In this document: in pieces, positions 1 to 48,490 of the stretch
Numbering within the stretch: the first letter of the stretch is position 1
How the letters are laid out: every line of letters starts with the position of its first letter
DNA from: Lambdavirus PDP110P1
Reading direction: 5' to 3' (one strand)
Length of the DNA stretch: 48,490 bases
Sequence record: OZ035751.1
The notes under the pieces: model-generated
What the model was told of the DNA's origin: nothing
What the model saw: only the letters and a program-made list of their open reading frames with translations
Databases searched by the model: none
Made by a program: the position numbers and the translations under genes

Positions 1-29
1 ACTGGACTGTACTGGACGGATGGTGAAAC

Positions 30-515
30 ATGGCTGCACTAAAACCAGAGGTGAAAGCCGCCATTGTTCAAATGCTTGCGTGCTATGACACGCCTTCGCA
101 GGTGGTCGAGGCTGTCCAGAAAGATTTCGGTATCACCATCACCAGGCAGCAGGTTGAAACTCACGACCCGACAAAGGTTAGCGGGAAGACTCTCGCCAAA
201 AAATGGGTCGAACTTTTCAACCTTACCCGCGACCGCTTCCTCAACGAAATCTCCGACATTCCGATCGCCAATAAAGCCTACCGCCTGCGAGTCCTTCAGC
301 GAATGTCTACGACTGCCGAAGGTATGAAAAACCTCGGCATGACAGCTCAGTTACTGGAGCAGGCTGCAAAAGAGGTTGGCGACGCCTACAGCAACAAGCA
401 AAAGGTCGAGCTGACCGGTAAAGACGGCGGCCCACTGAATCAGGTGACGTACACCGCTGAAGACTATGCGAAGGCCCAGCAGAAGCTGGAGGGAAGGTTA
501 GAAGGGCTGGACTGA
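30..515 (+). CDS. terminase small subunit (putative)
   Basis: 161-aa ORF immediately upstream of and abutting the large terminase gene; role inferred from position. Confidence 0.5.
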   Translation: MAALKPEVKAAIVQMLACYDTPSQVVEAVQKDFGITITRQQVETHDPTKVSGKTLAKKWVELFNLTRDRFLNEISDIPIANKAYRLRVLQRMSTTAEGMKNLGMTAQLLEQAAKEVGDAYSNKQKVELTGKDGGPLNQVTYTAEDYAKAQQKLEGRLEGLD

Positions 516-516
516 T

Positions 517-2193
517 ATGAGCGGAATTATCGAATGGGATGACCTATCATTCCCGGAGCGCGTGATCATCCGTTCAAAGTCCACGAAGTCATTCCTGAAC
601 TTCACCCGGATATGGTTCGAGCTGATTCAGGGCGACCGGCTGCTGGTTAACTGGCATCACCGCCTGATGGCTTCGAAAATTGATGATCTGCTTGCCGGGC
701 GTCTTGTCCCGCGAAACCTGATTATCAACATCCCGCCAGGCGGTACAAAAACAGAGTTCTTCTCCATCCACTTCCCGGCGTATGTCAACGCCCTGGTGCA
801 GGAGAAGCGGCTTAAACGCTTTCGCAACCTGAATATCTCTTTTGCTGACACGCTGGTAAAGCGTAACAGCCGGCGCACCCGCGACATCATCGCAAGCCGC
901 GAATATCAGGAGTTCTGGCCCTGCTCGTTTGGTGTCAACCAGGCGGAAGAGTGGGAGATAAAGGACGAGAGAGGGCGCTCTATAGGGCAGACGGTATCGC
1001 GCTCAAGCAACGGGCAGATCACCGGTGGTCGTGGTGGCTACTACGGACCAGAGTTCTCCGGCATGGTGATGCTGGACGACTACAACAAGCCGGTGGACAT
1101 GCTCAGCGAGTCCCGACGCAAAAGCGCGAATACGCTGCTGGTAAACACCATTCGATCACGCCGCGGCGATAAGTCGAAAGAGCACCCGACTCCGTTTGTG
1201 AGCATCCAGCAGCGCCTGCACACCGACGACGCAACGGGCTTCATGCTTGCCGGCGGAATGGGCGTGCCGTTTCACCATGTCGCTATACCGGCCATGATCG
1301 ACGAGAAGTACATCCAGTCGCTCGATGAGCCATGGCGTTCGCTTTGCTGGGAAACGGTAAAAGATACCGATTCTGTGGTCGTTGGTGGCGTTCGCTACTG
1401 GTCCTACTGGCCGCAGATGGAAGACGTTAACGACCTCCTGCAGCTGTGGGAAAAGGACCGCTACACCTTCCTGTCGCAATACCAGCAAAACCCGACGGCG
1501 CTGACTGGCGGGATTATCGACACCAGCTGGTTCAGAACGTACACCACGCTGCCGAAGCTTACGCACCGTGCCGTGTATGTCGATACGAACAGCGGGAAGG
1601 TAGAGGACTGGCTGGATTACACCGTGTTTACGCTGGCTGGCATGGGCGTGGACGGGAATCTGTACATCATCGACGTCGTTCGCGGCCGGTGGGACCCGGA
1701 AGACCTCCTGAAGAAAGCGGAAGAGGTTTGGGAAAAATGGCGCCTGTCTGGCTCCATGCGGGTTATGCCGCTCCGCCACATGGCCATTGAAGAGAAGCAA
1801 GCCGGACAGGGCCTCATCACCACGCTGAAAAAACGTAGTCAGACCCCAGGGCAACTCGCCATCCCGGTGAGGGAAATCCCGCGCGGAACCGGACAGAACA
1901 AGCTCGTTCGCTGCCTTAACGTCATCCCCCAAATCAAAACCGGGAAAGTGTTTGTCCCCGCGACGCACACCGAAGACGGACAGAAGCTTTCCAGCATCTT
2001 CTACGAGGACGGCACGATCGCAGGCTCAACGGAGTGGGTGCTGACGGCGATGACGGAATGCGCTGCTTTCTCCGCTGATGACAGTCACGACAACGACGAC
2101 ATCCTCGATACCTGGATGGACGCAATCGACGACAACCTGATTTCCGGCCCGCAGCCGATGGTTATCGACCCGAATCAACTCAGGAGAATTTAA
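517..2193 (+). CDS. terminase large subunit
   Basis: 558 aa; N-terminal ATPase-like segment (NIPPGGTKTEF), acidic C-terminal nuclease-like region; followed by portal gene. Confidence 0.85.
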   Translation: MSGIIEWDDLSFPERVIIRSKSTKSFLNFTRIWFELIQGDRLLVNWHHRLMASKIDDLLAGRLVPRNLIINIPPGGTKTEFFSIHFPAYVNALVQEKRLKRFRNLNISFADTLVKRNSRRTRDIIASREYQEFWPCSFGVNQAEEWEIKDERGRSIGQTVSRSSNGQITGGRGGYYGPEFSGMVMLDDYNKPVDMLSESRRKSANTLLVNTIRSRRGDKSKEHPTPFVSIQQRLHTDDATGFMLAGGMGVPFHHVAIPAMIDEKYIQSLDEPWRSLCWETVKDTDSVVVGGVRYWSYWPQMEDVNDLLQLWEKDRYTFLSQYQQNPTALTGGIIDTSWFRTYTTLPKLTHRAVYVDTNSGKVEDWLDYTVFTLAGMGVDGNLYIIDVVRGRWDPEDLLKKAEEVWEKWRLSGSMRVMPLRHMAIEEKQAGQGLITTLKKRSQTPGQLAIPVREIPRGTGQNKLVRCLNVIPQIKTGKVFVPATHTEDGQKLSSIFYEDGTIAGSTEWVLTAMTECAAFSADDSHDNDDILDTWMDAIDDNLISGPQPMVIDPNQLRRI

Positions 2194-3714
2194 GTGTGGT
2201 GGTTTAAAAAGAAAGAAGTCGCCGCGCCTGAGCCGGCAAAAGAACCTGAAGCACCGAAGGTCGGGATCAGGCCAGAGGCCGTGGCCGAAGTCCGCGCATT
2301 ACCGAAAAGAGAGTTTCAGCGCTACGAGCCGCCGAAAGGGGTGATCCCCGAGGCTATCAAAAGCGCCATTCTGGCAATGGACTCCACGCCTTACGATGCT
2401 CTCAATGCTGCGTATGGCGGCTACGGCTACGGCGACTTTGATAGCTTCCCCGGATACCCGTATCTGGCCACGCTGGCGCAAAAGCCTGAATATCGCAAGA
2501 TGGTCGGCACCATCGCGGAAGAAATGACCCGCAAATGGATAAAGCTCAAAACTGTCGGCGATGAAGACAAGGCGGATCGGGTAAAACAGCTCGAAGAGGC
2601 CATGAAGCGGTTTAAGGTGCGCGAGCGCTTTAAAGAAGCCGCAGAGCATGACGGCTACTTTGGCGGCGGCCAGATTTACATCGACGTTCGTTCGCCGCGG
2701 GGCATCTCCGCATGGATGGACGACAACGAGCTGCAATCGAAGCTCTTCATGAGCGACAAGAAGATCACGAAAGGCAGCCTGCAGGGGTTCAGGGTCATCG
2801 AGCCTATCTGGACCTATCCGGGAATTTATAACTCCGACAACCCGCTGAGCCCGGATTTCTACAAGCCGACGCAGTGGTTTGTCATGGGACGGACCGTACA
2901 TGCAAGCCGGATGATTGATTTCGTCTCTCGGCAGGTGCCGGATCTGCTGAAAGCATCGTATAACTTCCGCGGCCTGTCTCTCTCGCAGATTGCCGAGCCA
3001 TACGTGAATAACTGGCTTCGCACCCGCGACAGCGTCAGCGACATGATTCACTCCTACTCGATACCGGTTTTCGGTACGGATATGAGCCAGATCCTGACAG
3101 GTGGCGCAGCGGATACGCTGATTGCCCGCCTGCAGGTTATGAATCAGTGTCGTGATAACCGCGGGGCGTTCGCTATCAATAATGATAAGGAAAAGCCGGA
3201 GACCGTGGAGTTCGTCAGCGCCCCTATCGCCGGCCTTGATGCCCTGCAGGCTCAATCTCAGGAGCACATGTCAGCAGTATCGAGCATCCCGCTCGTCAAA
3301 CTACTGGGCATTACTCCAAATGGCCTTAACGCAACGTCTGACGGCGAAATTCGCGTTTTCTACGACTACATTCACGCCCTGCAGCAGTCTGTTTTTAAAG
3401 ACAACCTGAAGCGCGTGATGGACATCATTCAGCTCTCTGAGTTCGGCGACATTGACGATGGCATAACCTTCGACTTTGAGCCGCTGTACGAAATGAGCGC
3501 TAAAGAGCGGGCGGAAATTCGCAAAGTAGACGCTGACACGGACGCTGTCTATGTGGCCGCCAGCGTGCTCTCTGGCAACGAAGTCCGCGAAAAAATCGCC
3601 GGTGACCCGGACTCTCCCTATCACTCTCTGGACCTGAATGATGACCTCGAAATCGAAGACGACTACGACGAAGAGGAAGAAACAGACCCTGACGATAAGG
3701 GCGGTTCATCCTAA
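2194..3714 (+). CDS. portal protein (putative)
   Basis: 506 aa directly after TerL, GTG start, acidic C-terminal tail; size and order typical of portal. Confidence 0.65.
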   Translation: MWWFKKKEVAAPEPAKEPEAPKVGIRPEAVAEVRALPKREFQRYEPPKGVIPEAIKSAILAMDSTPYDALNAAYGGYGYGDFDSFPGYPYLATLAQKPEYRKMVGTIAEEMTRKWIKLKTVGDEDKADRVKQLEEAMKRFKVRERFKEAAEHDGYFGGGQIYIDVRSPRGISAWMDDNELQSKLFMSDKKITKGSLQGFRVIEPIWTYPGIYNSDNPLSPDFYKPTQWFVMGRTVHASRMIDFVSRQVPDLLKASYNFRGLSLSQIAEPYVNNWLRTRDSVSDMIHSYSIPVFGTDMSQILTGGAADTLIARLQVMNQCRDNRGAFAINNDKEKPETVEFVSAPIAGLDALQAQSQEHMSAVSSIPLVKLLGITPNGLNATSDGEIRVFYDYIHALQQSVFKDNLKRVMDIIQLSEFGDIDDGITFDFEPLYEMSAKERAEIRKVDADTDAVYVAASVLSGNEVREKIAGDPDSPYHSLDLNDDLEIEDDYDEEEETDPDDKGGSS

Positions 3715-4465
3715 CGCTGGCGTCGAAGCATGGTACCGCCGACAGCTTGATAAGCAGGTGCAGGAAATGCAGGCATCTGTTGTCTACTGGCTGTCGGCAA
3801 ACTATCGGGCCAGCGGCGCGGCTGTCGCCATGGATGCATCGCCTGCAGTGATGATGCGGAATGCCATGCAGAAACTGGCTAAGCGCTGGACGCGGCGGTT
3901 TGATGACATGGCGCAAAAGCTGGCCGACAGATTCGCTAACGACGCCATGAAAAACGCGGATGCGTCACTGGCCACAGCCTTCAAAGATGCGGGGTTTACT
4001 GTCGAGTTCAAGATGACCTCGCAGATGAATAACGCTCTTCAGGCGACCATCGCCGAGAACGTCGGCCTTATCCGATCCATCCCCGAGAAGTATTTCACCG
4101 AGGTGGAAGGGCTGGTTATGCGGTCGGTAGCGCGTGGGCGCGACCTGTCCTATCTCACCGATGAACTCCAGAAGCGATACGGGATTACCCGGCGCCGTGC
4201 GGCGTTCATTGCCCGAGATCAGAACAACAAGGCCACCTCAGTCGTTCAGTCTGCGCGACAGCAGGCGCTAGGCATTACCCAGGGTATATGGAAGCACTCC
4301 CATGCAGGTAAGAAGCCTCGCCAGTCCCATGTGAAAGCTAATGGCAGGCTTTTCGACCTCTCGGAGGGGATGCTCATTGATGGCGAGCACATCATGCCAG
4401 GCGAATTACCAAATTGTCGTTGCACCTGGGAGGCTGTCATTCCAGGGCTTTCAAAACAGGATTGA
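3638..4465 (+). CDS. head morphogenesis protein (Mu F / SPP1 gp7-like)
   Basis: 275-aa ORF after portal; true start may be the internal ATG near 3764, since the track start overlaps the portal gene by 77 nt. Confidence 0.55.
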   Translation: MMTSKSKTTTTKRKKQTLTIRAVHPNAGVEAWYRRQLDKQVQEMQASVVYWLSANYRASGAAVAMDASPAVMMRNAMQKLAKRWTRRFDDMAQKLADRFANDAMKNADASLATAFKDAGFTVEFKMTSQMNNALQATIAENVGLIRSIPEKYFTEVEGLVMRSVARGRDLSYLTDELQKRYGITRRRAAFIARDQNNKATSVVQSARQQALGITQGIWKHSHAGKKPRQSHVKANGRLFDLSEGMLIDGEHIMPGELPNCRCTWEAVIPGLSKQD

Positions 4466-5635
<1,170 letters not shown>

Positions 5636-5636
5636 C

Positions 5637-6119
5637 ATGGCAGGTTTTCAGACACGAATTAACCAGTATCCGGCCCCCGGCGTCGAAGGGGCCTTTGCTG
5701 GCACCAACCCTCACGCGACCTATCAGGCCGGCGAGGGAGCTCTGGTTGCTGGCGAGGACGGCCTGACTGTCGGCCGCTTCGCCTGGGACGTTGACGGTGT
5801 GGCTTCCAATGCCGGTAGCGGTGTTCCGTCTGGCTTTGTCCATCGTGACGGTCAGGCCTCGATCACCATCTGGCTGGGCCAGGCATCCATGCTTATCCAG
5901 CCCGGACGCGAAATCACCCTGATGGTTGCCGGTGACTTCTGGGCCAAAACGTCAACCGCTGCCACCCGCGGGCAGAAGGTTTTTGCATCCCTGACCACCG
6001 GTGAGGTGCAAGTCGCCGCAGCCGGCGCGACCGTGGCCGGTTTTATCGAGACCGCATTCTATGCCGCAAGCGATTGTGACGCTGGCGAGCTGGTCAAAAT
6101 CAGCACCTGGAGCAAGTAA
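5637..6119 (+). CDS. putative head structural/decoration protein
   Basis: 160-aa Gly/Ala-rich ORF immediately upstream of the major capsid gene. Confidence 0.4.
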
Positions 6120-7156
6120 TGAACGAATTTCAGCGACACTACGCCGCAGCCAGCGGGAAATATGGCATTGTGCTGCCCGGCGCGAAGGACTACCTGAAGC
6201 CGGAGTTTGCGGAGAATTTCGCGCTGGCGATGGATGCCCAGCCGCAAATGGTCACTGCGAATAACGCCGGCATCCCGGCCTACTTCACTAACTACGTCGA
6301 TCCGGAACTTATCCGCGTTCTCGTAACGCCGATGAAGGCCGCAGAGATTATCGGTGAAGTGAAAAAAGGCGACTGGACCACGCTGACCTCGCAGTTCCCG
6401 ATCGTCGAGTCGACTGGTGAAACCAGCGCTTACGGCGACTTCAACAACAACGGCATGACGTCTGCCAACGTCAACTGGGTACCGCGCCAGTCGTTCCATT
6501 ATCAGACTCACACCCGCTGGGGTGAGCGCGAGCTGGACATGTATGGCGCCGGGCGTATCGGCTATGCCGCCGAACTCAACGTGGCCTCTGCGCTTGTGCT
6601 GAACAAGTTCCAGAACAAGTCCTACTTCTACGGCATCGCCGGGCTGGAAAACTACGGTCTGCTCAACGATCCGTCTCTGAGCGCTTCGGTTACTCCGGCG
6701 GCGACTGGTTCCGGCGGTGGCGTTACCTGGGCAACGAAAGACGGGCAGGCTGTATATGACGACATTTCCGGTCGCCTCTATAAGCAGCTGGTATCTCAGA
6801 CCAAAGGCCTCGTAGAGCGTACCGATCGCATGGTGCTCGGCATGTCGCCGGAAATGGAAGTCAACCTGACCAAGACGAACCAGTACAACGTGAACGTCAC
6901 CGATCAGCTGAAGAAAAACTTCCCGAACATGCGTATCGAAACCGCTGTTGAATACAGCACCGCCTCAGGCGAGCTGGTGCAACTGATTGTTGAGCGTCTG
7001 GGTGAGCAGGACACCGCTTACGCAGCATTCACCGAGAAGATGCGCGCGCACGCTGTCGTGGTAGAAGAGTCTTCCTGGCGGCAGAAAAAATCCGGTGGCA
7101 CCTGGGGTGCAATCATTCGTCAACCGCTGGGCATCGCCAGCATGATCGGGGTGTAA
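6119..7156 (+). CDS. major capsid protein (putative)
   Basis: 345 aa; position in head module; ATGA overlap with upstream gene. Confidence 0.6.
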
Positions 7157-7157
7157 C

Positions 7158-7484
7158 ATGGCCGAAACAGTAACTGTAGGATGCAAACTGCCGAACGGCC
7201 TGATCCTGGAGCAGGGCGAGTACAAAGTGGAGCTTAACGGCTCCAACTCCTCTATCGTTGTCGGCGGCTACGGCCTGACCGAAAACGTGGACAAGGAAGC
7301 CTTTGAGGCGTGGCTGGCCGTACATGCTGATCAGCCCTATGTTCGCAAAGAGCTGGTGTTTGCCCAAGCGAAAACCAGCAGCGCCCAGGCGAAAGCGAAT
7401 GAAAACGCTTCGGAGAAAACCGGTCTGGAAGGTCTGGATCAGAACAACCCGGCCCCGGGCGTTGAGAAGGCGGACAAAAAATAA
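7158..7484 (+). CDS. hypothetical head-associated protein
   Basis: 108-aa ORF tightly packed after capsid gene. Confidence 0.4.
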
Positions 7485-7927
7485 TGGCGATCGTTGTCTT
7501 TGATGTTGCCGCATTTCGTGAGCGTTATCCGGAGTTCGATGCCGTAAGTAATACGCTACTTAATGCGTACTTCACGGAGGCAACGATTTATCTGAATAAC
7601 ACGGACAGCAGCCCGGTAAAAGATATCTCTATCCGGGCTCTTTTCCTGAACATGCTGGTTGCGCACATTGCGGCGCTGAATTCAGGCGTAAACGGCGAAA
7701 AGGCTTCTGGTCTGGTTGGCCGTGTGGCAAGCGCATCGGAGGGGTCAGTGTCAGTATCAGCTGACGCAGGGCCCTCAAGCGAAAACTCCTGGTGGTATAA
7801 GCAGACTACTTACGGGTCAGCTTACTGGGAGGCCACAAAGCCTTACAGGACTGGTTTTTATGTCCCGGGCTCATCCCCTTCAATGTACCCGGGCCATTAT
7901 AATCGTCGCTCATTCATCCGGAGGTAG
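7484..7927 (+). CDS. putative head-tail adaptor protein
   Basis: 147-aa ORF, start overlaps upstream stop; role from gene order. Confidence 0.35.
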
Positions 7928-7929
7928 CT

Positions 7930-8493
7930 ATGGATGGAATGTCAGGCGGCGATAAGCTTATGGAGCACCTGCAGTCTATCGCAAAGGGTCTGTCCTCTGG
8001 CGATGATTTGAAGGTGGGTTTCCTTGAGGGGGCTAAGTACCCAGACGGGACGCCGGTAGCACTTGTGGCAGCCACCAACGAATTTGGCGGCACTGTAAAA
8101 ATCCCGGCGCATACCCGGGATTTGAACTTTTACGTTCGCCGTGACGGCGTTTCGCGCTTCGCAAAGCCATCAAAGGCCAATTTCGCGAAGTCAGTAATGA
8201 TACCCGAGCATATCGTTACGATCCCATCCCGGCCGTACTTCAGGAAGACCATTTCTGAACATGGTCCGGAGTGGGGCGGAGAGCTCGGGAAACTCATGAA
8301 GGCAAACGATTTTGACGCCCGCAAAAGCCTGGCGCTGATGGGGGAGCGGATCAAGGGGCAGATTCAGTCGTCAATCATCGCCTTTTCTGAGCCGCCGAAC
8401 GCAAAAAGCACGGTCGACAAAAAAGGGTTTAATGACCCGTTAATAGACTCGGCCCACATGCTGAACTCGGTCGACTACGAGGTGAAAGAGTGA
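7930..8493 (+). CDS. putative head completion/neck protein
   Basis: 187-aa ORF in head-tail joining region. Confidence 0.35.
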   Translation: MDGMSGGDKLMEHLQSIAKGLSSGDDLKVGFLEGAKYPDGTPVALVAATNEFGGTVKIPAHTRDLNFYVRRDGVSRFAKPSKANFAKSVMIPEHIVTIPSRPYFRKTISEHGPEWGGELGKLMKANDFDARKSLALMGERIKGQIQSSIIAFSEPPNAKSTVDKKGFNDPLIDSAHMLNSVDYEVKE

Positions 8494-8858
8494 ATCTTCA
8501 TTCCATAGTGCGAGGCGCCATTAGTGCGGTTAATCCTCGCGTCGAGGCGCAGATTTACCGCTCGATCGGACCAATCAAAAACCCGGATTACTCGACCTCT
8601 CCAGGTTTCGCGCCGCCGGTAACGATGATGGTGCAAAAGCAGGCGCTGAGTCAGGCTGATATCAGGCACATGGATAACATGAACATCCAGGGTGTGCTGG
8701 TCAGTATCTGGACGGATGGCAACTGGTGTGGGATTAACAGGGAGCGGCAGCAGGGCGGCGATAAGTTCGTTATCGGCGATGAAACATGGCTGGTTGTGGA
8801 TGTGCCTGAAATCTGGCCGGACTGGACGAGGGTTATCGCATGTCAACAATTGACGTAG
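8490..8858 (+). CDS. putative neck protein
   Basis: 122-aa ORF, ATGA-type overlap with neighbour. Confidence 0.35.
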   Translation: MNLHSIVRGAISAVNPRVEAQIYRSIGPIKNPDYSTSPGFAPPVTMMVQKQALSQADIRHMDNMNIQGVLVSIWTDGNWCGINRERQQGGDKFVIGDETWLVVDVPEIWPDWTRVIACQQLT

Positions 8859-9391
8859 GCCTGCAGGTCACTGAAAGCGATCTGTTTAAGGCGACTGGCG
8901 ATTTCCTTTCTGTCCTCTTCCCGGATGCAGAGATCACGCAGACTCAGCAAAATCAGACCCCCATGCCGAAAGGCGGTTTCATTACCATGACTCCGCTTTT
9001 TCTGACTGACCTCTCAACCAGTGCTGTCAATTACGAGTATGACGGTGTGAGTGATTACGGGCGGGCAGAACTTCGCCGCGTTGATGAATGGCAATGTCAG
9101 CTCGATTTCTACGGAGATCAGGCACAAAACAATGCCACCATCTTTTCGCGCATCGCCCGCTCCGAATTCGCATGTACCTGGTTCAGGGAAAACGCGAATG
9201 TCCTGGTTCCGATTTATTCCGGCCCCCCGCGGCAAACCTCGATGATCAACGGCGAGAAGCAGTGGGAATCCCGCTGGACGCTTGAATTCCACGCAAACCC
9301 GCTGATTGTCGTCAGCGTTCCTCAGCAGTTTATGACAGGCGCAGATGTGATATCGCAGCCAGTCGACGTGAGATTTCCTCCGGAGAAATAA
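8840..9391 (+). CDS. putative tail completion protein
   Basis: 183-aa ORF preceding the sheath-like gene. Confidence 0.35.
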   Translation: MSTIDVGLQVTESDLFKATGDFLSVLFPDAEITQTQQNQTPMPKGGFITMTPLFLTDLSTSAVNYEYDGVSDYGRAELRRVDEWQCQLDFYGDQAQNNATIFSRIARSEFACTWFRENANVLVPIYSGPPRQTSMINGEKQWESRWTLEFHANPLIVVSVPQQFMTGADVISQPVDVRFPPEK

Positions 9392-9394
9392 TAA

Positions 9395-10876
9395 ATGGCA
9401 ATTTCGCTATCAAAAATCGCCCAGATGCTTCCCGGCGTACTGAAGGCGACAGGGACAGCTATTGATCTCAATGGCCTGTTCCTGACCGACAGCGCATACG
9501 CGCCGGTTGGTGCAGTACCCTCATTTTCCAGTGCGGATGAGGTAAAGGCGTACTTCGGCAGCGCGTCGATTGAGTACACCGCCGCGGTGCTGTATTTCGC
9601 CGCATTCACCGGTAAAACACAGATGCCTGGCAAGCTGTATTTTAGCCGATTCAATACCGCAGCAGTGGCGGCATTCCTTCGTTCCGGATCGCACGCAGCG
9701 ACCACGCTGGCACAGCTCAAGTTGCTTTCTGGTACGTTGACTCTGACAGTTGACGGCACGGAGGAGACTTCTGCGGCTATCAACCTCAGCGGCGCCACCA
9801 GTTTTGATAATGCGGCAGAGCTGATTGAAACCGGCATTGGCTCCTCGGTTGTAGTGACCTGGGATAGCGTGCTGAAGAAATTCATCATCACCTCTGCCAC
9901 CACGGGCGTGGATAGCACCATTACCTTTGCCGATGAAGGTACGCTTGCTACGGGTCTGAAACTGACCGAAGCGACCGGCGCGGTGATCTCTCAGGGTGCG
10001 GCGCCGGCAGTGGTTGACGATATCTTTACTGCCATTCTGGCCAAAGAGCAGGACTGGGTAACATTCTCCACGACGTTCGCTGTCACCAAAGACCAGGCTA
10101 ATGCGTTTGCGCTCTGGACAAACAGCCAGAACCACCGCTTTGCCTATGTCCCATGGGACGCATCAGGAACGGCAATCGTGGCGGGCAGCTCGAATGCACT
10201 GGTGTACGACATCATCAACACCTACGCCTATAACGACACCTGCCCGGTGTATGGTTACCCGAACCACGCAGCAAACGCGATGGGGTTTGTGGCTGCGCTG
10301 AACTTCACGCAGGCCAATGGTCGCTGTTCGCTGAATGGTCGTCAGGTGTCCGGCCTGCTGCCGATGATCAGTAACGATACTGATTACGAGGCGGCTAAGG
10401 CCAACGGCTATAACTTCTACGGCAACTATGCCTCGAATGCGGTCGAAACCAACCAGTGGGCGCCCGGCTCTATTACCGGTGATTACGCTTGGCTTGACGC
10501 CTGGGCGGGTCAGGTATGGGTAAATGCTCAGCTTCAGGCGGCTCTTGTTGCGCTGTTCCAGCAGGCGAGCAATCTGCCCTTCGCAGCAGCCGGGAAAGCT
10601 CGTATTGAGTCGTGCATGAAGCCGACCATTGAGCAATTCAGGGCGTGGGGTGGCATGACGGCAGGAACCGATCTTGACCAGTCGCAGATCGACCAGATTA
10701 ACGCCATCGCTGGTGTCGATGTTACGGATTCGCTTATGGCTGAAGGTTATTACGTCTACATCGGCCCGTTCACCGCGGCAATGCGCGCCGCGCGTACCAA
10801 GCCAACGGTTTACTTCTGGTACACCGACGGCGGGATCATCCAGGGTATCACCGTTAACAGCACGGAGGTGCAGTAA
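9395..10876 (+). CDS. tail sheath protein (putative)
   Basis: 493 aa followed by a 147-aa tube-like gene, chaperone and tape measure: the gene order of a contractile tail. Confidence 0.5.
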   Translation: MAISLSKIAQMLPGVLKATGTAIDLNGLFLTDSAYAPVGAVPSFSSADEVKAYFGSASIEYTAAVLYFAAFTGKTQMPGKLYFSRFNTAAVAAFLRSGSHAATTLAQLKLLSGTLTLTVDGTEETSAAINLSGATSFDNAAELIETGIGSSVVVTWDSVLKKFIITSATTGVDSTITFADEGTLATGLKLTEATGAVISQGAAPAVVDDIFTAILAKEQDWVTFSTTFAVTKDQANAFALWTNSQNHRFAYVPWDASGTAIVAGSSNALVYDIINTYAYNDTCPVYGYPNHAANAMGFVAALNFTQANGRCSLNGRQVSGLLPMISNDTDYEAAKANGYNFYGNYASNAVETNQWAPGSITGDYAWLDAWAGQVWVNAQLQAALVALFQQASNLPFAAAGKARIESCMKPTIEQFRAWGGMTAGTDLDQSQIDQINAIAGVDVTDSLMAEGYYVYIGPFTAAMRAARTKPTVYFWYTDGGIIQGITVNSTEVQ

Positions 10877-11319
10877 TGGCCGGTCAAAATATTACGTCGG
10901 CAGACGCCATCATTGAGCTGGTCATTGCTGAGCTCTACCCATCCGGGTTTAACCTGGAACAGTTCGAAGCGCAAAACATCTTCGAAATGGGTGATACCGA
11001 TATGGCAGAGTACCAGCGTACTGCTGACGGTAAACTGCTGGGTGGTTTTGTTTATGGTGATCTGCCGTGGACTTTCCATCTGGCGGCATCATCCCCGTCG
11101 ATTAAGTACATCGACAACTGGCAAACCACGCAGATGACCACGCGGTCTGTGCTGCGTGTCAATGGGACTGTGATCCTGCCGTCGCTGGGTAAAAAGTACA
11201 TCATGACTAACGGTATCCTGCAGCGCGCACGCCGCATGCCGTCTGCCGGCCGTGTTCTTCAGCCGGTAACTGGACTCATCCAGTGGGAAACTGTCACCCC
11301 GGCAGACTACTCAGCATAA
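10876..11319 (+). CDS. tail tube protein (putative)
   Basis: 147 aa directly after sheath-like gene. Confidence 0.5.
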   Translation: MAGQNITSADAIIELVIAELYPSGFNLEQFEAQNIFEMGDTDMAEYQRTADGKLLGGFVYGDLPWTFHLAASSPSIKYIDNWQTTQMTTRSVLRVNGTVILPSLGKKYIMTNGILQRARRMPSAGRVLQPVTGLIQWETVTPADYSA

Positions 11320-11353
11320 AAAAAATCAGCCCGGCTAAGTCCGGGCTTTTTTA
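11318..11353 (+). terminator. rho-independent terminator
   Basis: hairpin AGCCCGG-CTAAGT-CCGGGCT followed by TTTTTTAT, directly after the tube gene stop. Confidence 0.7.
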
Positions 11354-11501
11354 TACCCGCAATACCCCGCGCTTCACACGCGCACATCACAACACAGAAC
11401 CTTTCAGGATGACCCTTGAGGATACCGGTTTGGCTATCGGTGCCTTTCTGTGGGCCGGATTCCTGTGTGACAAGGTTCATCACTAAAAGGTAATTACCGA
11501 G

Positions 11502-12257
11502 ATGTCTAATATCATCCCCATGAATTACGATGACCGTTCATTTCCTTTTACTGCTGACTGCTGGTTCAATGCCACGGTTGCCGCAAAGCATCACGGCAAG
11601 CTACCAAAGGACTGGCTAAAGACTGAGGCGACAAAAATTTATATCGCCGAATTGGCTGAGGAGCTTGGAATTGCTGGCTCCGGCGTAAAAGAGGATTTTT
11701 CTCCCCTTTTAGTCAGAGTGGAGAAAGGGCGAAACGGCGGGACCTGGCTTCATCCGGAGTTGGCGGTGGAGTTCGCCCGCTGGTTGTCAGTAAAATTCGC
11801 CCGAGCCTGTGACCGACACATTAAAAATCTGCTACTGAGTAAAAACTTCCAGCTCACTGAAGATCAAATTGTCGGCCTGATGGTCTGTCAGCAACCCACC
11901 TCTTGGGAAAAACGATTTAAAGACCCGTTCTACCAGGCGCTGTCGAAAATGTCCGGCCTTCCTTACTTTGGTCATGTCGGTGGTTGCCCGGCGCTGTTCG
12001 GTCAGATCACCGCTCGATGGGTGTACGGTGTCGCACTTCCCGATTATGTCTATCAGGCAGCAAAACAAGCAGCGGGCGACAGCAGAGAGAAGATTCACCA
12101 GCACCTCAAGCCTGATGCGCTGGATAAGGTCGAGCAGCAATTGATCGCCGTTACCAATATCGCGAATTGCAGCATTGACCAGAAGGACTTCGAGGCCCGT
12201 TGCATGGCCGCGTTTCCCGTTAAGGGTCAGATGAAACTGCTGTATGCGGCGGCGTGA
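11502..12257 (+). CDS. KilA-N domain protein (moron)
   Basis: 251 aa; N-terminal KilA-N-like region (…GTWLHPELAVEFARWL…); sits between two terminators inside the tail module. Confidence 0.6.
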   Translation: MSNIIPMNYDDRSFPFTADCWFNATVAAKHHGKLPKDWLKTEATKIYIAELAEELGIAGSGVKEDFSPLLVRVEKGRNGGTWLHPELAVEFARWLSVKFARACDRHIKNLLLSKNFQLTEDQIVGLMVCQQPTSWEKRFKDPFYQALSKMSGLPYFGHVGGCPALFGQITARWVYGVALPDYVYQAAKQAAGDSREKIHQHLKPDALDKVEQQLIAVTNIANCSIDQKDFEARCMAAFPVKGQMKLLYAAA

Positions 12258-12514
12258 CCATGAATAACCGAATCGTTGAGTGTGCCTCCAGAGCGGGGCG
12301 CGACTTCTCAGAGTTCATGACTGGCGAGAAGAACATGATGGAGGCGCTGCGTTCTGCTGAAGAGTTCACCGAGCAGTTACGCATTCACGGCTGCGTTAAT
12401 CACCATTTCGTCAATTTCATGATGATGAAAGCGATCATGAAGGTATTTGACGACTTGCGCCGAGAGGAGTTGCGGGAAGAACGACGACGCAAACGTGAAG
12501 AGAAGAAGAAATGA
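12254..12514 (+). CDS. hypothetical protein with basic/acidic C-terminal tail
   Basis: 86-aa ORF translationally coupled to the KilA-N gene; C-terminus EELREERRRKREEKKK. Confidence 0.45.
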   Translation: MTMNNRIVECASRAGRDFSEFMTGEKNMMEALRSAEEFTEQLRIHGCVNHHFVNFMMMKAIMKVFDDLRREELREERRRKREEKKK

Positions 12515-12537
12515 GCCCACCACGGTGGGCTTTTATC
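12513..12537 (+). terminator. rho-independent terminator
   Basis: GCCCAC-CACG-GTGGGC followed by TTTTAT. Confidence 0.65.
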
Positions 12538-12589
12538 CTCCCCCGCATCCCTGCTAATCTGTCGAAAACAAACCAACGGGGATAGGGAT

Positions 12590-12970
12590 ATGAAAAAGGT
12601 TCTATTGGTTGCAGCAATAGCGGTTGTACTTGCCGGTTGTGCTTCTGGCGGCAATAAGTCGATTGAGCAAGAAACGCAGATTGGCGTTCAGAGTAAAATA
12701 ATCAAAGGAAAGACGACGAAGCAAGAAGTTAAGGCTGCATATGGAGATCCAGCTGGGGTATCAATCTCCAGTGATGGGAAAGAACAGTGGCACTATGTTT
12801 TCACAAACACACAGATCAGCGGGAAAGCATTTATTCCCATCTATGGACTATTTGATAACGGCGCTACTACCAACATGAAGCAGCTTATAATCGTGTTTAA
12901 GGGCGATATTGTAGATAATTACTTATTTAATAATTCAAATACAGAAGTTAAATCAGGCCTCCTAAACTAA
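12590..12970 (+). CDS. outer-membrane lipoprotein, BamE/SmpA-OmlA-like (moron)
   Basis: signal peptide with lipobox LAG-C; core IKGKTTKQEVKAAYGDPAGVSISSDGKEQWHYVF resembles the BamE/OmlA fold motif; visibly AT-rich; own terminator. Confidence 0.6.
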   Translation: MKKVLLVAAIAVVLAGCASGGNKSIEQETQIGVQSKIIKGKTTKQEVKAAYGDPAGVSISSDGKEQWHYVFTNTQISGKAFIPIYGLFDNGATTNMKQLIIVFKGDIVDNYLFNNSNTEVKSGLLN

Positions 12971-12988
12971 CCAACTTCCATGTTATAG

Positions 12989-13014
12989 ACCTCGCTCCGG
13001 CGGGGTTTTTTATT
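12989..13014 (+). terminator. rho-independent terminator
   Basis: CCTCGC-TCCG-GCGGGG followed by TTTTTTAT. Confidence 0.7.
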
Positions 13015-13041
13015 GCCAGATAACTCATTCAGGAAACAAAA

Positions 13042-13518
13042 ATGGCTCGTAAAAGCATCGTATTCACGGTTGAAGCAGATAACCGTGACAAGGGTAAGCA
13101 GTTCAAAATCACCGAAATGCCGGCGAGAAAGGCCGAAGAGTGGGCGATCCGCCTGGCGTGTGCCGTGATTGGCGCCGGCGTTACCGTTCCCGACAATATG
13201 ATGATGGCCATCGGTGCTGCGGTGGCGCCGGCCCCAGCCGAGGATAACGCAGAAGCTCGCGAGCTGTACGAAAGCGTGATGGCCAGCGGTATGGCCGGAC
13301 TCGCTCAGTGGGGTATCACTTCACTGGCTAAAGTTCCGTTCGCACAGTCAAAGCCTCTGCTTGATGAGTTGCTTGGCTGCGTGAAATTCCTCGGCGGTAA
13401 TGGTATCGAAACAGCGCTTGTTGACGAAGGTCAGATCGAAGAAATCAGCACCTGGTCGCGCCTGAAAATCGAAGCCTTCAAACTCCATATCGCTTTTGTA
13501 GCAGCCACCGCAAGTTAG
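13042..13518 (+). CDS. tail assembly chaperone (putative)
   Basis: 158 aa immediately upstream of tape measure gene; RBS AGGAAA; a -1 frame stays open to the tape measure start. Confidence 0.45.
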   Translation: MARKSIVFTVEADNRDKGKQFKITEMPARKAEEWAIRLACAVIGAGVTVPDNMMMAIGAAVAPAPAEDNAEARELYESVMASGMAGLAQWGITSLAKVPFAQSKPLLDELLGCVKFLGGNGIETALVDEGQIEEISTWSRLKIEAFKLHIAFVAATAS

Positions 13519-13716
13519 AAATTCCCCTATCCGTCCCGGAAGATTCAGATCGCGGCTTCATACAGTATGCGAATGTACCGCGCACCATCGCCGCGGTGAT
13601 CTCCGGGAAAATGGCGACACTCCACGAACTGGACACGGTATACAGCGTTCAGGATATGTGGTGGCTGATAGAAATAATGACCGTGGATAACACCAACAGA
13701 GCCATAGCAGCGGAGA

Positions 13717-15681
13717 GTGATCATGGCAGCAACGGTAATTGACGCCCTCCTGGTTACGCTGGGCCTTGATACTTCTCAGTTCCGCAAAGGCCAGCAGGAA
13801 GTCAGTGATGACCTGAAAAAGCAGCGCGAAGATGCCAAAAATACCGCCAAGGAAATGGCGGAGCAGGGCAAGAAAGCCGCTTCGTTCTTCAGCAGCATAA
13901 AGACGGAATTGCTGGCACTAACTGGTGTTACTGTCACTGCCGGCGGCCTGATAAGCTTTGTGAAAAGCACCACTTCCGGCCTGATGGATTTATCGATCCA
14001 GTCGAAAGTGCTGGGGCTGTCAGCCCGTGAGCTTGATGGTTGGTCGAAGTCAGCAGAGGCAGCAGGGAGTTCAGCTGAGAAGATAAGCGCTTCTCTGCAG
14101 GGGTTTCAGGGCGCTATACAGGGCGCGAGGGTCGGCGATTACAGTAGCTCTATTTTTGGTGGTCTGGCGCAATTAAATGCTCTGACGGGCCAGAATTTTG
14201 ACGTGTGGGGACAGGATGCCAGTTCCCTGGCCAAAACATCCCTTGATGCGCTACGGAAAATCAGCGATCCAAACCTTCGCCGGCAGGTCGGGTTAAGTCT
14301 TGGATTTGATGATGCAACCTTGCAGCGTAATCAGGAAGGGAAATTCCTGCCTGACGTTGATCGCCTGACTAAAAGCTCCGGCATTACAGACGCCTCAACC
14401 AAAGGCGCAAAGGAAGTTACAGCTGCATGGGCGGAGCTGGGACAAAATCTTGACACGGTAAAAAACCAGATTTACGTGGGTTTGATACCAACCATTCGCG
14501 ATCTGAATGATTTCCTCATAGAGTGGTCGTCTGGTAACGCAAAATCCTCTTCATTCTTCAAAGAGCTGAAGCGGGACATTAACGACATTACTGGTATTGA
14601 CCTTGGTAGCTGGACGCTATCAGGCGATCTGCGCAACCTCAAAGATAACTTTTCCATGCTCGGAAAAGTGCTCAATCACCTGGGTAACGCTTTAAACGAG
14701 CTCAATAACGGCAACTTCTCCAAGGCTGCCGATGAGTTTAAAAAGGCGTGGTATGGCACTGAAGACGGAAAGCCTACCGGTAATGATGCGCTGCCCGGAG
14801 TGACCAAGGCAGCCGAGCAGGCGCTGAAGAAAAACGGCGGAACACTGGATTTTAAACCTGATCAGGACTCTGCGTATCTAAGCCCGCAGCAGCAGGCAAC
14901 GCAGAAAATGCTGGATGCAGTTAAGTTTCAGCCGCTTCCTGAACAGCGCAGGCAGCAGCAGGATGAGAGAGACTACTGGGAAAGCACCAAAAATCTCCTT
15001 TCAAAAATCGCTGATGCCCTGATCTCTCCAGCTGGCGCGGCAACAATGCAGCCAGATACCTCGGGATACCAGCCAAACGTCCCGCTTAACGCACAGGCTG
15101 CTCGCCTTGGCGCCAAAGGAAGGGCATTTCTTCAGGCTATGGCTGGCGAATTCGGGGCGCTGGAAGGTAAATATGGACTTCCCGCTGGGCTGCTGTCTTC
15201 GGTGGCTGGTACTGAATCGGGTGGCGACCCGTTCGCAGTATCCCCCAAAGGGGCGAAAGGCCCATTCCAGTTTATGGATGGAACTGCCAGAGACTTGGGT
15301 TTGAAGGGGATGGACGTTTATGACCCCCACAAGTCAGCTGATGCCGCTGCAAGATATTTGCGCTATCTGCTGGATGCTACTGGTGGCGATCTGGAAAAAG
15401 CTCTTGCCTCCTATAACTGGGGGCTCGGAAACGTCCAGAAGAAAGGCATGGACAACCTACCGTCGGAAACTCGCAATTACGTCCCTAAAGTCATGGCCGG
15501 AATGCGCCCCGGCGCCGGGATGGCCGTAGACCGAGCGATGCCCGTGCAGTCCGGTGCGACTTATCAGTTTTATGGCACCAAAATCACCACCCAGGCCCAG
15601 AACGTGGAACAGCTTACCAGCGACATCAAAAAGCACGGCGACAACCGTGTCATGCTTTTGGCTGGCTACTCAGGACAATAA
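13717..15681 (+). CDS. tail tape measure protein with C-terminal lytic transglycosylase (SLT) domain
   Basis: 654 aa; coiled-coil-rich N-terminal part; SLT motif …GTESGGDPFAVSPKGAKGPFQFMDGTARDLG…; ATG at 13723 has the better RBS. Confidence 0.7.
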   Translation: MIMAATVIDALLVTLGLDTSQFRKGQQEVSDDLKKQREDAKNTAKEMAEQGKKAASFFSSIKTELLALTGVTVTAGGLISFVKSTTSGLMDLSIQSKVLGLSARELDGWSKSAEAAGSSAEKISASLQGFQGAIQGARVGDYSSSIFGGLAQLNALTGQNFDVWGQDASSLAKTSLDALRKISDPNLRRQVGLSLGFDDATLQRNQEGKFLPDVDRLTKSSGITDASTKGAKEVTAAWAELGQNLDTVKNQIYVGLIPTIRDLNDFLIEWSSGNAKSSSFFKELKRDINDITGIDLGSWTLSGDLRNLKDNFSMLGKVLNHLGNALNELNNGNFSKAADEFKKAWYGTEDGKPTGNDALPGVTKAAEQALKKNGGTLDFKPDQDSAYLSPQQQATQKMLDAVKFQPLPEQRRQQQDERDYWESTKNLLSKIADALISPAGAATMQPDTSGYQPNVPLNAQAARLGAKGRAFLQAMAGEFGALEGKYGLPAGLLSSVAGTESGGDPFAVSPKGAKGPFQFMDGTARDLGLKGMDVYDPHKSADAAARYLRYLLDATGGDLEKALASYNWGLGNVQKKGMDNLPSETRNYVPKVMAGMRPGAGMAVDRAMPVQSGATYQFYGTKITTQAQNVEQLTSDIKKHGDNRVMLLAGYSGQ

Positions 15682-15684
15682 CTC

Positions 15685-16524
15685 ATGTCGTTTTCTCTGA
15701 ATGTCTCGACAGTGCTATCCGCCATTCAGGGAGGAAGCCTGTTATCCGTCCTTAACAGCGCTCTGTCGCCAACTTACCGGATCACCTATAACACCGTTGA
15801 CGAGTCGCTTTTGACGGCTGCAGCCGGGCAGGAGGTTTTCTCTCCTTCCGGATGGGTTAGCGTTGATCGCTACGGTGATGCGGCGGTGACTAAGGGGCCG
15901 GTAGAAAAGGGCCGGTACACGTCCTACAACAAAGTGAAACAGCCGTCTGAACTGAGGATCATTTTTGCCCTTGAGGGGTGGACGGCTTTTTCCGGGTCAC
16001 TGCCTAACCTGACCAATTTCTCTTTGCTGAGCCGTAACAATTTCATTCAGAAACTGGATGAGATGAAAAACACGGCCAGCACCTACAACATCGAGACGCC
16101 GGACACGGTGTATTACAGCTACGATCTGACCCACTTCGATTATTTTGTGGGGTCATATCGCGGGCAGACGTTGTTGATGGCGAACTGCACTTTCGAGGAG
16201 ATCATGGACGGCGGGGAGGTCATGCTTTCAAATGCTGTTATTGAAGGGCCGCCGACCAGCAACGCAAAAACCAACAATGGCGCCGCAGCATCAACGCAGG
16301 TGATCACCGGGGCAACGAAAGAGGTGACATTGAGCGATGTTAAGAATGCCTGGTCAAGTGCAGATACAACCTTATCAGACGCTCTCCAGACGACCGGGGC
16401 GGGGATTGTATCTAACGTTAACTCGGCGGCCGAGTCGGTCTCTAAGGCGTGGGACAGCTCTTCGACTGCAGTTTCTAAGCAGATAAAAAGCACCGTCTCC
16501 GACTTTCTGGAAAAGGTGATGTGA
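15685..16524 (+). CDS. putative tail/baseplate protein
   Basis: 279-aa ORF directly after tape measure. Confidence 0.4.
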   Translation: MSFSLNVSTVLSAIQGGSLLSVLNSALSPTYRITYNTVDESLLTAAAGQEVFSPSGWVSVDRYGDAAVTKGPVEKGRYTSYNKVKQPSELRIIFALEGWTAFSGSLPNLTNFSLLSRNNFIQKLDEMKNTASTYNIETPDTVYYSYDLTHFDYFVGSYRGQTLLMANCTFEEIMDGGEVMLSNAVIEGPPTSNAKTNNGAAASTQVITGATKEVTLSDVKNAWSSADTTLSDALQTTGAGIVSNVNSAAESVSKAWDSSSTAVSKQIKSTVSDFLEKVM

Positions 16525-16525
16525 C

Positions 16526-16831
16526 ATGCAGGAAATTAGCTTATCACCGTCACTATCCCAAAAGGTCTATGTCACGCTTGGCGGCCAGAACTGCGCGATC
16601 AAGTTACATCAGCGTTCAACCGGGTTTTACGCCGATCTGTATGTCGATGACAAGCCGATATTTCAGGGTGTTCTCTGCCTGAACTGCGTTTACCTGGTTC
16701 GGTATAAATATCTGGGGTTCAGTGGCGATCTGGTTTTCGTTGACTCAAAAGGTACAGCTGATCCCTATTACGACGAAATCGGCACCAGATTCAAGCTGTA
16801 TTATGCGACGAGCAGTGAGGTCGGCAGATGA
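16526..16831 (+). CDS. putative baseplate-associated protein
   Basis: 101-aa ORF in baseplate cluster. Confidence 0.35.
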   Translation: MQEISLSPSLSQKVYVTLGGQNCAIKLHQRSTGFYADLYVDDKPIFQGVLCLNCVYLVRYKYLGFSGDLVFVDSKGTADPYYDEIGTRFKLYYATSSEVGR

Positions 16832-17697
16832 GTTACAAGGAGAGAGAGCTTACCGTATCGTTCACGCTGGCTAACGGTACGTTTGACGGCGGAATTGGTA
16901 ATACGCTGACGGTTAAAGGCTTCAAGTGTGAGGCTGCTATATCTGCCTTTGGCGGCGCTACAGGCACAATGATGGAGCTAAGCCTGTGGGGCCTGTCACT
17001 GGAGAACATGGCCAAGCTGACGACCAACGCGCAAAAAATAATCGCCGCCGAGCAAAATGCTATCGTCGTTTATGCTGGCGACACCCGTGTTTTTTCCGGG
17101 TCAATAACATCAGCCAGGATTAACCTGAACCAGATGCCGGATGCGCCGATTGAGATAACCGCGGCGGCCGCCGGCAGGGAGCGCCTGATCCCCTGTGAGC
17201 CCACATCCATTCGCGGCGATGCGGATGTGGCTGATATGATTCGCGCTCTTGCCTTTAAAGTTGGCCTGAAATTCATCAATGTCGACGTCAAAAGCACCGA
17301 GCGCAACCCGGTGTACAAAGGCAATGCGATAAAGCAGATCATTGAAATAGCAGCTGCGCATAAAATAACGGTAAATATTGATTTTGGCACCGTCACTATT
17401 TACACCGGGAAGAAACCCTCTGACTCTGTCGTTCCATATGTTTCTCCATCAACAGGGCTTATTGGGTATCCGATTTTTTATGACATGGGGATTAACTTTC
17501 GCTGCATTTACTCTCCATCTCTGAAACTGAATACCAAAATCATCCTTGAGACTGACCTGCCGCACGCAAGCGGGGAATGGATTATTCAGGCAGGAACCAC
17601 TCATTATCTTTCCTGTAAAGTTCCCGGTGGTCTGTGGGAAACGTTCGTCGTGGCCGCGCCTGGGTATCTTGTAAAAGGTGATGAAAATGCTAACTAA
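16828..17697 (+). CDS. putative baseplate hub protein
   Basis: 289-aa ORF, overlapping starts and stops with neighbours. Confidence 0.4.
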   Translation: MSYKERELTVSFTLANGTFDGGIGNTLTVKGFKCEAAISAFGGATGTMMELSLWGLSLENMAKLTTNAQKIIAAEQNAIVVYAGDTRVFSGSITSARINLNQMPDAPIEITAAAAGRERLIPCEPTSIRGDADVADMIRALAFKVGLKFINVDVKSTERNPVYKGNAIKQIIEIAAAHKITVNIDFGTVTIYTGKKPSDSVVPYVSPSTGLIGYPIFYDMGINFRCIYSPSLKLNTKIILETDLPHASGEWIIQAGTTHYLSCKVPGGLWETFVVAAPGYLVKGDENAN

Positions 17698-18277
17698 CCA
17701 GACCCCTGAGAGCGTGTCATCACAGGGTAACGCCATATTATCGCTGCTACATTCAGCGCTGAAAGGAATGACGTTTGTTGATATTGTTCTGGTTAGGGAG
17801 GTTGAAGGCGATGTGTTGACCGTTCTCCCCCTGGTTAATGATGTAGACGTTTCAGGCCGGGCCATTGCCAATCAGGACGTTTACCAGATCCCATATCTCA
17901 GACTTCAGGCGGGAAACAGCGCGGTAAAAATGGAGCCAAGGCCTGGAGACATTGGTCTGGTTGTTATCTGCGACAAGGACACCACGAACGTTAGGGAAAC
18001 CAGATCAGAGGGGCCCGCACCAACTCAGCGCCGCCACTCGTATTCCGATGCGATGTACATAACCGCAATAGCCAGCATGAATGGGGAACCTACTGAATTT
18101 GCTGAATTTACTGGAAGTGGCATAAATATAAAAAGCCCGGGCGTGGTTAACATCAATGGCTTGAAAGTCCACTCAGATGGCAAACTTGAGCTTGTCGATG
18201 GCTCTATCGTTGATGGGCATGACCATGGCGGGGTAATATCAGGGGGAAGCCGAACCGATCCTCTGGCGCCGGCATAA
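17678..18277 (+). CDS. putative baseplate spike/assembly protein
   Basis: 199-aa ORF in baseplate cluster. Confidence 0.35.
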   Translation: MMKMLTNQTPESVSSQGNAILSLLHSALKGMTFVDIVLVREVEGDVLTVLPLVNDVDVSGRAIANQDVYQIPYLRLQAGNSAVKMEPRPGDIGLVVICDKDTTNVRETRSEGPAPTQRRHSYSDAMYITAIASMNGEPTEFAEFTGSGINIKSPGVVNINGLKVHSDGKLELVDGSIVDGHDHGGVISGGSRTDPLAPA

Positions 18278-18288
18278 AGGGAATAAAA

Positions 18289-18669
18289 ATGTCGCTCTTA
18301 GTCATAGCTGCTCTGCTTGGATTAATTCCTGCCTTTATCGCTCAAAGTAAGGGGAGGTCATTTGGCGCGTGGTGGTTGTATGGATTCCTTCTTTTCATCG
18401 TCGCCATTATTCATGTTCTTTTCGTTACGCCACACAATACAGCAGGCACCGTTGCCAGTGACTCAATCGGCCCCATGCGAGATTGCCCATATTGTGCAGA
18501 GCCAGTGAAGTATCAGGCCTCAAAATGCAAGCATTGTGGTAGTGAGATAGAACCTATACCGATCCCTGAGCCAAAATATAATGGAACTCAGATAGCCTGG
18601 AGCAGAATTGCAATTTTGATTGGAGGGATTGTGTTGCTGGCTATCATTTCAGGCATCATAGGCAAATAA
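18289..18669 (+). CDS. membrane protein with zinc-ribbon (moron)
   Basis: 126 aa; two N-terminal and one C-terminal hydrophobic helices flanking CPYC…CKHC; followed by a strong terminator. Confidence 0.55.
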   Translation: MSLLVIAALLGLIPAFIAQSKGRSFGAWWLYGFLLFIVAIIHVLFVTPHNTAGTVASDSIGPMRDCPYCAEPVKYQASKCKHCGSEIEPIPIPEPKYNGTQIAWSRIAILIGGIVLLAIISGIIGK

Positions 18670-18693
18670 ACCCGCTAAAAACTCAAAAATAAA

Positions 18694-18719
18694 AACCTCG
18701 CTTCGGCGGGGTTTTTTTA
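18694..18719 (+). terminator. rho-independent terminator
   Basis: CCTCGC-TTCG-GCGGGG followed by TTTTTTTAT; near-identical to the terminator at 12989-13014. Confidence 0.7.
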
Positions 18720-18731
18720 TGGGCGAAATCC

Positions 18732-19088
18732 ATGAAAACAATATCTCTCAAACTTGACCCAGATACCTGGGATCTTGTCCTTGATGAGCTGGGTAATATC
18801 GCCACGGTTGAAAACCCCTACGCCTGCGCTCAGGACGTAGCGACGGCATGCCTGGCTATACGCGGCGAGTGCATTTACGAAAAAGACACCGGCGTTAATT
18901 ACAAAGAGCTGCTTAACGTTAAGGCCAGCACTGGCGCCATGGCGGCCGCGCTTCAGGTTGAAGCGTTGCGGATGAGCTATATCGCGCGAGCTGAGCCGAC
19001 GCTGATTAACAACAGCGATACGCGCCGCACTACCGGCGTTATTGCGATCGTGGATACCAACGGCCTGGATTCCAGCGTCACCCTGTGA
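18732..19088 (+). CDS. putative baseplate protein (gp25/W-like position)
   Basis: 118-aa ORF preceding the J-like baseplate gene. Confidence 0.35.
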   Translation: MKTISLKLDPDTWDLVLDELGNIATVENPYACAQDVATACLAIRGECIYEKDTGVNYKELLNVKASTGAMAAALQVEALRMSYIARAEPTLINNSDTRRTTGVIAIVDTNGLDSSVTL

Positions 19089-19095
19089 GGAAAAA

Positions 19096-20328
19096 ATGAC
19101 GACAATCTCTACGGCGGTACCGGCCGTGACCTTTTCCACCACTGGCCTTGATGTTCCGGATGAGGGAGACATTCTTGCCGGGCGTATAGCAGATATTGGT
19201 TCTGCATTCGGGACGGCGATGAGCACGAACCTCAAGACGCCACAGGGGCAACTGGCTGTCACTGATACTGCAATCATCGCAGACAAGAACGATCAGCTTC
19301 TGGCTATCGTCAACAACATGAACCCGGACTTTTCCTCCGGAAGATTTCAGGATGGCATTGGCAGGATTTACTTCCTCGATCGTATTGCTGCTGCGGGTAC
19401 GGTTGTAACGGCCACATGCTCCGGCGTACCGGGAACGGTTATTCCGGCACAGTCCTATGCAACCGACGATAACGGTTATATGTACGTGTCCCTGGCGGCC
19501 GGAACGATTGGCGCAGACGGGACGGTAAAAATTGAGTTCCAGAACCTGACTACCGGTCCGATAGCTTGCCCCATCGGTACGCTGACAAACATCTATGTCG
19601 CGGTAAGTGGCTGGTCGAGTATCACCAACGAGACCGCGGGTGTACCGGGCTCGAATGTTGAAGGGCGATCTGCATTTGAGTATCGCCGTCGCCAGTCAGT
19701 GGCACGTAACGCCTTCAACACGGCGGCGGCTGTGCGGGCTGCTGTCCTGGAAGTCGACGGGGTGCTTGATGTTTATGTGATCGACAACAAAGAGCCGACT
19801 TCCGTCGAAAAAGGTTCCACGAATTACACACTGCTGGCCAGCTCGATTTATATCGGGGTTTATGGCGGGGCAGTAGCTGAGATTGCAGCGGCCATCAATA
19901 AAAAACTCCCCCCGGGCACCGTTATGAACGGTGACACCACCGGGACCGTGCAGGATACCGAAAATTATGACGCCCCTTATCCGGAGTACACCTACAGGTG
20001 GAAAACGCTGGACGCGGTGAGTGTTCATATCAAGGTGGAATATGAGGAAAATGATGGCCTTCCGTCAGATATCAACGCGCAGATCAGAACGGTCGTCCTG
20101 AATGCCTTTACCGGCGCAGATGGAGGTACCCGGGCGCGTGCCGGCGCGCGAATTTATGGCAGCCGCTATATCGGACCCATTCAGGCGCTCGATGCACAGA
20201 ACATGAACGTTCTTTCTGTCCAGATCTCTCTGAACGGAACCACCTGGTCTAGTGCGCTGACTATGGGGATAGATCAGGAACCGACCCTCGATGCGACAAA
20301 CATCATAACGGAGGCGGTAAGTGAATAA
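19096..20328 (+). CDS. baseplate J-like protein (putative)
   Basis: ~410 aa from ATG 19096 (RBS GAGGAA); track ORF starts earlier at 19042; position before tail fibres. Confidence 0.45.
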   Translation: MTTISTAVPAVTFSTTGLDVPDEGDILAGRIADIGSAFGTAMSTNLKTPQGQLAVTDTAIIADKNDQLLAIVNNMNPDFSSGRFQDGIGRIYFLDRIAAAGTVVTATCSGVPGTVIPAQSYATDDNGYMYVSLAAGTIGADGTVKIEFQNLTTGPIACPIGTLTNIYVAVSGWSSITNETAGVPGSNVEGRSAFEYRRRQSVARNAFNTAAAVRAAVLEVDGVLDVYVIDNKEPTSVEKGSTNYTLLASSIYIGVYGGAVAEIAAAINKKLPPGTVMNGDTTGTVQDTENYDAPYPEYTYRWKTLDAVSVHIKVEYEENDGLPSDINAQIRTVVLNAFTGADGGTRARAGARIYGSRYIGPIQALDAQNMNVLSVQISLNGTTWSSALTMGIDQEPTLDATNIITEAVSE

Positions 20329-20908
20329 TGTCGACTGGACGATCTACGCGCAGTACGTGAACTCAACCAGCCTGCGGTCACTGATTGACACCTTTAACGC
20401 TTCTGTAGCGCCAGAGGACTGGATAGACACGTTCTATGACCTCGTATTCAACATCGAGACCTGTGGTGATTACGGGCTGATGTGCTGGGGTAAAATCGTT
20501 GATGTAGAGCGCTTGCTGACTGTGACGCCATCCCAGCAGTTTCTGGGGTTTGGCGAAGCGACCAGTACCCCGGCAGAACTCACCGACCCGCAACCCTTTA
20601 ACCAGGCACCTTTCTATACCGGCGTACAGGACACGAATACTGTTGTCCTGACCAATGAGGCATACCGCAAGCTGATCATGTGCAAAGCGATGGCGAACAT
20701 CAGCGACTGCACTGTACCGGTCATGAACCGCATGCTGATGTACATGTTCGGCACCAGCGGGCGGGCTTACGTGCGTGACGATGGCAACCATGTCATGAGC
20801 TACGTATTCGAATTCCAGCTTTCCGATTCTGAGCTGGCCATAGTGCAAAGCTCCGGCGCGCTTCCTTCCCCTCCCGGGGTAAAAGTTAACATCGTTCAGG
20901 AGGTCTGA
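20321..20908 (+). CDS. putative baseplate/tail-fibre attachment protein
   Basis: 195-aa ORF between J-like gene and first tail fibre. Confidence 0.35.
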   Translation: MNNVDWTIYAQYVNSTSLRSLIDTFNASVAPEDWIDTFYDLVFNIETCGDYGLMCWGKIVDVERLLTVTPSQQFLGFGEATSTPAELTDPQPFNQAPFYTGVQDTNTVVLTNEAYRKLIMCKAMANISDCTVPVMNRMLMYMFGTSGRAYVRDDGNHVMSYVFEFQLSDSELAIVQSSGALPSPPGVKVNIVQEV

Positions 20909-20909
20909 A

Positions 20910-22205
20910 TTGAATAATTCAGCCATACCGTCACGTCTGACGGTTGTCTTTTCTGTGAGCGGCGATAAAAACACGATCCCGGTCAATTCCACCTCTGAAA
21001 CGCTGGCCGACGGCCTGGCGGCTATGGATTCCGGTTTCCCGCCGCTGACCCGTATCGCACTTTCTGCCGGCGGTAAGCCGCCAAAGGGTCAGGACTTTAA
21101 CGGCATTTTTAATGATCTTTACACTCGCCTGCAATGGTCGGATGCCGGGATGGGGTACCCCTTTAACGCAGATTTCAGAACAGCCATTTCAGGCTACCCT
21201 AAAGGTGCGGTGATCCCTTCCAGCGATTACTCGGTGTCGTGGCTCAACACCATTGACTCCAATAACACCGCACCGGAAAAAACCGATGCAACGGCATCTG
21301 GCTGGATGCCTTCATGGGGATGCGGAGCGGCCAGCATTTCAATATCGACGGCTAACGTTAACGCCACCGATCTGCAGGCTGCTAACCCACGGCTAATTCT
21401 CACCGGCGCGCTAACTGGCAACCGGGTCCTTTATCTTCCGCCCTGGGTGAAAGACTGGACCATCGAAAATAACTGCACCGGCAGCGCTTACTACGTTCAG
21501 TTAAGCACCAGGGCAGCGGGCGCAACGGTTGTCAGCAAGCCAGGCACAGTTACTCAAGTCCACTCCGATGGAATCAACGTAACCTCCCTTTCTACGCCTC
21601 ATGGAAACATCGCTTACGCAGTCAACGGGACATATTCGTTCGTCGTGCCTGCAGGGGTGACGCGTATTCGTTACACCGTGACGGGTGCAGGTGGATCGGG
21701 AAGCGGTTGTCAGGCGTCCTCCTCAAGTGAGTCCTATAGCGGTGGCGGGGGCGGGGCTGGAGGCACAGCAATAGGCTGGCTGGATGTTGTTCCGGGAACG
21801 ACCTTGTCAGTTGTTGTGGGCAAAGGCGGTGCAGCGGTTTTAGGTGCCGTATCCGGCAATGACGGTGGTGACTCTTCTTTGGGTGGGATCATCTTCGGTC
21901 GCGGCGGCAAAAAAGCCAACAAGGCCAGCATCGTGAACAGCGCCGGTGGTGATGGTGGTCTTGCATCAGGTGGCGATATCAACATTCAGGGTGGTACCGG
22001 TCAGGACGGCCAGGCAGCGACAAACATGCTTACCGGTTCTGGCGGTGCTTCGTTCTGGGGTGGTGGCGGACGTAGCGGCGCAACCGGCGGTGTGAAAGGG
22101 AAAGCAGCAGGCTCTGGCGGTGGTGGTGCTTACGATATTGATTTCAGCGGAATAGCTTACCCATCCGGCGATGGCGCCGATGGCATTGTGCATATCGAGT
22201 GGTAA
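20910..22205 (+). CDS. tail fibre protein with glycine-rich C-terminal domain
   Basis: 431 aa; TTG start with GGAGG RBS; C-terminal Gly-rich domain paralogous to that of 25986-27017. Confidence 0.55.
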   Translation: MNNSAIPSRLTVVFSVSGDKNTIPVNSTSETLADGLAAMDSGFPPLTRIALSAGGKPPKGQDFNGIFNDLYTRLQWSDAGMGYPFNADFRTAISGYPKGAVIPSSDYSVSWLNTIDSNNTAPEKTDATASGWMPSWGCGAASISISTANVNATDLQAANPRLILTGALTGNRVLYLPPWVKDWTIENNCTGSAYYVQLSTRAAGATVVSKPGTVTQVHSDGINVTSLSTPHGNIAYAVNGTYSFVVPAGVTRIRYTVTGAGGSGSGCQASSSSESYSGGGGGAGGTAIGWLDVVPGTTLSVVVGKGGAAVLGAVSGNDGGDSSLGGIIFGRGGKKANKASIVNSAGGDGGLASGGDINIQGGTGQDGQAATNMLTGSGGASFWGGGGRSGATGGVKGKAAGSGGGGAYDIDFSGIAYPSGDGADGIVHIEW

Positions 22206-22219
22206 TAACAGGAAAAATT

Positions 22220-25030
22220 ATGGCGACTACCGACACACAGCAAACGGCACAGTTCGCGGCAGAGGCTGCTGTTAGTGCCGCAGAGGCGAAGCAGTACTTG
22301 ATCGAGGTCCAGCAGGGCTATCAGGACATAAGCGCCACCACTCAGGAAGCGATTAATGCAGCCACAGCGGCAGAGGCGGCGAAGATCGCCGCAGAAACTG
22401 CTGAGCAAAATTCATCTACTTCGGCCGCAGCCTCATCCGAATCGGCAACGGCAGCCGCAGGTTCAGCAGCACAGGCTGAAGAGTATGCAAATAACGCTTC
22501 TGACTACGCACAGAATAAGTTCACGTTCTATAAGACTGCCAGCGATCCTGATGGCACCATTGCAGGGTTGGCAGCAACTACTGACGGCCAGTCGTTCTGG
22601 GTAGCTCAGGGGCCAGATGCGCTTTCTGCTGCATGGCAGTATCAAAACAATGCTGGCGTGGCCGTATTGCAGGCAAAGCAGCCAGGCACGGCAGCCATAA
22701 CCGGGACAATCCGCGAATTCCCCACGCTGGAGGCGGCACAGGATGATGCCGATGCCGGCAATATTCCTACAGGTTCAACTGCGTATTATCGAAGCGCTGA
22801 CGACGAAACTCTTGCGATTGAGGTTATTAACACTTCAGGAACGCTGCAGCCTACTGGACGAAAAATGCCATCCGCAATGCCAATGGGTTACCAGTCTGCT
22901 ACAGCTGTGAGTAGCGGTGCGGCTAATACCATTGCTATCACTATCCCCGGATTATTAGTGGATGGCAGTTTGATTTATTTCCTGTCTCCTATTTTGAATA
23001 CGGCGGCTGTTAGCGTTACCGTGACAGATGCCAGGGGGAACTCGGTTACTCGGGCAATACAGAAACAAAATAATGCAGCTTTAGTTGGGAATGAGTTGCT
23101 TCTCAATCAGCCCGCACTGATGGAATTCCGCACTGGGACTGCTAACAATTTTGTCCTTGTGGCATCCGGCCCAGTAGCTGCTGAACTTGCGTCAAGAATT
23201 TCCACGCTTGAATTAAATAGCGTAGCGTTATTGTCTGGCGTTGCTAATACTGCGGACGCCTACACCGCGTCAGCGTCAGCGATACCAGGCCTGGTTGCCT
23301 CTGACCGCGTTTTCCTTTTCACTCCGAGTGCGACGAACACGACACGGACGCCGACCTTATCCGTGAATGGCGGCACTGCGCGCCAGATCAAACAGGCGAA
23401 TGGTACCAACGTCGCAGCGGGAGACCTGGTCTCTGGCTACCCTTATTTATTAAAATTCAATTTTGCATCGGCTGACTTTCGTATGCTCACATACCCAGCG
23501 GACCGGACGCGTCTGCTCAGCGGCCAGCAGAAGGCCACCGTAACCAGTGACGCAACAAGCCCGAACGCTATATCTTTAACAATCCCGGGCCTTATCGCGG
23601 ACGGCACACAAATCACATTCGAGCCAGCTGTCACCAATACCGGGGCGGTGACGCTGCTAATCACCAACATGTATGGCGACACCGTGACTCGCACCCTGAT
23701 GAAAGGGGCTAACACTCCTCTCGTCGGTGGTGAACTGAAGTACGCCATGCCGGTTTCTATCATGTTCAGGGGGGCTCCACAGAACAACTTTAAGCTCCTA
23801 TATGCTGGCGACCCTACCACGGATATACAGACCCTATCGAACGACGTTACGACGCTCAAGGGGTCGCTGACAGACCCTTATGCTGCTCTGGCGGATAAAC
23901 TCGTGGGCACCGGGGTATTATCAGACCAGTCACCATTCGGTACTATAACTTGGTCCGCGGGGGTTAAGAGCGTCACTAAGCGGCAGATCATTTGTACGTC
24001 TGTCGGGTCTTCTGTTGGCGTTGGGGCCGGCTCTACTGGCGGTGGTGCGGCAGGTGCCGCTTATGCACCGAACACACTGTTCGTCAACGCCTTGAAGGAA
24101 GAGCTTAAACAGTACGGCGAGTTTGACGTCATCGATGACAACCAGTGCATACCAACTCAGGCGATTCAGCAGTTCGCTGCCCAGCTAGCGAATTCGCCTT
24201 ATTCAACCTCCGACTTTGTTTTGATTGTAGGGGGGATGAATGATGCGCCAGTTGGTAACTTCAACATGGGGCGCACATTCCCCGGTCAACAAACGTCTCT
24301 CGAGTCGCTGGTAGACTTGTGTCTGGCACGAGGAGCGATTCCAATCATTTGCACTACTCCACATCATAATGTGGAAATGTCTCAGACGTACCCCACAATC
24401 CCCGGTGGTAACCCGCTGTTCTGGCCGTTCAGGACATATAATGTCACAAGTACATATGTCTTCGACGCCGTTGCAAATACCATCACGCAGAGTAACTTTG
24501 CTAACCCGAATTATGGCGGCAATATTCTGAAGCCGGGGCATACTCTGCGCGTAGAAAGTGGAGACAATATCGGCAACTATACTATCACGGCCATTTCCTC
24601 TGACCGGAATACCATAACCGTCCAAGAGACAATCCCGGTAAGTGGAAGCTACTCGACAACGGTCAGACACTTTAACCTGCAGTCCATCGCTGAGGATATT
24701 CTTTACCCTGCACCGTCGGTTTCCTTTGTAACAAAAGACTGGTCCGGTAGCGGCGTTAAGGTACAGGGAGATGTGCGGTTCGAAATGGTGAATAATATGC
24801 AAAGGGTCGTCGCACGCAAAAAAGGCGCGTTCCTCGCAGACTGTGAAAAGTCGTTCTTTAAGTATGGTGTAGAGGTTGGTGGTTACTCGTCGGTATATAA
24901 CGTCCCAGCTGGAAACTACAATCACATGAACGATAACGGGTACACAGTAACTTTCGACTACACGCTGAAAGTCGCAGCAAGGAAGATTGCCAATCTCATA
25001 TTCGGAGATAAATATTACTCTGCAGCATAA
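22220..25030 (+). CDS. tail fibre/tailspike with SGNH/GDSL-hydrolase-like domain
   Basis: ~936 aa from ATG 22220; Ala-rich coiled-coil N-terminus typical of fibres; GDSL-like segment (…ICTSVGSSVG…LIVGGMNDA…). Confidence 0.5.
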   Translation: MATTDTQQTAQFAAEAAVSAAEAKQYLIEVQQGYQDISATTQEAINAATAAEAAKIAAETAEQNSSTSAAASSESATAAAGSAAQAEEYANNASDYAQNKFTFYKTASDPDGTIAGLAATTDGQSFWVAQGPDALSAAWQYQNNAGVAVLQAKQPGTAAITGTIREFPTLEAAQDDADAGNIPTGSTAYYRSADDETLAIEVINTSGTLQPTGRKMPSAMPMGYQSATAVSSGAANTIAITIPGLLVDGSLIYFLSPILNTAAVSVTVTDARGNSVTRAIQKQNNAALVGNELLLNQPALMEFRTGTANNFVLVASGPVAAELASRISTLELNSVALLSGVANTADAYTASASAIPGLVASDRVFLFTPSATNTTRTPTLSVNGGTARQIKQANGTNVAAGDLVSGYPYLLKFNFASADFRMLTYPADRTRLLSGQQKATVTSDATSPNAISLTIPGLIADGTQITFEPAVTNTGAVTLLITNMYGDTVTRTLMKGANTPLVGGELKYAMPVSIMFRGAPQNNFKLLYAGDPTTDIQTLSNDVTTLKGSLTDPYAALADKLVGTGVLSDQSPFGTITWSAGVKSVTKRQIICTSVGSSVGVGAGSTGGGAAGAAYAPNTLFVNALKEELKQYGEFDVIDDNQCIPTQAIQQFAAQLANSPYSTSDFVLIVGGMNDAPVGNFNMGRTFPGQQTSLESLVDLCLARGAIPIICTTPHHNVEMSQTYPTIPGGNPLFWPFRTYNVTSTYVFDAVANTITQSNFANPNYGGNILKPGHTLRVESGDNIGNYTITAISSDRNTITVQETIPVSGSYSTTVRHFNLQSIAEDILYPAPSVSFVTKDWSGSGVKVQGDVRFEMVNNMQRVVARKKGAFLADCEKSFFKYGVEVGGYSSVYNVPAGNYNHMNDNGYTVTFDYTLKVAARKIANLIFGDKYYSAA

Positions 25031-25417
25031 GGAATTATCATGGCTTTTAAAATTTCAGCAGTAAAACTGTCCAGATTTATTATCTCGGAGGATTTCTGTG
25101 TGAAAAGGATATCGGTATTGACCTCATTTACTCAGTAGAAAGCGTCAGGCAGGATGATGCAGGTCAAGTTAAAGCCTCAGTATCTGTTCGATATAATGAT
25201 GCGTCCAGAGTTAACGCTGGAGAGTATGCGGTAACTCTGGACACTTCGTCATCAAAACCGTGGACAGAACAGGCTGAGCAGCAACTTATGCAAGCTGAAG
25301 AGTTTGCTGGGGCAGTTGTCCTGTAACCACAAAAAAAACCTACGCAGACTGAACTGGGTTGACTGCCCTCCGATAAAACTACTGTATATAACAACAGTGT
25401 TTATCGGAGGGCAGATC

Positions 25418-25657
25418 ATGCTTCGACAGTCAGACATCGCCGCGGCTTTCCGCGAGTCCATTTTGCGCAGTTCCAAGGGGTTCCAGTACCTCCACACCCG
25501 CGACTTCGTTACCGCGCTTCGCCGGCGTGGCATCCATTTTTCCGAGGTGGAGGCGAACTCCTGGATCGCACGCGAGCAGACGTATTTCGTCGATAAGACG
25601 CCGGACCATAGCGAAAACAGGCTGTGGATGATGGCCAACATGGGGAGGGTGATCTAA
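25418..25657 (+). CDS. hypothetical protein
   Basis: 79 aa from ATG 25418; its RBS GGAGG lies in the 3' arm of a 15-bp perfect hairpin. Confidence 0.4.
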   Translation: MLRQSDIAAAFRESILRSSKGFQYLHTRDFVTALRRRGIHFSEVEANSWIAREQTYFVDKTPDHSENRLWMMANMGRVI

Positions 25658-25974
25658 TGGGATTCCCTTCACCAGCGACGGACTACGTTGAGCAAAGGTT
25701 GTCTGTTAACTCGATCTGCAATGTCGGCCCAAACACGCTAGTTTTCGAGCGATCTGGCGGTTACGTTGTGCTGGATATCTCCCTGAAGCCAAAGCAGGGT
25801 AGTCAGGTTCTTATCCAGCACGGCGGCGGGACGGAGCTTGCCACGCTGAGAGGAAAGTCACTGATTACTGAAGATGGTGAAGCGATCGAGGGCGAAGCCC
25901 TGGACGATGTTACTGTCATCGGCGTCGTGACGTTTACTATCTGCGATGTTCGTTCCGATAATTCTATTATTTAA
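25657..25974 (+). CDS. hypothetical protein
   Basis: 105 aa; RBS GGGGAGGG; TAATG overlap with upstream gene; directly upstream of third tail fibre. Confidence 0.4.
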   Translation: MGFPSPATDYVEQRLSVNSICNVGPNTLVFERSGGYVVLDISLKPKQGSQVLIQHGGGTELATLRGKSLITEDGEAIEGEALDDVTVIGVVTFTICDVRSDNSII

Positions 25975-25985
25975 CTGGGGTATAT

Positions 25986-27017
25986 ATGGCGCTGAAGCTA
26001 TTAGCCAATAATAACGCAAAGAGTGTTCTCGCTGCGGGTATTAGCGCGTCCGCTACCGTTATTACCGTGGGTACTGGAGCTGGGTCTTTATTCCCGTCCC
26101 CTGTATCTGGGCAGAGTTATTTCAAATTAACGATAACCGACGCGGCCACGAAAACAATTTCTGAAATTATGCACGTCACGTCTGTATCCGGTGACGTGAT
26201 GACAGTAATTCGTGGTCAGGAAGGAACTACGGCACGCGTATGGTCAACGAATGACATTGTCGCGAATTTAATGACCGCCGGATCATTGTTGTCGTTCCTG
26301 CAGATCAGCAATAACCTGTCAGAAATTAAAGATGCCGGTGAGGATGCGATAAATGAAGCCCGTTATAACCTCGGAATATCTGATTCCTCTGGTTTTGTCG
26401 GGCGTTCACTTGGCGCTCCAAAAGCTTTCTATGCAAACGGAACCTATACGCGATCTCCTCTGGCCCGTTATGCAAAAGTAACGTTGACCGGTGCCGGTGG
26501 CGGCGGTGGCGGCTGCCAGGCCTCCAACAATACAGAAACCTTCTCCGGTGCTGGCGGCGGCGCGGGCGCGACCATTATCGTATGGGTTGACCTGTCTGCT
26601 GCCAGTTCTTATGCGATTACTGTCGGCAAGGGTGGTAAGGGCGGAGTTGGCGCAGTAAGTGGTGCGGATGGTGGGGCCACCTCGTTTGCCAGCCTGTTCT
26701 CAGCTCCTGGCGGGAAAGGAGGAGTGAAGTCAGGCGTGTCCAATACCGCCGGCGGCGCCGGAGGTACGGCGGCGACCGGAGATATCAGGATCAACGGTGG
26801 TACCGGCTCAGATGGACAGACAGGCTCAAGCCTTCTGACGGGCAACGGCGGGGCGTCGTATTTTGGCGGCGGTGGCCGGGCGGGTTCTCAGGCCGGTATT
26901 GCTGGCGCAGCTCCCGGATCCGGTGGTGGTGGCGCGTATGACCTTGGGTTTACCGGTACGGCATTTACCGGTGGTGATGGTGCTACTGGCATGGCGATCG
27001 TGGAAGAATTCGCGTAA
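25986..27017 (+). CDS. tail fibre protein with glycine-rich C-terminal domain
   Basis: 343 aa; C-terminal ~170 aa paralogous to C-terminus of 20910-22205. Confidence 0.55.
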   Translation: MALKLLANNNAKSVLAAGISASATVITVGTGAGSLFPSPVSGQSYFKLTITDAATKTISEIMHVTSVSGDVMTVIRGQEGTTARVWSTNDIVANLMTAGSLLSFLQISNNLSEIKDAGEDAINEARYNLGISDSSGFVGRSLGAPKAFYANGTYTRSPLARYAKVTLTGAGGGGGGCQASNNTETFSGAGGGAGATIIVWVDLSAASSYAITVGKGGKGGVGAVSGADGGATSFASLFSAPGGKGGVKSGVSNTAGGAGGTAATGDIRINGGTGSDGQTGSSLLTGNGGASYFGGGGRAGSQAGIAGAAPGSGGGGAYDLGFTGTAFTGGDGATGMAIVEEFA

Positions 27018-27159
27018 TGGCTTACACTCCTGCACGACCATCGATGTAATCAGCCCACCACTGCATCATCTACCTGCGCTTATCGAGATACTGAGCATGG
27101 TTGTAAATTCAACTAACCCAGTGCATTGACAAAAAATTAGCGCAAGAAGACAAAAAATC

Positions 27160-27420
27160 ACCTTGCGCTAATGCTCTGTTACAGGTCACTAATACCATCT
27201 AAGTGGTTGATTCATAGTGACTGGATATGTTGTGTTTTGTAGTATTATGCAGTCTATTATTTAGACTAAATCTTTCATAACATATTGATATTTACAGTGT
27301 TTTCTGTTTATTGTTCAGCTTTTTTATACTAAGTTGGCATTATAAAAAAGCATTGCTTATCAATTTGTTGCAACGAACAGGTCACTATCAGTCAAAATAA
27401 AATCATTATTTGATTTCAAT
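27160..27420. other. attP: attP (lambda-type; core 27318-27332)
   Basis: lambda core GCTTTTTTATACTAA with flanking lambda arm sequence (…ACAGGTCACTA…), adjacent to int. Confidence 0.85.
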
Positions 27421-28476
27421 TTTGTCCCACTCCCTGCCTCTGTCATCACGATACTGTGATGCCATGGTGTCCGACTTATGCCCGAGAAGATGTTGAGCAA
27501 ATTTATCGCTTATCTGCTTCTCATAGAGTCTTGCAGACAAACTGCGCAACTCGTGAAAGGTTGGCGGATCCCCTTCGAAGGAGAGACCTGATGCTTTTCG
27601 TGCGCGCATAAAATACCTTGATACTGTGCCGGATGAAAGCGGTTCACGACGAGTAGATGCAATTATGGTTTCTCCGCCAAGAATCTTTTTGCATTTATCA
27701 AGTGTTTCCTTCATTGATATCCCGAGAGCATCAACATGCAATGTTGTTGGGATAGCAATTTTTACGCCTGTTTTGCTTTGCTCGACATAAAGATATCCAT
27801 CTACGATATCAGACCACTTCATTTCGCATAAATCACCAACTCGCTGCCCGGTAACAACAGCCAGTTCCATTGCAAGTCTAAGCCAACATGGTGATGATTC
27901 TGCTGCTTGATAAATTTTCAGGTATTCGTCAGCCGTAAGTCTTGATCTCCTTACCTCTGATTTTGCAGCGCGAGTGGCTGCGACCGGGTTTGTTGTTATA
28001 TGGCCTTCAGCTATAGCCTCTCGGAATGCATCGCTCAGTGTTGATCTGATTAACTTGGCTGATGCCGCCTTGCCCTCGTCTATGTATCCATTGAGCATTG
28101 CCGCAATTTCTTTTGTGGTGATGTCTTCAAGTGGAGCATCAGGCAGACCCCTCCTTATTGCTTTAATTTTGCTCATGTAATTTATGAGTGTCTTCTGCTT
28201 GATTCCTCTGCTGGCCAGGATTTTTTCGTAGCGATCAAGCCATGAATGTAACGTAACGGAATTATCACTGTTGATTCTCGCTGTCAGAGGCTTGTGTTTG
28301 TGTCCTGAAAATAACTCAATGTTGGCCTGTATAGCTTCAGTGATTGCGATTCGCCTGTCTCGGCCTAATCCAAACTCTTTACCCGTCCTTGGGTCCCTGT
28401 AGCAGTAATATCCATTGTTTCTTATATAAAGGTTAGGTGGTAAATCCCGGCGCTCATGACTTCGCCTTCTTCCCAT
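27406..28476 (-). CDS. int: integrase (lambda Int, tyrosine recombinase)
   Basis: 356-aa protein MGRRRSHERRDLPPNLYIRNNGYYCYRDPRTGKEF…, recognised as lambda Int. Confidence 0.95.
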   Translation of the reverse strand: MGRRRSHERRDLPPNLYIRNNGYYCYRDPRTGKEFGLGRDRRIAITEAIQANIELFSGHKHKPLTARINSDNSVTLHSWLDRYEKILASRGIKQKTLINYMSKIKAIRRGLPDAPLEDITTKEIAAMLNGYIDEGKAASAKLIRSTLSDAFREAIAEGHITTNPVAATRAAKSEVRRSRLTADEYLKIYQAAESSPCWLRLAMELAVVTGQRVGDLCEMKWSDIVDGYLYVEQSKTGVKIAIPTTLHVDALGISMKETLDKCKKILGGETIIASTRREPLSSGTVSRYFMRARKASGLSFEGDPPTFHELRSLSARLYEKQISDKFAQHLLGHKSDTMASQYRDDRGREWDKIEIK

Positions 28477-28672
28477 TTCTGATCCTCTTCAAAAGGCTAC
28501 CTGTTACTGGTCGATTTAAGTCAACCTTTACCGCTGATTCGTGGAACAGATACTCTCTTCCATCCTTAACCGGAGGAGGGAATATCCTGCACTCGCGTAC
28601 CCATCGACGAACTGTTTCAAGGCTTCTTGGGCGTCGCTGGCGAGCGTTCCACTCCTGAAGTGTCAAGTACAT
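28454..28672 (-). CDS. xis: excisionase Xis
   Basis: 72 aa MYLTLQEWNARQRRPRSLETVRRWVRECRIFPP…; overlaps int start as in lambda. Confidence 0.9.
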   Translation of the reverse strand: MYLTLQEWNARQRRPRSLETVRRWVRECRIFPPPVKDGREYLFHESAVKVDLNRPVTGSLLKRIRNGKKAKS

Positions 28673-28757
28673 CGCAAAGTCTCCGCAATTACTCGCAAGG
28701 GAACGAGTAGTGGTTGATTTTTCTCCAACAAAAAAGGAGCCGAAGCTCCTTTGATGA

Positions 28758-29381
28758 TTAAAATTCGAATTGTCTCGCCCGAAGGCTTTTCAACATTGGT
28801 CTTGCCCGTTCGAAAACGGCGCTTGTCTGGTCAAGTCGTGTCGCCTCCCTGAGCAGTACATCTCTGTTTTTCGTCACCGCATAGAAGGTTTCAAACGCAA
28901 TGTCATACAGCTTACTCGCGTATGATGAGTTAAGTTCCTTCATTATCGGGTACAGGAGTTTGCAGATGTCCTGTGCATTCTCCATCTGTACCTGCATGTA
29001 GCAGAGGAGGATGATTTCCTCGTCTGTGAATTGCTGCGCTGGTTGCATGCTGCGAAGTTTCTTTTCGCACTCGATGAAGTATCGGCGTATCTGGCGGCCT
29101 TTTTCGTTGCGCTCCACCATAGCCAGTTCTTTGGCTGTATCGAGGGTGAGGTGGTAGTCCTTGCGGTTGTGACCGCCTCTACCAGATGTTTGCTTTCCCA
29201 AATTGGAAAGCAAAATATAGTCTTGATTTTCAATGAATTTGTATTCTGAAATGCGATTTGTAATCCATGCCGCAAACACCTTTTTCACGCCTAAAAAAGC
29301 ATGCAGATCGCGGGCATTGCAGAGTAGGGCTGTTTCGTTGGCGATAGTGCCGTTGAATACGGGGATGAGTTGACTGGTCAT
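28758..29381 (-). CDS. antirepressor-like protein (AntA/ORF6N-type N-terminal domain)
   Basis: 207 aa from ATG 29381 with RBS AAAGGAGG; N-terminal domain resembles the phage antirepressor/Bro-N family. Confidence 0.5.
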   Translation of the reverse strand: MTSQLIPVFNGTIANETALLCNARDLHAFLGVKKVFAAWITNRISEYKFIENQDYILLSNLGKQTSGRGGHNRKDYHLTLDTAKELAMVERNEKGRQIRRYFIECEKKLRSMQPAQQFTDEEIILLCYMQVQMENAQDICKLLYPIMKELNSSYASKLYDIAFETFYAVTKNRDVLLREATRLDQTSAVFERARPMLKSLRARQFEF

Positions 29382-29736
29382 GATGACCTCCTTTGAAGTT
29401 TTAGTTAGCAATCACCAGTTAGTGGCTGGTGATCGGGTGTCAACTAGAGCCTTCAAAGATGCTCCGGGCATATTCCCCTTGCGGGTATTGTATTACGCCT
29501 CTCCACCCGACCTTTGTACGGATGTGACTATGCCAAATTGCAGGCATAAAAAAGCCGCAAAGCTATCGGGTGCGGATGACCGCTTTGAAGTTCTAGTGCG
29601 GTCAGTATGCGATAGCTCTGGCGGATTTGTCAAATCATGTGGTCTTTATCTTGCTGTAAGCCGCGCCATTCGGGATTTTCCCCAAATTTGGGGGAAACTA
29701 TCTGCGAAGTATTCACCTTTGACGGCAAGTTTCAGG

Positions 29737-30021
29737 TTAGCCACGACCTTCCTCCTTTGGCTTGTGAATTTGTATCGTCATGCCGCTTTGAGTGGTGACT
29801 ACAATGACAGAACCAGGCTGAAGGCTGTTAAGATTGAATGCTTCGTAAAACGAATCCAATGCCAGTGCTTTTTTATTCTTTCGGTCCCACCAACGCCATC
29901 CCTTGCTACAGGCTACACTGACAATCCACTGTCCACTCCTGTAAGCCATATAAAACCAGATGAGCAAAACCTGAAGGAAGACTATCCAGTCAATAATCGT
30001 ATATTTCGCGAAGGAGTCCAT
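29737..30021 (-). CDS. small membrane protein
   Basis: 94 aa; N-terminal hydrophobic helix; ATGA overlap with upstream gene. Confidence 0.4.
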   Translation of the reverse strand: MDSFAKYTIIDWIVFLQVLLIWFYMAYRSGQWIVSVACSKGWRWWDRKNKKALALDSFYEAFNLNSLQPGSVIVVTTQSGMTIQIHKPKEEGRG

Positions 30022-30935
30022 TACTTCATCTCCTGCGGCGGTTCCGGTAGCGGCATCCAGTGAGTTGCTTGCTCAATACCATTACCCGGCTTAATCGTTG
30101 CATCTCCGCGCCGAAAGGTGCTTCCGGTATAGCGTGCGGAGCATATTAGCGGTTCAACCAGAGAGCTATCGAAATTCACCGAAATAAGCACGTTCTGGCC
30201 ATTTTCAGGCATTCGATCACTACAGCTTATCCAACTATCCGGAGTTCCCGGAGAGTTGCCATTTACATCGAAGTTTGGCTCTGCGTCCTGAACCAGGAGG
30301 ATGTAACCATTCTTGGCTGTATCAAGTTCTAACGCCTCGGTGACGGTGCCGAAATAGCGATTACCTAAATCAGCATCACAAGTGCTTACATCAATGGAAA
30401 CTTCCATGCCTTCGATTAATTCTGGCAAGTTGTAAGTTTGGCTTACAGGTTGGCTACCCTGAAGCATGGCAGCGTGGCAGGCTTCATCAACCATAGCTTC
30501 TACGTTTTCGAGAAGTACGTAACTGTACTGCTGCCCACTAACCCATTCTTTTCTGCGAGGTAATGCGCGTGGGTCCGCTACAATGGTTCGCAAACGTTCC
30601 AGAACAGCAGGCACTACCGGCTCTACTGCCAACTGACTGGCATATTTGTTAATGGTAACGATAAGCTCTTGCTCGGCCTCATCCAGACAATCACCGATAC
30701 CTCGCCTGTCACCGTCAAAATCATCGAAATCGGCACGAATCCTGGCAACCTCCCGGATTGCGGACAACACTTCACCAGGAATAAGCGGAGAGTTGCCCGA
30801 TAGTGCATTCTGCTCCAGTGATGCCAGTGCAATCCGTGCCAGCTCACGAATCTCACCGCCGTCTATATCGTCAATGTCATCACGGCCAGAAATGTTAGCC
30901 AGCCATTGCAGTCGCTCTTTGGTAATAGTGGTCAT
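30021..30935 (-). CDS. DUF551-domain protein
   Basis: 304 aa; RBS AAGGAG; C-terminal motif …ATHWMPLPEPP resembling DUF551. Confidence 0.5.
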   Translation of the reverse strand: MTTITKERLQWLANISGRDDIDDIDGGEIRELARIALASLEQNALSGNSPLIPGEVLSAIREVARIRADFDDFDGDRRGIGDCLDEAEQELIVTINKYASQLAVEPVVPAVLERLRTIVADPRALPRRKEWVSGQQYSYVLLENVEAMVDEACHAAMLQGSQPVSQTYNLPELIEGMEVSIDVSTCDADLGNRYFGTVTEALELDTAKNGYILLVQDAEPNFDVNGNSPGTPDSWISCSDRMPENGQNVLISVNFDSSLVEPLICSARYTGSTFRRGDATIKPGNGIEQATHWMPLPEPPQEMK

Positions 30936-30945
30936 GTGTTACTCC

Positions 30946-31209
30946 TTAACCAGCTGTGCTTTCAACTGACGAGGGGAACAAAATCTTTTCTTCAAATCCG
31001 GCATTCATATCATGGACAGCAACACACCAATCCATTGACGAACGATTATCAAGAGCCTCCATGATTTCATCCATGCGGCGTAGGTCATACAGGTAAATGT
31101 TTTTATCACCAATGGTGTAAAAACCAATTTTTTTCGGTGACGGGCAGCGATCAATAACGTTCTGTAATTCGCTCAACCATGCCTGTTCCTTTTTTGTCAA
31201 AGTTGCCAT
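30946..31209 (-). CDS. hypothetical protein
   Basis: 87-aa ORF in early-left operon. Confidence 0.45.
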   Translation of the reverse strand: MATLTKKEQAWLSELQNVIDRCPSPKKIGFYTIGDKNIYLYDLRRMDEIMEALDNRSSMDWCVAVHDMNAGFEEKILFPSSVESTAG

Positions 31210-31210
31210 A

Positions 31211-31618
31211 TCACTCTCCTTTGATGCGAATGCCTGCGGCGCGGATTGCAGCGATGACTTCAGAAACTTTGTATGCCATTACCGTTTGGTAATCATCGTG
31301 AAAATCTGTTCGATGAAGCATGCTGCTACGTTCCGGGAGCAGTATTTCCCGCGCTTCCAGTTCTGCAATGCGCTTTTTTGCTGCTTCCAGTTCATCCAGT
31401 AATTCCAGCACGGTAGCCGGATTAGCCTTGGCAACAAAATCCCGGACTGGCTTACAATCAATCTCCGCAATTGGTTGATACAATGTGTAGCCATGCTGTC
31501 TTGTATAACTACCGTGACGAATAACGAAAAAATCACCATTTATTTTTTTAGCCTGCCACTTATCTTCACCGGCTTTCTCTGCCGCTTCACGCAGTGCCTG
31601 ATAGTCAATCTTGCTCAC
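31211..31618 (-). CDS. hypothetical protein
   Basis: 135 aa; GTG start in context AGGAGGCAACCAGTGAG. Confidence 0.45.
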   Translation of the reverse strand: MSKIDYQALREAAEKAGEDKWQAKKINGDFFVIRHGSYTRQHGYTLYQPIAEIDCKPVRDFVAKANPATVLELLDELEAAKKRIAELEAREILLPERSSMLHRTDFHDDYQTVMAYKVSEVIAAIRAAGIRIKGE

Positions 31619-31859
31619 TGGTTGCCTCCTGCTTCTCTGCCTTCAACACCATGCGAGAACCATCATCAAGTTCCCACGCGATCTCACCACCTTCAGCCAT
31701 GACCAGTCGCCACACCAATTGAGCAGCCTCATTGGTAACATCACGACCTGGATCATTGCCAACGCGCATACGTCCACCTTCAACATCGCGCATTTTTGCC
31801 AGCATGATAGTTTTTGATAGCGGTGAAAAACCAAGCTGTAGTCGTGCTGAATTACTCAC
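31605..31859 (-). CDS. hypothetical protein
   Basis: 84 aa from GTG 31859 with the same AGGAGGCAACCAGTGAG start context; track ORF extends further 5'. Confidence 0.4.
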   Translation of the reverse strand: MSNSARLQLGFSPLSKTIMLAKMRDVEGGRMRVGNDPGRDVTNEAAQLVWRLVMAEGGEIAWELDDGSRMVLKAEKQEATSEQD

Positions 31860-32089
31860 TGGTTGCCTCCTTTGCGTAACTGGGCGGCGCTTCTGATCTT
31901 TCCACTCTTGACCCCAGCGAAAGCCTTTAGCCAAAGCTTACGGTTGAGTGGATCATCTGTTGAATACGGATTGTCAGTTACCTCGAGGCCTATTACGGCG
32001 GCGTAGATTCCCTCCTCGTAAGCGTTGTCGACGTCTCTGGCATTACCATCTGCATCAATTCTTCTGGCAGGCTTAATCTGATTGCTCAT
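31856..32089 (-). CDS. hypothetical protein
   Basis: 77-aa ORF, coupled to neighbours. Confidence 0.4.
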   Translation of the reverse strand: MSNQIKPARRIDADGNARDVDNAYEEGIYAAVIGLEVTDNPYSTDDPLNRKLWLKAFAGVKSGKIRSAAQLRKGGNQ

Positions 32090-32526
32090 GCTGCACCTCC
32101 TTCGCGAAGCTGAGTGGCGAATTCATTAAGCTCAGCTAACAATTCATCAGCCCACTGAGCCGCTCTGCTTGCGTAGAGCATCTCCACACCCTGCGCCCGG
32201 ACTTCAGCCAGGAAAGCATCTGTGGCTGGGGTGTCTGATTGCAGAGACTTTGCGCGATAGTCATTCCACCCTCTTGCATACATGGGATTAACTTGCACTC
32301 CATCTTTTACGCAATATGCCTGACCTCCACGGTTGATAACCTTGATTTCGTCCATAGCGCCAGACTTCAGCCCCGCATTCTCCGCCGCCAGCGCCGCGCA
32401 CTTGGCCTCCGCTTCAGCAAATTTACGCACCAGATATTCAGCGTTTGTTTCGTTAACCTTTAAATCACTTGGAATGCATTTACCTTTCAGAAATCCATCC
32501 ATCTCAATTAGTGACATTTGTTTCAT
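32086..32526 (-). CDS. hypothetical protein
   Basis: ~146 aa from ATG 32526 (track ORF from 32544). Confidence 0.4.
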
Positions 32527-32687
32527 TTTTTCCCACTCCGCCACATCGCATTCAGATATTTGTTTTGATTTACTGACGGAAAAGAATTTCTCTTAAGTAA
32601 TTCCTCTCTCGATGGCATTGGCTTTACGCGTTGGCGAATAATCATTTCTGCCGGAAGAATGCCGGGATTGTATGCAAGTCCTCTCAT
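32523..32687 (-). CDS. small hypothetical protein
   Basis: 54-aa ORF with RBS AAGAGGAA; stop overlaps next start; below the track size cutoff. Confidence 0.3.
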
Positions 32688-32703
32688 GGTAAATTCCTCT
32701 TTG

Positions 32704-33018
32704 TTAATTTATTCGTATGCCTGCTCTTTCTTCATCGAGTTTTTTTAGCTTGTATCGCATAGCTCTTACTGAATAAATTGAGCGGCAGGTTGCAATTGCT
32801 ATTTCTTCTGCGGAGAACTTACCGAAAAGTGATACTTCGGCTCTTGTCCAGCGTCTTCCACGAAGTCGGCTAACAATGTCAGCGCCAATCCTTGTTGCTT
32901 TCGCCATAACTGCTTTTTCAGTCCTTTCCAGTTTTTCAGCAATAACTTCAACTGGCATTGTCGCCGATACTTCGCGCAAGAAATCGACTTCCCATTTCTC
33001 CCATGGAGCCTTTTTCAT
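32704..33018 (-). CDS. hypothetical protein
   Basis: 104-aa ORF. Confidence 0.45.
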
Positions 33019-33029
33019 AGGCGATACCG

Positions 33030-33518
33030 TTATTTGATAAGAAGTGAAGGTTTACCAACCTTGAGTTGAGCACCGGGAATATTTATTCCTGCTTTTAGTT
33101 GGTGCTTGATTGCCAACTTGTCGGCTTTAATTGTCGTTTCAAACTCAACGTAATCAGGAGGAAGGGCGCTTGAGTCGATGATTTCTACAGTTTCTGACGG
33201 TTTGCGGATTGTTACCTGGTGAATACCTGCTCTAATCTTTTTCTTGCCAACCATTTCAAGCGATGAGGCTATATATGACATAATGCTATCAATCTTATTT
33301 TGAATTACTGCGGCTCGTTCATTTAGTGACTTTGCCTCTTCCTTGAGGCGTTCAGCATAACCAGATTCATTTTTAATAATGGCAAGAAGTTGCTCTATTT
33401 TATCGGTAAATTCTCCTTCCATGCCTTCTATTGTGTCAGCAATCATCTCTGGCTCTAAATCTGAATCCATCAATTTTGCGTATTCATTGGCAATTTCATA
33501 TAGTTTGCTCACTGGCAA
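33030..33518 (-). CDS. Gp157-like protein (RecT-associated)
   Basis: 162 aa immediately upstream of RecT-like gene, the usual pairing. Confidence 0.45.
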   Translation of the reverse strand: MPVSKLYEIANEYAKLMDSDLEPEMIADTIEGMEGEFTDKIEQLLAIIKNESGYAERLKEEAKSLNERAAVIQNKIDSIMSYIASSLEMVGKKKIRAGIHQVTIRKPSETVEIIDSSALPPDYVEFETTIKADKLAIKHQLKAGINIPGAQLKVGKPSLLIK

Positions 33519-34407
33519 CCTCCAGTTTTGCTTTGCATTCTGCGTAAATGGCTTGTACGTTCTGCTGCAATTTCATTCCAGATGTCAGGCGATATGCTTC
33601 TGCAAAATATCGCTTCAAATCATCCATGTTTTCTGCCTGAGCCATTTCATCACAAAGAAGTTGAGCTTTTTCCATAATTTCCTGCTGGCGTTTCCGTTCA
33701 TCTTCGCGGATATCTTCCTCTGATTTGTGCGGCATAACTGGTTCAGTCCATACACCTTCTTCTTCGTTTAGTACGTGAATAGCACTATCAAGACGTGATG
33801 CCTTAGGCCAATACTTGCTTGCACGCTTTACGACCGTCTTTCGCGCCATCTCATTCCAGTGATTTACCCATGGTCCTTTATCGCTGAATGCCGCCTTGCT
33901 TGTTTTCCTTACAGCCTCAATTTCAGCCAGACTCATCTCTTCCGTTAGATAATCACCTGCTGGCGTCTTAACTGTGCAGTAAACGCCAACGATATCACCA
34001 CGATCACCGAAGGCGTTGTATTTATGGGTTGGTGCTTTATCAAGCCCGTTTGACTCATAGGTATCGTTAGCATGAACAAGTTTTGCCTGACCCCATGAGA
34101 TAACACCAGACTCCATTGCAATATGGAGCAATCCCATATAACTGATATCAAGGCACACCATGCCGTCGCGCGGAACCAGATAAGCCAGTTTGCTAGCCGG
34201 GTTTAAGGTGATGCCGATCGCCGCAACATTGATGATGGCGTTCTGTGCGCTGGTTGGATTTGCCAGTGCTGTTTTAGCCAGGTAATCATTTTTCTGGAAA
34301 TACTGAATTGCAAACTGGCTTTCCTTAGCCCATGTCACCGTCTGTTCAGTCAATGCTCCGCAGAATAACTGCTCTTGCTGTTTAACGAATTCAACGATAT
34401 TGCTCAT
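33496..34407 (-). CDS. recT: RecT-family single-strand annealing recombinase
   Basis: 303 aa; segment GPWVNHWNEMARKTVVKRASKYWP matches the conserved RecT region. Confidence 0.8.
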   Translation of the reverse strand: MSNIVEFVKQQEQLFCGALTEQTVTWAKESQFAIQYFQKNDYLAKTALANPTSAQNAIINVAAIGITLNPASKLAYLVPRDGMVCLDISYMGLLHIAMESGVISWGQAKLVHANDTYESNGLDKAPTHKYNAFGDRGDIVGVYCTVKTPAGDYLTEEMSLAEIEAVRKTSKAAFSDKGPWVNHWNEMARKTVVKRASKYWPKASRLDSAIHVLNEEEGVWTEPVMPHKSEEDIREDERKRQQEIMEKAQLLCDEMAQAENMDDLKRYFAEAYRLTSGMKLQQNVQAIYAECKAKLEVASEQTI

Positions 34408-34715
34408 GCTGCTTCTCCAAAAATGTGTCTGCGTTTGAATATTGCGAAGGCATATTCAGCCTTAACTCTTTTGGTTATTGCATCCCAGAACCATTCAGCG
34501 GCTTTTTCCTGATAGTCACAGTCATCATCTTCCAGCCAGTCGATAGCGTCCTTAGTGTGTTCATCTGGCTTATATGAGCGAAGCATTTCGCTTATTGGGT
34601 CACAACGTTTGCAGAGGCGATCAACTTCACTGTTGATTCGTTCGTAATCTTCATCAGTAAAACTTGCGATGATTTGCGATATTTCACGCTTATCATTCAG
34701 AGTCAGAATCATCAT
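34404..34715 (-). CDS. hypothetical protein (upstream of recT)
   Basis: 103-aa acidic protein, ATGA-coupled to recT. Confidence 0.45.
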   Translation of the reverse strand: MMILTLNDKREISQIIASFTDEDYERINSEVDRLCKRCDPISEMLRSYKPDEHTKDAIDWLEDDDCDYQEKAAEWFWDAITKRVKAEYAFAIFKRRHIFGEAA

Positions 34716-34800
34716 CTTTCTCCTGTTCTTTGTGCTGATTGAGCATTTTGTTCATCTGACGAATGAATTCTTCGTCTGACCAGTTATCTGTAAAACTCAT
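34693..34800 (-). CDS. small hypothetical protein
   Basis: 35-aa ORF, start overlaps upstream stop (CCATGA). Confidence 0.3.
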   Translation of the reverse strand: MSFTDNWSDEEFIRQMNKMLNQHKEQEKDDDSDSE

Positions 34801-34967
34801 GGACGGCCTTGTTGTTTCAAAATATCCCAAAGCTTTTCGAGCAAACTTTTCATTCTTGGTTGTTTAAAGTCTGCTCCGGTTAAAATATTTTTTCGTGAAT
34901 GCTGCACCGATAAAATCGGGTTGAAAGGGCGAACCGATGCCGCCCCTGCAATAGCGAACTGTTGCAT
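34797..34967 (-). CDS. cIII-like small protein (putative)
   Basis: 56 aa; RBS GAAGGAG; N-terminus MQQFAIAG and C-terminal LWDILKQQG resemble lambda CIII. Confidence 0.35.
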   Translation of the reverse strand: MQQFAIAGAASVRPFNPILSVQHSRKNILTGADFKQPRMKSLLEKLWDILKQQGRP

Positions 34968-35030
34968 AGGATGCTCCTTCTGTTTGATTGCATAACGAAA
35001 ACGCCTCGAGTGAAGCGTTATTGGTATGCA

Positions 35031-35057
35031 TATAAAAAAGCCCTCACATTAGAGGGC
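35031..35057 (-). terminator. rho-independent terminator
   Basis: on - strand: GCCCTC-TAATGT-GAGGGC followed by TTTTTTAT. Confidence 0.6.
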
Positions 35058-35193
35058 AAAGAAGATTTCCAATAATCAGAACAAGTCGGCTCCTGTTTAG
35101 TTACGAGCGACATTGCTCCGTGTATTCACTCGTTGGAATGAATACACAGTGCAGTGTTTATTCTGTTGTTTATGCCAAAGATAAAGGCTACCA

Positions 35194-35394
35194 TCAGGCA
35201 GCCTTGTTATTCTGTTTACCAATTTCTCTGGCAATCATTGCCGTCGTTCGTATTGCCCATTTATCGACATATTTCCCATCTTCCATTACAGGAAACATTT
35301 CTTCAGGCTTAACCATGCATTCCGATTGCAGCTTGCATCCATTGCATCGCTTGAATTGTCCACACCATTGATTCTTATCAATAGTCGTAGTCAT
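35194..35394 (-). CDS. ral: Ral-like restriction-alleviation protein (putative)
   Basis: 66 aa, four-Cys motif CGQFKRCNGCK…C; same size and position relative to N as lambda ral. Confidence 0.5.
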   Translation of the reverse strand: MTTTIDKNQWCGQFKRCNGCKLQSECMVKPEEMFPVMEDGKYVDKWAIRTTAMIAREIGKQNNKAA

Positions 35395-35464
35395 ACGGAT
35401 AGTCCTGGTATTGTTCCATCACATCCTGAGGATGCTCTTCGAACTCTTCAAATTCTTCTTCCAT
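35378..35464 (-). CDS. small acidic peptide (putative)
   Basis: 28-aa ORF MEEEFEEFEEHPQDV…, RBS GAGGTG, overlaps the ral-like start. Confidence 0.3.
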   Translation of the reverse strand: MEEEFEEFEEHPQDVMEQYQDYPYDYDY

Positions 35465-35572
35465 ATCTCACCTCAAATAAGTGGTTTGCTGCCTAATTTC
35501 ATTTTCTGGCGACCAACACAAGTCACACCCATTTCACTGCGTGGCTTGCGGTAGTAAATTAGGTTTTTTCAG

Positions 35573-35600
35573 ACAATAAAAAACCCACCGAAGTGGGCTA
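35573..35600 (-). terminator. rho-independent terminator (tL1-like)
   Basis: on - strand: CCCAC-TTCG-GTGGG followed by TTTTTTATT, just after the 114-aa gene stop. Confidence 0.65.
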
Positions 35601-35942
35601 TGACCATTTTTTATTTGGATTTCGTTGGTGAGCGTGATTAACAACTCTGTGCATTACATCCTCATATTTTTCATCTTCAATTTTTTCGACATCGCGAGGA
35701 AATGGTGTTGCTAATGCTTTGTCAACTTTATCCATTGGGTCTTCATTAATCTTATATTCAGGACCGTCATCTATAGCATTAAATCCAGGTGTTACACCGT
35801 TTTTTAATGCATATGCTATCCTCTTTTCCCATCTCGCTATTCTCCTCCTGTCTCGAGATGTAAGACCTCTATCAGATACTTTTCTGTTTTGTCCGCGGTC
35901 AGGATTAACATAAATAGTCTTTTTCACCATAAGCATACTCAA
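35598..35942 (-). CDS. hypothetical protein (first gene after N)
   Basis: 114-aa hydrophilic ORF, ATGA overlap with N. Confidence 0.45.
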   Translation of the reverse strand: MSMLMVKKTIYVNPDRGQNRKVSDRGLTSRDRRRIARWEKRIAYALKNGVTPGFNAIDDGPEYKINEDPMDKVDKALATPFPRDVEKIEDEKYEDVMHRVVNHAHQRNPNKKWS

Positions 35943-36274
35943 TAAGCACCGTACGGTAGTTTACTGTACAATTTTATTTTTTGGACTGCATGTATTTTGT
36001 TTCCTAATGGGTTTGAATCTTTGTAATAAATACTTCTATTTTTTCGAACGACTTCTTCTTTCTTCTTGCAGCAAAGGATTCCTAGTGATGCTGCTTTGTC
36101 TGCTTTGACGCAACCAGAGAGCTTTAGCGCAATTTTTCGCGCCAGTGCTTCATTACTGCGTCGCTCGGCAATAAGTTCTGCTCTGCGAGCTTTGTAGCGG
36201 CTTTTTGCCGTACCTTTGGATTCTTTCCAGACAATGGTTACCATGATGGTCTCCTTTAAGTGGCTTTGGCGCAT
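35939..36274 (-). CDS. N: antitermination protein N
   Basis: 111 aa; N-terminal arginine-rich motif GTAKSRYKARRAELIAERR; first gene of the leftward operon, downstream of a nut-like site. Confidence 0.75.
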   Translation of the reverse strand: MRQSHLKETIMVTIVWKESKGTAKSRYKARRAELIAERRSNEALARKIALKLSGCVKADKAASLGILCCKKKEEVVRKNRSIYYKDSNPLGNKIHAVQKIKLYSKLPYGAY

Positions 36275-36349
36275 GACGCGTCGAGGTGCTTATCTTCTCG
36301 ATCGCTGTCTTGCAGCTGCAATTCGCGCCATCCCCAAAACCACTCAAGT

Positions 36350-36396
36350 TCTGGTCTCAACGGTTAGGTTGAGAGTCCGTCGATGTTAAAGAGCCT
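36350..36396 (-). promoter_or_regulatory. nutL (boxA and boxB)
   Basis: on - strand boxA GGCTCTTTAA, then 11 nt later hairpin TCTCAAC-CTAACC-GTTGAGA. Confidence 0.6.
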
Positions 36397-36435
36397 GCCA
36401 ATCTGTTCCGTTTGGCTTCCAGCGTCCTGCTGATG

Positions 36436-36530
36436 GAAATGATAGTCACATATTGTGATTTAATGGTCAATCACAAAATGTGTAAAATAAAGGTGTGACA
36501 CGTTATGTGTATGATTTTTTTGTGTAAATA
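36436..36530 (-). promoter_or_regulatory. OL/pL region
   Basis: repeated TCACA…TGTGA operator-like inverted repeats and a leftward -35 TTGACC / -10 GACTAT candidate. Confidence 0.5.
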
Positions 36531-36720
36531 GTTTTACCCGCGATGGTTTTGCTTACTTAAGTCGGTGGCAACAGCAGGATGGGTGCTGAAAAGTTCGAAA
36601 AACGAGCGAAGGTGGTGGTGGCGAGATGGCGGGATATGGGAGTTGTATTAAGAATTATAGTAATTTAATCAATAGTTTGGACCGGCGGGCAGGTGCTGTC
36701 CTGATAGTGATCGGCGGACA

Positions 36721-36751
36721 ATAAAAAACCCGGCTCGGTGGCCGGGTTTAT
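36721..36751 (-). terminator. rho-independent terminator ending the cI operon
   Basis: CCCGGC-TCGGTG-GCCGGG hairpin flanked by A-run and T-run, immediately after the 216-aa gene stop. Confidence 0.75.
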
Positions 36752-37402
36752 TTATTGCTTAGGAGCTTGTTGTGATGACGATTGGTTAGTTGGAGCGCTC
36801 GTTAATGGTTGCTGTGTCGGTACCTGTATTATAATTGGAGCCGGGCTGGTTACTGATGGTGACTTGTCATTGCCGGAGATAATCCAACTTGAGGCTAACA
36901 TCACGCCAGACAGAATCACAGTAACTAAAGTCAAGCCAACGGCCATCGCCCACTGAGTCGTTGTAAGTCCCGTTTTCAAACCGCCGATTTCACCTTTAAT
37001 TTCAGCAATACCTCTCTCAATAGAAGAAAATTGCTGAGTATAATAGGTTTTAAAGTCAGCTGATTCGCGACGCATTTCCGCAGCAATAGACTCTACCTCT
37101 GATTTGTTTTGTGAAAGCTTTGCGTCAAGTTCTTCTCTGGACATTCCGCTCACGCTTACCTCCAGGGTATCACTCTTCATCGCTACATCTTCCTTACTTG
37201 GGCGCAAACCCGTTTCGTCCATGGCGTATGAAACTCTATTTGATACCTTAGCATCAATACCAATACTTTGGTACTGAGATGGATCCCCATAAGGAGAAAC
37301 GGTTGTCGCTGCTAGGGTTGCACTAACTATAATACTTGGAAGAACTGATGATGTTGTTCCTGAGGTAGGTTGAACTGAAGAAACTGGCTTCAGTCTTTCC
37401 AT
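36752..37402 (-). CDS. coiled-coil, single-pass membrane protein (third gene of cI-distal cassette)
   Basis: 216 aa; Ser/Thr-rich N-terminus, central charged helical region, hydrophobic helix WAMAVGLTLVTVILSGVMLASSWII, Pro/Gln-rich C-terminal tail; start overlaps upstream stop. Confidence 0.5.
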   Translation of the reverse strand: MERLKPVSSVQPTSGTTSSVLPSIIVSATLAATTVSPYGDPSQYQSIGIDAKVSNRVSYAMDETGLRPSKEDVAMKSDTLEVSVSGMSREELDAKLSQNKSEVESIAAEMRRESADFKTYYTQQFSSIERGIAEIKGEIGGLKTGLTTTQWAMAVGLTLVTVILSGVMLASSWIISGNDKSPSVTSPAPIIIQVPTQQPLTSAPTNQSSSQQAPKQ

Positions 37403-37656
37403 AGCCCATTATCCCTGAGAGCTACCTGTAATGATTTTACTAATGCAACAGCTTGATCCGGGCTCATTGAGACTGACATGTTAGGGGTCAACTCAACTTT
37501 TACTTGGAAGCTATTATTTCCTTGCTCATCAGACTGCATGTGATGCTCAAATTCATGGCGGTAAAAAGTAATGATTGTTTCAGCACGATCAGGCGTAATA
37601 AGAACTGATGTGGCGGTCATGTGCTGAGGTATGATTTTAATAGTGTTATCTGACAT
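37390..37656 (-). CDS. small soluble protein (second gene of cI-distal cassette)
   Basis: 88 aa from ATG 37656 with RBS AAGGAAAC; track ORF extends to 37797 without an RBS. Confidence 0.45.
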   Translation of the reverse strand: MSDNTIKIIPQHMTATSVLITPDRAETIITFYRHEFEHHMQSDEQGNNSFQVKVELTPNMSVSMSPDQAVALVKSLQVALRDNGLWKD

Positions 37657-37848
37657 AAGTATCCTTTTTGTTTCCTTAGTATTTTTTTGCATTGACATCA
37701 GAAATAGCGAATCCACAAGAGTATGAGTAAAGCTAATCAGTTTAGTGATACGGTGACTATTAAAGTGGTAAACCACATCAAAGCTCGCAGAGTGCATACC
37801 AGGCTGTCACACATGACAAAGTAACGAGGATGCCTGATCTCATAGCGC

Positions 37849-38004
37849 TCAAAGAGACATGCCGATAATGGCATTAACCACGCATGACGCCATAAACACG
37901 CCGCCAACGATGAAGCTGGCTTGGTTCTTCCTGGTAGCGCCAAGAGTCAACAGAACCACTGAAAGGGCAAAAAAAGGTATCGCGATTATGCTGAACGTGT
38001 TCAT
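37849..38004 (-). CDS. small two-helix membrane peptide (first gene after cI; putative)
   Basis: 51-aa ORF MNTFSIIAIPFFALSVVLLTLGATRKNQASFIVGGVFMASCVVNAIIGMSL with RBS GAGGT 5 nt upstream; below the track size cutoff. Confidence 0.35.
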   Translation of the reverse strand: MNTFSIIAIPFFALSVVLLTLGATRKNQASFIVGGVFMASCVVNAIIGMSL

Positions 38005-38081
38005 GTTGACCTCAACTTATTTCGATTCTCCATCACCCTTAATCCGCCGCCCCATGTGTTTGTTGTGATTCGTTGCTGGCC

Positions 38082-38726
38082 TTAACCAAACGTCTCTTCA
38101 GGCCACTGGCTGGCGATAACTTTCCCCACAACGGAACAACTCTCATTGCATGGGATCATTGGGTACTGTGGGTTTAGTGGTTGTAAAAACACCTGACCGC
38201 TATCCCTGATCAGTTTCTTGAAGGTAAACTCATCACCCCCAAGTCTGGCTATGCAGAAATCACCTGGCTCAACAGCCTGCTCAGGGTCAACCAGAATTAA
38301 CATCCCGTCAGGAAAACTAGGTTTGGATCCTGTTGGCGCGGTCATGGAATTACCTTCAACCTCAAGCCAGAAAGCTTTTTCGCTGGCTTTTGTGGTCGTT
38401 GGGACCCATGCCTTTGCATCGCTGGCTGTGTAGCTTCCCACCTCCGAAAATGGCCCGGCCTGCACTGAAGAAAATAACGGGTATTCATATTGGCGAAATA
38501 CGGCGTCTGAATCCTCGCCAAACATTATTTTTGCCGGAGATACGCCGAGTGCCGCCCCAAGAACCAGCGCGTCATCCGCGCTAACCTTTCTTGTTCCTAA
38601 CTCGTAGTTCCCCAGGCGTGAAGGCGCAGCCCAGCCGCAAAGCTTGGCCAATTGAGCCTGGCTAAGTCCTTTAGCTTCTCTAAGGGACTTGATCCTTTCC
38701 CCGATAATTTCATGCATCGTTTTCAT
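38082..38726 (-). CDS. cI: CI-type repressor (HTH plus LexA-like S24 peptidase domain)
   Basis: 214 aa; N-terminal HTH (…[24 protein letters not shown]…), C-terminal autocleavage domain; divergent from cro across operators. Confidence 0.85.
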
Positions 38727-38834
38727 CCCTTAAATGTAACACGCAACGTGATTGAACTCTGTACACGAATTGAGGTTGACTGTTAATCACAAATTGTGTG
38801 TAATGGGTGTGTGATTAATGCTAGGGAGACCGCA
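38727..38834. promoter_or_regulatory. OR operators with divergent pR/pRM
   Basis: pR candidate TTGACT-N17-TGTAAT (38776-38804); operator-like repeats AATCACAAATTGTGTGTAAT and GTGTGATTAAT. Confidence 0.6.
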
Positions 38835-39053
38835 ATGAACAAAATTGCCCAGCAGCGAAAAAAAATCGGAGTTTCGCAAGCTGTACTAGCTTCAGCAATT
38901 GGTTGGGGGCAATCCCGCATCGCCAACTATGAGCTGAATATCCGTACTCCTGGCCTTAACGATTGCCGAATGATCGTAGAAGGCCTCAGGAAGTTAGGGT
39001 GCCAATGTTCTTTGGATGATGTTTTCCCTCCATCCAGTAACAAAGCCGCCTAA
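38835..39053 (+). CDS. cro: Cro-like repressor
   Basis: 72 aa from ATG 38835 (RBS GGGAGA); HTH …IGVSQAVLASAIGWGQSRIANYEL…. Confidence 0.7.
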   Translation: MNKIAQQRKKIGVSQAVLASAIGWGQSRIANYELNIRTPGLNDCRMIVEGLRKLGCQCSLDDVFPPSSNKAA

Positions 39054-39060
39054 GCAGTAC

Positions 39061-39101
39061 CCGCTCTTTAACAGTCATGGCCTTTCACCTCTAACCGGGT
39101 G
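39061..39101 (+). promoter_or_regulatory. nutR (boxA and boxB)
   Basis: boxA CGCTCTTTAA, then hairpin TCACC-TCTAACCG-GGTGA; loop shares CTAACC with nutL. Confidence 0.6.
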
Positions 39102-39170
39102 AGCAAACATCAGCGGCAAATCCATTGGGTGTGCCGCTATAACTCAATATCAATATAGGAAAATTAACAA

Positions 39171-39467
39171 ATGGCACAAGCAAGCTACAGCAAGCCAACA
39201 CAGCGAGAAATTGATCGCGCTGAAACTGATTTACTCATCAACCTGTCAACGCTTACCCAGCGCGGTCTGGCAAAGATGATTGGCTGTCATGAATCGAAGA
39301 TAAGCAGAACGGACTGGAGATTTATTGCTTCGGTCTTGTGTGCTTTCGGAATGGCATCAGACATCAGTCCGATTAGCAGGGCTTTTAAGTATGCGCTTGA
39401 TGGACTCACCAATAAAAAACGCCCGGCGGCAACCGAGCGTTCTGAACAAATCCAGATGGAATTCTGA
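39171..39467 (+). CDS. cII: CII transcriptional activator
   Basis: 98 aa; C-terminus …LTNKKRPAATERSEQIQMEF matches lambda CII, N-terminal two-thirds divergent. Confidence 0.8.
   Translation: MAQASYSKPTQREIDRAETDLLINLSTLTQRGLAKMIGCHESKISRTDWRFIASVLCAFGMASDISPISRAFKYALDGLTNKKRPAATERSEQIQMEF
39412..39440 (-). terminator. oop-type terminator antisense to the cII 3' end
   Basis: on - strand a GC-rich hairpin followed by TTTTTTATT, at the position of the lambda oop terminator. Confidence 0.45.
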
Positions 39468-39499
39468 GGTCATTACTGGATCAATCCACAGGAGTCATT

Positions 39500-40399
39500 A
39501 TGACAAATACAGCAAAAATACTCAACTTCTGCAGAGGTAACTTTGCCAAACAGGAGCGTAATGTGGCAGATCTCGATGATGGTTACGCCAGACTATCAAA
39601 TATGCTGCTTGAGGCTTATTCAGGCGCAGATCTGACCAAGCGACAGTTTAAAGTGCTGCTTGCCATTCTGCGTAAAACCTATGGGTGGAATAAACCAATG
39701 GACAGAATCACCGATTCTCAACTTAGCGAGATTACAAAGTTACCCGTCAAACGGTGCAATGAAGCCAAGTTAGAACTCGTCAGAATGAATATTATCAAGC
39801 AGCAATGCGGCATGTTTGGACCAAATAAAAACATCTCAGAATGGTGCATCCCTCAAAACGAGGGAAAATCCCTTAAAACGAGGGATAAAACATCCCTCAA
39901 ATTGGGGGATTGCTATCCCTCAAAACAGGGGGACACAAAAGACACTATTACAAAAGAAAAAAGAAAAGATTATTCGTCAGAGAATTCTGGCAAATCCTCT
40001 GACCAGCCAGAAAACGACCTTTCTGTGGTGAAACCGGATGCTGCAATTCAGAGCGGCAGCAAGTGGGGGACAGCAGAAGACCTGACCGCCGCAGAGTGGA
40101 TGTTTGACATGGTGAAGACTATCGCACCATCAGCCAGAAAACCGAATTTTGCTGGGTGGGCTAACGATATCCGCCTGATGCGTGAACGTGACGGACGTAA
40201 CCACCGCGACATGTGCGTGCTGTTCCGCTGGGCATGCCAGGACAACTTCTGGTCCGGTAACGTGCTTAGCCCGGCCAAACTCCGCGACAAGTGGACCCAA
40301 CTCGAAATCAACCGTAACAAGCAACAGGCTGGCGTGACAGCAGGAAAATCAAAACTCGACCTGACAAACACTGACTGGATTTACGGGGTGGATTTATGA
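39500..40399 (+). CDS. O: replication initiator O
   Basis: 299 aa MTNTAKILNF…, recognised as lambda O; contains the ori iterons. Confidence 0.95.
   Translation: MTNTAKILNFCRGNFAKQERNVADLDDGYARLSNMLLEAYSGADLTKRQFKVLLAILRKTYGWNKPMDRITDSQLSEITKLPVKRCNEAKLELVRMNIIKQQCGMFGPNKNISEWCIPQNEGKSLKTRDKTSLKLGDCYPSKQGDTKDTITKEKRKDYSSENSGKSSDQPENDLSVVKPDAAIQSGSKWGTAEDLTAAEWMFDMVKTIAPSARKPNFAGWANDIRLMRERDGRNHRDMCVLFRWACQDNFWSGNVLSPAKLRDKWTQLEINRNKQQAGVTAGKSKLDLTNTDWIYGVDL
39846..39980 (+). repeat. lambda-type origin: iterons plus AT-rich region
   Basis: four direct repeats of the TCCCTCAAAACGAGGGA type followed by an A/T-rich stretch, inside O. Confidence 0.85.
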
Positions 40400-41097
40400 A
40401 AAACATCGCCGCACAGATGGTTAACTTTGACCGTGAGCAGATGCGCCGGATCGCCAACAACATGCCGGAACAGTACGACGAAAAGCCGCAGGTACAGCAG
40501 GTAGCGCAGATCATCAATGGTGTGTTCAGCCAGTTACTGGCAACTTTCCCGGCGAGCCTGGCTAACCGGGACCAGAACGAACTGAACGAAATCCGCCGCC
40601 AGTGGGTGCTGGCTTTCCGGGAAAACGGGATCACCACAATGGAACAGGTTAACGCAGGAATGCGCGTAGCCCGTCGGCAGAATCGACCATTTCTGCCATC
40701 ACCCGGGCAGTTTGTTGCATGGTGCCGGGAAGAAGCATCCGTTATCGCCGGACTGCCAAACGTCAGCGAGCTGGTTGATATGGTTTACGAGTATTGCCGG
40801 AAGCGAGGCCTGTATCCGGATGCGGAGTCTTATCCGTGGAAATCAAACGCGCACTACTGGCTGGTTACCAACCTGTATCAGAACATGCGGGCCAATGCGC
40901 TTACTGATGCGGAATTACGCCGTAAGGCCGCAGATGAGCTTGTCCATATGACTGCGAGAATTAACCGTGGTGAGGCGATCCCTGAACCAGTAAAACAACT
41001 TCCTGTCATGGGCGGTAGACCTCTAAATCGTGCACAGGCTCTGGCGAAGATCGCAGAAATCAAAGCTAAGTTCGGACTGAAAGGAGCAAGTGTATGA
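40396..41097 (+). CDS. P: replication protein P (helicase loader)
   Basis: 233 aa MKNIAAQMVNFDREQMRRIANNMPEQ…, recognised as lambda P. Confidence 0.95.
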   Translation: MKNIAAQMVNFDREQMRRIANNMPEQYDEKPQVQQVAQIINGVFSQLLATFPASLANRDQNELNEIRRQWVLAFRENGITTMEQVNAGMRVARRQNRPFLPSPGQFVAWCREEASVIAGLPNVSELVDMVYEYCRKRGLYPDAESYPWKSNAHYWLVTNLYQNMRANALTDAELRRKAADELVHMTARINRGEAIPEPVKQLPVMGGRPLNRAQALAKIAEIKAKFGLKGASV

Positions 41098-41384
41098 CGG
41101 GCAAAGAGGCAATTATTCATTACCTGGGGACGCATAATAGCTTCTGTGCGCCGGACGTTGCCGCGCTAACAGGCGCAACAGTAACCAGCATAAATCAGGC
41201 CGCGGCTAAAATGGCACGGGCAGGTCTTCTGGTTATCGAAGGTAAGGTCTGGCGAACGGTGTATTACCGGTTTGCTACCAGGGAAGAACGGGAAGGAAAG
41301 ATGAGCACGAACCTGGTTTTTAAGGAGTGTCGCCAGAGTGCCGCGATGAAACGGGTATTGGCGGTATATGGAGTTAAAAGATGA
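41094..41384 (+). CDS. ren: Ren
   Basis: 96 aa MTGKEAIIHYLGTHNSFCAPDVAALTG…, recognised as lambda Ren. Confidence 0.85.
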   Translation: MTGKEAIIHYLGTHNSFCAPDVAALTGATVTSINQAAAKMARAGLLVIEGKVWRTVYYRFATREEREGKMSTNLVFKECRQSAAMKRVLAVYGVKR

Positions 41385-41457
41385 CCATCTACATTACTGA
41401 GCTAATAACAGGCCTGCTGGTAATCGCAGGCCTTTTTATTTGGGGGAGAGGGAAGTC

Positions 41458-41898
41458 ATGAAAAAACTAACCTTTGAAATTCGATCTCCAGCACATCAGC
41501 AAAACGCTATTCACGCAGTACAGCAAATCCTTCCAGACCCAACCAAACCAATCGTAGTAACCATTCAGGAACGCAACCGCAGCTTAGACCAAAACAGGAA
41601 GCTATGGGCCTGCTTAGGTGACGTCTCTCGTCAGGTTGAATGGCATGGTCGCTGGCTGGATGCAGAAAGCTGGAAGTGTGTGTTTACCGCAGCATTAAAG
41701 CAGCAGGACGTTGTTCCTAACCTTGCCGGGAATGGCTTTGTGGTAATAGGCCAGTCAACCAGCAGGATGCGTGTAGGCGAATTTGCGGAGCTATTAGAGC
41801 TTATACAGGCATTCGGTACAGAGCGTGGCGTTAAGTGGTCAGACGAAGCGAGACTGGCTCTGGAGTGGAAAGCGAGATGGGGAGATCGGGCTGCATGA
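41458..41898 (+). CDS. ninB: NinB
   Basis: 146 aa from MKKLTFEIRSPAHQQNAIHAVQQ…. Confidence 0.85.
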   Translation: MKKLTFEIRSPAHQQNAIHAVQQILPDPTKPIVVTIQERNRSLDQNRKLWACLGDVSRQVEWHGRWLDAESWKCVFTAALKQQDVVPNLAGNGFVVIGQSTSRMRVGEFAELLELIQAFGTERGVKWSDEARLALEWKARWGDRAA

Positions 41899-42422
41899 CT
41901 ATCAAATCAAATACGCCAGCACACGACAAGGACTGCTGGCAAACGCCGCTTTGGCTTTTTGATGCACTGGATATTGAGTTTGGATTCTGGCTGGATTCGG
42001 CAGCGAGCGACAAAAATGCTCTGTGTGCTCACTGGCTAACTGAGGCCGACGACGCGCTCAATTCTGAGTGGGTAAGCCACGGTGCAATCTGGAATAACCC
42101 ACCGTACAGCAATATCAGGCCGTGGGTGGAAAAAGCCGCTGAGCAGTGCATACAACAGCGACAGACGGTAGTTATGCTTGTGCCAGAGGATATGTCAGTC
42201 GGATGGTTCAGCAAGGCTCTGGAGAGTGTCGACGAAGTTCGCATTATCACTGATGGACGGATTAATTTTATCGAACCATCGACAGGGCTGGAGAAGAAGG
42301 GAAACAGCAAAGGCTCCATGCTGCTGATTTGGCGACCGTTCATCAGTCCTCGACGGATGTTTACTACCGTATCCAAAGCGGCATTGATGGCGAACGGGCA
42401 GGGCGTCAGGAGGTACGAATGA
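41895..42422 (+). CDS. phage DNA N6-adenine methyltransferase (Dam-type)
   Basis: 175 aa from ATG 41895; NPPYS motif; ATGA overlap with ninB; sits where lambda carries ninC. Confidence 0.65.
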
Positions 42423-42595
42423 GACGACAGCGACGAAGTATCACCGACATCATCTGCGAAAACTGCAAATACCTTCCAACGAAACGCTCCAGAAATAAAC
42501 GCAAGCCAATCCCAAAAGAATCTGACGTAAAAACCTTCAATTACACGGCTCACCTGTGGGATATCCGGTGGCTAAGACATCGTGCGAGGAAATGA
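42419..42595 (+). CDS. ninE: NinE
   Basis: 58 aa [30 protein letters not shown]…. Confidence 0.7.
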
Positions 42596-42999
42596 CAATG
42601 CTTTTAATTCAACCTGGATTTGGCCTTAGCATCAAAAAAGGGCACATGTTTGGCGAGAAAGAATCTCAACGAAAAATGGTGTCGATACAGTTGCCATTTA
42701 TCAGTATTTATTGGCTAAACAGGGAGGCAACAAATTATTGGTATACATGCGCCAGAGCAGCATTTAACGACCCTGACTGGTTTGTGAAAAACCACCACGC
42801 AGTTCGTCAGGCAAAGAGAAAGGCCAATACGACATACATGAAGGCGTATCGAAAAGCATGGAAAGAACACTGCGATCGATACCAGCAAGATATGGAAAAG
42901 CTTGAATCAGAAAACATGGAATTAAGACGAAAGCTTGGTGAAGCAAAACGAGACATTGATGCTTACAAGCGACTTTTTAATGGTGAAAGCCATGCTTAG
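42556..42999 (+). CDS. hypothetical protein (nin-region insert)
   Basis: 147-aa ORF between ninE and ninF; C-terminal coiled-coil; start uncertain. Confidence 0.4.
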
Positions 43000-43168
43000 T
43001 CCATCCCAATCTCTTCAATACCAGAAAGAAAGCGTCGAGCGGGCTTTAACGTGCGCTAACTGCGGTCAGAAGCTGCATGTGCTGGAAGTTCACGTGTGTG
43101 AGCACTGCTGCGCAGAACTGATGAGCGATCCGAATAGCTCAATGCACGAGGAAGAAGATTATGGCTAA
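42992..43168 (+). CDS. ninF: NinF
   Basis: 58 aa [29 protein letters not shown]…. Confidence 0.75.
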
Positions 43169-43766
43169 ACCAGCGCGAAGGAAATGCAAAATATGCAAGG
43201 AATGGTTTCACCCGGCATTCTCAAATCAGTGGTGGTGCTGCCCGGAACACGGAACTCAGTTAGCACTCAAACTACAAAGTAAACAGCGAAAAAAAGCGGA
43301 AAAAGCAGCAGAGAAGAAACGACGACGAGAGGAGCAGAAACAGAAAGATAAACTTAAGATTCGAAAACTCGCCTTAAAACCCCGCAGTTACTGGATTAAA
43401 CAAGCCCAACAAGCCGTAAACGCCTTCATCAGAGAAAGAGACCGCGACTTACCATGTATCTCGTGCGGAACGCTCACGTCTGCTCAGTGGGATGCCGGGC
43501 ATTACCGGACAACTGCTGCGGCACCTCAACTCCGATTTGATGAACGCAATATTCACAAGCAATGCGTGGTGTGCAACCAGCACAAAAGCGGAAATCTCGT
43601 TCCGTATCGCGTCGAACTGATTAACCGCATCGGGCAGGAAGCAGTAGACGAAATCGAATCAAACCATAGCCGCCATCGCTGGACTGTCGAAGAGTGCAAG
43701 GCGATCAAGGCAGAGTACCAACAGAAACTCAAAGACCTGCGAAATAGCAGAAGTGAGGCCGCATGA
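43161..43766 (+). CDS. ninG: NinG (Rap) recombination endonuclease
   Basis: 201 aa; Cys-rich [18 protein letters not shown]…; lambda nin order. Confidence 0.85.
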
Positions 43767-43969
43767 CGTTCTCAGTAAAAACCATTCCAGACATGCTCGT
43801 TGAAGCATACGGAAACCAGACAGAAGTAGCACGCAGACTGAAATGTAGTCGCTGTACGGTCAGAAAATACGTTGATGATAAAGATGGGAAAATGCACGCC
43901 ATCGTCAACGACGTTCTCATGGTTCATCGCGGATGGAGTGAAAGAGATGCGCTATTACGAAAAAATTGA
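43763..43969 (+). CDS. ninH: NinH
   Basis: 68 aa [32 protein letters not shown]…. Confidence 0.8.
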
Positions 43970-44618
43970 TGGCAGCAAATACCGAAATATTTGGGTAGTT
44001 GGCGATCTGCACGGATGCTACACGAAACTGATGAAAAAACTGGAGACGATAGGATTCGACACCAAAAAAGACCTGCTTATCTCGGTTGGCGATTTGGTTG
44101 ATCGCGGTACAGAGAACGTCGAATGCCTGGAATTAATCACATTCCCCTTTTTCAGAGCTGTACGTGGAAACCATGAGCAAATGATGATTGATGGCTTATC
44201 AGAGCGTGGAAACGTCAATCACTGGCTGTTTAATGGCGGTGGCTGGTTCTTTAATCTCGATTACGACAAAGAAATTCTGGCTAAAGCTCTTGCCCATAAA
44301 GCAGATGAACTTCCGTTAATCATTGAACTGGTGAGTAAAGGTAAAAAATATGTCATCTGCCACGCCGATTATCCTTGTGACGAATACGAATTTGGAAAGC
44401 CAGTTGATTATCAGCAGGTAATCTGGAACCGCGAACGAATCAGCAACTCACAAGACGGGGTCGTGAAAGAAATCAAAGGCGCGGACACGTTCATCTTTGG
44501 TCATACGCCAGCAGTGAAACCACTCAAATTTGCCAACCAGATGTATATCGATACTGGGGCAGTGTTCTGCGGAAATCTCACATTGATTCAGGTACAGGGA
44601 GAAGGCGCATGGGAATAA
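43947..44618 (+). CDS. ninI: Ser/Thr protein phosphatase (NinI)
   Basis: 223 aa from MRYYEKIDG; calcineurin-like motifs GDLHG, GDLVDRG, GNHE. Confidence 0.85.
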
Positions 44619-45127
44619 GAGAATTAAACCTCACCAAAGAGCAGCACGAGTGGCTGAATGGCTGGCTTGAACTGTGGGGGGCATGGGTTTATTCAGGTCG
44701 TCTGGAAAAGCGCATGAGCAGCGTAATAGCTAAGTTCATGGAGAGCGTAGAGCCGGGAAGAGTTATGACAAGGCCAATGTGTAATGATGATGATGGAATG
44801 TTGATTTCTCAGGTCGTCGATTCCGTCATGTACATTGACAAGAAAGCCTTTGGCATCCTCCTCAGCTACTACGCTCATGGTTCATCTAAGCGAGCAATTG
44901 CATCCTACTATCACGCGACTGCAAAGCCACGCAAGATGTGTGGACGTGGTGGCGAGGGATGGAGAAAACCTTCACTGGCAACCTGTAGAAACGAAATTGA
45001 CGACATCCTGAAAGCGTCGTTATTTGTTTTGTACCAACCAATGCAAAATGCTTTCAAAATGCGTAAACGTGTTGAGAAAGTTAAGCATGTTGCTGTTAAA
45101 AGCCTTGACATGCAATTAGCCATTTAG
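44609..45127 (+). CDS. late antiterminator Q-like protein (non-lambda type)
   Basis: 172 aa, unlike lambda Q; sits between ninI and the lysis genes; Cys-rich; a strong promoter lies in its 3' end followed by an early terminator. Confidence 0.5.
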
Positions 45128-45134
45128 CCATAAT
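45105..45134 (+). promoter_or_regulatory. late promoter pR'-like
   Basis: TTGACA-N18-CATAAT overlapping the end of the Q-like gene. Confidence 0.6.
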
Positions 45135-45146
45135 TAGAAGGTAAGC

Positions 45147-45190
45147 TGCCGTTAGTGACTCTTAAGTTGCAACGGTGGCTTTTTTATTTG
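45147..45190 (+). terminator. early late-operon terminator (tR'-like)
   Basis: hairpin GCCGTT…AACGGTGGC followed by TTTTTTATTT about 10-50 nt downstream of the predicted start. Confidence 0.5.
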
Positions 45191-45262
45191 CACAACAGGT
45201 AAGAGCATTGAACCCGCAGACCTGCGGAATTGGTGAAAGGTGCCGCGCAGTTCTCTTATCGT

Positions 45263-45392
45263 TGTGGTGAAGCTCAATGGCGAGCTAGCAGATAGGCGAT
45301 AGTGAAAATACTAGTCATGTAGCTGACCGCCGCGCGTACTGCAATCGGCAGCGCACCGATGGAAGCCGGTTCGATTCCGGCCGCCACAACCC
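45263..45392 (+). other. tRNA-like element (split or degenerate)
   Basis: 5' acceptor TGTGGTG plus D-arm GCTC…GAGC (45263-45286) and T-arm GCCGG-TTCGATT-CCGGC plus 3' acceptor CGCCACA (45365-45388), separated by ~55 nt of non-canonical sequence. Confidence 0.3.
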
Positions 45393-45634
45393 AAACTGAG
45401 CCGTAGCCACTGGCTATCCTGAATTCATCAGTGATAGTTATGCTGCGGCCTTCTACACATGACCTTCGTGAAAGCGGGTAGCAAGATGCTGCGCTAACAA
45501 CCTCATGCCGTTTTGCCCGTGCATATCGGTCACGAACAAATCTGATTACTAAACACAGTAGCCTGGATTTGTTCTATCAGTAATCGACCTTATTCCTAAT
45601 TAAATAGAGCAAATCCCCTTATTGGGGCTAAGAC

Positions 45635-45958
45635 ATGAAGATGCCAGAAAAACATGACCTGTTAGCCGCCATTCTCGCGGCAAAGGAACAAGGCATCGGG
45701 GCAATCCTTGCGTTTGCAATGGCGTACCTTCGCGGCAGATATAATGGCGGTGCGTTTACAAAAACAGTAATCGACGCAACGATGTGCGCCATTATCGCCT
45801 GGTTCATTCGTGACCTTCTCGACTTCGCCGGACTAAGTAGCAATCTCGCTTATATAACGAGCGTGTTCATCGGCTACATCGGTACTGACTCGATTGGTTC
45901 GCTTATCAAACGCTTCGCTGCTAAAAAAGCCGGAATAGAAGATGGTGGAAATCAATAA
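45635..45958 (+). CDS. S: holin S
   Basis: 107 aa [22 protein letters not shown]… with Met1-Lys2-Met3 dual start; recognised as lambda S. Confidence 0.9.
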
Positions 45959-46418
45959 TCAACGTAAGGCGTTCCTCGATATGCTGGCGTGGTCAGAGGG
46001 AACTGATAACGGACGTCAGAAAACCAGAAATCATGGTTATGACGTCATTGTTGGCGGAGAGCTATTCACTGATTACTCCGATCACCCTCGCAAACTTGTC
46101 ACGCTAAACCCCAAACTCAAATCAACAGCCGCCGGACGCTACCAGCTTCTTTCCCGTTGGTGGGATGCATACCGCAAGCAGCTTGGCCTGAAAGACTTCT
46201 CTCCGAAAAGCCAGGACGCAGTGGCACTGCAACAGATTAAAGAGCGTGGCGCTTTACCGATGATTGACCGCGGTGATATTCGTCAGGCAATCGACCGTTG
46301 CAGCAATATCTGGGCTTCACTGCCGGGCGCTGGTTATGGCCAGTTCGAGCATAAGGCTGACAACCTGATTGCAAAATTCAAAGAGGCTGGCGGAACGGTC
46401 AGAGAGATTGAGGTATGA
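45942..46418 (+). CDS. R: endolysin R (lytic transglycosylase)
   Basis: 158 aa [26 protein letters not shown]…; recognised as lambda R. Confidence 0.9.
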
Positions 46419-46882
46419 GCAGAGTAACCGCGATTATCTCAGCTCTGGTTATCTGCATCATCGTTTGCCTGTCATGGGCTGTTAATCATTACCGTGATAA
46501 CGCCATCGCCTACAAAGAGCAGCGCGATAACAAGGCCAGTGAACTGGAGAAGGTGAACGCCACCATTACTGACATGCAGCAGCGCCAGCGTGATGCTGAT
46601 GCACTCGATGCTAAATACACGAAGGAGTTAGCCGATGCAAAAGCTGAAAATGATGCTCTGCAGCGCAAGCTTGATAATGGTGGTCGGGTGCTCGTCAAAG
46701 GCAAGTGTCCAGTGTCAGCCGCAACCCAAACCACCGGCGCCGCCAGCATGGGCGATGATGCCACCGTCGAACTCTCTGCAGTTGCTGGACGAAACGTTCT
46801 TGGTATCCGATCCGGAATCGTCAGCGACCAAACAGCCCTGAGAGCGCTGCAGGAATACATCACCACGCAGTGTTTGAAATAA
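46415..46882 (+). CDS. Rz: spanin inner-membrane subunit Rz
   Basis: 155 aa; N-terminal TM helix then coiled-coil; lambda Rz-like. Confidence 0.85.
46635..46841 (+). CDS. Rz1: spanin outer-membrane lipoprotein Rz1 (embedded in Rz, +1 frame)
   Basis: 68-aa ORF inside Rz; lipobox VVG-C; Pro-rich; RBS GAAGGAG. Confidence 0.7.
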
Positions 46883-46940
46883 GGCATTCATTGAATGCCT
46901 GTGATAATGTTTCCCCATGTACTAATCAAGCGGGAAAAAA

Positions 46941-47180
46941 ATGAATCAGGTCATTCTCATTCTTGAAGGGCAAAAGCCTCAGTCAATCAATGTCGCTGAT
47001 GGTATTAAATCAGTCAGGCATCTTCTTTCTGATGGACGTGAGGTGTGCATAGATATCATGACTGCTATCGTCAGGACTTCACACGGTGGGGAAGAGTCAT
47101 ACCTTGTCGCAACGGATATTGATGATATTTCTCCGCGAGAAATACAGCTCGCGGCGGAGTTATTGTTTCCCCGTACTTAA
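46941..47180 (+). CDS. hypothetical protein
   Basis: 79-aa ORF after the lysis cassette, followed by a weak terminator hairpin. Confidence 0.45.
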   Translation: MNQVILILEGQKPQSINVADGIKSVRHLLSDGREVCIDIMTAIVRTSHGGEESYLVATDIDDISPREIQLAAELLFPRT

Positions 47181-47202
47181 TTTTGACTCTTCGAAGCCAT
47201 CA

Positions 47203-47228
47203 CAAAGGCCACCCACGGGTGGCTTTCC
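47203..47228 (+). terminator. putative terminator hairpin
   Basis: GCCACC-CACG-GGTGGC followed by TTTCC; T-tract is weak. Confidence 0.4.
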
Positions 47229-47852
47229 TATGTTTAGTTCTGCAGACACACCGATCCCCGGAATGGAGGTTCCGTTCACGTGGCAGGCTAGCCTGGAGTT
47301 AAACGCGAAGCTTTACTCTGCGCTGGGGCAGTGCAATCTGGATAAGGCGGGGATTAGAAAGGTAGAGGAAGAACGCCGTAGTACTTTGCAATGATGCTGC
47401 AGATTAGGATGACGATGGCATTAATTGCCGGGGCAAACGGTGCCAATGTATTTAGTACTTCTAACATGTATACCTCCTTGGTTGTGAATGGTTGTCAGCG
47501 CTTCTCTTGTGTAACTTATTCCTCCTGTGGCTGTTCCTACTCGTTTAACATTAAAGGCCTTGAACGGTTATTTTTCGTTCTATACTCGCCACTATTGAGT
47601 GTCCAACGTGTTGGACAAGCCCTTCCTAATAGTGAGTCTTAATAGCTTCTGAGCAGTCTTTGTCTCTTATAAGAGACAAGCACATCCATGCCGGCAGACA
47701 AAGGTAGGTACCGAAAGAGGCGTTCAATAATTTTATAAAGTTCTGCAAATGATGCCTTTTTGTATCATTGACAGAGTTTTATGTGAGTTTACGGGTGCTG
47801 CGGTGTCGAAATTACCGAAATGGCATCAAAGCAACCCAGAGGATTATTCTGT

Positions 47853-48488
47853 ATGGCTGGAAATGACAATCGCAGACCATACCCTCCCGTCAACTTCACT
47901 GGCGAAAACTGGCTGCCTTATACCCGGCTGATCCCTGCTGCCGAAATCGGCGAATGGGTAAATCAGAACATCCTCTCCGAAGATGGCCGAATCCATAACC
48001 CTGACCATGCGCACTTGCTCGATGCTGATGTCGCGTTCATGTGGGCCTCTGGCTCATTCGCCAAAAGCGGCCGCATTGTGCTGGGCCAGTGTGAGCAGGT
48101 AATGATGCGCGCCGGTGGCTGGCAGAAAGCCAGAATGGAGCAGCAGATGCATGAATGGTTCGGACGCATACCGAAGTTCATCATCACCCTGGCTGCTGAC
48201 TACTGCGAGCAATGCAACGATCTGGAGTTCTGCGCACTGGTAGAGCATGAGCTTTACCACATCGCCCAGGCTACCGATGACTATGGCGCGCCGAAATTCA
48301 ACAAAGAGACCGGTATGCCGGTGCTCAAACTTCGCGGCCACGACGTCGAGGAATTCGTCGGAGTTGTCCGGCGTTACGGCGCCAGCAAAGACGTGCAGGA
48401 AATGGTGGATGCGGCGAACAGGCCGGCGGAGGTTGCTCATATCGATGTTGCCAGAGCGTGTGGGACGTGCATGCTGAAACTGGCTTAA
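47853..48488 (+). CDS. HExxH-motif protein (putative metallopeptidase) upstream of the packaging genes
   Basis: ~211 aa from ATG 47853 (RBS GAGGA); motif HELYH; track ORF starts at 47820. Confidence 0.45.
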   Translation: MAGNDNRRPYPPVNFTGENWLPYTRLIPAAEIGEWVNQNILSEDGRIHNPDHAHLLDADVAFMWASGSFAKSGRIVLGQCEQVMMRAGGWQKARMEQQMHEWFGRIPKFIITLAADYCEQCNDLEFCALVEHELYHIAQATDDYGAPKFNKETGMPVLKLRGHDVEEFVGVVRRYGASKDVQEMVDAANRPAEVAHIDVARACGTCMLKLA

Positions 48489-48490
48489 TA

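Follow-up and report, generated by a model that had tools for sequence, protein, structure and literature searches.

In Lambdavirus PDP110P1 (sequence record OZ035751.1; the whole stretch of 48,490 nucleotides is referred to here as the window), the conserved unit that lies behind the cI repressor gene is, as judged from comparison with related prophages, a pair of genes of the gp49-gp48 type and not a set of three. We favour, at rather less than even confidence, a reading in which gp49-gp48 is a lysogen-expressed module with an anti-phage role, in which a cytoplasmic adaptor that varies is combined with a tail-anchored membrane protein that is conserved. The third gene, which encodes a 51-aa peptide (p51), would be a separate accessory element, and in lysogens both elements are probably transcribed by read-through from the cI promoter. 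Phage HK97, in which the same genes occur, is a model phage, yet its genes 48 and 49 have been assigned a function in no library or literature source searched, and the p51 ORF is missing from the annotations of both HK97 and HK225.

The locus and its transcription signals

At the nucleotide level the cassette is 99.6-99.9% identical to its counterparts in HK97, in HK225 and in about 52 prophages on E. coli chromosomes; the identity to HK97 (NC_002167) is 99.6%, with identical gene coordinates for Gp48 and Gp49. The ORFs are therefore already known: the two larger genes of the system that the initial annotation had called undescribed are HK97 Gp49 and Gp48, annotated without function. Its statement that the proteins could not be placed in a known family needs a qualification: the two larger proteins do match families, gp48 being phrog_5820 (E 9.6e-69) and gp49 phrog_26809 (E 4.1e-62), and both of these PHROG families are of unassigned function. 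The features of the locus are as follows.

38082..38726, minus strand: cI-type prophage repressor, 214 aa (HTH_3/HTH_31 and Peptidase_S24, E 4e-29)
38005..38081, minus strand: cI-p51 intergenic region with a GAGGT ribosome-binding site, read from the sequence; contains mosaic junctions of other phages
37849..38004, minus strand: p51, small membrane protein of 51 aa, two hydrophobic helices predicted
37657..37848, minus strand: p51-gp49 spacer, 192 nt, no feature found
37390..37656, minus strand: gp49, 88-aa soluble partner protein of sequence family A, start at the ATG at 37656
37390..37402, minus strand: overlap of the gp49 stop and the gp48 start, 13 nt, ATGGAAAGACTGA, read from the sequence
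36752..37402, minus strand: gp48, 216 aa
37148..37402, minus strand: gp48 residues 1-85, variable N-terminal segment, predicted disordered (pLDDT below 50), with the motif IIVSATLAATTV
37049..37144, minus strand: gp48 residues 87-118, near-invariant family helix SREELDAKLSQNKSEVESIAAEMRRE... (pLDDT 80-84, where the predicted model is best)
36953..37048, minus strand: gp48 residues 119-150, coiled-coil stalk of variable length, ending at the invariant Q150
36878..36952, minus strand: gp48 residues 151-175, single C-terminal transmembrane (TM) helix (tail anchor), hydrophobic segment WAMAVGLTLVTVILSGVMLASSWII
36755..36877, minus strand: gp48 residues 176-216, Pro/Gln/Ser-rich tail with a PIIIQVP motif, predicted periplasmic
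36726..36749, minus strand: Rho-independent terminator closing the repressor-side transcription unit, a hairpin of 9-10 bp (6 GC) followed by a T run

The layout first described stands: the three ORFs are found behind cI at the positions and on the strand originally given, and GAGGT is present 5 nt upstream of the p51 ORF, as is AAGGA upstream of the gp49 ORF (whose maximal extent is 135 aa). The strong terminator proposed for the end of the cassette is borne out by the hairpin and T run. The placement in the lambda rexAB slot is likewise sound, with the cassette lying on the cI strand between cI and pL/N and a terminator at its end; an N-like gene occurs at 35939-36274 in the window, and N is annotated in HK97. 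The overlap reported for the last two genes is real, and its 13 nt, which recur between partner and gp48-type genes at two further loci, L004 (Klebsiella) and L041, are suggestive of translational coupling. Loci with other partner families show overlaps of 4 nt, or gaps of 5-8 nt instead.

A hairpin scan detects no terminator in the cI-p51 intergenic region, and only two weak terminator-like hairpins between cI and the closing terminator. Over the same interval, from cI to the terminator, a sigma-70 consensus scan of the coding strand detects no promoter, although a weak promoter is possible despite such a scan. The module is probably co-transcribed with cI in lysogens, which we infer only because consensus signals are absent. 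The 192-nt spacer, considered as the site of a structured RNA or an internal promoter, was rejected as either: it contains no promoter at the scan threshold and no Rfam match, and its RNA fold z-score is 0.51. No Rfam match is found anywhere in 36000-39300. In loci without p51 the spacer is missing, and there the partner gene begins 25-100 nt past the repressor.

The gp48 family and its partners

The gp48 family comprises 196 representative clusters from Enterobacterales in an exhaustive profile search at E <= 1e-3; a word-indexed homology search returns only tiny families (11 and 6 clusters), which is misleading for gp48. All 54 sampled members fall in phrog_5820, and related loci were sought with an alignment of 10 gp48-family sequences. 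Members share an architecture in which the N-terminus is disordered and variable and is followed by a helix that hardly varies, a coiled coil whose length differs between members, a single TM helix towards the C-terminus and, in most cases, a Pro/Gln tail. Columns of the helix that are invariant or nearly so across 54 diverse members include E91, A94, L96, N99, K100 and E102. The distance from this helix to the TM segment ranges from about 42 to 151 aa, and two heptad-spaced series hold 66 of 111 proteins. The TM segment is conserved among the members inspected, the PIIIQVP motif is present in 41/111, and the tail is reduced to 8 aa or fewer in 17/111. For gp48 itself AlphaFold2 (AF2) predicts a single continuous helix (89-176) with disordered ends, at low confidence outside one helix. 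The protein would be anchored in the inner membrane by its C-terminal tail, with the N-terminus, helix and coiled-coil stalk in the cytoplasm and the Pro/Gln tail in the periplasm.

Profile searches agree with the original impression that there is no homology to any characterised family (Pfam, NCBIfam, PADLOC, PDB profiles). Scans of p51, gp49 and gp48 against Pfam, NCBIfam and PADLOC gave nothing significant, with no matches for the three window proteins in PADLOC-DB v2; when PADLOC was applied to 54 family members, scattered weak matches to coiled-coil-rich models (LmuB, JetC, ZorA) were the only result. When the PDB was searched by sequence profile with alignments of the gp48 family and of the partners, coiled-coil noise was all that came back, and no paper in the literature searched addresses gp48 or gp49.

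A small partner ORF is located directly upstream of the gp48-family gene in every variant examined (33/33). These partners, 84-160 aa in length, belong to at least four families that are unrelated. B, C and C2 are homologous to one another, D and E are unrelated, and family A, to which gp49 belongs, is weakly related to the B, C and C2 group, with weak colinear profile similarity to C and C2 (E 1e-4 to 1e-3). A gp49 homologue in Klebsiella shares 66% identity and the same layout. The AF2 model of gp49 consists of three long antiparallel strands and a C-terminal helix (pLDDT 67.5), a fold class that includes oligomerisation (COMM) and nucleic-acid-binding (PC4/Pur-alpha) domains. A possible likeness of the partner pattern to DUF3467 was dropped, since no Pfam match supports it.

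The N-terminus of gp48-type proteins covaries perfectly with the partner family, with 65 similar pairs within families and none of 358 possible pairs across them; the motif IIVSATLAATTV is specific to members with gp49-type partners. This covariation could be a by-product of shared ancestry, an explanation that was rejected because core relationships are incongruent with partner type. The cores of L094 (family B) and L096 (family D) have a ratio of 0.96, those of L050 (E), L045 (C) and L051 (D) have ratios of 0.83-0.89, and the core of HK97 gp48 is closest to that of a B-type locus. Conversely, L003 and L071 have a common partner (dN 0.04) and very different cores (dN 0.47). On this pattern of sequence exchange, the pair formed by partner and gp48 N-terminus is recombining against a conserved core. 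Both partner and core are under purifying selection as judged from their substitutions, with synonymous sites saturated at dN of 0.1-0.5, and the dN/dS of the gp48 N-terminal segment (0.14-0.64) is above that of core and partner. We propose that gp49, a small cytoplasmic protein, most likely binds a short motif in the disordered N-terminus of gp48. Partner and N-terminal segment together make up a head that is swapped as one piece, with at least four unrelated partner families represented, whereas the membrane-anchored core is retained.

Position beside prophage repressors

Among 39 distinct variants, 32 are preceded on the same strand by a CI-type repressor gene that ends 291-904 nt upstream, and Pfam confirmed the CI-type repressor in all 10 variants sampled. 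In three more variants the module is preceded by a repressor of the Mnt/Arc type, with arc and ant divergently transcribed. The loci L039 and L007/L040 lie near immI genes and not downstream of a repressor; L068 and L092 were counted in neither the CI nor the Mnt/Arc group. Among about 100,000 species-representative genomes three loci were found, all three with the same layout. A terminator follows the gp48-family gene in 29/33 variants, often with the same stem ACCCGGCC...GCCGGGT. The earlier proposal of expression in lysogens is considerably strengthened, as the module follows cI or Mnt. All loci found are on prophages or viral contigs beside a phage regulator. Chromosomal defence islands contain none of them, and guilt by association here therefore rests on a single type of slot.

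The interval between cI and N is a recognised mosaic hotspot that holds RexAB and BstA (PMC8585504). The cI-side slot also carries non-defence cargo, such as toxin-antitoxin (TA) modules.

The suggestion that the cassette was horizontally acquired is supported, in that the cassette is mobile cargo and one identical block is found combined with no fewer than four repressor contexts. The block common to HK97-type loci begins at 38399, inside cI; the junction lies at 38106 in HK225-type loci and at 38057 in L018/L019, and the left edge of the block, at about 36720-36725, is marked by the terminator. The cI gene of the window is itself a hybrid allele, with the C-terminal ~100 aa identical to HK97 cI and a different N-terminal DNA-binding domain. 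In mEp234 and HK106, phages that share the cI C-terminus, the same slot is filled by hicAB; the 3′ end of cI in these phages is 98.6% identical to the window over 70 bases spanning the cI stop codon.

Base composition was also invoked in favour of acquisition. The cassette has a GC content of 43.4%, a value in the 6th percentile among windows of its size, whereas cI has 50.5% and the window as a whole 50.6%. In these comparisons the cassette is AT-rich as claimed; it is not so in comparison with its pL-side neighbour (34000-36700), which has 42.5% GC. The moron concept (Juhala et al. 2000), as summarised in PMC3594210, comprises a GC-deviating insert with its own terminator and its own promoter that is active in the repressed prophage. 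The cassette resembles a moron in being inserted DNA with deviating GC (43.4 versus 50.6%), its own terminator and a record of block exchange, and it is more plausibly expressed by read-through from the cI promoter than from a promoter of its own.

Possible roles and comparison with known systems

Position and architecture point to superinfection exclusion or abortive infection as a candidate function, and the most likely role of the module would be defence of the lysogen against other phages. Here specificity or sensing would lie with the head, and the core would be the constant membrane effector, following a logic like that of RexA/RexB in which the head senses a cytoplasmic trigger and the coiled-coil/TM core then compromises the membrane. 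Cytoplasmic sensing is favoured over a periplasmic block of DNA entry because the variable parts are predicted to be cytoplasmic and the periplasmic tail is lacking in 17/111 members. Against defence, gp48 has only one TM helix, poor in polar residues, which does not make an obvious pore. More tentatively still, gp49-gp48 might be the founding example of an unrecognised two-component family of prophage defence systems, with a tail-anchored coiled-coil effector and interchangeable sensor heads, placed behind cI or Mnt and expressed only in lysogens; a swap of heads would then change the phages that are sensed.

If the module is a defence system, it would represent a new type of effector, a single-pass tail-anchored coiled coil, with a natural "plug-in sensor" design, and it would carry further the view of repressor-adjacent slots (immC and immI) as dedicated defence hotspots of lambdoid and P22-like prophages. 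If it is not, it would still be a widespread lysogen-expressed membrane module in prophage biology. The conserved core, exchangeable heads and cI/Mnt placement lead from two anonymous ORFs to a concrete hypothesis, one that is testable with standard strains.

It is unlikely, though a reading of some weight, that the module serves regulation or host physiology and is not aimed at phages, with gp48 tethering the partner, or some factor of host or phage, at the membrane; induction, the timing of lysis, cell division or envelope stress might be tuned in this way, or a lysogenic-conversion trait provided. The tight linkage to both lysogeny repressors, cI and Mnt, would suit such a role, as would a tail-anchored coiled coil with a docking motif, a sub-threshold resemblance to CCDC90-like/DUF1640 proteins in 7/10 members and the COMM and PC4/Pur-alpha domains within the fold class of gp49. 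However, the module is dispensable cargo that is missing from most lambdoid phages, gives way to unrelated cargo where phages have the same C-terminal domain of cI, and is exchanged among immunity types; the swapping of unrelated partners also accords better with an arms race than with a conserved regulatory circuit.

P22 SieA and T4 Imm block phage genome injection, and gp48 in the inner membrane, with or without p51, could do the same, gp49 being an assembly or stabilising factor. We regard superinfection exclusion of this kind as improbable. It would accord with the predicted inner-membrane location of gp48 and its periplasm-facing PIIIQVP motif (41/111 members), and with the position of some members after Mnt in an immI-like region, where P22 has sieA. 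Moreover, a small membrane protein, gp15, already serves HK97 for this purpose (PMC3594210). Yet the variable, specificity-like parts (partner and N-terminus) are assigned to the cytoplasm, the most conserved element is a cytoplasmic helix, and the periplasmic tail is essentially missing in 17/111 members.

There is a similarly small chance that the pair is a TA-like addiction module that stabilises the prophage, in which gp48 would be a membrane toxin and the upstream partner an antitoxin that binds the toxin N-terminus, possibly with TA-type abortive infection as a by-product. A small upstream gene is tightly coupled to a larger downstream gene, the co-inheritance of partner and N-terminus indicates a cognate pair, and the same slot contains hicAB in mEp234 and HK106. 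On the other hand, Pfam recognises no DNA-binding antitoxin domain in the partner families, and one "toxin" core occurs with unrelated partner folds and does not covary with the partner. Pfam and NCBIfam detect no domain in gp49 or seven other partners, whereas the upstream protein of a type II TA system would be expected to have a recognisable DNA-binding or antitoxin domain, and gp48 matches no toxin family.

The peptide p51 has a history of its own. Its homologues form about 35 clusters, nearly all exactly 51 aa long and 67-98% identical, and are mostly chromosomal, stand-alone genes outside prophages. Substitutions at the three codon positions number 8/4/26, 13/6/35 and 12/7/35, and this concentration at third positions indicates that p51 is under purifying selection; on these comparisons it is a real gene. 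It accompanies gp49/gp48 in the HK97-type block only, and homology to the chromosomal copies stops at the ORF boundaries, on which ground capture together with chromosomal flanks was rejected. The initial annotation's single three-gene system cannot be upheld, as p51 is an independent, mostly chromosomal family and gp49/gp48 alone form the conserved unit. That p51, gp49 and gp48 make up a single three-component Rex-like system is very improbable: the three always travel together as one block between repressor contexts in E. coli phages, but p51 is missing from all family loci that are not of the HK97 type, including L004 and L041-43 with their gp49-type partners, and its chromosomal, stand-alone homologues and sharply bounded homology likewise speak against an obligate third component. 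Instead p51 may be a small membrane protein of chromosomal origin that was acquired independently, comparable to the YebO-derived gp15 of HK97.

The gp15 protein is a superinfection-exclusion moron and a small membrane protein (PMC3594210). p51 resembles it as a small inner-membrane protein of the same phage lineage whose homologues are mostly chromosomal Enterobacteriaceae genes outside prophages; it differs in belonging to another sequence family and in its place in the immunity operon, that of gp15 being the tail operon; an exclusion phenotype is known for gp15 and not for p51.

In CCDC90-like/DUF1640 proteins (PF07798), as in gp48, a coiled coil precedes a single TM helix at the C-terminal end. 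Seven of ten family members give weak matches to the C-terminal part of this profile (best E 0.0016), all far below the gathering threshold (12.6 bits versus a cut-off of 33.5), and the similarity may reflect only coiled-coil and TM composition. HicAB of mEp234 and HK106 is likewise a two-gene unit in the identical slot downstream of cI, but its proteins bear no relation to those of the module, HicA being an RNase toxin and the larger protein of the module a membrane-anchored coiled coil.

P22 sieA adjoins mnt, and some family members are situated directly downstream of a true Mnt homologue with arc and ant divergent, as in P22 immI. SieA and SieB are prophage-expressed membrane proteins, as is predicted for the module, although Pfam, PHROG and PADLOC scans reveal no homology to them. 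BstA, the abortive-infection protein of prophage BTP1, shows, like the module, conserved synteny downstream of the repressor, whose promoter it presumably shares (PMC8585504); unlike the module it consists of one soluble protein, which localises to the sites of phage replication, and no PADLOC or Pfam match links it to the module proteins.

The comparison with RexAB is one of arrangement, as no Pfam or PADLOC match to RexA or RexB appears at E <= 1 save unrelated weak ones (on the assumption that both libraries hold Rex models). RexB is polytopic, with four TM helices, and RexA has about 279 aa. Instead of a polytopic channel with a large cytoplasmic sensor, the module has in gp48 one C-terminal TM helix behind a long cytoplasmic coiled coil and in its partner a protein of only 84-160 aa (88 aa in gp49), and the soluble partner comes first in gene order. 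With RexAB it shares the same terminator-closed slot on the cI strand between cI and pL/N, the combination of a soluble cytoplasmic protein with an inner-membrane protein, and the character of a prophage cargo that differs between lambdoid phages.

The cassette behind cI and the cargo of the rex slot

Three open reading frames (ORFs) downstream of cI, an overlap between the last two and a closing terminator were reported in the initial annotation, and all are confirmed on the minus strand.

Features from cI to the terminator in the window
38082-38726, minus strand: cI-type repressor of 214 aa (HTH and Peptidase_S24, E 4e-29)
37849-38004, minus strand: p51, ORF of 51 aa with a GAGGT Shine-Dalgarno sequence upstream
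37390-37656, minus strand: gp49, ORF of 88 aa with an AAGGA Shine-Dalgarno sequence upstream
36752-37402, minus strand: gp48, ORF of 216 aa
36726-36749, minus strand: terminator, a hairpin whose 9-10 bp stem has 6 GC pairs, followed by a T run

The gp49 and gp48 ORFs overlap by 13 nt (ATGGAAAGACTGA), and a consensus scan of the coding strand between cI and the terminator found no promoter and just two weak hairpins. With 43.4% GC (the 6th percentile among same-size windows), the cassette is AT-rich, as had been claimed, relative to cI (50.5%) and the window (50.6%), but not to its pL-side neighbour, which is equally AT-rich (42.5% GC).

Phages HK97 and HK225 share the 1.4-kb stretch with the window at 99.6-99.7% identity; among 5,426 complete genomes of E. 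coli, about 52 carry it at 99.5-99.9%. The HK97 annotation names the two larger ORFs Gp49 and Gp48 without assigning a function, so that the earlier description of the system as undescribed holds for its function but not for these genes. In PHROGs, gp49 falls into phrog_26809 and gp48 into phrog_5820, both function-unknown families, and no significant match to any of the three proteins was obtained with Pfam, NCBIfam or PADLOC. A full-text literature search, which did not reach the original genome paper, returned no discussion of these genes.

Among 22 HK97-type viral contigs the common block has a fixed left end at the foot of the terminator (about 36720-36725). The right end lies at 38399, within cI, in HK97-type loci, at 38106 in HK225-type loci and at 38057 in two others (L018 and L019). 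The cI of the window is a hybrid, in which the C-terminal ~100 residues (the S24 domain) match HK97 cI exactly whereas the N-terminal DNA-binding domain has only distant similarity, with a recombination junction near 38399; this implies a different immunity specificity placed on a common cleavage domain. In phages mEp234 and HK106, whose cI agrees with that of the window at the 3′ end, the cI-pL slot is occupied by hicAB and one hypothetical gene; in mEp234 (L097, 1558-2688) a HicA/HicB toxin-antitoxin pair and a 141-aa hypothetical protein replace the gp49/gp48 cassette. The cI-N interval has been described as a mosaic hotspot occupied by RexAB and BstA (PMC8585504). The variable block ends, the hybrid cI and the hicAB replacement together argue that p51, gp49, gp48 and the terminator are exchangeable cargo of the rex slot, the interval between cI and pL/N that holds rexAB in lambda.

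A Yersinia intermedia prophage (L003, 3746-4691) carries additional cargo in the same slot, two paralogous ~133-aa proteins, each with one N-terminal transmembrane (TM) helix, located between cI and the pair of partner and gp48-family genes. Structural and lysis genes, in the left half of the window (1-24000), have close counterparts (92-96% identity) in temperate Klebsiella phages, for example ST15-VIM1phi2.1; this, together with the HK97-like immunity region, marks the element as an inter-genus mosaic.

p51 as a separate gene

The p51 ORF is missing from the annotations of both HK97 and HK225, the latter having weak opposite-strand ORFs in its place. One of these, a 69-aa ORF antisense to p51 (37859-38068, plus strand), corresponds to the annotated HK225 gene gp45; the codon-position pattern of substitutions favours the minus-strand p51 frame, and the gp45 annotation is therefore probably wrong. 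Substitutions between p51 and three chromosomal homologs are concentrated at third codon positions (8/4/26, 13/6/35 and 12/7/35 for the three positions), with synonymous codon changes exceeding non-synonymous ones by about 2:1.

Homologs of p51 form about 35 clusters (67-98% identity, almost always exactly 51 aa long) in Atlantibacter, Raoultella, Enterobacter, Kosakonia, Lelliottia and Klebsiella, and the DNA homology is confined to the ORF, ending at its boundaries. Their neighbourhoods are mostly ordinary chromosomal ones, for example near pmrD in Atlantibacter and 3′ of a RIO1 kinase gene in Lelliottia; the Kosakonia homolog is close to a prophage tail-tip gene. In Klebsiella michiganensis (L013/L014, 3755-4183; 60 aa as called) the homolog starts 4 nt past the dinI stop, which suggests co-expression with this SOS gene. 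Among all gp48-family loci p51 occurs in the HK97-type block only, and loci of other genera with gp49-type partners (L004, L041-43) are without it. These observations show that p51 is a real gene, independent of gp49-gp48, and a single system of p51, gp49 and gp48, as first proposed, is thereby rendered most improbable. The nearest precedent for p51 is HK97 gp15, an exclusion protein that originated in the chromosomal YebO family (PMC3594210).

The gp48 family and its partners

A word-indexed search recovered 11 gp48 clusters only, whereas an exhaustive profile search recovered 196 representative clusters with E <= 1e-3, or 105 with the stricter cut-off of E <= 1e-10. The proteins, all about 130-270 aa and all annotated 'hypothetical', come from Serratia, Yersinia, Morganella, Leclercia, Klebsiella, Kosakonia, Xenorhabdus, Sodalis and Buttiauxella; phrog_5820 holds 54 of 54 sampled members. 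Alignments and sequences reveal a single common architecture.

Architecture of gp48-family proteins, from alignments
N-terminus: variable, 20-110 residues
Near-invariant helix: S-R-E-E-L-D-A-K-L-x-Q-N-K-A-E-V..V-A-x-E-M-R-x-E-M-A
Coil: repetitive, variable in length
TM: single helix, invariant Q immediately before it
Tail: usually Pro/Gln-rich

Within the conserved helix E91 and E102 are invariant and A94, L96, N99 and K100 nearly so. An AF2 model of gp48 consists of one unbroken helix over residues 89-176, with pLDDT of 80-84 at residues 90-120 and below 50 at both ends. Between the conserved helix and the TM helix lie ~42 to 151 residues, and by this spacing 66 of 111 proteins fall into two heptad-spaced series (~32 expected by chance), the pattern expected of a continuous coiled-coil stalk. 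The tail contains the motif P-[IV]-I-I-Q-V-P in 41 of the 111 members and is <=8 residues long in 17. Given one C-terminal TM helix and no signal peptide, standard topology rules predict that gp48 is tail-anchored and mostly cytoplasmic. Pfam gave a single recurrent signal, below threshold, to the CCDC90-like/DUF1640 coil-plus-TM end (7 of 10 members, best E 0.0016), an architectural resemblance only.

A small ORF lies directly upstream of the family gene in 33 of 33 variants, joined by a 4- or 13-nt overlap or a 5-8 nt gap, and the two genes are here referred to as the module.

Partner families, with N-terminal motifs of the adjoining gp48-family proteins
A: gp49-like, 87-92 aa; (I/V)VSATLAA with gp49-type partners
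B, C and C2: 84-108 aa; VDAFxMPAYHEK with C-type partners
D: about 145 aa, β-rich; LKVxGGSDFEAEFDNS with D-type partners
E: Zn-ribbon type
Singleton: one, outside families A-E

No partner family has a Pfam match. Comparison with hhalign identifies B, C and C2 as homologous (95-97% probability); the colinear alignments of gp49 to C2 (E 1.8e-4) and C (E 9e-4) are weak, and D and E are unrelated to the others. Similar gp48-family N-termini are found in 65 pairs within partner families and in 0 of 358 possible pairs across them. Simple common ancestry was ruled out as the source of this covariation, as core kinship is incongruent with partner type. By normalised bit-score ratio, the cores of L094 (B) and L096 (D) reach 0.96 and those of L050 (E), L045 (C) and L051 (D) 0.83-0.89. 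For the HK97-type core the nearest relative is a B-type locus (0.61-0.68), against 0.30 for other A-type loci. Conversely, L003 and L071 have nearly identical partners (dN 0.04) but very different cores (dN 0.47). Partner and core are under purifying selection (synonymous sites saturated, dN 0.1-0.5), and the N-terminal linker evolves faster (dN/dS 0.14-0.64). Most simply, the partner would bind the gp48 N-terminal motif and form with it a head that can be exchanged on a constant core anchored in the membrane.

Repressor linkage and candidate function

The survey of genomic context covered 39 distinct variants, which came from 80 viral contigs and from six loci located by protein look-up. A same-strand CI-type repressor ends 291-904 nt upstream in 32 of them; among ten sampled repressors, Pfam detected an HTH in all and an S24 domain in 7. 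Three variants have an Arc/Mnt ribbon-helix-helix repressor before the module, in P22 immI-like regions of viral contigs (L049 4050-5790; L052 3902-5834; L094 3052-5099) where arc and/or a P22-type antirepressor gene is divergently transcribed. The upstream protein of L049 has both Arc and Repressor_Mnt domains, and L094 has an additional 95-aa ORF between repressor and partner gene. Two variants (L039, L007/L040) adjoin immI-type genes in other orientations, and the remaining two (L068, L092) are counted in none of these classes. A scan of ~100,000 species-representative genomes yielded three module loci only, all in the order repressor-partner-family gene.

Behind the family gene, 29 of 33 variants have a terminator, often with an identical stem, ACCCGGCC...GCCGGGT. 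This stem recurs behind genes whose proteins are highly diverged (L003-L096), which suggests inheritance of the terminator with either the module or the slot. With a repressor upstream and a terminator downstream, the module consistently appears as the last two cistrons in the transcription unit of a lysogeny repressor, presumably cotranscribed with cI, and this position is the strongest available argument, albeit indirect, for its expression in lysogens. The module is classed as presumably lysogen-expressed accessory cargo of repressor-adjacent slots, in a layout of one soluble and one membrane protein. By the accessible literature, the recognition of p51, the size of the gp48 family, the obligate placement of the module behind cI or Mnt and the proposed exchangeable partner head are new.

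From positional evidence, we tentatively propose protection of the lysogen against other phages as the candidate role of the module, in which the head would serve in the cytoplasm as a sensor or specificity determinant, and the constant membrane effector would be the coiled-coil/TM core. The gp48 family has no match to known defence models in PADLOC. A regulatory or physiological tether is an unlikely though respectable alternative, and a toxin-antitoxin-like addiction module is rather doubtful. Similarly doubtful is an entry-blocking Sie protein that would stop incoming DNA from the periplasmic side: the variable parts of the module and its best-conserved element, a helix, are predicted to be cytoplasmic, and part of the family does without the periplasmic tail, all of which favours cytoplasmic sensing. 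The protective role is directly testable in a model phage, and is of interest for this reason. Its logic would be analogous to that of RexA/RexB, to which the module is not homologous.

Follow-up and report, generated by a model that had tools for sequence, protein, structure and literature searches.

The nin region of Lambdavirus PDP110P1 (sequence record OZ035751.1, of which the whole stretch of 48,490 nucleotides analysed here is called the window) carries directly after ninB a gene that very probably encodes a small orphan N6-adenine DNA methyltransferase of the HP1/T1/VT2 'Dam' family, adding to the GATC methylation of the phage DNA. As judged from its sequence relatives, its activity would be SAM-dependent N6-methylation of DNA adenine, most probably at GATC. 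The phages 933W and VT2-Sakai already have this gene annotated in this slot and its specificity was reported in 2001, so the enzyme is already known; we describe here the setting, the family and the predicted fold of the PDP110P1 copy and weigh what it may be good for.

A methyltransferase cassette in a lambda-type nin region

Comparing positions 39001-46500 of the window with lambda 38500-46500 by BLAST resolved the region into blocks of high nucleotide identity, interrupted by segments foreign to lambda:

39405-41898, lambda 38591-41084, 98.7% identity: end of cII, O, P, ren and ninB
42426-42592, lambda 42097-42263, 97% identity: ninE
43026-44614, lambda 42297-43891, 95.3% identity: ninF to ninI
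44615-45179, no lambda homology: a different Q
45385-46500, lambda 44936-46051, 96.4% identity: lysis genes (S, R)

The ninB stop codon is the exact end of the homology to lambda DNA, which restarts 7 nt into ninE. The cassette between these two points measures 527 bp (41899-42425), and the corresponding slot in lambda (41085-42096, 1012 bp) holds ninC, which is PAPS-reductase-like, and ninD. These two lambda genes likewise fill the interval from ninB to ninE and have start and stop codons that overlap, but they are unrelated to the methyltransferase in sequence and function. The initial annotation had described the gene as inserted in an otherwise lambda-like nin region through module exchange. 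Its flanks are indeed lambda-like, but the gene substitutes for ninC and ninD and is not a pure insertion, while the exchange itself is supported by homology breakpoints that coincide with gene boundaries. The cassette thus took the place of lambda ninC and ninD by recombination at gene boundaries, which is ordinary nin mosaicism: gene-boundary breakpoints and 4-base ATGA overlaps are presented as the normal nin pattern in the section of PMC8022706 that cites Kroger and Hobom 1982 and Cheng et al. 1995, and ATGA coupling is called typical of nin regions there (PMC8022706). The genes from ninB to the antiterminator are as follows:

41458..41898, + strand: ninB (Orf recombination mediator), 146 aa; PF05772, E=2e-54
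41895..42422, + strand: predicted phage N-6-adenine DNA methyltransferase, 175 aa (HP1/T1/VT2 'Dam' family); PF05869/TIGR01712
42419..42595, + strand: ninE, 58 aa; PF05322, E=7e-44; lambda homology from 42426
42592..42999, + strand: orf135, conserved hypothetical, 135 aa; PHROG 1511, E=2.9e-85
42992..43168, + strand: ninF; PF05810; lambda homology from 43026
43161..43766, + strand: ninG (Rap); PF05766, E=9e-90; in the 95.3% lambda-identical block
43763..43969, + strand: ninH; PF06322, E=1e-43
43947..44618, + strand: ninI (Ser/Thr phosphatase); PF00149 Metallophos; lambda-identical block stops at 44614
44609..45127, + strand: late antiterminator, Q-type but distinct from lambda Q, closing the delayed-early operon; PF06530, E=1e-25

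The order ren-ninB ... ninE-ninF-ninG-ninH-ninI-Q between the replication genes and pR', together with the tight overlaps, is that of a lambda-type nin region. The lambda-like character claimed for the flanking nin genes was borne out, with NinB, NinE, NinF, NinG and NinH scoring above their Pfam cut-offs, NinI matching the Metallophos phosphatases and the DNA being 95-99% identical; the start codon of ninI was picked from the position of MRYYEK in its ORF. From ren to Q, each gene is either assigned or a conserved phage hypothetical according to Pfam and PHROGs. Overlaps of the 4-base ATGA type join P to ren, ninB to the methyltransferase gene (dam), dam to ninE, ninE to orf135 and ninG to ninH.

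On the + strand, the ORF list and the raw sequence agree on an intact frame of 175 codons at 41895-42422, which encodes a protein reading MTIKSNTP...VRRYE. Its ATG (41895-41897) shares bases with the ninB stop TGA (41896-41898), and the ninE ATG (42419-42421) shares bases with the methyltransferase stop TGA (42420-42422), giving two ATGA junctions. The frame is open in 5' direction as far as GTG 41835, which would yield 195 aa. We dropped this start in favour of ATG 41895, which is preceded at 9 nt by GGGAGA, and kept the coordinates proposed earlier because the corresponding methionine is the first residue of homologues from many Enterobacterales. The 175-aa ORF, its ATGA coupling to ninB and the NPPYS motif (residues 68-72) were all found as initially described. 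The same is true of its orphan status, as the gene shares codon bases with its neighbours ninB on one side and ninE on the other, and no restriction enzyme, or restriction-modification endonuclease in particular, is annotated anywhere in the closely related, near-identical prophage of E. coli 20KM2222.

A second cassette (42593-43025 in the BLAST comparison with lambda) is inserted between ninE and ninF. It had been noted as a 147-aa insert at 42556-42999; the ORF is real, but its start is most likely ATG 42592, giving 135 aa. This start is backed by the alignment to PHROG 1511 (residues 3-135) and by a CDS of 408 nt in phage HK629, and it forms the ATGA overlap with ninE mentioned above. The Pfam search returned no family above cut-off for orf135 and only weak matches of coiled-coil type in its C-terminal half. 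The gene is present in 57 phage records. HK629 carries it without the methyltransferase in the order ninB-ninE-orf-ninF, and in Salmonella phage SE10, likewise lacking the methyltransferase, it lies beside ninC, while VT2-Sakai has the methyltransferase and no orf135. A role of orf135 as methyltransferase partner was ruled out on the grounds that each gene is found without the other; the two cassettes are independent and orf135 is no part of the methyltransferase function.

Family, conserved motifs and predicted fold

The methyltransferase ORF has a single Pfam match, PF05869 'Dam', with E=4.7e-65 and 218.8 bits against a cut-off of 28.1, which covers residues 4-169 and profile positions 1-167 of 169. 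The NCBIfam equivalog TIGR01712 'phage_N6A_met' is matched over its full length (positions 1-165 of 165) with 264.4 bits against a cut-off of 97.05, and PHROGs returned phrog_111 'DNA methyltransferase' with E=1.4e-86. The family match is far above chance level, and the assignment to the phage Dam family of adenine methyltransferases, for which a profile search had been suggested, is upheld by all three profile collections. A search of a large protein collection retrieved 264 relatives, all of them with PF05869 and, where named, called 'phage N-6-adenine-methyltransferase', from Escherichia, Pectobacterium, Edwardsiella, Providencia, Yersinia, Serratia, Photorhabdus and others.

When 39 of these relatives were aligned, 44 columns proved invariant, and the PDP110P1 copy has the conserved residue in 44 of 44. 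They include T17-P18 of a W-x-T-P motif, L33, D34, A36 and N68-S72 (NPPYS), as well as K139/G140 and I145-P148 (I-W-R-P) within a nearly invariant K-G-S ... I-W-R-P block; W15 and A37 are nearly invariant. W15, T17, P18, L33, D34 and A37 are also invariant across the PDP110P1, VT2, HP1 and T1-type proteins. A catalytic motif had been expected on alignment, and NPPYS proved not to vary among the 39 homologues, nor in the enzymes of HP1 and of T1 type. Two segments stand out:

41985..42005, + strand: motif I-like segment FWLDSAA, F31-A37, at the end of predicted strand beta1; from the alignments and predicted strand E31-34
42096..42110, + strand: catalytic motif IV NPPYS, residues 68-72, directly after predicted strand beta4; from the sequence and strand E64-67

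By analogy with other class I methyltransferases, FWLDSAA would take part in SAM binding.

A sequence-based search for a solved structure of the methyltransferase detected none. AlphaFold, run on the alignment of 39 sequences, gave a confident model (mean pLDDT 87.7, pTM 0.86), and its strand-helix pattern is that of a class I methyltransferase in which D34 ends the first strand and NPPY follows right after strand 64-67. The stretch between the D34 and NPPY strands is short and mainly loop, with no additional domain. The model thus predicts a single-domain class I SAM methyltransferase lacking a separate target-recognition domain, with the fold of the N6-adenine (amino) methyltransferases and the gamma-class order, motif I ahead of motif IV. 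The nearest solved relatives by structure are N6-adenine methyltransferases as well, namely CAPAM, M.TaqI, M.BseCI and type I HsdM.

The designation 'Dam-type' given initially therefore needs qualification: it holds by reported specificity, but not by homology, as the protein gives no match in the Pfam search to PF02086, the alpha-class family of E. coli Dam and T4 Dam. Compared with the alpha-class enzymes E. coli Dam, T4 Dam and DpnM (MethyltransfD12), the phage enzyme is shorter by about 100 residues and has no DNA-recognition domain, and its motif order differs from theirs in being gamma-like, motif I preceding motif IV with no TRD in between. The GATC specificity it would have in common with E. 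coli Dam is convergent, and convergent specificity has been noted for other phage/host pairs (PMC7556043).

Two described enzymes were considered as the identity of the gene product and ruled out. The rRNA-directed enzyme of Stx prophages reported by Gong et al. is an MT-A70 protein with a DPPW motif from another locus, and in our protein the Pfam search found no MT-A70 profile and the motif is NPPY, not DPPW. M.EcoGIX, which is specific for SAY in single strands, is plasmid-borne and unrelated to the nin locus.

Closest relatives, reported specificity and distribution

The closest known relatives are encoded by VT2-Sakai orf32, identical at 172 of 173 aligned residues, and by 933W ST933Wp34, identical at 171 of 173. 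Both are, like the PDP110P1 gene, located directly after ninB in a lambdoid nin region, with an overlapping start and a product of 175 aa. VT2-Sakai orf32 is annotated as 'similar to DNA methylase' between the ninB and ninE homologues and is the sole methylase-like ORF in that phage record, while the 933W gene after NinB is annotated as 'similar to methylases of bacteriophage HP1 and T1'. The initial annotation had not recognised this precedent. The PDP110P1 copy differs from orf32 by one internal substitution, I167N, and by its last two residues. The surroundings differ as well: PDP110P1 has lambda O/P/ren, and its methyltransferase gene leads directly into ninE, after which comes orf135, whereas ant/roi or a gene with a P63C domain lies downstream in VT2-Sakai and 933W.

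For M.EcoVT2Dam, passages of PMC6602927, PMC7139368 and PMC7556043 give the specificity GATC and cite Radlinska and Bujnicki 2001, where the VT-2 dam gene was reportedly cloned. We infer that M.EcoVT2Dam is the product of VT2-Sakai orf32 from the position of orf32 as the lone methylase-like ORF of the record. The more distant relatives point to the same specificity, as HP1 and T1 Dam are cited as GATC methylases in passages of PMC7139368 and PMC7556043. The methyltransferase encoded by orf13 of the Haemophilus phage HP1 (38% identity, E=1e-32) and the T1-type Dam of Shigella phage Shfl1 (p62, 32% identity) belong to the same PF05869 family, are single-domain proteins and have W-x-T-P, L-D-x-x-A and NPPYS in common with the PDP110P1 enzyme. 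They sit, however, in other phage types at other genome positions, and the T1-type Dam differs further by an N-terminal extension of ~45 aa and a 14-aa insertion.

The 528-bp gene is widespread. Counting matches with at least 95% nucleotide identity and at least 80% coverage, we found it in 1539 of 5426 complete E. coli genomes (~28%), in up to five copies per genome. Among phage records, 243 encode a protein at least 95% identical to it, most of them from Stx-converting or other lambdoid phages, and 1889 records in total have a relative. This wide conservation in genomes and phage records argues that the methyltransferase is functional. The whole series ninB-dam-ninE-orf135-ninF stands uninterrupted in 59 complete E. 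coli genomes, as it does in phages such as Louie, E212 and ECP1.

Expression and possible function

A terminator scan detected a strong intrinsic terminator upstream of the nin genes, which lies within the 98.7% lambda-identical block and which we take to be the counterpart of lambda tR2:

41410..41443, + strand: intrinsic terminator between ren and ninB, 8-bp GC-rich stem (41410-41433) followed by TTTTATTTGG

With this tR2-like terminator ahead of them, the nin genes, that of the methyltransferase among them, depend on antitermination for transcription from pR. On the + strand, no promoter-like site was found from the terminator stem at 41410-41433 until 44765, and a pR'-like promoter with 11 of 12 consensus positions follows after Q at 45105-45134. 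Going by what is established for lambda, the methyltransferase gene would be silent in the lysogen and transcribed only in the lytic phase, as part of the pR delayed-early operon, when the terminator is read through during genome replication; the ATGA overlaps would couple its translation to that of ninB and ninE.

Host Dam is described as leaving the virion DNA of lambda and P22 under-methylated, 'possibly because replication outstrips modification' (PMC8022706). There are 164 GATC sites in the window, and in fast-replicating phage DNA these would remain partly unmethylated under host Dam alone. The phage methyltransferase would top them up, so that progeny DNA would be fully G(m6A)TC-modified at any host Dam level. 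The main benefit might then be protection from enzymes cutting unmethylated GATC together with independence from dam-poor hosts, an account that we advance tentatively and with a little less than even confidence. An anti-restriction benefit, which had been asserted outright in the initial annotation, is plausible for the nin-region methyltransferase of lambdoid phages. Protection of GATC sites has been ascribed to orphan Dam enzymes in other phages (PMC4101878), and PDP110P1 also carries a Ral homologue, which shows that the phage does invest in restriction alleviation.

Two considerations count against restriction evasion as the benefit. E. coli host Dam already methylates GATC and the usual hosts are Dam-positive. 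Furthermore, the observed/expected ratio of GATC is 0.70 in the window and 0.59 in VT2-Sakai, both with the gene, and 0.55 in lambda without it. With such similar depletion, GATC content does not separate the dam-carrying phages from lambda and is uninformative about function; in weighing the benefit, the similarity was counted against an anti-restriction role. Among the papers searched, no study turned up that addresses what nin-region Dam does in lambdoid phages, and the function of phage Dam enzymes is described as not well understood (PMC7556043).

The same enzyme with the same GATC activity may instead owe its selection to a part in regulating phage or host physiology and not to evading restriction, which we consider possible but doubtful; a somewhat smaller share of our confidence goes to both benefits together or to neither. 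Full GATC methylation may avoid the binding of SeqA to, or nicking by MutH of, hemi- or unmethylated replicating DNA; alternatively, it may tune Dam-sensitive promoters and with them the balance between lysis and lysogeny or induction. In favour of such a role, restriction protection would be partial at best in a host that is already Dam+, and GATC depletion is unchanged in carriers of the gene. Moreover, according to the title of a study cited in PMC4101878, stable lysogeny of 933W, a phage with the same gene, depends on host Dam, and another methyltransferase from an Stx-phage prophage alters spontaneous induction (PMC10810198). The gene lies, however, in the non-essential nin region, where lambda has the unrelated ninC and ninD without obvious regulatory consequence. 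Two bolder readings appear unlikely to us: that the nin-region Dam of lambdoid phages mainly controls phage development or the host machinery that reads GATC (SeqA, MutH, Dam-sensitive promoters, spontaneous induction), and, separately, that this minimal enzyme reads GATC by an undescribed mechanism. The latter idea follows from the missing recognition domain, the lack of a solved structure in the family and the RNA-cap enzyme CAPAM as nearest solved fold.

Readings that change the activity itself fare worse. A relaxed or non-GATC specificity would give broad protection from many restriction systems, and it would suit an enzyme with no recognisable target-recognition domain; non-specific prophage adenine methyltransferases do exist (PMC7556043), and M.EcoGI/GII are listed as non-specific (PMC6602927). 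These described non-specific enzymes come from other families, however, and the passages of PMC6602927, PMC7139368 and PMC7556043 mentioned above name GATC as the specificity of the VT2 enzyme, which is 99% identical. SMRT sequencing of strains with two extra copies, moreover, revealed no added m6A motif, although the gene may be silent in lysogens (PMC6602927), and we regard relaxed specificity as improbable. That the protein is an RNA methyltransferase mis-annotated as a DNA enzyme is more improbable still. This idea, an analogy in essence, draws on the top structural matches CAPAM/PCIF1, CAPAM being an RNA methyltransferase that acts on mRNA caps, and on the precedent of an Stx-prophage MT-A70 protein, annotated as 'DNA adenine methyltransferase', that prefers 16S rRNA (PMC10810198). 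The CAPAM/PCIF1 catalytic domain and M.TaqI are only 14-17% identical to the phage methyltransferase, and CAPAM/PCIF1 and M.TaqI differ from it in their 380-490 residues and their extra substrate-binding domains, the substrate of CAPAM being capped RNA. The precedent, M.EcoPA8orf6770P, is also a prophage gene product under the same annotation, but it differs in its MT-A70 family, its DPPW motif, its locus (gp5) and its requirement for a partner protein, the holoenzyme being the form that prefers 16S rRNA (PMC10810198). Hardly more credible is a decaying passenger gene, inactive in PDP110P1. The nin region is dispensable, and this copy has a unique I167N change and differs in its last two residues; these changes fall, however, in the poorly conserved C-terminal tail, the frame is intact with a conserved start, all family-invariant positions are kept, and the gene is conserved at 95% or more in over 1500 genomes.

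As a gene that is common, long annotated and treated in the literature as cloned and GATC-specific, the nin-region methyltransferase of PDP110P1 has small value as a discovery. Its remaining interest lies in the biological role that very common phage Dam enzymes may play in Dam-positive hosts, and in a small family without a target-recognition domain of which no member has a solved structure.

Genome layout and mosaic structure

The window (1-48490) comprises an entire lambdoid phage genome in cos order. A prophage of E. coli 20KM2222 matches positions 1-27336 and 45588-48490 at 99.99-100 % identity, is flanked by ybhB and ybhC, the genes at the lambda attachment site, and connects the end of the window to its beginning. 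An exact match to the lambda att core, GCTTTTTTATACTAA, occurs in a single copy and is listed here together with int and an antirepressor gene:

27318-27332, attP core, exact lambda att core
27406-28476 (-), int
28758-29411 (-), AntA/P22-type antirepressor gene adjoining int/xis

The virion-structure half (1-23000), encoding baseplate J/gp47, baseplate hub, DUF3383 and similar genes, is not lambda-like and shares 91-96 % identity with the Klebsiella prophages and phages ST15-VIM1phi2.1, KP12 and RCIP0114. Its fusion to a lambda-like early region makes a striking yet typical mosaic.

Recombination, nin-region and late-control genes

Where lambda carries the exo-bet pair, the window instead encodes a RecT-family annealing protein accompanied by a Gp157-family gene:

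33030-34407 (-), RecT-family annealing protein and Gp157-family gene

This recombination-gene region, with its RecT-family and Gp157 genes, is also where GATC, the reported target of a VT2 enzyme 99 % identical to the phage's methyltransferase, is absent across 2 kb (32001-34000), against an average of 3.4 sites per kb. Prophage regions without GATC are mentioned in PMC6602927.

Between ninE and ninF lies a gene that the initial annotation had described as a 147-aa insert, and the late-control genes follow further downstream:

42592-42999 (+), conserved hypothetical gene, 135 aa, PHROG 1511
44609-45127 (+), late antiterminator, 172 aa, PF06530 plus DUF1133
45105-45134, near-consensus pR'-like promoter overlapping the 3' end of the late antiterminator

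The PHROG 1511 gene is carried by 57 phage records, HK629, HK630, mEpX2, VT1-Sakai and H-19B among them, and the C-terminal half of its product shows weak coiled-coil/bZIP-like similarity. The late antiterminator lacks DNA homology to lambda Q and is thus distinct from it.

Restriction-related functions

For the family of the 175-aa N-6-adenine-methyltransferase encoded at 41895-42422 (+), no solved structure was detectable by sequence. The nearest solved fold to its predicted model is CAPAM/PCIF1, the eukaryotic mRNA-cap m6Am enzyme, with bacterial DNA methyltransferases ranking behind it.

Lambda Ral alleviates restriction by type I systems, and a homologue is encoded in the window:

35197-35394 (-), Ral homologue, 98.5 % identical to lambda Ral over all 66 residues

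The Ral homologue gives the phage a second restriction-related function besides the methyltransferase.

Follow-up and report, generated by a model that had tools for sequence, protein, structure and literature searches.

A phage-21-family Q cassette as the probable late switch of the mosaic lambdoid phage PDP110P1, and a possible two-position specificity code among Q21-type antiterminators

Introduction

A structurally characterised relative of the late switch considered here is that of phage 21, whose antiterminator, Q21, acts on RNA polymerase (RNAP) shortly after initiation at the late promoter. After promoter escape, when RNAP has paused at a sigma-dependent pause element, the SDPE, two Q21 protomers bind direct repeats (bioRxiv 10.1101/651190; PMC6606751). 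The H1-H2 linker, H2 and H2-H3 linker of the upstream protomer form a torus in the RNA-exit channel (bioRxiv 10.1101/651190; PMC6606751); the nascent RNA threads this torus, and hairpins are prevented (Yin et al., 2019, bioRxiv 10.1101/651190; Shi et al., 2019, PMC6606751). Residues W26, V27, V39, K42 and S46 of Q21 are reported to touch RNAP (PMC6606751), and the last six residues contact the RNAP alpha/beta interface (bioRxiv 10.1101/651190). H95, R113, A124, R127 and R128 are the base-reading residues, named by Shi et al. (2019) without their partner bases (PMC6606751).

Yin and Ebright distinguish three Q families, namely Q21 (PF06530), Q-lambda (PF03589) and Q82 (PF06323) (PMC9388147). 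Lambda Q uses the same nozzle mechanism and needs NusA, while Q82 has the same role and gene position in lambdoid phages (PMC9388147). Within the Q21 family, gp23 of phage L shares 80% identity with Q21 (Zaworski et al., G3 2021, PMC8022706), with the differences falling from residue 94 to the C-terminus, the DNA-contacting part, and the likely phage L Q-binding element (QBE) is AATTATCC/ATTTAGCC in place of ATTGAGCA/AATGAGCA (PMC8022706).

Identity of the late regulator

The window analyzed here is the whole 48,490-base stretch of Lambdavirus PDP110P1 (OZ035751.1). Its late regulator is encoded as follows.

44609..45127, + strand: Q gene, Q21-family late antiterminator of 172 aa (open reading frame list, PF06530, PDB, PHROG 943)

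The reading frame begins with ATG and overlaps by 10 nt the end of the upstream phosphatase gene, ninI. A first-pass annotation of the DNA had described a late regulator unlike lambda Q lying between lambda-type nin and lysis genes, and both halves of that description hold. By BLASTP, lambda Q finds nothing in the window protein (E 4.8). In a profile search against Q-antiterminator families, as that annotation had suggested, the protein matched PF06530 (Phage_antitermQ; 90.3 bits, cut-off 26, E 1.1e-25); the Pfam search gave no match to PF06323, the Q82 family, nor to PF03589, the family on which lambda Q itself scores 193 bits. Among PHROGs it belongs with phrog_943, "anti-termination protein Q-like" (E 2.6e-93), and of all PDB chains only phage 21 Q is matched (6JNX, 6JNY, 6P18 to 6P1C; E 1.6e-92, residues 1-162). 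Judged by its sequence, then, the window protein is a Q antiterminator of the Q21 family, unrelated to lambda Q.

Lambda Q has no sequence similarity to the window protein and is its functional analogue, not its homologue; what the two share is the genomic slot and the logic of a constitutive promoter, a sigma-dependent pause, a near terminator and a QBE between the -35 and -10 hexamers. Q82, likewise, belongs to a different protein family from window Q. As for the flanks, homology to lambda at 95-97% stops at 44614, the end of ninI, and restarts at 45385, upstream of S, to run on through S, R and Rz. These two breaks in lambda homology show the whole cassette to be a clean module replacement.

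Relative to Q21, residues 1-102 of window Q are the same except for H95R, residues 103-162 agree at ~60% of positions, and the C-terminus is longer by 10 residues. The RNAP-contact residues W26, V27, V39, K42 and S46 fall in the block identical to Q21. Of the base-reading residues, R113, A124 and R127 are kept, and two are changed, H95R and R128N. Since these two residues co-vary with the repeat sequence across the family (see below), altered specificity is likelier than loss, and the substitutions look like a changed DNA specificity. The 10 extra residues follow a segment that in Q21 ends in the alpha/beta-contact residues, so that this RNAP contact may be altered in the 172-aa protein.

The same 172-aa allele, at 97-98% protein identity to window Q, is found as Sf6 gene 59 (gp59), as the Q of HK75, HK629 and CUS-3, and as gp23 of phage L and ST64T; by sequence, the phage L gp23 allele is the allele found in the window. 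P22 gp23 is not of this type; the phage L paper calls it lambda-Q-like (PMC8022706).

Late promoter, Q-binding repeats and terminator

The complete phage 21 record OL657228, in which the -35, both QBE subsites (QBEu and QBEd), the -10, the start, the SDPE and the terminator are annotated, served as reference. Element coordinates come from its alignment with the window, Sf6, HK75 and HK629, the phage 21 start and terminator positions being those of the GenBank annotation.

45105..45110, + strand: pR' -35 TTGACA, in the last Q codons (aligned with phage 21 pR' -35)
45114..45121, + strand: candidate QBEu, upstream Q-binding subsite AATTAGCC (aligned with phage 21 QBEu ATTGAGCA)
45122..45129, + strand: candidate QBEd, downstream Q-binding subsite ATTTAGCC (aligned with phage 21 QBEd AATGAGCA)
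45129..45134, + strand: pR' -10 CATAAT (consensus scan; phage 21 has AACACT there)
45141, + strand: probable transcription start G, seventh base past the -10 (placed by alignment with the annotated phage 21 start)
45142..45147, + strand: SDPE TAAGCT, -10-like, +2 to +7 (identical to the phage 21 SDPE)
45143..45188, + strand: intrinsic terminator tR', hairpin 45143-45181 and U-tract 45180-45185 (RNA fold; phage 21 homology)

In a sigma-70 scan, TTGACA and CATAAT, separated by an 18-nt spacer, together match 11 of 12 consensus positions, and pR' is the sole match of at least 11/12 in the window, both strands included; in 40 first-order Markov simulations such matches averaged 0.68 per window and numbered 3 at most. 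The final 23 nt of the Q reading frame take in the -35 hexamer and most of the spacer, and the stop codon of the frame, TAG at 45125-45127, falls between the two hexamers. Two direct 8-bp candidate Q-binding repeats (45114-45129) occupy the interval between the -35 and the -10 of this promoter downstream of Q; QBEd includes the Q stop codon, and its final base is the first base of the -10. The last 10 Q codons (45098-45127) thus contain the -35 hexamer and the Q-binding repeats, in bases that are both coding and regulatory. Phage 21 Q ends earlier, and it is the 10 extra residues of the window protein that run the frame through its own -35 and repeats. Across the family loci the end of the Q frame varies relative to its promoter: at one extreme it lies 33 nt beyond the point where the -35 begins, at the other 6 nt short of that point.

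What the window holds in common with phage 21 is the Pfam family, the -35, two 8-bp direct repeats in the spacer, a -10, and TAAGCT at +2 to +7. The two differ in the repeat cores, TTAGCC in the window as opposed to TGAGCA in phage 21, and in the -10, CATAAT as opposed to AACACT. The pR' spacer is 18 nt versus 17 in phage 21, and the QBE-SDPE spacing differs by one base, on the upstream side. The pause pattern TANNNT stands at +2 to +7 in 36/36 diverse family loci.

Folding of 45141-45192 yields a 17-pair hairpin with one bulge and a 4-nt loop (-20.2 kcal/mol, z-score -4.07; 0 of 200 shuffles fold as well), with U6 (45180-45185) just after the G+C-rich core of the stem; 29 of 30 bases are identical to the phage 21 terminator. 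A simple terminator scan did not report tR', as the outer stem encloses more than the 8 nt of its loop limit. The element is annotated as Tr' in HK75 and t R' in Sf6, both of which have the same tR' as the window; the pause element overlaps the 5' arm of its hairpin, and S, R and Rz follow downstream. Counted from G45141, the start given by homology, the terminated leader would measure ~45 nt.

The first-pass annotation had already called a near-consensus promoter across the 3' end of Q and a terminator within about 50 nt, and the 11/12 match, with its -35 in the frame and the stop between the hexamers, and the hairpin with U6, ~45 nt from the aligned start, agree with it. Its further proposal, a Q-utilisation site packed into the short leader, is not what the alignment gives: phage 21 homology puts the repeats ahead of the start and leaves the pause element alone in the leader. 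The lambda pR' leader is ~190 nt long, and the annotation was right that the compact layout departs from it. The layout is, however, not unusual; a leader of about 45-50 nt, in phage 21 as in the window, is the normal design of the Q21 family and is annotated in Sf6 and HK75.

A 30-nt identity profile of the window against phage 21 falls into three blocks: ~99% over 44609-44870, ~70% over 44870-45141, and 29/30 over 45159-45187. From this profile, the diverged block corresponds exactly to the DNA-binding half of Q together with the repeats, the -10 and the initially transcribed nucleotides, and conserved sequence lies on either side of it: the RNAP-binding half of Q before, the pause element and terminator after.

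Relatives carrying the 172-aa allele vary in a few of these elements. In HK75, HK629 and L the upstream repeat reads TTATCC, the promoter and repeats being otherwise as in the window. HK629 (locus L002, 1465-1610), loci L018 and L025, and others combine the same 172-aa Q, repeats and -10 with a wholly different initial transcribed region and terminator, and the pause element in loci of this type is TATGCT. HK629 also carries an HNH endonuclease gene, inserted before S, and the "putative pR'" of its record is placed elsewhere, probably wrongly.

On these grounds, the late switch of this mosaic lambdoid phage is very probably (~0.92) a phage-21-family Q cassette of the Sf6 gp59/HK75/HK629/L gp23 allele. 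The analysis establishes the family, the element positions by homology and their conservation; the mechanism is drawn from the published phage 21 work, and that this allele would read TTAGCC in place of TGAGCA is deduced from sequence only.

Covariation of base-reading residues and repeats

Among 166 close relatives, TTAGCC-type repeats accompany all 86 copies of the 172-aa allele, and TGAGCA-type repeats accompany all 78 readable copies of the 162-aa allele, a pairing that could be simple linkage. Given that possibility in close relatives, diverse loci were tabulated: 33 were fetched, one genome per species, for a table of 36. In these, N128 occurs with T at repeat position 2 in 14/14 cases and R128 with G in 21/21, the single K128 also being found with T. 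At position 6, C accompanies R95 in 18 of 19 loci, and A accompanies H, Y or L95 in all 17. All four repeat combinations (TGAGCA, TGAGCC, TTAGCC and TTAGCA) are present, and at residue 124, R goes with TGGACA and E with TTACCC.

These pairings suggest a simple two-position specificity code in the Q21 family, whereby residue 128 would read position 2 and residue 95 position 6, making the 172-aa allele orthogonal to Q21; we rate this at about even odds. At the level of bases, and with equal chances of being right or wrong, R128 would go with G and N128 with T (A on the other strand), while R95 would go with C (G on the other strand) and H, Y or L95 with A.

The alternative that deserves most attention is that the variant repeats are products of neutral drift, and that the 172-aa Q and Q21 share one specificity and cross-activate each other's promoters. 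Much of the locus is indeed compatible with this: the -35, SDPE and terminator are common to the window and phage 21, R113, A124 and R127 are retained among the five base-reading residues, the six-base core keeps T1, A3, G4 and C5, and one Q21-type locus pairs R95 with TGAGCA. That locus, L171 (Shimwellia pseudoproteus, 1201-1790), encodes an otherwise Q21-identical protein and is the single exception at position 6. Drift would not lead one to expect, however, that both repeats are altered at the same two positions, or that residues 128 and 95 should follow positions 2 and 6 so closely, with all four combinations in existence. Substitutions at base-reading residues, moreover, cut Q21 binding and read-through (PMC6606751). 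Two neighbour-joining trees were built, one without residues 90-135 and the other on residues 96-160 without the scored positions. The residue and repeat classes are interspersed on both, and several sister groups differ in both partners (L180/L182 versus L183, L175 versus L178, L195/L196 versus L193/L197), though the segments are short and recombination carries the protein segment along with its repeats, such that the trees are suggestive only. Taken together, we consider shared specificity unlikely, at perhaps one chance in four.

Proposed mechanism and the short leader RNA

By analogy to phage 21, the phage-21-family cassette would operate as follows. RNAP would start constitutively at pR' (-35 at 45105, -10 at 45129, start near 45141), and sigma-70 region 2 would then rebind the -10-like TAAGCT at +2 to +7, causing a pause. 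Without Q, the transcript would stop at the hairpin and U-tract after ~45 nt. Once Q has been produced from the early rightward transcript, two protomers would bind the direct repeats AATTAGCC and ATTTAGCC in the spacer, freed after promoter escape; on the Q-loaded RNAP, pause and terminator hairpins would no longer form, and this block would allow read-through of tR' into S, R, Rz and the remaining late genes. For the 172-aa allele, we infer the start site, the pause, Q binding to TTAGCC repeats and read-through from this comparison.

A further layer of control is suggested by a CII-site motif within Q, which matches the annotated phage 21 paQ site and is conserved though its flanks diverge.

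44921..44934, - strand: probable CII-binding site TTGC-N6-TTGC of antisense paQ inside Q (aligned with phage 21 CII site)
44902-44907, - strand: -10-like TAGGAT of candidate paQ (sequence)

A CII homologue is encoded at 39171-39467 (PF05269, E 4e-36). We infer that paQ and its CII site function in window Q as well; if so, CII-dependent antisense transcription from paQ would probably lower Q expression during the establishment of lysogeny. Further copies of the motif TTGC-N6-TTGC lie at 28685 (pI-like), at 39180, where the cII homologue starts (pRE-like), and at 34118, this last one unexplained.

One might instead suppose that the ~45-nt terminated transcript is the main product, a trans-acting small RNA in lysogens like StxS, with antitermination only part of the story. 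Precedent exists, in that pR' promoters are constitutive, short terminated RNAs are known from lambda, 21, 82, phi80 and P22, and StxS of Shiga-toxin phages arises in this way (PMC7547250). The terminator segment is also near-identical in phage 21 and the window while its surroundings diverge. Yet the 45 nt are nearly all hairpin, without an obvious single-stranded seed, and the HK629-type relatives keep Q and the repeats with a wholly different leader and terminator, which argues that the RNA sequence is exchangeable. We therefore consider a small-RNA role of this kind highly improbable.

Setting of the cassette in a mosaic genome

Downstream of the terminator, the read-through leader and the first late gene carry the following features.

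45261..45392, + strand: tRNA-like relic, in the read-through late leader (partial Rfam tmRNA/tRNA-clan match; aligned with phage 21 tRNA-Thr)
45635..45958, + strand: holin gene S, by homology the first late gene under Q control (open reading frame list; holin in HK75 and Sf6)

The relic occupies the slot of tRNA genes in phage 21, Sf6 and L, these being tRNA-Asn and tRNA-Thr in phage 21 and Sf6. Phage 21 thus carries two tRNA genes where the window has the relic instead, and Sf6 and L, unlike the window, retain theirs intact. Rfam gives 45261-45392 a 20-bit acceptor/T-arm match, below gathering; in the cloverleaf-like fold there are an acceptor stem of 7-9 bp, a D-arm and a T-loop with a perfect GGTTCGATTCC, and the anticodon arm is oversized, while the fold of the whole region is no better than that of shuffles (z -0.99). 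As a real tRNA the segment fails: ARAGORN finds none by default and, when introns are allowed, no more than a poor "tRNA-Lys with 77-nt intron" whose acceptor stem is mismatched, nor does it call a tmRNA there. HK75 and PDP110P2 share the relic at ≥97% identity. Within the 440-nt gap from tR' to S there is no + strand reading frame of at least 40 aa, and we regard the "polyubiquitin-A" annotated there by some records as spurious.

Elsewhere in the window, ARAGORN calls a tRNA-Ala (cgc) at 38446-38528 (- strand) wholly within a 214-aa cI-like repressor frame (38082-38726, - strand), probably a false positive. A 32-nt patch at 45180-45211, isolated amid non-lambda sequence, shares 94% identity with lambda 44776-44807, which covers the end of lambda tR' and what directly follows; it may mark a conserved boundary for recombination between late-control modules.

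The left arm of the window (virion genes, 1-24000) is 92-96% identical to Klebsiella pneumoniae prophage-like phages, for example ST15-VIM1phi2.1, while the right arm (int to Rz, 24001-48490) is ~96% lambda-like in patches and 99% identical to PDP110P2. The window cassette sits in a lambda-type nin/lysis setting in a phage with this Klebsiella-phage-like left arm, and the cassettes of Sf6, HK75, HK629, CUS-3 and L differ from it in their flanks only. A megablast of 44400-45700 against phage genomes returned 269 records, the module being 99.8% identical in PDP110P2 and ~97% identical in HK75, Sf6, HK629, CUS-3 and many P22-like phages of Salmonella. In IMG/VR the allele is carried by at least 598 contigs, the best 80 being 98-100% identical, and the Q protein is 100% identical in PDP110P2 and in IMG/VR contigs.

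The least probable reading, and a very unlikely one, is that of a dead cassette left behind as a prophage decays, its gene and signals intact in appearance but no longer working. In its favour are the mosaic make-up of the window and the reduction of the usual downstream tRNA genes to a relic. Against it, the Q frame is intact and many phage genomes carry 100% identical copies, an allele at 97-98% identity serves the plaque-forming HK75, HK629 and Sf6, and all cis elements are intact, as are S, R and Rz downstream.

Implications

The window late switch is already known, as a described module with a known allele and annotated signals. The HK75 record annotates a "pR'" across the end of Q and a "Tr'" right after it, and the Sf6 record annotates a late promoter, a qut site and t R', each "by homology with phage 21". 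The variant repeats (TTAGCC for TGAGCA) and the changed contact residues were published for phage L in 2021 (PMC8022706). The value of the present analysis for annotation is that the late promoter, pause site, terminator and probable antisense promoter are placed to the base by homology, in a Q module that was exchanged whole, its limits being the end of ninI on one side and the region upstream of S on the other.

A specificity differing from that of Q21 was earlier suggested for phage L, and a family-wide code is, as far as we have found, apparently undescribed. The correlation could potentially be useful for orthogonal, highly processive antitermination switches in synthetic biology. If the two-position code holds, the window allele (R95/N128, TTAGCC) would be orthogonal to Q21 (H95/R128, TGAGCA), and the Q21 family would comprise at least four mutually exclusive natural Q/QBE pairs built on one shared RNAP-binding torus.

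Follow-up and report, generated by a model that had tools for sequence, protein, structure and literature searches.

T4 species 1 RNA (rnaC), ~139 nt in length, is encoded among the tRNA genes of the phage and is matured together with the T4 tRNAs; to our knowledge, no function has been known for it since the 1970s. YrlA, of the bacterial and phage Y RNA-like RNAs, is non-coding and mimics the elbow of tRNA with D and T arms, but does not decode; it is a substrate of tRNA-modifying and tRNA-processing enzymes, its ends lie in the Ro-binding stem, and its acceptor-like helix is capped. In tmRNA (~360 nt) the 5' and 3' ends form an acceptor helix beside a T arm and a large insertion replaces the anticodon arm. 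HIV-1 DIS, a kissing-loop RNA homodimer, carries a 6-nt self-complementary loop, the sequence of which varies by lineage among the HIV-1 subtypes yet stays palindromic. OLE, ROOL and GOLLD are homo-oligomeric bacterial or phage RNAs, of which the phage-associated ROOL and GOLLD assemble by contacts between molecules (PMC12286853). The late-operon leaders of Sf6 and its relatives, including phage L, carry tRNA genes (PMC8022706). In lambda, RNase III acts positively on N mRNA (PMC9032294; PMC5725501), its cleavage in the N leader relieving N-mediated translational repression (PMC5725501; PMC9032294).

Here we describe an element at 45261-45393 (+) of Lambdavirus PDP110P1 (OZ035751.1; the whole stretch analysed, 48,490 nt, is called the window). 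Judged by comparative evidence, it belongs to a so far unannotated family of small phage RNAs that descend from a class-II tRNA; it is a phage tRNA-like RNA and not a broken tRNA gene. We found no description of this RNA in the literature, the seszw genome-reduction paper makes no mention of it, and the PGAP annotation misses it.

The element shares with the late-leader phage tRNA genes (tRNA-Asn, tRNA-Thr and tRNA-Leu of Sf6, phage 21 and phage L) the slot between tR' and the holin gene, the acceptor/D/T architecture and, presumably, the processing enzymes; it differs from them by a 47-nt arm with a palindromic tip, by A8, by an acceptor of up to 9 bp and by a CCA that is not conserved. T4 rnaC likewise has a T arm (CCGGG-UUCGAAU-CCCGG) beside a terminal helix of both ends, an additional hairpin that precedes the T arm, and a long arm in place of the anticodon arm, but it has no clear D arm, a weak terminal helix and no detectable sequence similarity to the element. 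A search with our covariance model R1 gave no match to rnaC (L129 1409-1547) at E <= 10, and in T4 only tRNA-Thr and tRNA-Ser score (16-19 bits), the likeness being one of general architecture only; since R1 gives no match to the CUS-3 cassette either, homology to both was rejected. Compared to tmRNA, which has the same arrangement of the ends and of the replaced anticodon arm, the element is short (~130 nt), possesses a real D stem and a variable arm, and lacks a tag reading frame, pseudoknots and G3.U70. The topology of YrlA is permuted relative to the element, whose ends form the acceptor helix; no Rfam match to YrlA was obtained, and the contexts sampled showed no rsr/Ro gene. The element has a 6-nt self-complementary loop as HIV-1 DIS does, its dimerisation being predicted from covariation only. 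OLE, ROOL and GOLLD are far larger, and neither these nor HIV-1 DIS is a tRNA mimic, unlike the RNA proposed here.

Architecture of the element

The element has a class-II tRNA body (acceptor helix of 7-9 bp, D arm with GG, long variable arm and canonical T arm) in which a 47-nt structured insertion stands in the position of the anticodon stem-loop (Table 1). The retained parts are those of which the tRNA elbow and the acceptor/T coaxial stack consist. An earlier sequence-only reading of the window had named TGTGGTG (45263-45269), GCTC and GAGC (45272-45275 and 45282-45285), ATCGG-CAGCGCA-CCGAT (45344-45360), the T arm GCCGG-TTCGATT-CCGGC (45365-45381) and a 3' acceptor strand CGCCACA (45382-45388), and all of these are located as claimed. 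The pairing of the two acceptor strands is real and spans 7 bp end to end (45263-45269 with 45382-45388), the complete helix being longer than that reading had it, with 9 bp (45261-45269 with 45382-45390). The ~55 nt of extra sequence that was said to separate the two halves is present, but it is a structured long arm (45288-45342) in the anticodon-arm position and not a mere spacer, while the hairpin at 45344-45360, which had been taken as anticodon-like, is really the long variable arm of the class-II body.

Table 1 Features of the tRNA-like element and of the late-operon leader in PDP110P1
Feature	Position	Strand	Evidence and remarks
Q-type late antiterminator gene, 172 aa	44609..45127	+	upstream neighbour; ORF; identical region is antitermination protein Q in HK75 and Sf6
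Late promoter pR' (TTGACA, 18-nt spacer, CATAAT)	45105..45134	+	11/12 consensus matches; annotated pR' in HK75 and Sf6
tR' leader terminator	45144..45186	+	HK75/Sf6 "terminator" annotation transferred via alignment; missed by a simple terminator scan
CACAAC, upstream copy of the 3' acceptor strand	45191..45196	+	read from the sequence
Upstream hairpin module, closed by GGUAAGAG/CUCUUAUC	45198..45260	+	fold; 3' strand GUUCUCUUA resembles boxA
tRNA-like RNA, whole element as modelled	45261..45393	+	134 nt including C45260; covariance model R1, 157.6 bits; covariation
Acceptor helix, 5' strand GUUGUGGUG	45261..45269	+	pairs with 45382-45390 (CGCCACAAC); 98.4% paired; 6/9 pairs changed on both sides
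D arm A-GCUC/AAUGGC/GAGC-U	45271..45286	+	invariant G18 G19 equivalents; 99% paired, nearly invariant; A-U pair added by RNAalifold
Long arm in the anticodon-arm position	45288..45342	+	helices 3 and 4: both-side changes in 9/11 pairs (GCAG/CUGC vs GGG/CCC, others)
Apical loop, 20 nt, UGAAAAU-ACUAGU-CAUGUAG	45303..45322	+	self-complementary hexamer 45310-45315; unpaired in RNAalifold
Long variable arm AUCGG-CAGCGCA-CCGAU	45344..45360	+	compensatory variants AUUGG/CCAAU, AUCAG/CUGAU, AUAGG/CCUAU, from members found without that arm as bait
T arm GCCGG-UUCGAUU-CCGGC, canonical T loop	45365..45381	+	helix 7: 99.3% paired; both-side changes in 3/5 pairs
Holin S gene, first late-operon gene downstream	45635..45958	+	ORF; annotated holin in HK75, Sf6 and CUS-3

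Both the D arm (with G18 G19) and the T arm (with a UUCRANY loop closed by G53-C61) agree with those of tRNA, the GG of the former and the UUCGA of the latter being invariant in the family, where the T stem also occurs as GCAGG/CCUGU, GAUGG/CCAUC, GUUGG/CCAAC and GCAUG/CAUGC. Position 8 is an invariant A (GUG-AA-GCUC) instead of U8 across the family, and the D loop is short; because of these two features the tertiary fold of the RNA may depart from that of tRNA. A 3'-CCA is encoded only in some subfamilies, as ACCA after a 9-bp stem in the N-leader members and as C-CCA after 8 bp in the PDP110P1 window, and is absent from others (ACUUAA in the Skate type, CAUUAC in the UCUGGA type).

The element has no 5-bp anticodon stem, 7-nt loop, U33 or anticodon. 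In their place, a 3-4-bp stem is followed by an internal loop, a ~9-bp stem and a 20-nt loop; in PDP110P1 the outer stem is 45288-45291/45339-45342, the internal loop, conserved across the family, is AUA(G)//GCGCGUA, and the inner stem is 45295-45302/45323-45331. By eye, the internal loop AAUAG//GCGCGUAA has no convincing match to a K-turn, sarcin-ricin or 11-nt receptor motif. There is no ORF longer than 41 aa in the element region and no conserved ORF, and the substitutions are compensatory, hence a protein-coding explanation was ruled out.

Standard tools do not report the element. ARAGORN with default settings calls nothing in the window and nothing in 27 related loci, and picks up the family only after artificial replacement of the long arm: when 45292-45338 is swapped for a 7-nt loop, a class-II tRNA is called at the default threshold. 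Removal of the arm leaves no anticodon loop to be restored, which is not what an intron-containing tRNA would give. The intron-aware run proposed by the sequence-only reading returned only an implausible tRNA-Lys (45223-45391, 77-nt intron), which is in another register and ignores the covarying helices; reverse-strand pseudo-calls, which came up with introns or lowered thresholds, were rejected on the same ground. Rfam 15 (45100-45650) gives no match at the gathering threshold and, at E <= 10, no match to tRNA (RF00005) and nothing meaningful, the sole signal being a weak one for the tmRNA class (RF00023 and permuted forms), with 11 bits versus a gathering score of 47. That reading had held that the lack of a covariance-model hit would count against a tRNA-like RNA; the lack is formally there for Rfam, and shows only that the family is absent from Rfam.

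Comparative evidence for the fold

Across 61 distinct family sequences, 96.5% of the proposed pairs hold, versus 30-44% when the partners are slid. In the same 61 sequences, 22 of 37 pairs have changed on both sides, compared to 13.6 +/- 1.5 in shuffled alignments, none of which (0/500) reaches 22. A MAFFT-based version of the alignment leads to a matching covariation result, and RNAalifold recovers the proposed structure from the family alignment. The covarying helices span lambdoid, P22-like and Skatevirus phages and several host genera. Single-sequence folding is not better than chance in PDP110P1 (z = -1.30 and -0.80), and a family member from a lambda-type N leader (L010) folds alone to a cloverleaf with a long arm (z = -3.96); the decisive support for the predicted fold is comparative evidence. 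The element is found as one copy per locus with consistent boundaries, and the compensatory changes imply purifying selection on the RNA fold.

The apical palindrome

The apical hexamer is self-complementary in each of 30 distinct loops, while every other register is so in only 0-3 of ~28. Seven hexamers are extant (ACUAGU, UCUAGA, UCGCGA, UCUGGA, GCUAGC, UCCGGA and ACCGGU), stemming from a limited number of lineages, so that the independent double changes are probably about five or six and not 30. One of them, UCUGGA, is self-complementary only as RNA, via G.U pairs, and is no DNA palindrome. The hexamer (helix 5) is 100% paired with two of its three pairs covarying, and the predicted self-duplex energies range from -3.6 to -8.7 kcal/mol. 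Because a 6-nt palindrome cannot pair inside one molecule, the hexamer would pair between molecules; a self-complementary loop kept by paired changes, in one register and through seven hexamers, is what a kissing-loop homodimer calls for, and the palindrome points to such a dimer.

An intramolecular partner for the palindrome was ruled out, since no single partner suits all seven hexamers. Individual pairings of this kind can be drawn: a CUAG loop could join the invariant GCUAG after the D arm, and a CGCG loop the GCGCG of the internal loop. An anticodon-loop reading of the apical 7 nt (UUCUAGA, giving CUA with U33 and R37) was also discarded, because the arm is much too long and even close relatives would then have different anticodons (CUA, CGC, CCG, CUG). 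Pairing of the variable-arm loop (CAGCGCA) with the GCGCG internal loop was ruled out as well, as the variants do not covary.

Genomic setting and distribution

The PDP110P1 copy sits in the late leader, 240 nt from the start of the holin gene. Since it lies downstream of tR', the RNA should come only from Q-antiterminated late transcripts; its restriction to lytic growth we infer from lambda biology. The CACAAC upstream could compete with the acceptor helix by pairing with GUUGUG (45261-45266), an alternative which is predicted in the CUS-3 fold and in the Skate centroid. The hairpin module between them stands alone in CUS-3, E212, D10 and LPST49, and the Skate version has a different interior.

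Three slots are used by the family. The first, after tR' and before the holin gene, is that in which Sf6 and its relatives have tRNA-Asn and tRNA-Thr, which bears out the earlier statement that some lambdoid phages carry tRNA genes at this position. In the second the element lies 21-23 nt upstream of the N gene; elements in leader slots are often only 21-45 nt from the start of the downstream gene. In the third, found in Skatevirus, it is on its own strand, opposite to the flanking tail genes; sigma-70-like promoter matches precede it and a tRNA-Ile comes after it. In every case the element either lies in an operon leader, on the strand that is transcribed, or has a small RNA plus tRNA transcription unit to itself.

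Two N-leader members (L010 and L077) have flanks identical to lambda nutL and the N leader (boxA, boxB, GCUUUGGGGUGUG ... CACACCACCAAAGCUAACUGACAGGAG). In both, the tRNA-like core is placed on the same 16-17-bp base stem as the lambda N-leader hairpin and replaces the hairpin top; the acceptor helix GGUGUGGUG/CACCACACC corresponds to lambda GGUGUGUG/CACACACC, whereas the ~94-nt top of the lambda hairpin does not align with the tRNA-like core and has neither T nor D arm. The PDP110P1 copy differs from the lambda hairpin in being part of the late leader. The strands GUUGUGGU...GCCACAAC enclose different cassettes in different phages, namely the tRNA-like element, a cassette of CUS-3 or D10 type, or the top of the lambda N-leader hairpin. 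The CUS-3 annotators marked "boundary sequences" here, and HNH endonuclease genes adjoin some family loci. No conserved protein partner was seen among the neighbouring genes in the contexts sampled.

The family is represented by more than 120 loci in IMG/VR phage contigs and by 47 metagenome contigs. It occurs in 175 of 5,426 complete E. coli genomes (about 3%), annotated in none, and in prophages of Klebsiella, Enterobacter and Superficieibacter (species representatives). A wider scan of genome collections returned mostly chance matches, only five loci being real and of Enterobacteriaceae type; as far as sampled, the family is limited to phages and prophages of Enterobacteriaceae. The copy of the lambdoid phage PDP110P1 is 94% identical to that of an unrelated Skatevirus, and the family is moving as a cassette among unrelated phage backbones.

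Discussion

The reading that we favour, and hold to be rather probable, is that the element gives rise to a processed, trans-acting, dimeric tRNA mimic; its expression, processing and dimerisation we infer from sequence throughout. Host tRNA-processing enzymes, with RNase P at the acceptor, would cut the RNA out of the leader transcript, and in members embedded in a lambda-type N-leader stem RNase III would be the cutter. The acceptor/T coaxial stack and the T loop, the features which RNase P reads, are present in the element. The product would be a stable RNA of ~130-150 nt, made in lytic growth only. Two molecules would join by 6-bp kissing of their palindromic apical loops into a particle of two-fold symmetry, either end of which would bear a tRNA-like head. 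Having no anticodon loop, and an arm about 20 bp too long for the ribosome, the RNA would be unable to decode, from which it would follow that it acts in trans as a tRNA mimic, binding a host protein that recognises the tRNA elbow, acceptor or variable arm. Its most likely role would be to titrate or misdirect a tRNA-directed host factor, for example a tRNA-cleaving defence nuclease. This last step is the weakest of those proposed; a decoy for a tRNA-binding host factor is our leading guess. Many phage tRNAs in the same slots are now assigned that job. Expression is predicted to be early in the N-leader members and late in PDP110P1, which fits a general-purpose role but also a purely cis role in leader processing.

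Such a cis role, in which the fold mainly recruits RNase P or RNase III to the operon leader as a kind of tRNA punctuation and the released RNA is a by-product, appears unlikely to us, though it has several facts on its side. Cleavage would part the leader (the nut RNA in the antitermination complex, or the tR' region) from the message and so affect the translation or stability of N or of the lysis genes. The leader-borne elements lie on the strand of the downstream gene and often close to its start, L010 and L077 have exchanged the very hairpin top where RNase III cleavage relieves N-mediated repression in lambda, and Sf6 and phage L have genuine tRNA genes at that place in the late leader. 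However, the Skatevirus element has its own transcription unit with only a tRNA after it, so that there is no message to process, and in PDP110P1 the distance to the holin start is 240 nt. Moreover, a cleavage signal needs no conserved long arm, internal loop, variable arm or palindrome kept by paired changes. These same conserved parts bear on the leading idea of the sequence-only reading, namely that the element is interrupted or degenerate, a functionless pseudogene or a tRNA gene disrupted by an insertion. The silence of the tRNA finders, the intact tRNA genes at that site in relatives and the unremarkable single-sequence fold energy would agree with decay, but the "insertion" is conserved, the covariation of its helices extends over several host genera and over lambdoid, P22-like and Skatevirus phages, its loop motif is kept by paired changes, and a single copy per locus with consistent boundaries, together with compensatory changes that imply purifying selection, makes decay hardly credible. 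Of the three possibilities which that reading had listed, the covariation and the lack of an anticodon loop to restore contradict the pseudogene and the tRNA with an insertion, and the third, a tRNA-like structured RNA, is supported.

It is improbable that the RNA works as an aminoacylated tRNA-like or tmRNA-like molecule, with a CCA end charged by a synthetase that does not read the anticodon (Ser, Leu or Ala type) and acting on ribosomes, on EF-Tu or as a donor of an amino acid. The class-II body, in which the long variable arm is a feature used by SerRS, the ACCA or C-CCA directly after the acceptor helix in some members, and the tmRNA topology (ends in the acceptor, interior replaced) with its weak 11-bit Rfam match would suit this idea. 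The CCA, however, is not conserved across subfamilies, the pair at the position of G3.U70 is U3-A70, neither a conserved ORF nor a resume codon is present, ARAGORN finds no tmRNA, the Rfam score is far under the gathering score, and the arm is too long for the ribosomal A or P site. Even less probable is a feature of the DNA, in which the acceptor strands are recombination "boundary sequences" and the palindrome is bound or cut by a dimeric DNA-binding protein, for example a homing endonuclease. The various cassettes between the same strands, the marking of boundaries in CUS-3 and the HNH genes that adjoin some loci are in line with it. On the other hand, protein-binding palindromes conserve their bases and do not covary, UCUGGA is no palindrome in DNA, covariation through six helices is meaningless at the DNA level, and cassette exchange accounts for the movement of the element and not for the conservation of its fold.

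In a wider conjecture, of which we are doubtful, lambdoid, P22-like and Skate-like phages carry interchangeable "tRNA-ended" small-RNA cassettes with an acceptor-like processing stem (the present family, the CUS-3 type of 230 nt, the D10 type and perhaps also the lambda N-leader hairpin top), and this family is a homodimeric tRNA decoy, its two tRNA-like heads ~130-150 Å apart by a rough estimate from helix lengths, that traps or misdirects an oligomeric immune nuclease directed at tRNA or some other host factor that binds tRNA. If this were true, the family would be an anti-defence device made of RNA alone, and it would offer a functional model for T4 species 1 RNA, which is so far unexplained.

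Phage tRNA genes, long explained by codon usage, are now reread as countermeasures to tRNA-cleaving immunity. The family described here keeps all that a tRNA-binding protein sees bar the anticodon and adds a conserved arm with a dimerisation signature; codon supply cannot explain it, and its action must be that of a mimic, of a scaffold or of a processing signal. It occupies some of the best-studied regulatory regions of phages, the lambda-type N leader and the pR'-tR'-S interval, yet is reported by no annotation pipeline. The covariance model R1 would allow its annotation and a submission to Rfam. HK75, which grows on E. coli K-12, offers an experimentally easy system in which loop mutants are obvious to design, and the family could shed light on the role of tRNA-like stable RNAs such as T4 species 1 RNA.

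A tRNA-like RNA in the late leader

The window, a lambdoid phage genome, has the tRNA-like element between the late promoter and the holin gene (see the table). All the motifs that the sequence-only reading had named in this interval were found in place when the sequence was checked. Its remark that some lambdoid phages carry tRNA genes at this position is right, since tRNA-Asn and tRNA-Thr occupy the same interval in Sf6 and many P22-like phages (for tRNA genes in this late-leader interval see also the phage L paper, PMC8022706). ARAGORN called no tRNA at the element and Rfam 15 gave no match there at gathering thresholds; at E <= 10 the sole match was tmRNA (11 bits, driven by the T arm). 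No ORF of more than 41 aa overlaps the region, and the fold energy of the single window sequence is unremarkable (z = -1.30).

The structure is carried by comparison. In a MAFFT alignment of 58 members (A4), 96.1% of the cells are paired in the proposed structure, versus at most 49% in slid controls. The figures improve in A5, which adds independently ascertained members (70 sequences, 61 distinct): 96.5% of cells are paired, both-side changes occur in 22 of 37 pairs versus 13.6 +/- 1.5 in column shuffles (0/500), and the covariation score is 0.360 versus 0.144. RNAalifold recovered the same helices and left the apical loop unpaired, and L010, a single N-leader member, folds on its own into exactly the family shape (z = -3.96). 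Exchanging 45292-45338 for a 7-nt loop was enough for ARAGORN, with the default threshold, to report a class-II tRNA of 92 nt, thus the body of the element is genuinely tRNA-like by an independent criterion. The family differs from tRNA in that position 8 is invariably A, the D loop has 6 nt, the acceptor reaches up to 9 pairs and CCA is not conserved. We reject the reading as a degenerate tRNA: the element belongs to a new and well-supported family of structured RNAs derived from tRNA, and is very probably a functional structured RNA. In the family structure, the hairpin read earlier as an anticodon arm is placed as the variable arm, and the additional 55 nt make up a long arm where the anticodon arm would be.

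Features of the element, its surroundings and related loci (window coordinates unless a locus is named)
Feature	Location	Remark
Q-type antiterminator gene	end 45127	
Late promoter	45105-45134	near-consensus
tR'	downstream of late promoter	same sequence annotated tR' in HK75 and Sf6
boxA-like leader	45250-45259; locus L005 2509-2520	
Acceptor helix	45261-45269 / 45382-45390	
D arm	45271-45286	
Long arm, outer stem	45288-45291 / 45339-45342	
Long arm, internal loop		AUA(G) // GCGCGUA
Long arm, inner stem	45295-45302 / 45323-45331	
Apical loop	45303-45322	
Variable arm	45344-45360	
T arm	45365-45381	
Holin gene	start 45635	
CUS-3-type RNA	L003 (CUS-3) 762-990; loci L179 401-634, L180 401-616	
Compared N leaders	L178 (lambda) 425-622 (-); L010 7868-8062	

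In architecture, the nearest precedent for the family is T4 species 1 RNA (rnaC), encoded within the T4 tRNA cluster, which combines a canonical T arm with a terminal helix, an additional hairpin and a long arm; the search with the family covariance model (R1) did not detect it. The T4 RNA (L129 1409-1547 (-)) has a very stable fold (z = -4.57) with terminal helix, long arm, 10-bp hairpin and canonical T arm, and an unpaired UUUUAAAA palindrome between the arms. The tmRNA topology is that of the family, but none of the defining features of tmRNA are found in it. In Y RNAs of the YrlA type the tRNA elbow is mimicked in a permuted topology; the element has no Rfam match to them.

Elsewhere in the window, the only curated RNA family match is sRNA-Xcc1 (RF02221; 29423-29512 (-), 65.4 bits versus a gathering score of 53, full-length model). 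A tRNA-Ala (cgc) called by ARAGORN at 38446-38528 (-) lies wholly within a 214-aa cI-type repressor ORF (38082-38726, -) and is therefore almost certainly a false positive.

A palindromic apical loop

The 20-nt apical loop follows the pattern UGAAnAU-NCNNGN-nnAnnUAr, the central hexamer being ACUAGU in the window and UCUAGA, UCGCGA, UCUGGA, GCUAGC, UCCGGA or ACCGGU elsewhere. In the hexamer register 30/30 distinct loop versions are self-complementary, the independent evolutionary events behind the variants being fewer than this sequence count; the remaining 14 registers are self-complementary in 0-3 of about 28 loops. The three hexamer 'pairs' are 100% paired in A5 (outer: AU 32, UA 26, GC 3; central: UA 46, GC 11, CG 2, UG 2). 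Within a single molecule the hexamer has no means of pairing with itself, none of the candidate intramolecular partners suits every variant, and UCUGGA is self-complementary as RNA only; the simplest reading of these sequences is that two RNA copies would be joined by a 6-bp loop-loop interaction, with predicted self-duplex energies of -3.6 to -8.7 kcal/mol. We infer, with moderate confidence, that the RNA dimerises via this loop. Large phage-associated RNAs form homo-oligomers (PMC12286853).

Distribution and genomic settings

The window's element is also present in HK75, PDP110P2, vB_EcoP-611R6 and PhiR5_2. For the 143-nt core taken by itself, identity is 94% in Skate, seszw and CECAV_048 (the Skatevirus group, which is unrelated), 81% in ST1UNAM and 73% in BIS08P22, a P22-like phage. 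IMG/VR, scanned with an exact pattern anchored on the variable and T arms, gave at least 120 loci and at least 74 distinct versions; a second scan, anchored on the D arm, found further members with differing variable and T arms, and a metagenome scan added 47 matches. The element occurs in 175 of 5,426 complete E. coli genomes, every copy chromosomal, and in only 3 of 72,556 plasmids. PGAP placed no annotation under nearly all of the 175 copies and an overlapping 'hypothetical protein' CDS in a few. True matches among GTDB species representatives are Klebsiella pneumoniae, Enterobacter intestinihominis, Superficieibacter electus, one Enterobacteriaceae bacterium and a single MAG with the label Cellvibrionaceae; the copy in this MAG is essentially of the HK75 type. 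Literature searches found no published description of this RNA.

The element always has the strand of the downstream gene. In the late leader (window, HK75 and the UCUGGA subtype) it lies 3' of Q, pR' and tR' and 5' of a holin gene, often with an HNH endonuclease gene upstream; in the N leader it lies downstream of cI and precedes an N-like antiterminator gene by 21-23 nt; in a third setting it precedes assorted early genes of unknown function. In Skatevirus its strand is opposite to that of the flanking tail genes and sigma-70-like promoter matches lie upstream; then come tRNA-Ile or tRNA-Met and a hairpin that, with its U run, resembles a terminator, a setting that argues for a free-standing RNA product. 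HNH homing-endonuclease genes adjoin the element in several loci (L017 5021-5506; L007 2090-2590), resembling SegB within the T4 tRNA/rnaC cluster, and such neighbours may explain the movement of the cassette.

Exchangeable cassettes on a common stem

A hairpin module closed by GGUAAGAG/CUCUUAUC (45198-45260 (+)) stands directly 5' of the tRNA-like RNA; without the tRNA-like core it precedes other cassettes in CUS-3, E212, D10 and LPST49. Its interior holds competing CCGCAG/CUGCGG/CCGCGCAG pairings and is different in Skate. The conserved 5' leader GUGCUCUUA(U) / GUGCUCUUUCC (window: GUUCUCUUAU) resembles boxA (rrn UGCUCUUUA, lambda CGCUCUUA), and that of the window is predicted to be paired inside the upstream hairpin. 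The 3' strand of the terminal helix (45385-45390) has a short upstream copy, CACAAC (45191-45196), which in N-leader members is CCAAAG (flanks of L007, L010 and L020), so the 5' strand can pair upstream or downstream; the copy may serve as a switch in folding or processing, or may be a trace left when a cassette was inserted.

CUS-3, Huey and IME10 have the upstream hairpin module, 5' UGUGGUGAA and 3' CCGCCACAACCC in common around a different interior of ~215 nt. This CUS-3-type is a second candidate structured RNA of ~230 nt, with the same 5' UGUGGUGAA and 3' CCACCACA ends. It recurs, with conserved ends and a variable centre, in Aeromonas phage 62AhydR11PP and Hafnia phage Meifeng, in the latter upstream of tRNA-Arg, tRNA-Thr and a holin gene; its T-like arm has compensatory changes (GUCGG/CCGAC, GCCGG/CCGGC, GCUGG/CCAGC), and it received no tRNA or tmRNA call. 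In the Skatevirus Salmonella phage D10 (L230 700-870) the window-type upstream module and a GUUGUGGU...GCCACAGC stem enclose a third interior, AT-rich, ~75 nt long and without a T arm. Given these different interiors on like stems, the acceptor-like stem appears to be a common platform for exchangeable RNA cassettes. PhiR5_2 carries, 170 nt downstream of its family member, a second, diverged tRNA-like element (L008 1880-1994) with CGCGUGGUGAA..., a D-like hairpin with GG, a variable-arm-like hairpin and 3' CACCAUGCG; it scores 17.7 bits with R1, and the same match occurs in at least 6 IMG/VR loci.

Possible roles: processing signal or trans-acting RNA

Two N-leader members, L010 and L077, match lambda exactly through boxA, boxB and GCAUUCAAAGCAGAAGGCUUUGGGGUGUG, and once more from CACACCACCAAAGCUAACUGACAGGAGAAUCCAGAUG onward into N; the stretch enclosed is the tRNA-like core in these two members and an unrelated segment of ~94 nt in lambda. 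The lambda and the L010-type RNAs fold on the same base stem, 16-17 bp long, and lambda GGUGUGUG/CACACACC corresponds to the acceptor helix of the element, GGUGUGGUG/CACCACACC. The lambda top segment contains CGAUUCCGG (9 nt common to the T arm) and GAAGCAUUGGC (cf. GAAGCUCAAUGGC); its fold is not that of a tRNA.

The RNase III site is reported to lie within this base stem (Kameyama 1991; Wilson 2002); N-leader members would thus have a concrete processing route via RNase III. This is the main support for the alternative that the element is a cis processing signal only, the tRNA-like fold mainly recruiting RNase P or RNase III to an operon leader. In lambda, nutL is the site from which translation of N is repressed, and the effect of RNase III on N mRNA is positive (PMC5725501; PMC9032294). 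We propose tentatively, as somewhat short of an even chance, that the RNA has a role in trans, as a mimic or decoy of tRNA, and is not only a processing signal in cis. In the late and N leaders the element stands behind promoters that, judging from lambda, would be silent or terminated in the lysogen, so its expression should be restricted to the lytic phase.

What the first reader, a model, noticed from the sequence alone, without database searches (positions are those of the whole stretch)
47354..47467. Small hydrophobic ORF with a consensus Shine-Dalgarno on the minus strand
A 37-aa ORF (MLEVLNTLAPFAPAINAIVILICSIIAKYYGVLPLPF) is preceded by AAGGAGG at ideal spacing. The opposite-strand ORFs in the track (47086-47394 and 47391-47642) look compositionally random. 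A small single-helix peptide with a strong RBS in an intergenic region resembles type I toxins or small membrane regulators.
Basis: seen in the sequence. Interest (0 to 1): 0.35.

Follow-up and report, generated by a model that had tools for sequence, protein, structure and literature searches.

The report
T7-type promoter array driving membrane peptide
The small ORF is a real, conserved gene for a tiny membrane peptide, and it sits behind a row of four promoters copied from four lineages of T7-like lytic phages, so this prophage probably uses an invading phage's own RNA polymerase to switch on a defensive peptide.

Summary
A 37-aa hydrophobic ORF (47354-47467, minus) follows AAGGAGG and a 5-nt spacer. 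It is a real gene: 45 distinct versions in 66 related prophage loci all keep the SD, the ATG and a 32-41 aa hydrophobic frame, and pN/pS is 0.08 in the window's allele family.

Within 180 nt, all on the ORF's strand, are four look-alikes of single-subunit RNA polymerase promoters from different Autographiviridae lineages:
- T7-type, 2 mismatches in 20 to T7 phi2.5.
- An exact copy of a promoter repeated at least 12 times in SP6-like Klebsiella phages.
- 14/16 of the experimentally defined KP34 promoter.
- The promoter repeat of Klebsiella phage 6939.

Two hairpins that these phages place beside their promoters are also present. Each element is unique in the window. The window encodes no such polymerase, and no sigma-70-like promoter was found. 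Across cassettes the first promoter switches between T7-, T3-, K11- and KP32-type specificities, independently of the peptide allele.

Best reading: a silent prophage "promoter trap" fired by the RNA polymerase of a superinfecting T7-like phage, producing a membrane peptide that aborts or blocks the infection. Transcription, toxicity and protection are untested. No description was found in the searchable literature.

The parts
47660..47679 (.). Perfect 20-bp palindrome TTGTCTCTTATAAGAGACAA at the upstream edge of the array
   Evidence: Unique in the window, none expected by chance. Conserved in the cassettes. The near-identical TTGTCTCCTATAAGAGACAA occurs 3 times exactly in Klebsiella phage 6939 (Autographiviridae), plus 4 looser matches (1-4 mismatches). 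Two of the exact copies lie directly upstream of that phage's promoter repeat. Its function is unknown.
47622..47644 (-). P1: T7/Studiervirinae-type promoter look-alike TATTAAGACTCACTATTAGGAAG; the inferred start is the A at 47627
   Evidence: 19/23 to T7 phi2.5 TAATACGACTCACTATTAGGGAA. It is the only match in the window within 3 mismatches over 20 nt, with none expected by chance. The 15-mer ATTAAGACTCACTAT is shared with repeated promoters of a 41-kb T7-like IMG/VR contig, L193. In other cassettes this slot holds T7-, K11-, KP32-like- or T3-type promoters. Its PWM score with the T7 model is only 17.1 bits, so this copy is degenerate relative to T7 itself.
47600..47618 (-). Hairpin TTGTCCAACACGTTGGACA between P1 and P2
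   Evidence: The same hairpin occurs about 8 times in SP6-like Klebsiella phage vB_Kpn_K61PH164C1 and in SP6. In K61PH164C1 it lies directly before the promoter that follows the RNA polymerase gene.
47578..47596 (-). P2: Molineuxvirinae (SP6-like Klebsiella phage) promoter AATAGTGGCGAGTATAGAA; the inferred start is the G at 47580
   Evidence: Exact 19-mer, unique in the window, none expected within 3 mismatches. The same 19-mer, or a 1-mismatch variant, occurs at least 12 times in phage OY979414.1, all on the coding strand, at gene ends or in intergenic gaps. About 20 related phages carry 2-4 BLAST matches each. It scores 33.2 bits against that phage's own model, whose own sites score 31.1-39.1.
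47538..47553 (-). P3: KP34/Drulisvirus-type promoter TAATGTTAAACGAGTA; the inferred start is the G at 47537
   Evidence: 14/16 to the experimentally defined KP34 RNAP strong promoter TAATGTTACAGGAGTA (PMC6834552). It is the only match in the window within 2 mismatches, none expected. Many other cassettes carry the exact 16-mer. Drulisvirus KpV41 has 4 copies, including the variant TAATGTGATACGAGTA in an intergenic gap. It scores 25.7 bits; own sites score 26.8-29.8.
47501..47518 (-). P4: phage-6939-type promoter look-alike TAAGTTACACAAGAGAAG
   Evidence: 1 mismatch to AAGTTACACAATAGAA; only match in the window; 0.02 expected. The motif is the top repeated word in Klebsiella aerogenes phage 6939: 12 sites within 4 mismatches, all on the coding strand, 9 of them in intergenic gaps or at gene ends. 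Most other cassettes have the consensus CACAATAGAAC. This copy scores 19.5 bits against own sites of 26.1-34.8, so it is weakened.
47473..47479 (-). Shine-Dalgarno sequence AAGGAGG, 5 nt before the ATG
   Evidence: Read in the sequence. SD and ATG are kept in all alleles while the spacer changes (AAGGAGGTATACATG, AAGGAGGTTTAATG, AAGGAGAATAAATG, AAGGAGGAAAAATG).
47354..47467 (-). Small ORF: 37-aa hydrophobic single-helix peptide, the payload of the cassette
   Evidence: Conserved frame in 45 distinct versions and pN/pS 0.08 in its family. Hydrophobic in all allele families. No known family. Only 2 clusters found among 1.84 billion representative proteins.
47242..47394 (+). Remnant of the 3' part of a LysC/Rz1-type o-spanin gene, convergent with the small ORF and overlapping its last 13 codons
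   Evidence: PHROG 3001 E=1.3e-15 and Pfam LysC E=1e-5. Annotated as lysC/Rz1 in relatives. The window has its own lambda-type Rz/Rz1 at 46415-46882. This remnant is the conserved 3' flank with which the cassette travels.
47205..47226 (.). G+C-rich hairpin (GCCACCCGTGGGTGGC), terminator-like on both strands, about 130 nt after the ORF's stop codon
   Evidence: Terminator scan. Whether it stops phage RNA polymerases is not known.

Best explanation
The 37-aa ORF is the payload of a prophage 'promoter trap'. In the lysogen the cassette is probably silent, because no host-type promoter was found for it. When a T7-like (Autographiviridae) phage superinfects, it makes its own single-subunit RNA polymerase. 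That polymerase recognises one of the four tandem promoters in the cassette: T7/Studiervirinae-type, SP6-like Molineuxvirinae-type, KP34/Drulisvirus-type or phage-6939-type. It then transcribes the short leader and ORF.

The strong ribosome-binding site and tiny size would allow quick production of a hydrophobic peptide. The peptide inserts into the inner membrane and kills or disables the cell, or otherwise blocks the invader, before progeny are made. That is abortive infection or exclusion, which protects sister lysogens and so the prophage.

Shown here:
- The ORF is a conserved coding gene.
- The upstream elements match the promoters that those phage lineages repeat across their own genomes.
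- They occur only on the ORF's strand and essentially only here.
- Promoter type and peptide allele are swapped as modules between prophages.

Inferred: transcription by the invader's polymerase, silence in the lysogen, membrane toxicity and protection.
For: 1. The gene is real. 45 distinct versions in 66 loci keep SD, ATG, stop position and a 32-41 aa hydrophobic frame. pN/pS is 0.08 (family A), 0.38 (B), 0.36 (C) and 0.26 (D).

2. Promoter identities.
- P2 is an exact 19-mer that occurs at least 12 times at gene ends or in intergenic gaps of an SP6-like Klebsiella phage. It scores 33.2 bits, inside that phage's own range.
- P3 is 14/16 of the KP34 promoter defined by in-vitro transcription and 5'-RACE. 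Other cassettes carry the exact 16-mer.
- P1 is 18/20 to T7 phi2.5.
- P4 is 15/16 to the repeat of phage 6939.
- Both hairpins are also repeated next to promoters in those phages.

3. Each element is unique in the 48.5-kb window, with about 0 expected by chance. All four lie within roughly 145 nt of each other and point at the ORF.

4. Across the 66 loci, 182 promoter-like sites (at least 18 bits) lie in the 260 nt upstream on the sense strand. There are 0 on the antisense strand and 1 in the remaining 1.11 Mb.

5. P1 varies exactly in the specificity region. T7-, K11-, KP32-like- and T3-type promoters occupy the same slot. TTAGGTAGCACTATAGG is present many times per contig in dozens of 40-41 kb phage contigs. 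P1 type is shuffled independently of the peptide allele.

6. More distant cassettes, with other neighbours and other peptides, again have such promoter cores on the sense strand only (14 of 16).

7. The window encodes no single-subunit RNA polymerase. No sigma-70-like promoter was found on the ORF's strand.

8. Close relatives (95-96% identical in the structural genes) lack the cassette, so it is an accessory 'moron', as prophage defence genes typically are.

9. From established knowledge, not tested here:
- T7-type phages inhibit host RNA polymerase, so a defence gene read by the phage polymerase would escape that shut-off.
- hok/sok exclusion of T4 shows that small membrane toxins can act as abortive-infection effectors.
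Against: - No experiment or transcriptome shows that the array is transcribed by any phage polymerase, that the peptide is toxic, or that lysogens are protected.
- In this particular window only P2 is at full strength. P3 is just under the range of its own phage's promoters. P1 (17.1 bits) and P4 (19.5 bits) are degenerate, and one unrelated site elsewhere in the window scores 18.8 bits with the T7 model.
- The 66 cassettes are related by descent, so the enrichment counts are not independent events.
- The sigma-70 scan is a simple consensus scan, so a weak or activator-dependent host promoter cannot be excluded.
- The peptides match no known toxin or defence family.
- Family B2 shows no sign of purifying selection, though on few changes.
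- Leader folding showed no start-site-dependent change in SD accessibility.
- T7-type phages degrade host DNA within minutes, which limits the time available for expression.
Confidence: 0.6

Rival explanations
1. An ordinary lysogenic-conversion or superinfection-exclusion moron, or a type I toxin. The small membrane peptide is made by host RNA polymerase in the lysogen, possibly checked by an antisense RNA or by late-operon read-through. The phage-type promoter sequences are only recombination scars from past exchanges with T7-like phages.
For: - A small hydrophobic peptide with a strong SD on the strand opposite the late genes is typical of morons and type I toxins.
- A sigma-70-like site on the plus strand at 47545-47574 could give an antisense RNA to the leader.
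- Late transcription necessarily produces antisense RNA over the ORF.
- P1 and P4 of this window are degenerate.
Against: - No sigma-70-like promoter on the ORF's strand, no Rfam hit and no toxin family hit.
- Scars would not be expected to consist only of promoter-sized pieces from four different phage lineages, all in one orientation in front of one ORF.
- Scars would not be expected to show sense-only enrichment of 182:0:1.
- Scars would not be expected to have the first slot replaced by other complete promoter types while the flanks stay conserved.
Confidence: 0.17
2. The promoter array is used by the invader's polymerase, but the RNA matters rather than the peptide. It could act as a polymerase decoy or sink. 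It could produce run-through antisense transcripts into the prophage lysis and regulatory genes. Or it could serve as a signal that lets the prophage escape. The ORF would be secondary.
For: - T7-type polymerases are highly processive and ignore many host terminators (established knowledge).
- In relatives with an intact lysC there is no terminator between the ORF and the lysis genes.
- The promoter elements are better conserved than the peptide sequence.
Against: - SD, ATG and a hydrophobic frame of constant size are kept in every version, and the window's family is under strong purifying selection.
- No other minus-strand gene lies downstream for more than 2 kb.
- A single chromosomal copy is a poor sink for a polymerase that serves more than 10 strong promoters on a replicating phage genome (inference).
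- In the window a terminator-like hairpin follows the ORF.
Confidence: 0.13
3. A non-functional mosaic. The ORF is a chance reading frame in junk DNA left between the lysis and packaging modules.
For: - The peptide is unannotated in most records.
- Only two clusters were found in a 1.84-billion-protein library.
Against: - Frame, SD and ATG are retained across 45 distinct sequences and several unalignable allele families.
- pN/pS is 0.08-0.38 in four of the five families that have meaningful counts.
- There is extreme, strand-specific concentration of phage promoter motifs.
Confidence: 0.04

Closest known systems
Type I toxin-antitoxin toxins used in phage exclusion (for example hok/sok of plasmid R1 against T4; also TisB, ZorO, DinQ)
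   Same: A very small hydrophobic peptide with a single helix, a strong RBS and a leader of tens to about 160 nt. The presumed action is on the inner membrane. The gene is carried on a mobile element.
   Different: No antisense RNA and no host-type promoter were found. There is no sequence relationship to these toxins. The proposed trigger is transcription by a foreign polymerase, not decay of an antitoxin RNA after host shut-off.
Engineered 'triggered-suicide' phage defence (a phage-inducible promoter fused to a lethal gene in Lactococcus; Djordjevic et al. 1997, cited from memory) and the pET/T7 expression design
   Same: The same logic and nearly the same layout: a promoter that only the phage's transcription machinery can use, a strong RBS, then a short lethal or effector gene. 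The RBS here (AAGGAGGTATACATG) even resembles the T7 gene 10 leader AAGGAGATATACATATG.
   Different: Those are man-made. This is a natural, polymorphic, multi-promoter cassette in wild prophages, and its lethality is untested.
Satellite and helper cross-activation (P4 and P2 late promoters; PICI, SaPI and PLE sensing of the helper phage)
   Same: A resident mobile element stays silent until transcription factors or proteins of an incoming phage switch its genes on.
   Different: Those systems respond to activator or antirepressor proteins, and they serve the satellite's own spread. Here the sensor is a set of promoters for single-subunit RNA polymerases, and the output is one tiny peptide.
Prophage abortive-infection and exclusion systems acting at the membrane (lambda RexAB, SieB, HK97 gp15)
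   Same: Encoded by lambdoid prophages in accessory positions. A small or membrane protein acts against unrelated superinfecting phages.
   Different: Those are expressed constitutively in the lysogen from host-type promoters and sense the invader at the protein or DNA level. There is no sequence similarity (PADLOC: no hit).
Native promoters of Autographiviridae (T7, T3, K11, SP6, KP34)
   Same: P1-P4 match these promoters in sequence, length and orientation. They even match in the accompanying hairpins.
   Different: They are not in an Autographiviridae genome. They sit in tandem, one per lineage, in a temperate lambdoid phage that has no such polymerase.

Membership tests
Type I toxin-antitoxin system | Small (under 60 aa) hydrophobic toxin peptide | tested here: met
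   37 aa, GRAVY 1.52, one 19-residue hydrophobic segment.
Type I toxin-antitoxin system | Antisense RNA antitoxin with its own promoter, overlapping or adjacent to the toxin mRNA | tested here: inconclusive
   No Rfam family. The only candidate is a 9/12 sigma-70-like site on the plus strand at 47545-47574, at the chance level of the scan (2 found, 1.6 expected).
Type I toxin-antitoxin system | Toxin mRNA made by host RNA polymerase from its own promoter | tested here: not met
   No sigma-70-like site (at least 9/12) on the minus strand between 47468 and 47830. This was a simple consensus scan only.
Type I toxin-antitoxin system | Sequence membership in a known toxin family (Hok, Ldr, TisB, Ibs, ShoB, Zor, DinQ and others) | tested here: not met
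   No hit for nine allele peptides in NCBIfam or PADLOC. The four peptides scanned against Pfam gave none, and against PHROGs only non-significant matches (E at least 0.019).
Type I toxin-antitoxin system | Toxicity on overexpression | not testable with these tools
   Needs inducible expression.
Autographiviridae single-subunit RNA polymerase promoter | Match to the roughly 16-23 bp consensus of a given phage lineage, at a score within the range of that phage's own promoters | tested here: met
   P2 scores 33.2 bits (own sites 31.1-39.1). P3 scores 25.7 bits (own sites 26.8-29.8) and is 14/16 to the published KP34 promoter. P1 (17.1 bits) and P4 (19.5 bits) of this window are below range, but the same slots in other cassettes reach 27.8-29.2 bits or carry the exact consensus.
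Autographiviridae single-subunit RNA polymerase promoter | The same sequence is repeated at intergenic positions, on the coding strand, in a phage that encodes the polymerase | tested here: met
   P2 in OY979414.1, at least 12 times. P4 in OL362271.1, about 12 times. P3 in KpV41, 4 times. P1 types in T7, K11 and T3 annotations, in L193, and in dozens of 40-41 kb contigs.
Autographiviridae single-subunit RNA polymerase promoter | Directs initiation by the cognate polymerase | not testable with these tools
   Only the exact KP34 16-mer, present in other cassettes, has published in-vitro evidence (PMC6834552). The window's variants are untested.
Prophage-encoded anti-phage defence (abortive infection or exclusion) | Accessory gene in a variable prophage position, present or absent among close relatives | tested here: met
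   Relatives with 95-96% identity in the structural genes lack it. Alleles and promoter types are shuffled.
Prophage-encoded anti-phage defence (abortive infection or exclusion) | Homology to a catalogued defence protein | tested here: not met
   PADLOC: no hit.
Prophage-encoded anti-phage defence (abortive infection or exclusion) | Reduces plating or burst of a target phage | not testable with these tools
   Needs infection assays.
Holin or other lysis-cassette protein | Membrane protein encoded in, and co-transcribed with, the late lysis genes | tested here: not met
   The ORF is on the opposite strand, convergent with the lysis genes. The window has its own S, R, Rz and Rz1 on the plus strand. 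No holin family hit.
LysC/Rz1 o-spanin (for the plus-strand ORF 47086-47394) | Complete o-spanin: N-terminal lipoprotein signal plus the conserved C-terminal region | tested here: not met
   Only residues 53-100 match (PHROG 3001 positions 12-59 of 70; Pfam positions 35-69 of 69, below cut-off). Conservation with relatives starts at about 47242. No recognisable lipobox is visible on reading the N-terminal part. It is a remnant.

The most novel reading that the evidence does not exclude
A natural, modular immune sensor that works by promoter recognition. The prophage carries a tandem array of promoters for four lineages of T7-like phage RNA polymerases in front of a tiny membrane toxin, so the invader's own polymerase pulls the trigger. 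The first promoter slot is exchanged between prophages to track the promoter specificities of locally circulating phages (T7, T3, K11 and KP32 types). The effector peptide is exchanged independently. This would be an arms race played out in promoter specificity.
Probability: 0.5. Interest if true: 0.92.

Novelty: categorically new. Interest (0 to 1): 0.86.

Why it matters
Known anti-phage systems sense phage proteins, nucleic acids or damage to the cell. None is known to use the invader's RNA-polymerase specificity as the sensor.

If the reading is right:
- The cassette is a defence that keeps working after the phage has shut off host transcription.
- It costs nothing while silent.
- It covers several phage lineages with about 150 nt of DNA.
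- It can be retargeted by swapping a 23-bp promoter.

That would explain some prophage-dependent resistance to Klebsiella and E. coli podophages, which are widely used in phage therapy. It would predict escape through changes in polymerase or promoter specificity, and so offer a selective reason for the diversification of promoter specificities among T7-like phages. It would also give a simple rule for finding similar traps: phage-type promoters in bacterial or prophage DNA in front of small ORFs. It is also a natural counterpart of the T7 expression cassette used in every molecular biology laboratory.

Tried and rejected
- **Rfam**, 46800-48000 at a permissive threshold: only one chance-level hit.
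- **Protein families.** Pfam and PHROGs were scanned with four allele peptides, NCBIfam and PADLOC with nine. Nothing significant was found.
The exhaustive representative search found only two clusters, the window's family and its A2 sister.
- **Genome-contig scan** with a 17-mer gave only chance matches in unrelated MAGs. That collection holds one genome per species.
- **Leader folding** from each inferred start site and from an upstream read-through. The SD sits in the same weak local hairpin in all of them, so there is no sign of start-site-dependent translational control.
- **Peptides against six-frame translations of eight Autographiviridae genomes.** No significant hit. The best lead is a weak N-terminal resemblance to the T7/K11 i-spanin gp18.5 (E=0.46), not pursued further.
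- **svsR**, a prophage sRNA that limits coliphage infection (PMC12803456). It lies at the cI gene and is unrelated.
- **Plus-strand ORFs as the real genes.** 47391-47642 is broken by indels in relatives. 47086-47394 is a spanin remnant.
- **A polymerase encoded by this phage that could use the promoters.** No single-subunit RNA polymerase is present in the window.
- **Literature.** Seven full-text searches found no description of such a cassette: by concept, by promoter sequence and by peptide sequence. One search found the KP34 promoter paper. An eighth attempt failed on a term that was too short.
Full report
**1. The observation**

The ORF exists as described. Its ATG is at 47467 and its TAA ends at 47354, on the minus strand. 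It encodes the 37-aa peptide MLEVLNTLAPFAPAINAIVILICSIIAKYYGVLPLPF. AAGGAGG lies at 47473-47479, followed by a 5-nt spacer.

The window is a lambdoid temperate phage related to several Klebsiella prophages. An identical prophage region is found in E. coli 20KM2222, where the ORF is not annotated.

On the plus strand the order is:
- holin S, endolysin R, and Rz with embedded Rz1 (45635-46882);
- a 79-aa ORF;
- about 640 nt without an annotated gene;
- a 'putative metallopeptidase' (47820-48488; Pfam PF18894), followed in relatives by the terminase genes.

The small ORF lies in that gap, on the other strand.

**2. Is it a gene?**

Yes. Aligning the window with five relatives showed about 350 nt upstream and about 130 nt downstream at roughly 90-100% identity. 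The body of the ORF, however, is replaced by unrelated sequence in some relatives. That replacement still begins with an SD and ATG, still encodes a 37-38 aa hydrophobic peptide, and still ends at the same stop.

Pattern scans of IMG/VR brought in many more copies. In 66 loci there are 45 distinct nucleotide versions, all 32-41 aa. They fall into several families:
- A, MLEVLN..., the window's family;
- A2/D, ...LICLLIAKxYGVLQYF;
- B, MSHIEII...;
- B2;
- C/G, ...LTGSPLSF;
- E, F and H.

All families have a hydrophobic 19-residue segment. The last 13 codons overlap the opposite-strand LysC remnant. In the codons outside that overlap, pN/pS is 0.08 in family A, 0.38 in B, 0.36 in C and 0.26 in D. 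B2 shows no constraint, but on few changes.

SD and ATG are kept while the spacer between them differs. Klebsiella phage RCIP0114 annotates the same CDS. None of the peptides tested matches Pfam, PHROGs, NCBIfam or PADLOC. An exhaustive search of 1.84 billion representative proteins found only two clusters.

**3. The opposite strand**

Residues 53-100 of ORF 47086-47394 are the C-terminal part of a LysC/Rz1-type o-spanin (PHROG 3001 E=1.3e-15; Pfam LysC E=1e-5). Relatives annotate lysC/Rz1 there. The window has its own Rz/Rz1, so this is a remnant. It is the conserved 3' flank with which the small ORF travels.

ORF 47391-47642 is not conserved as a frame, because relatives carry 1-nt and 4-nt indels there.

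**4. What lies upstream**

Reading the minus strand 5' to 3' from 47680, the leader is built from regulatory elements of T7-like lytic phages (family Autographiviridae). Annotated promoters of T7, T3, K11 and SP6 served as references.

- **Palindrome** TTGTCTCTTATAAGAGACAA (47660-47679). Klebsiella aerogenes phage 6939 carries TTGTCTCCTATAAGAGACAA 3 times exactly, plus 4 looser matches (1-4 mismatches). Two of the exact copies lie directly upstream of its promoter repeat.
- **P1** (47622-47644), TATTAAGACTCACTATTAGGAAG. It is 19/23 to T7 phi2.5 (TAATACGACTCACTATTAGGGAA), including the unusual TATTAGG start region. A 41-kb T7-like IMG/VR contig (L193) uses ...TTAAGACTCACTA(T/A)AGGGAGA repeatedly.
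- **Hairpin** TTGTCCAACACGTTGGACA (47600-47618). It is repeated about 8 times in the SP6-like Klebsiella phage vB_Kpn_K61PH164C1 and occurs in SP6. In K61PH164C1 the hairpin-plus-promoter unit lies just after the RNA polymerase gene.
- **P2** (47578-47596), AATAGTGGCGAGTATAGAA. It is an exact copy of a 19-mer that occurs at least 12 times in that phage, counting 1-mismatch variants, always on the coding strand at gene ends or in gaps before the next gene.
- **P3** (47538-47553), TAATGTTAAACGAGTA. It is 14/16 to the KP34 strong promoter T(A/G)ATGTTACAGGAGTA, which was defined by in-vitro transcription and 5'-RACE (PMC6834552). Many cassettes carry the exact 16-mer. Drulisvirus KpV41 has four copies, one of them the similar variant TAATGTGATACGAGTA.
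- **P4** (47501-47518), TAAGTTACACAAGAGAAG. It is one mismatch from the most repeated word of phage 6939. That word has 12 sites within 4 mismatches, all on the coding strand, 9 of them in intergenic gaps or at gene ends.

The four polymerases concerned are only 25-44% identical to each other, so these are four separate lineages.

**5. Is this more than chance?**

Each element is the only match in the window's 97 kb of two-strand sequence, with 0-0.02 expected from shuffles. All four promoters point at the ORF and lie within roughly 145 nt of each other.

Position-weight models were built from eight phage promoter sets and applied to the 66 cassette loci at a threshold of 18 bits:

| Region scanned | Sites found |
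|---|---|
| 260 nt upstream of the ORF, sense strand | 182 (10.6 per kb) |
| Same 260 nt, antisense strand | 0 |
| Remaining 1.11 Mb of those loci | 1 |

Forty-eight cassettes have 3-4 sites. The loci are related by descent, so these are not independent events. The next point does not depend on that.

**6. Modularity**

In the P1 slot, different cassettes carry different complete promoters whose differences fall in the specificity region:

| P1 sequence | Type |
|---|---|
| TAATGCGACTCACTATAGGAGAC, GAATACGACTCGCTATAGGGAGG | T7-type; the first scores 29.2 bits, the second 24.4, against T7's own promoters at 26-39 |
| AATTAGGGCCCACTATAGAGACC | K11-type, 28.8 bits |
| AATTAGGTAGCACTATAGGGAGG | KP32-like |
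| ATTAACCCTCACTATAGG | T3-type |

The KP32-like motif TTAGGTAGCACTATAGG occurs many times per contig in dozens of 40-41 kb phage contigs, so it is the native promoter of a real phage group. P1 types and peptide families occur in many combinations.

More distant cassettes have other neighbours, other peptides and shorter leaders. They again show SP6-, K11-, T7- or 6939-like promoter cores upstream on the sense strand only, in 14 of 16 cases.

**7. What is absent**

- The window has no single-subunit RNA polymerase gene.
- The simple scan finds no sigma-70-like promoter on the ORF's strand in 47468-47830.
- No Rfam family is present.
- Close relatives lack the whole cassette.

**8. Interpretation**

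The most economical reading is a promoter trap. The cassette is silent in the lysogen. It is transcribed when a superinfecting T7-like phage has made its own polymerase, and it delivers a small membrane peptide.

Several points are consistent with defence, but they rest on general knowledge and not on tests here:
- These phages inactivate host RNA polymerase, so a gene read by the phage enzyme escapes shut-off.
- They degrade host DNA within minutes, which favours a very short gene with a strong RBS and several strong promoters.
- Small membrane toxins are known abortive-infection effectors, as in hok/sok against T4.

What the peptide actually does is not shown. It could depolarise the membrane, cause premature lysis, or block a phage function.

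Weak points for this particular window:
- Only P2 is at full strength (33.2 bits).
- P3 is borderline (25.7 bits).
- P1 (17.1) and P4 (19.5) are degenerate.
- One unrelated site elsewhere scores 18.8 bits with the T7 model.

Leader folding gave no evidence of extra translational control.

**9. Rivals**

- A host-transcribed moron or type I toxin, with the promoters as recombination scars. This is hard to square with the sense-only, four-lineage, promoter-sized composition and with the swapping of the P1 slot.
- An RNA-level role, such as a decoy or run-through transcription. This is possible as an addition, but the ORF is clearly under coding constraint.
- Junk DNA. This is excluded by the same evidence.

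**10. Comparison with known systems and novelty**

The peptide resembles type I toxins in kind but fails their membership tests for promoter, antisense RNA and family. The logic is that of engineered 'triggered-suicide' defences and of the pET/T7 cassette, and more loosely of satellites that wait for helper-phage activators.

Seven full-text searches by concept, promoter sequence and peptide sequence found no description of such a natural cassette. The one prophage RNA that looked similar, svsR, lies elsewhere and is unrelated. The library does not cover all journals, so prior description cannot be excluded.

On present evidence the architecture is well supported by sequence, and the mechanism is inferred. 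I rate it as a new kind of sensor, with about even odds that the full defence reading is right.

Noticed in passing
window 47242-47394 (+), within ORF 47086-47394: Remnant of a LysC/Rz1-type o-spanin gene next to a complete lambda-type Rz/Rz1 pair (46415-46882). This suggests the lysis module was replaced by recombination while the old spanin's 3' end stayed attached to the cassette.
   Followed up: partly
window 46941-47180 (+): 79-aa ORF between Rz and the LysC remnant, annotated 'hypothetical protein' in E. coli 20KM2222. It has no significant Pfam or PHROGs hit.
   Followed up: partly
window 47205-47226: G+C-rich hairpin that looks like a terminator on both strands. It could end the 79-aa ORF's transcript on the plus strand and the small ORF's transcript on the minus strand.
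   Followed up: no
window 47435-47467 (-), N-terminus of the peptide: The first 11 residues of the A/A2 peptides (MLEVLNTLAPF, MLEYLKALSPY) resemble the N-terminal membrane anchor of the T7/T3/K11 i-spanin gp18.5 (MLEFLRKLIPW, MLEFTKRIVPY). The match is not significant on its own (E=0.46). It hints that this peptide family may derive from, or interfere with, the invader's spanin.
   Followed up: partly
window 47465-47479 (-): The ribosome-binding region AAGGAGGTATACATG is nearly the same as the T7 gene 10 leader AAGGAGATATACATATG used in pET vectors. This could be convergence on a strong RBS or another borrowed piece.
   Followed up: no
window 47545-47574 (+): A sigma-70-like site (TTAACA, 18 nt, TATTTT; 9/12) lies on the plus strand inside the promoter array and points toward the metallopeptidase gene. 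It is at the chance level of the scan, but it would give an RNA antisense to the P1-derived leader.
   Followed up: no
window 21717-21739 (-): An isolated site, CTATAGGACTCACTTGAGGAGGA, scores 18.8 bits with the T7 promoter model. This is probably chance, and it shows the noise level of that model in this window.
   Followed up: no
L198 (Klebsiella phage 6939) 15024-15065 and 22906-22950; L196 (vB_Kpn_K61PH164C1) 14716-14763: In these Autographiviridae a conserved hairpin sits immediately upstream of the phage promoter as a repeated unit. Its role (terminator, processing site or protein-binding site) is not known to me, and it was carried into the prophage cassette together with the promoters.
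   Followed up: partly
L003 4886-4999 (+ in locus); L312 1755-1874 (- in locus): Related Klebsiella prophages annotate other 37-39 aa ORFs on the strand opposite the late genes, between the antiterminator Q gene and the holin. These were not examined for phage-type promoters individually. L003 was among the 66 loci in the scan, which found one site outside the cassettes; L312 was not part of that scan.
   Followed up: no
window 47733-47818 (-), upstream of the metallopeptidase gene: This stretch is conserved in relatives that lack the cassette and contains a perfect TTGACA on the plus strand. It probably belongs to the metallopeptidase/terminase upstream region rather than to the cassette.
   Followed up: no
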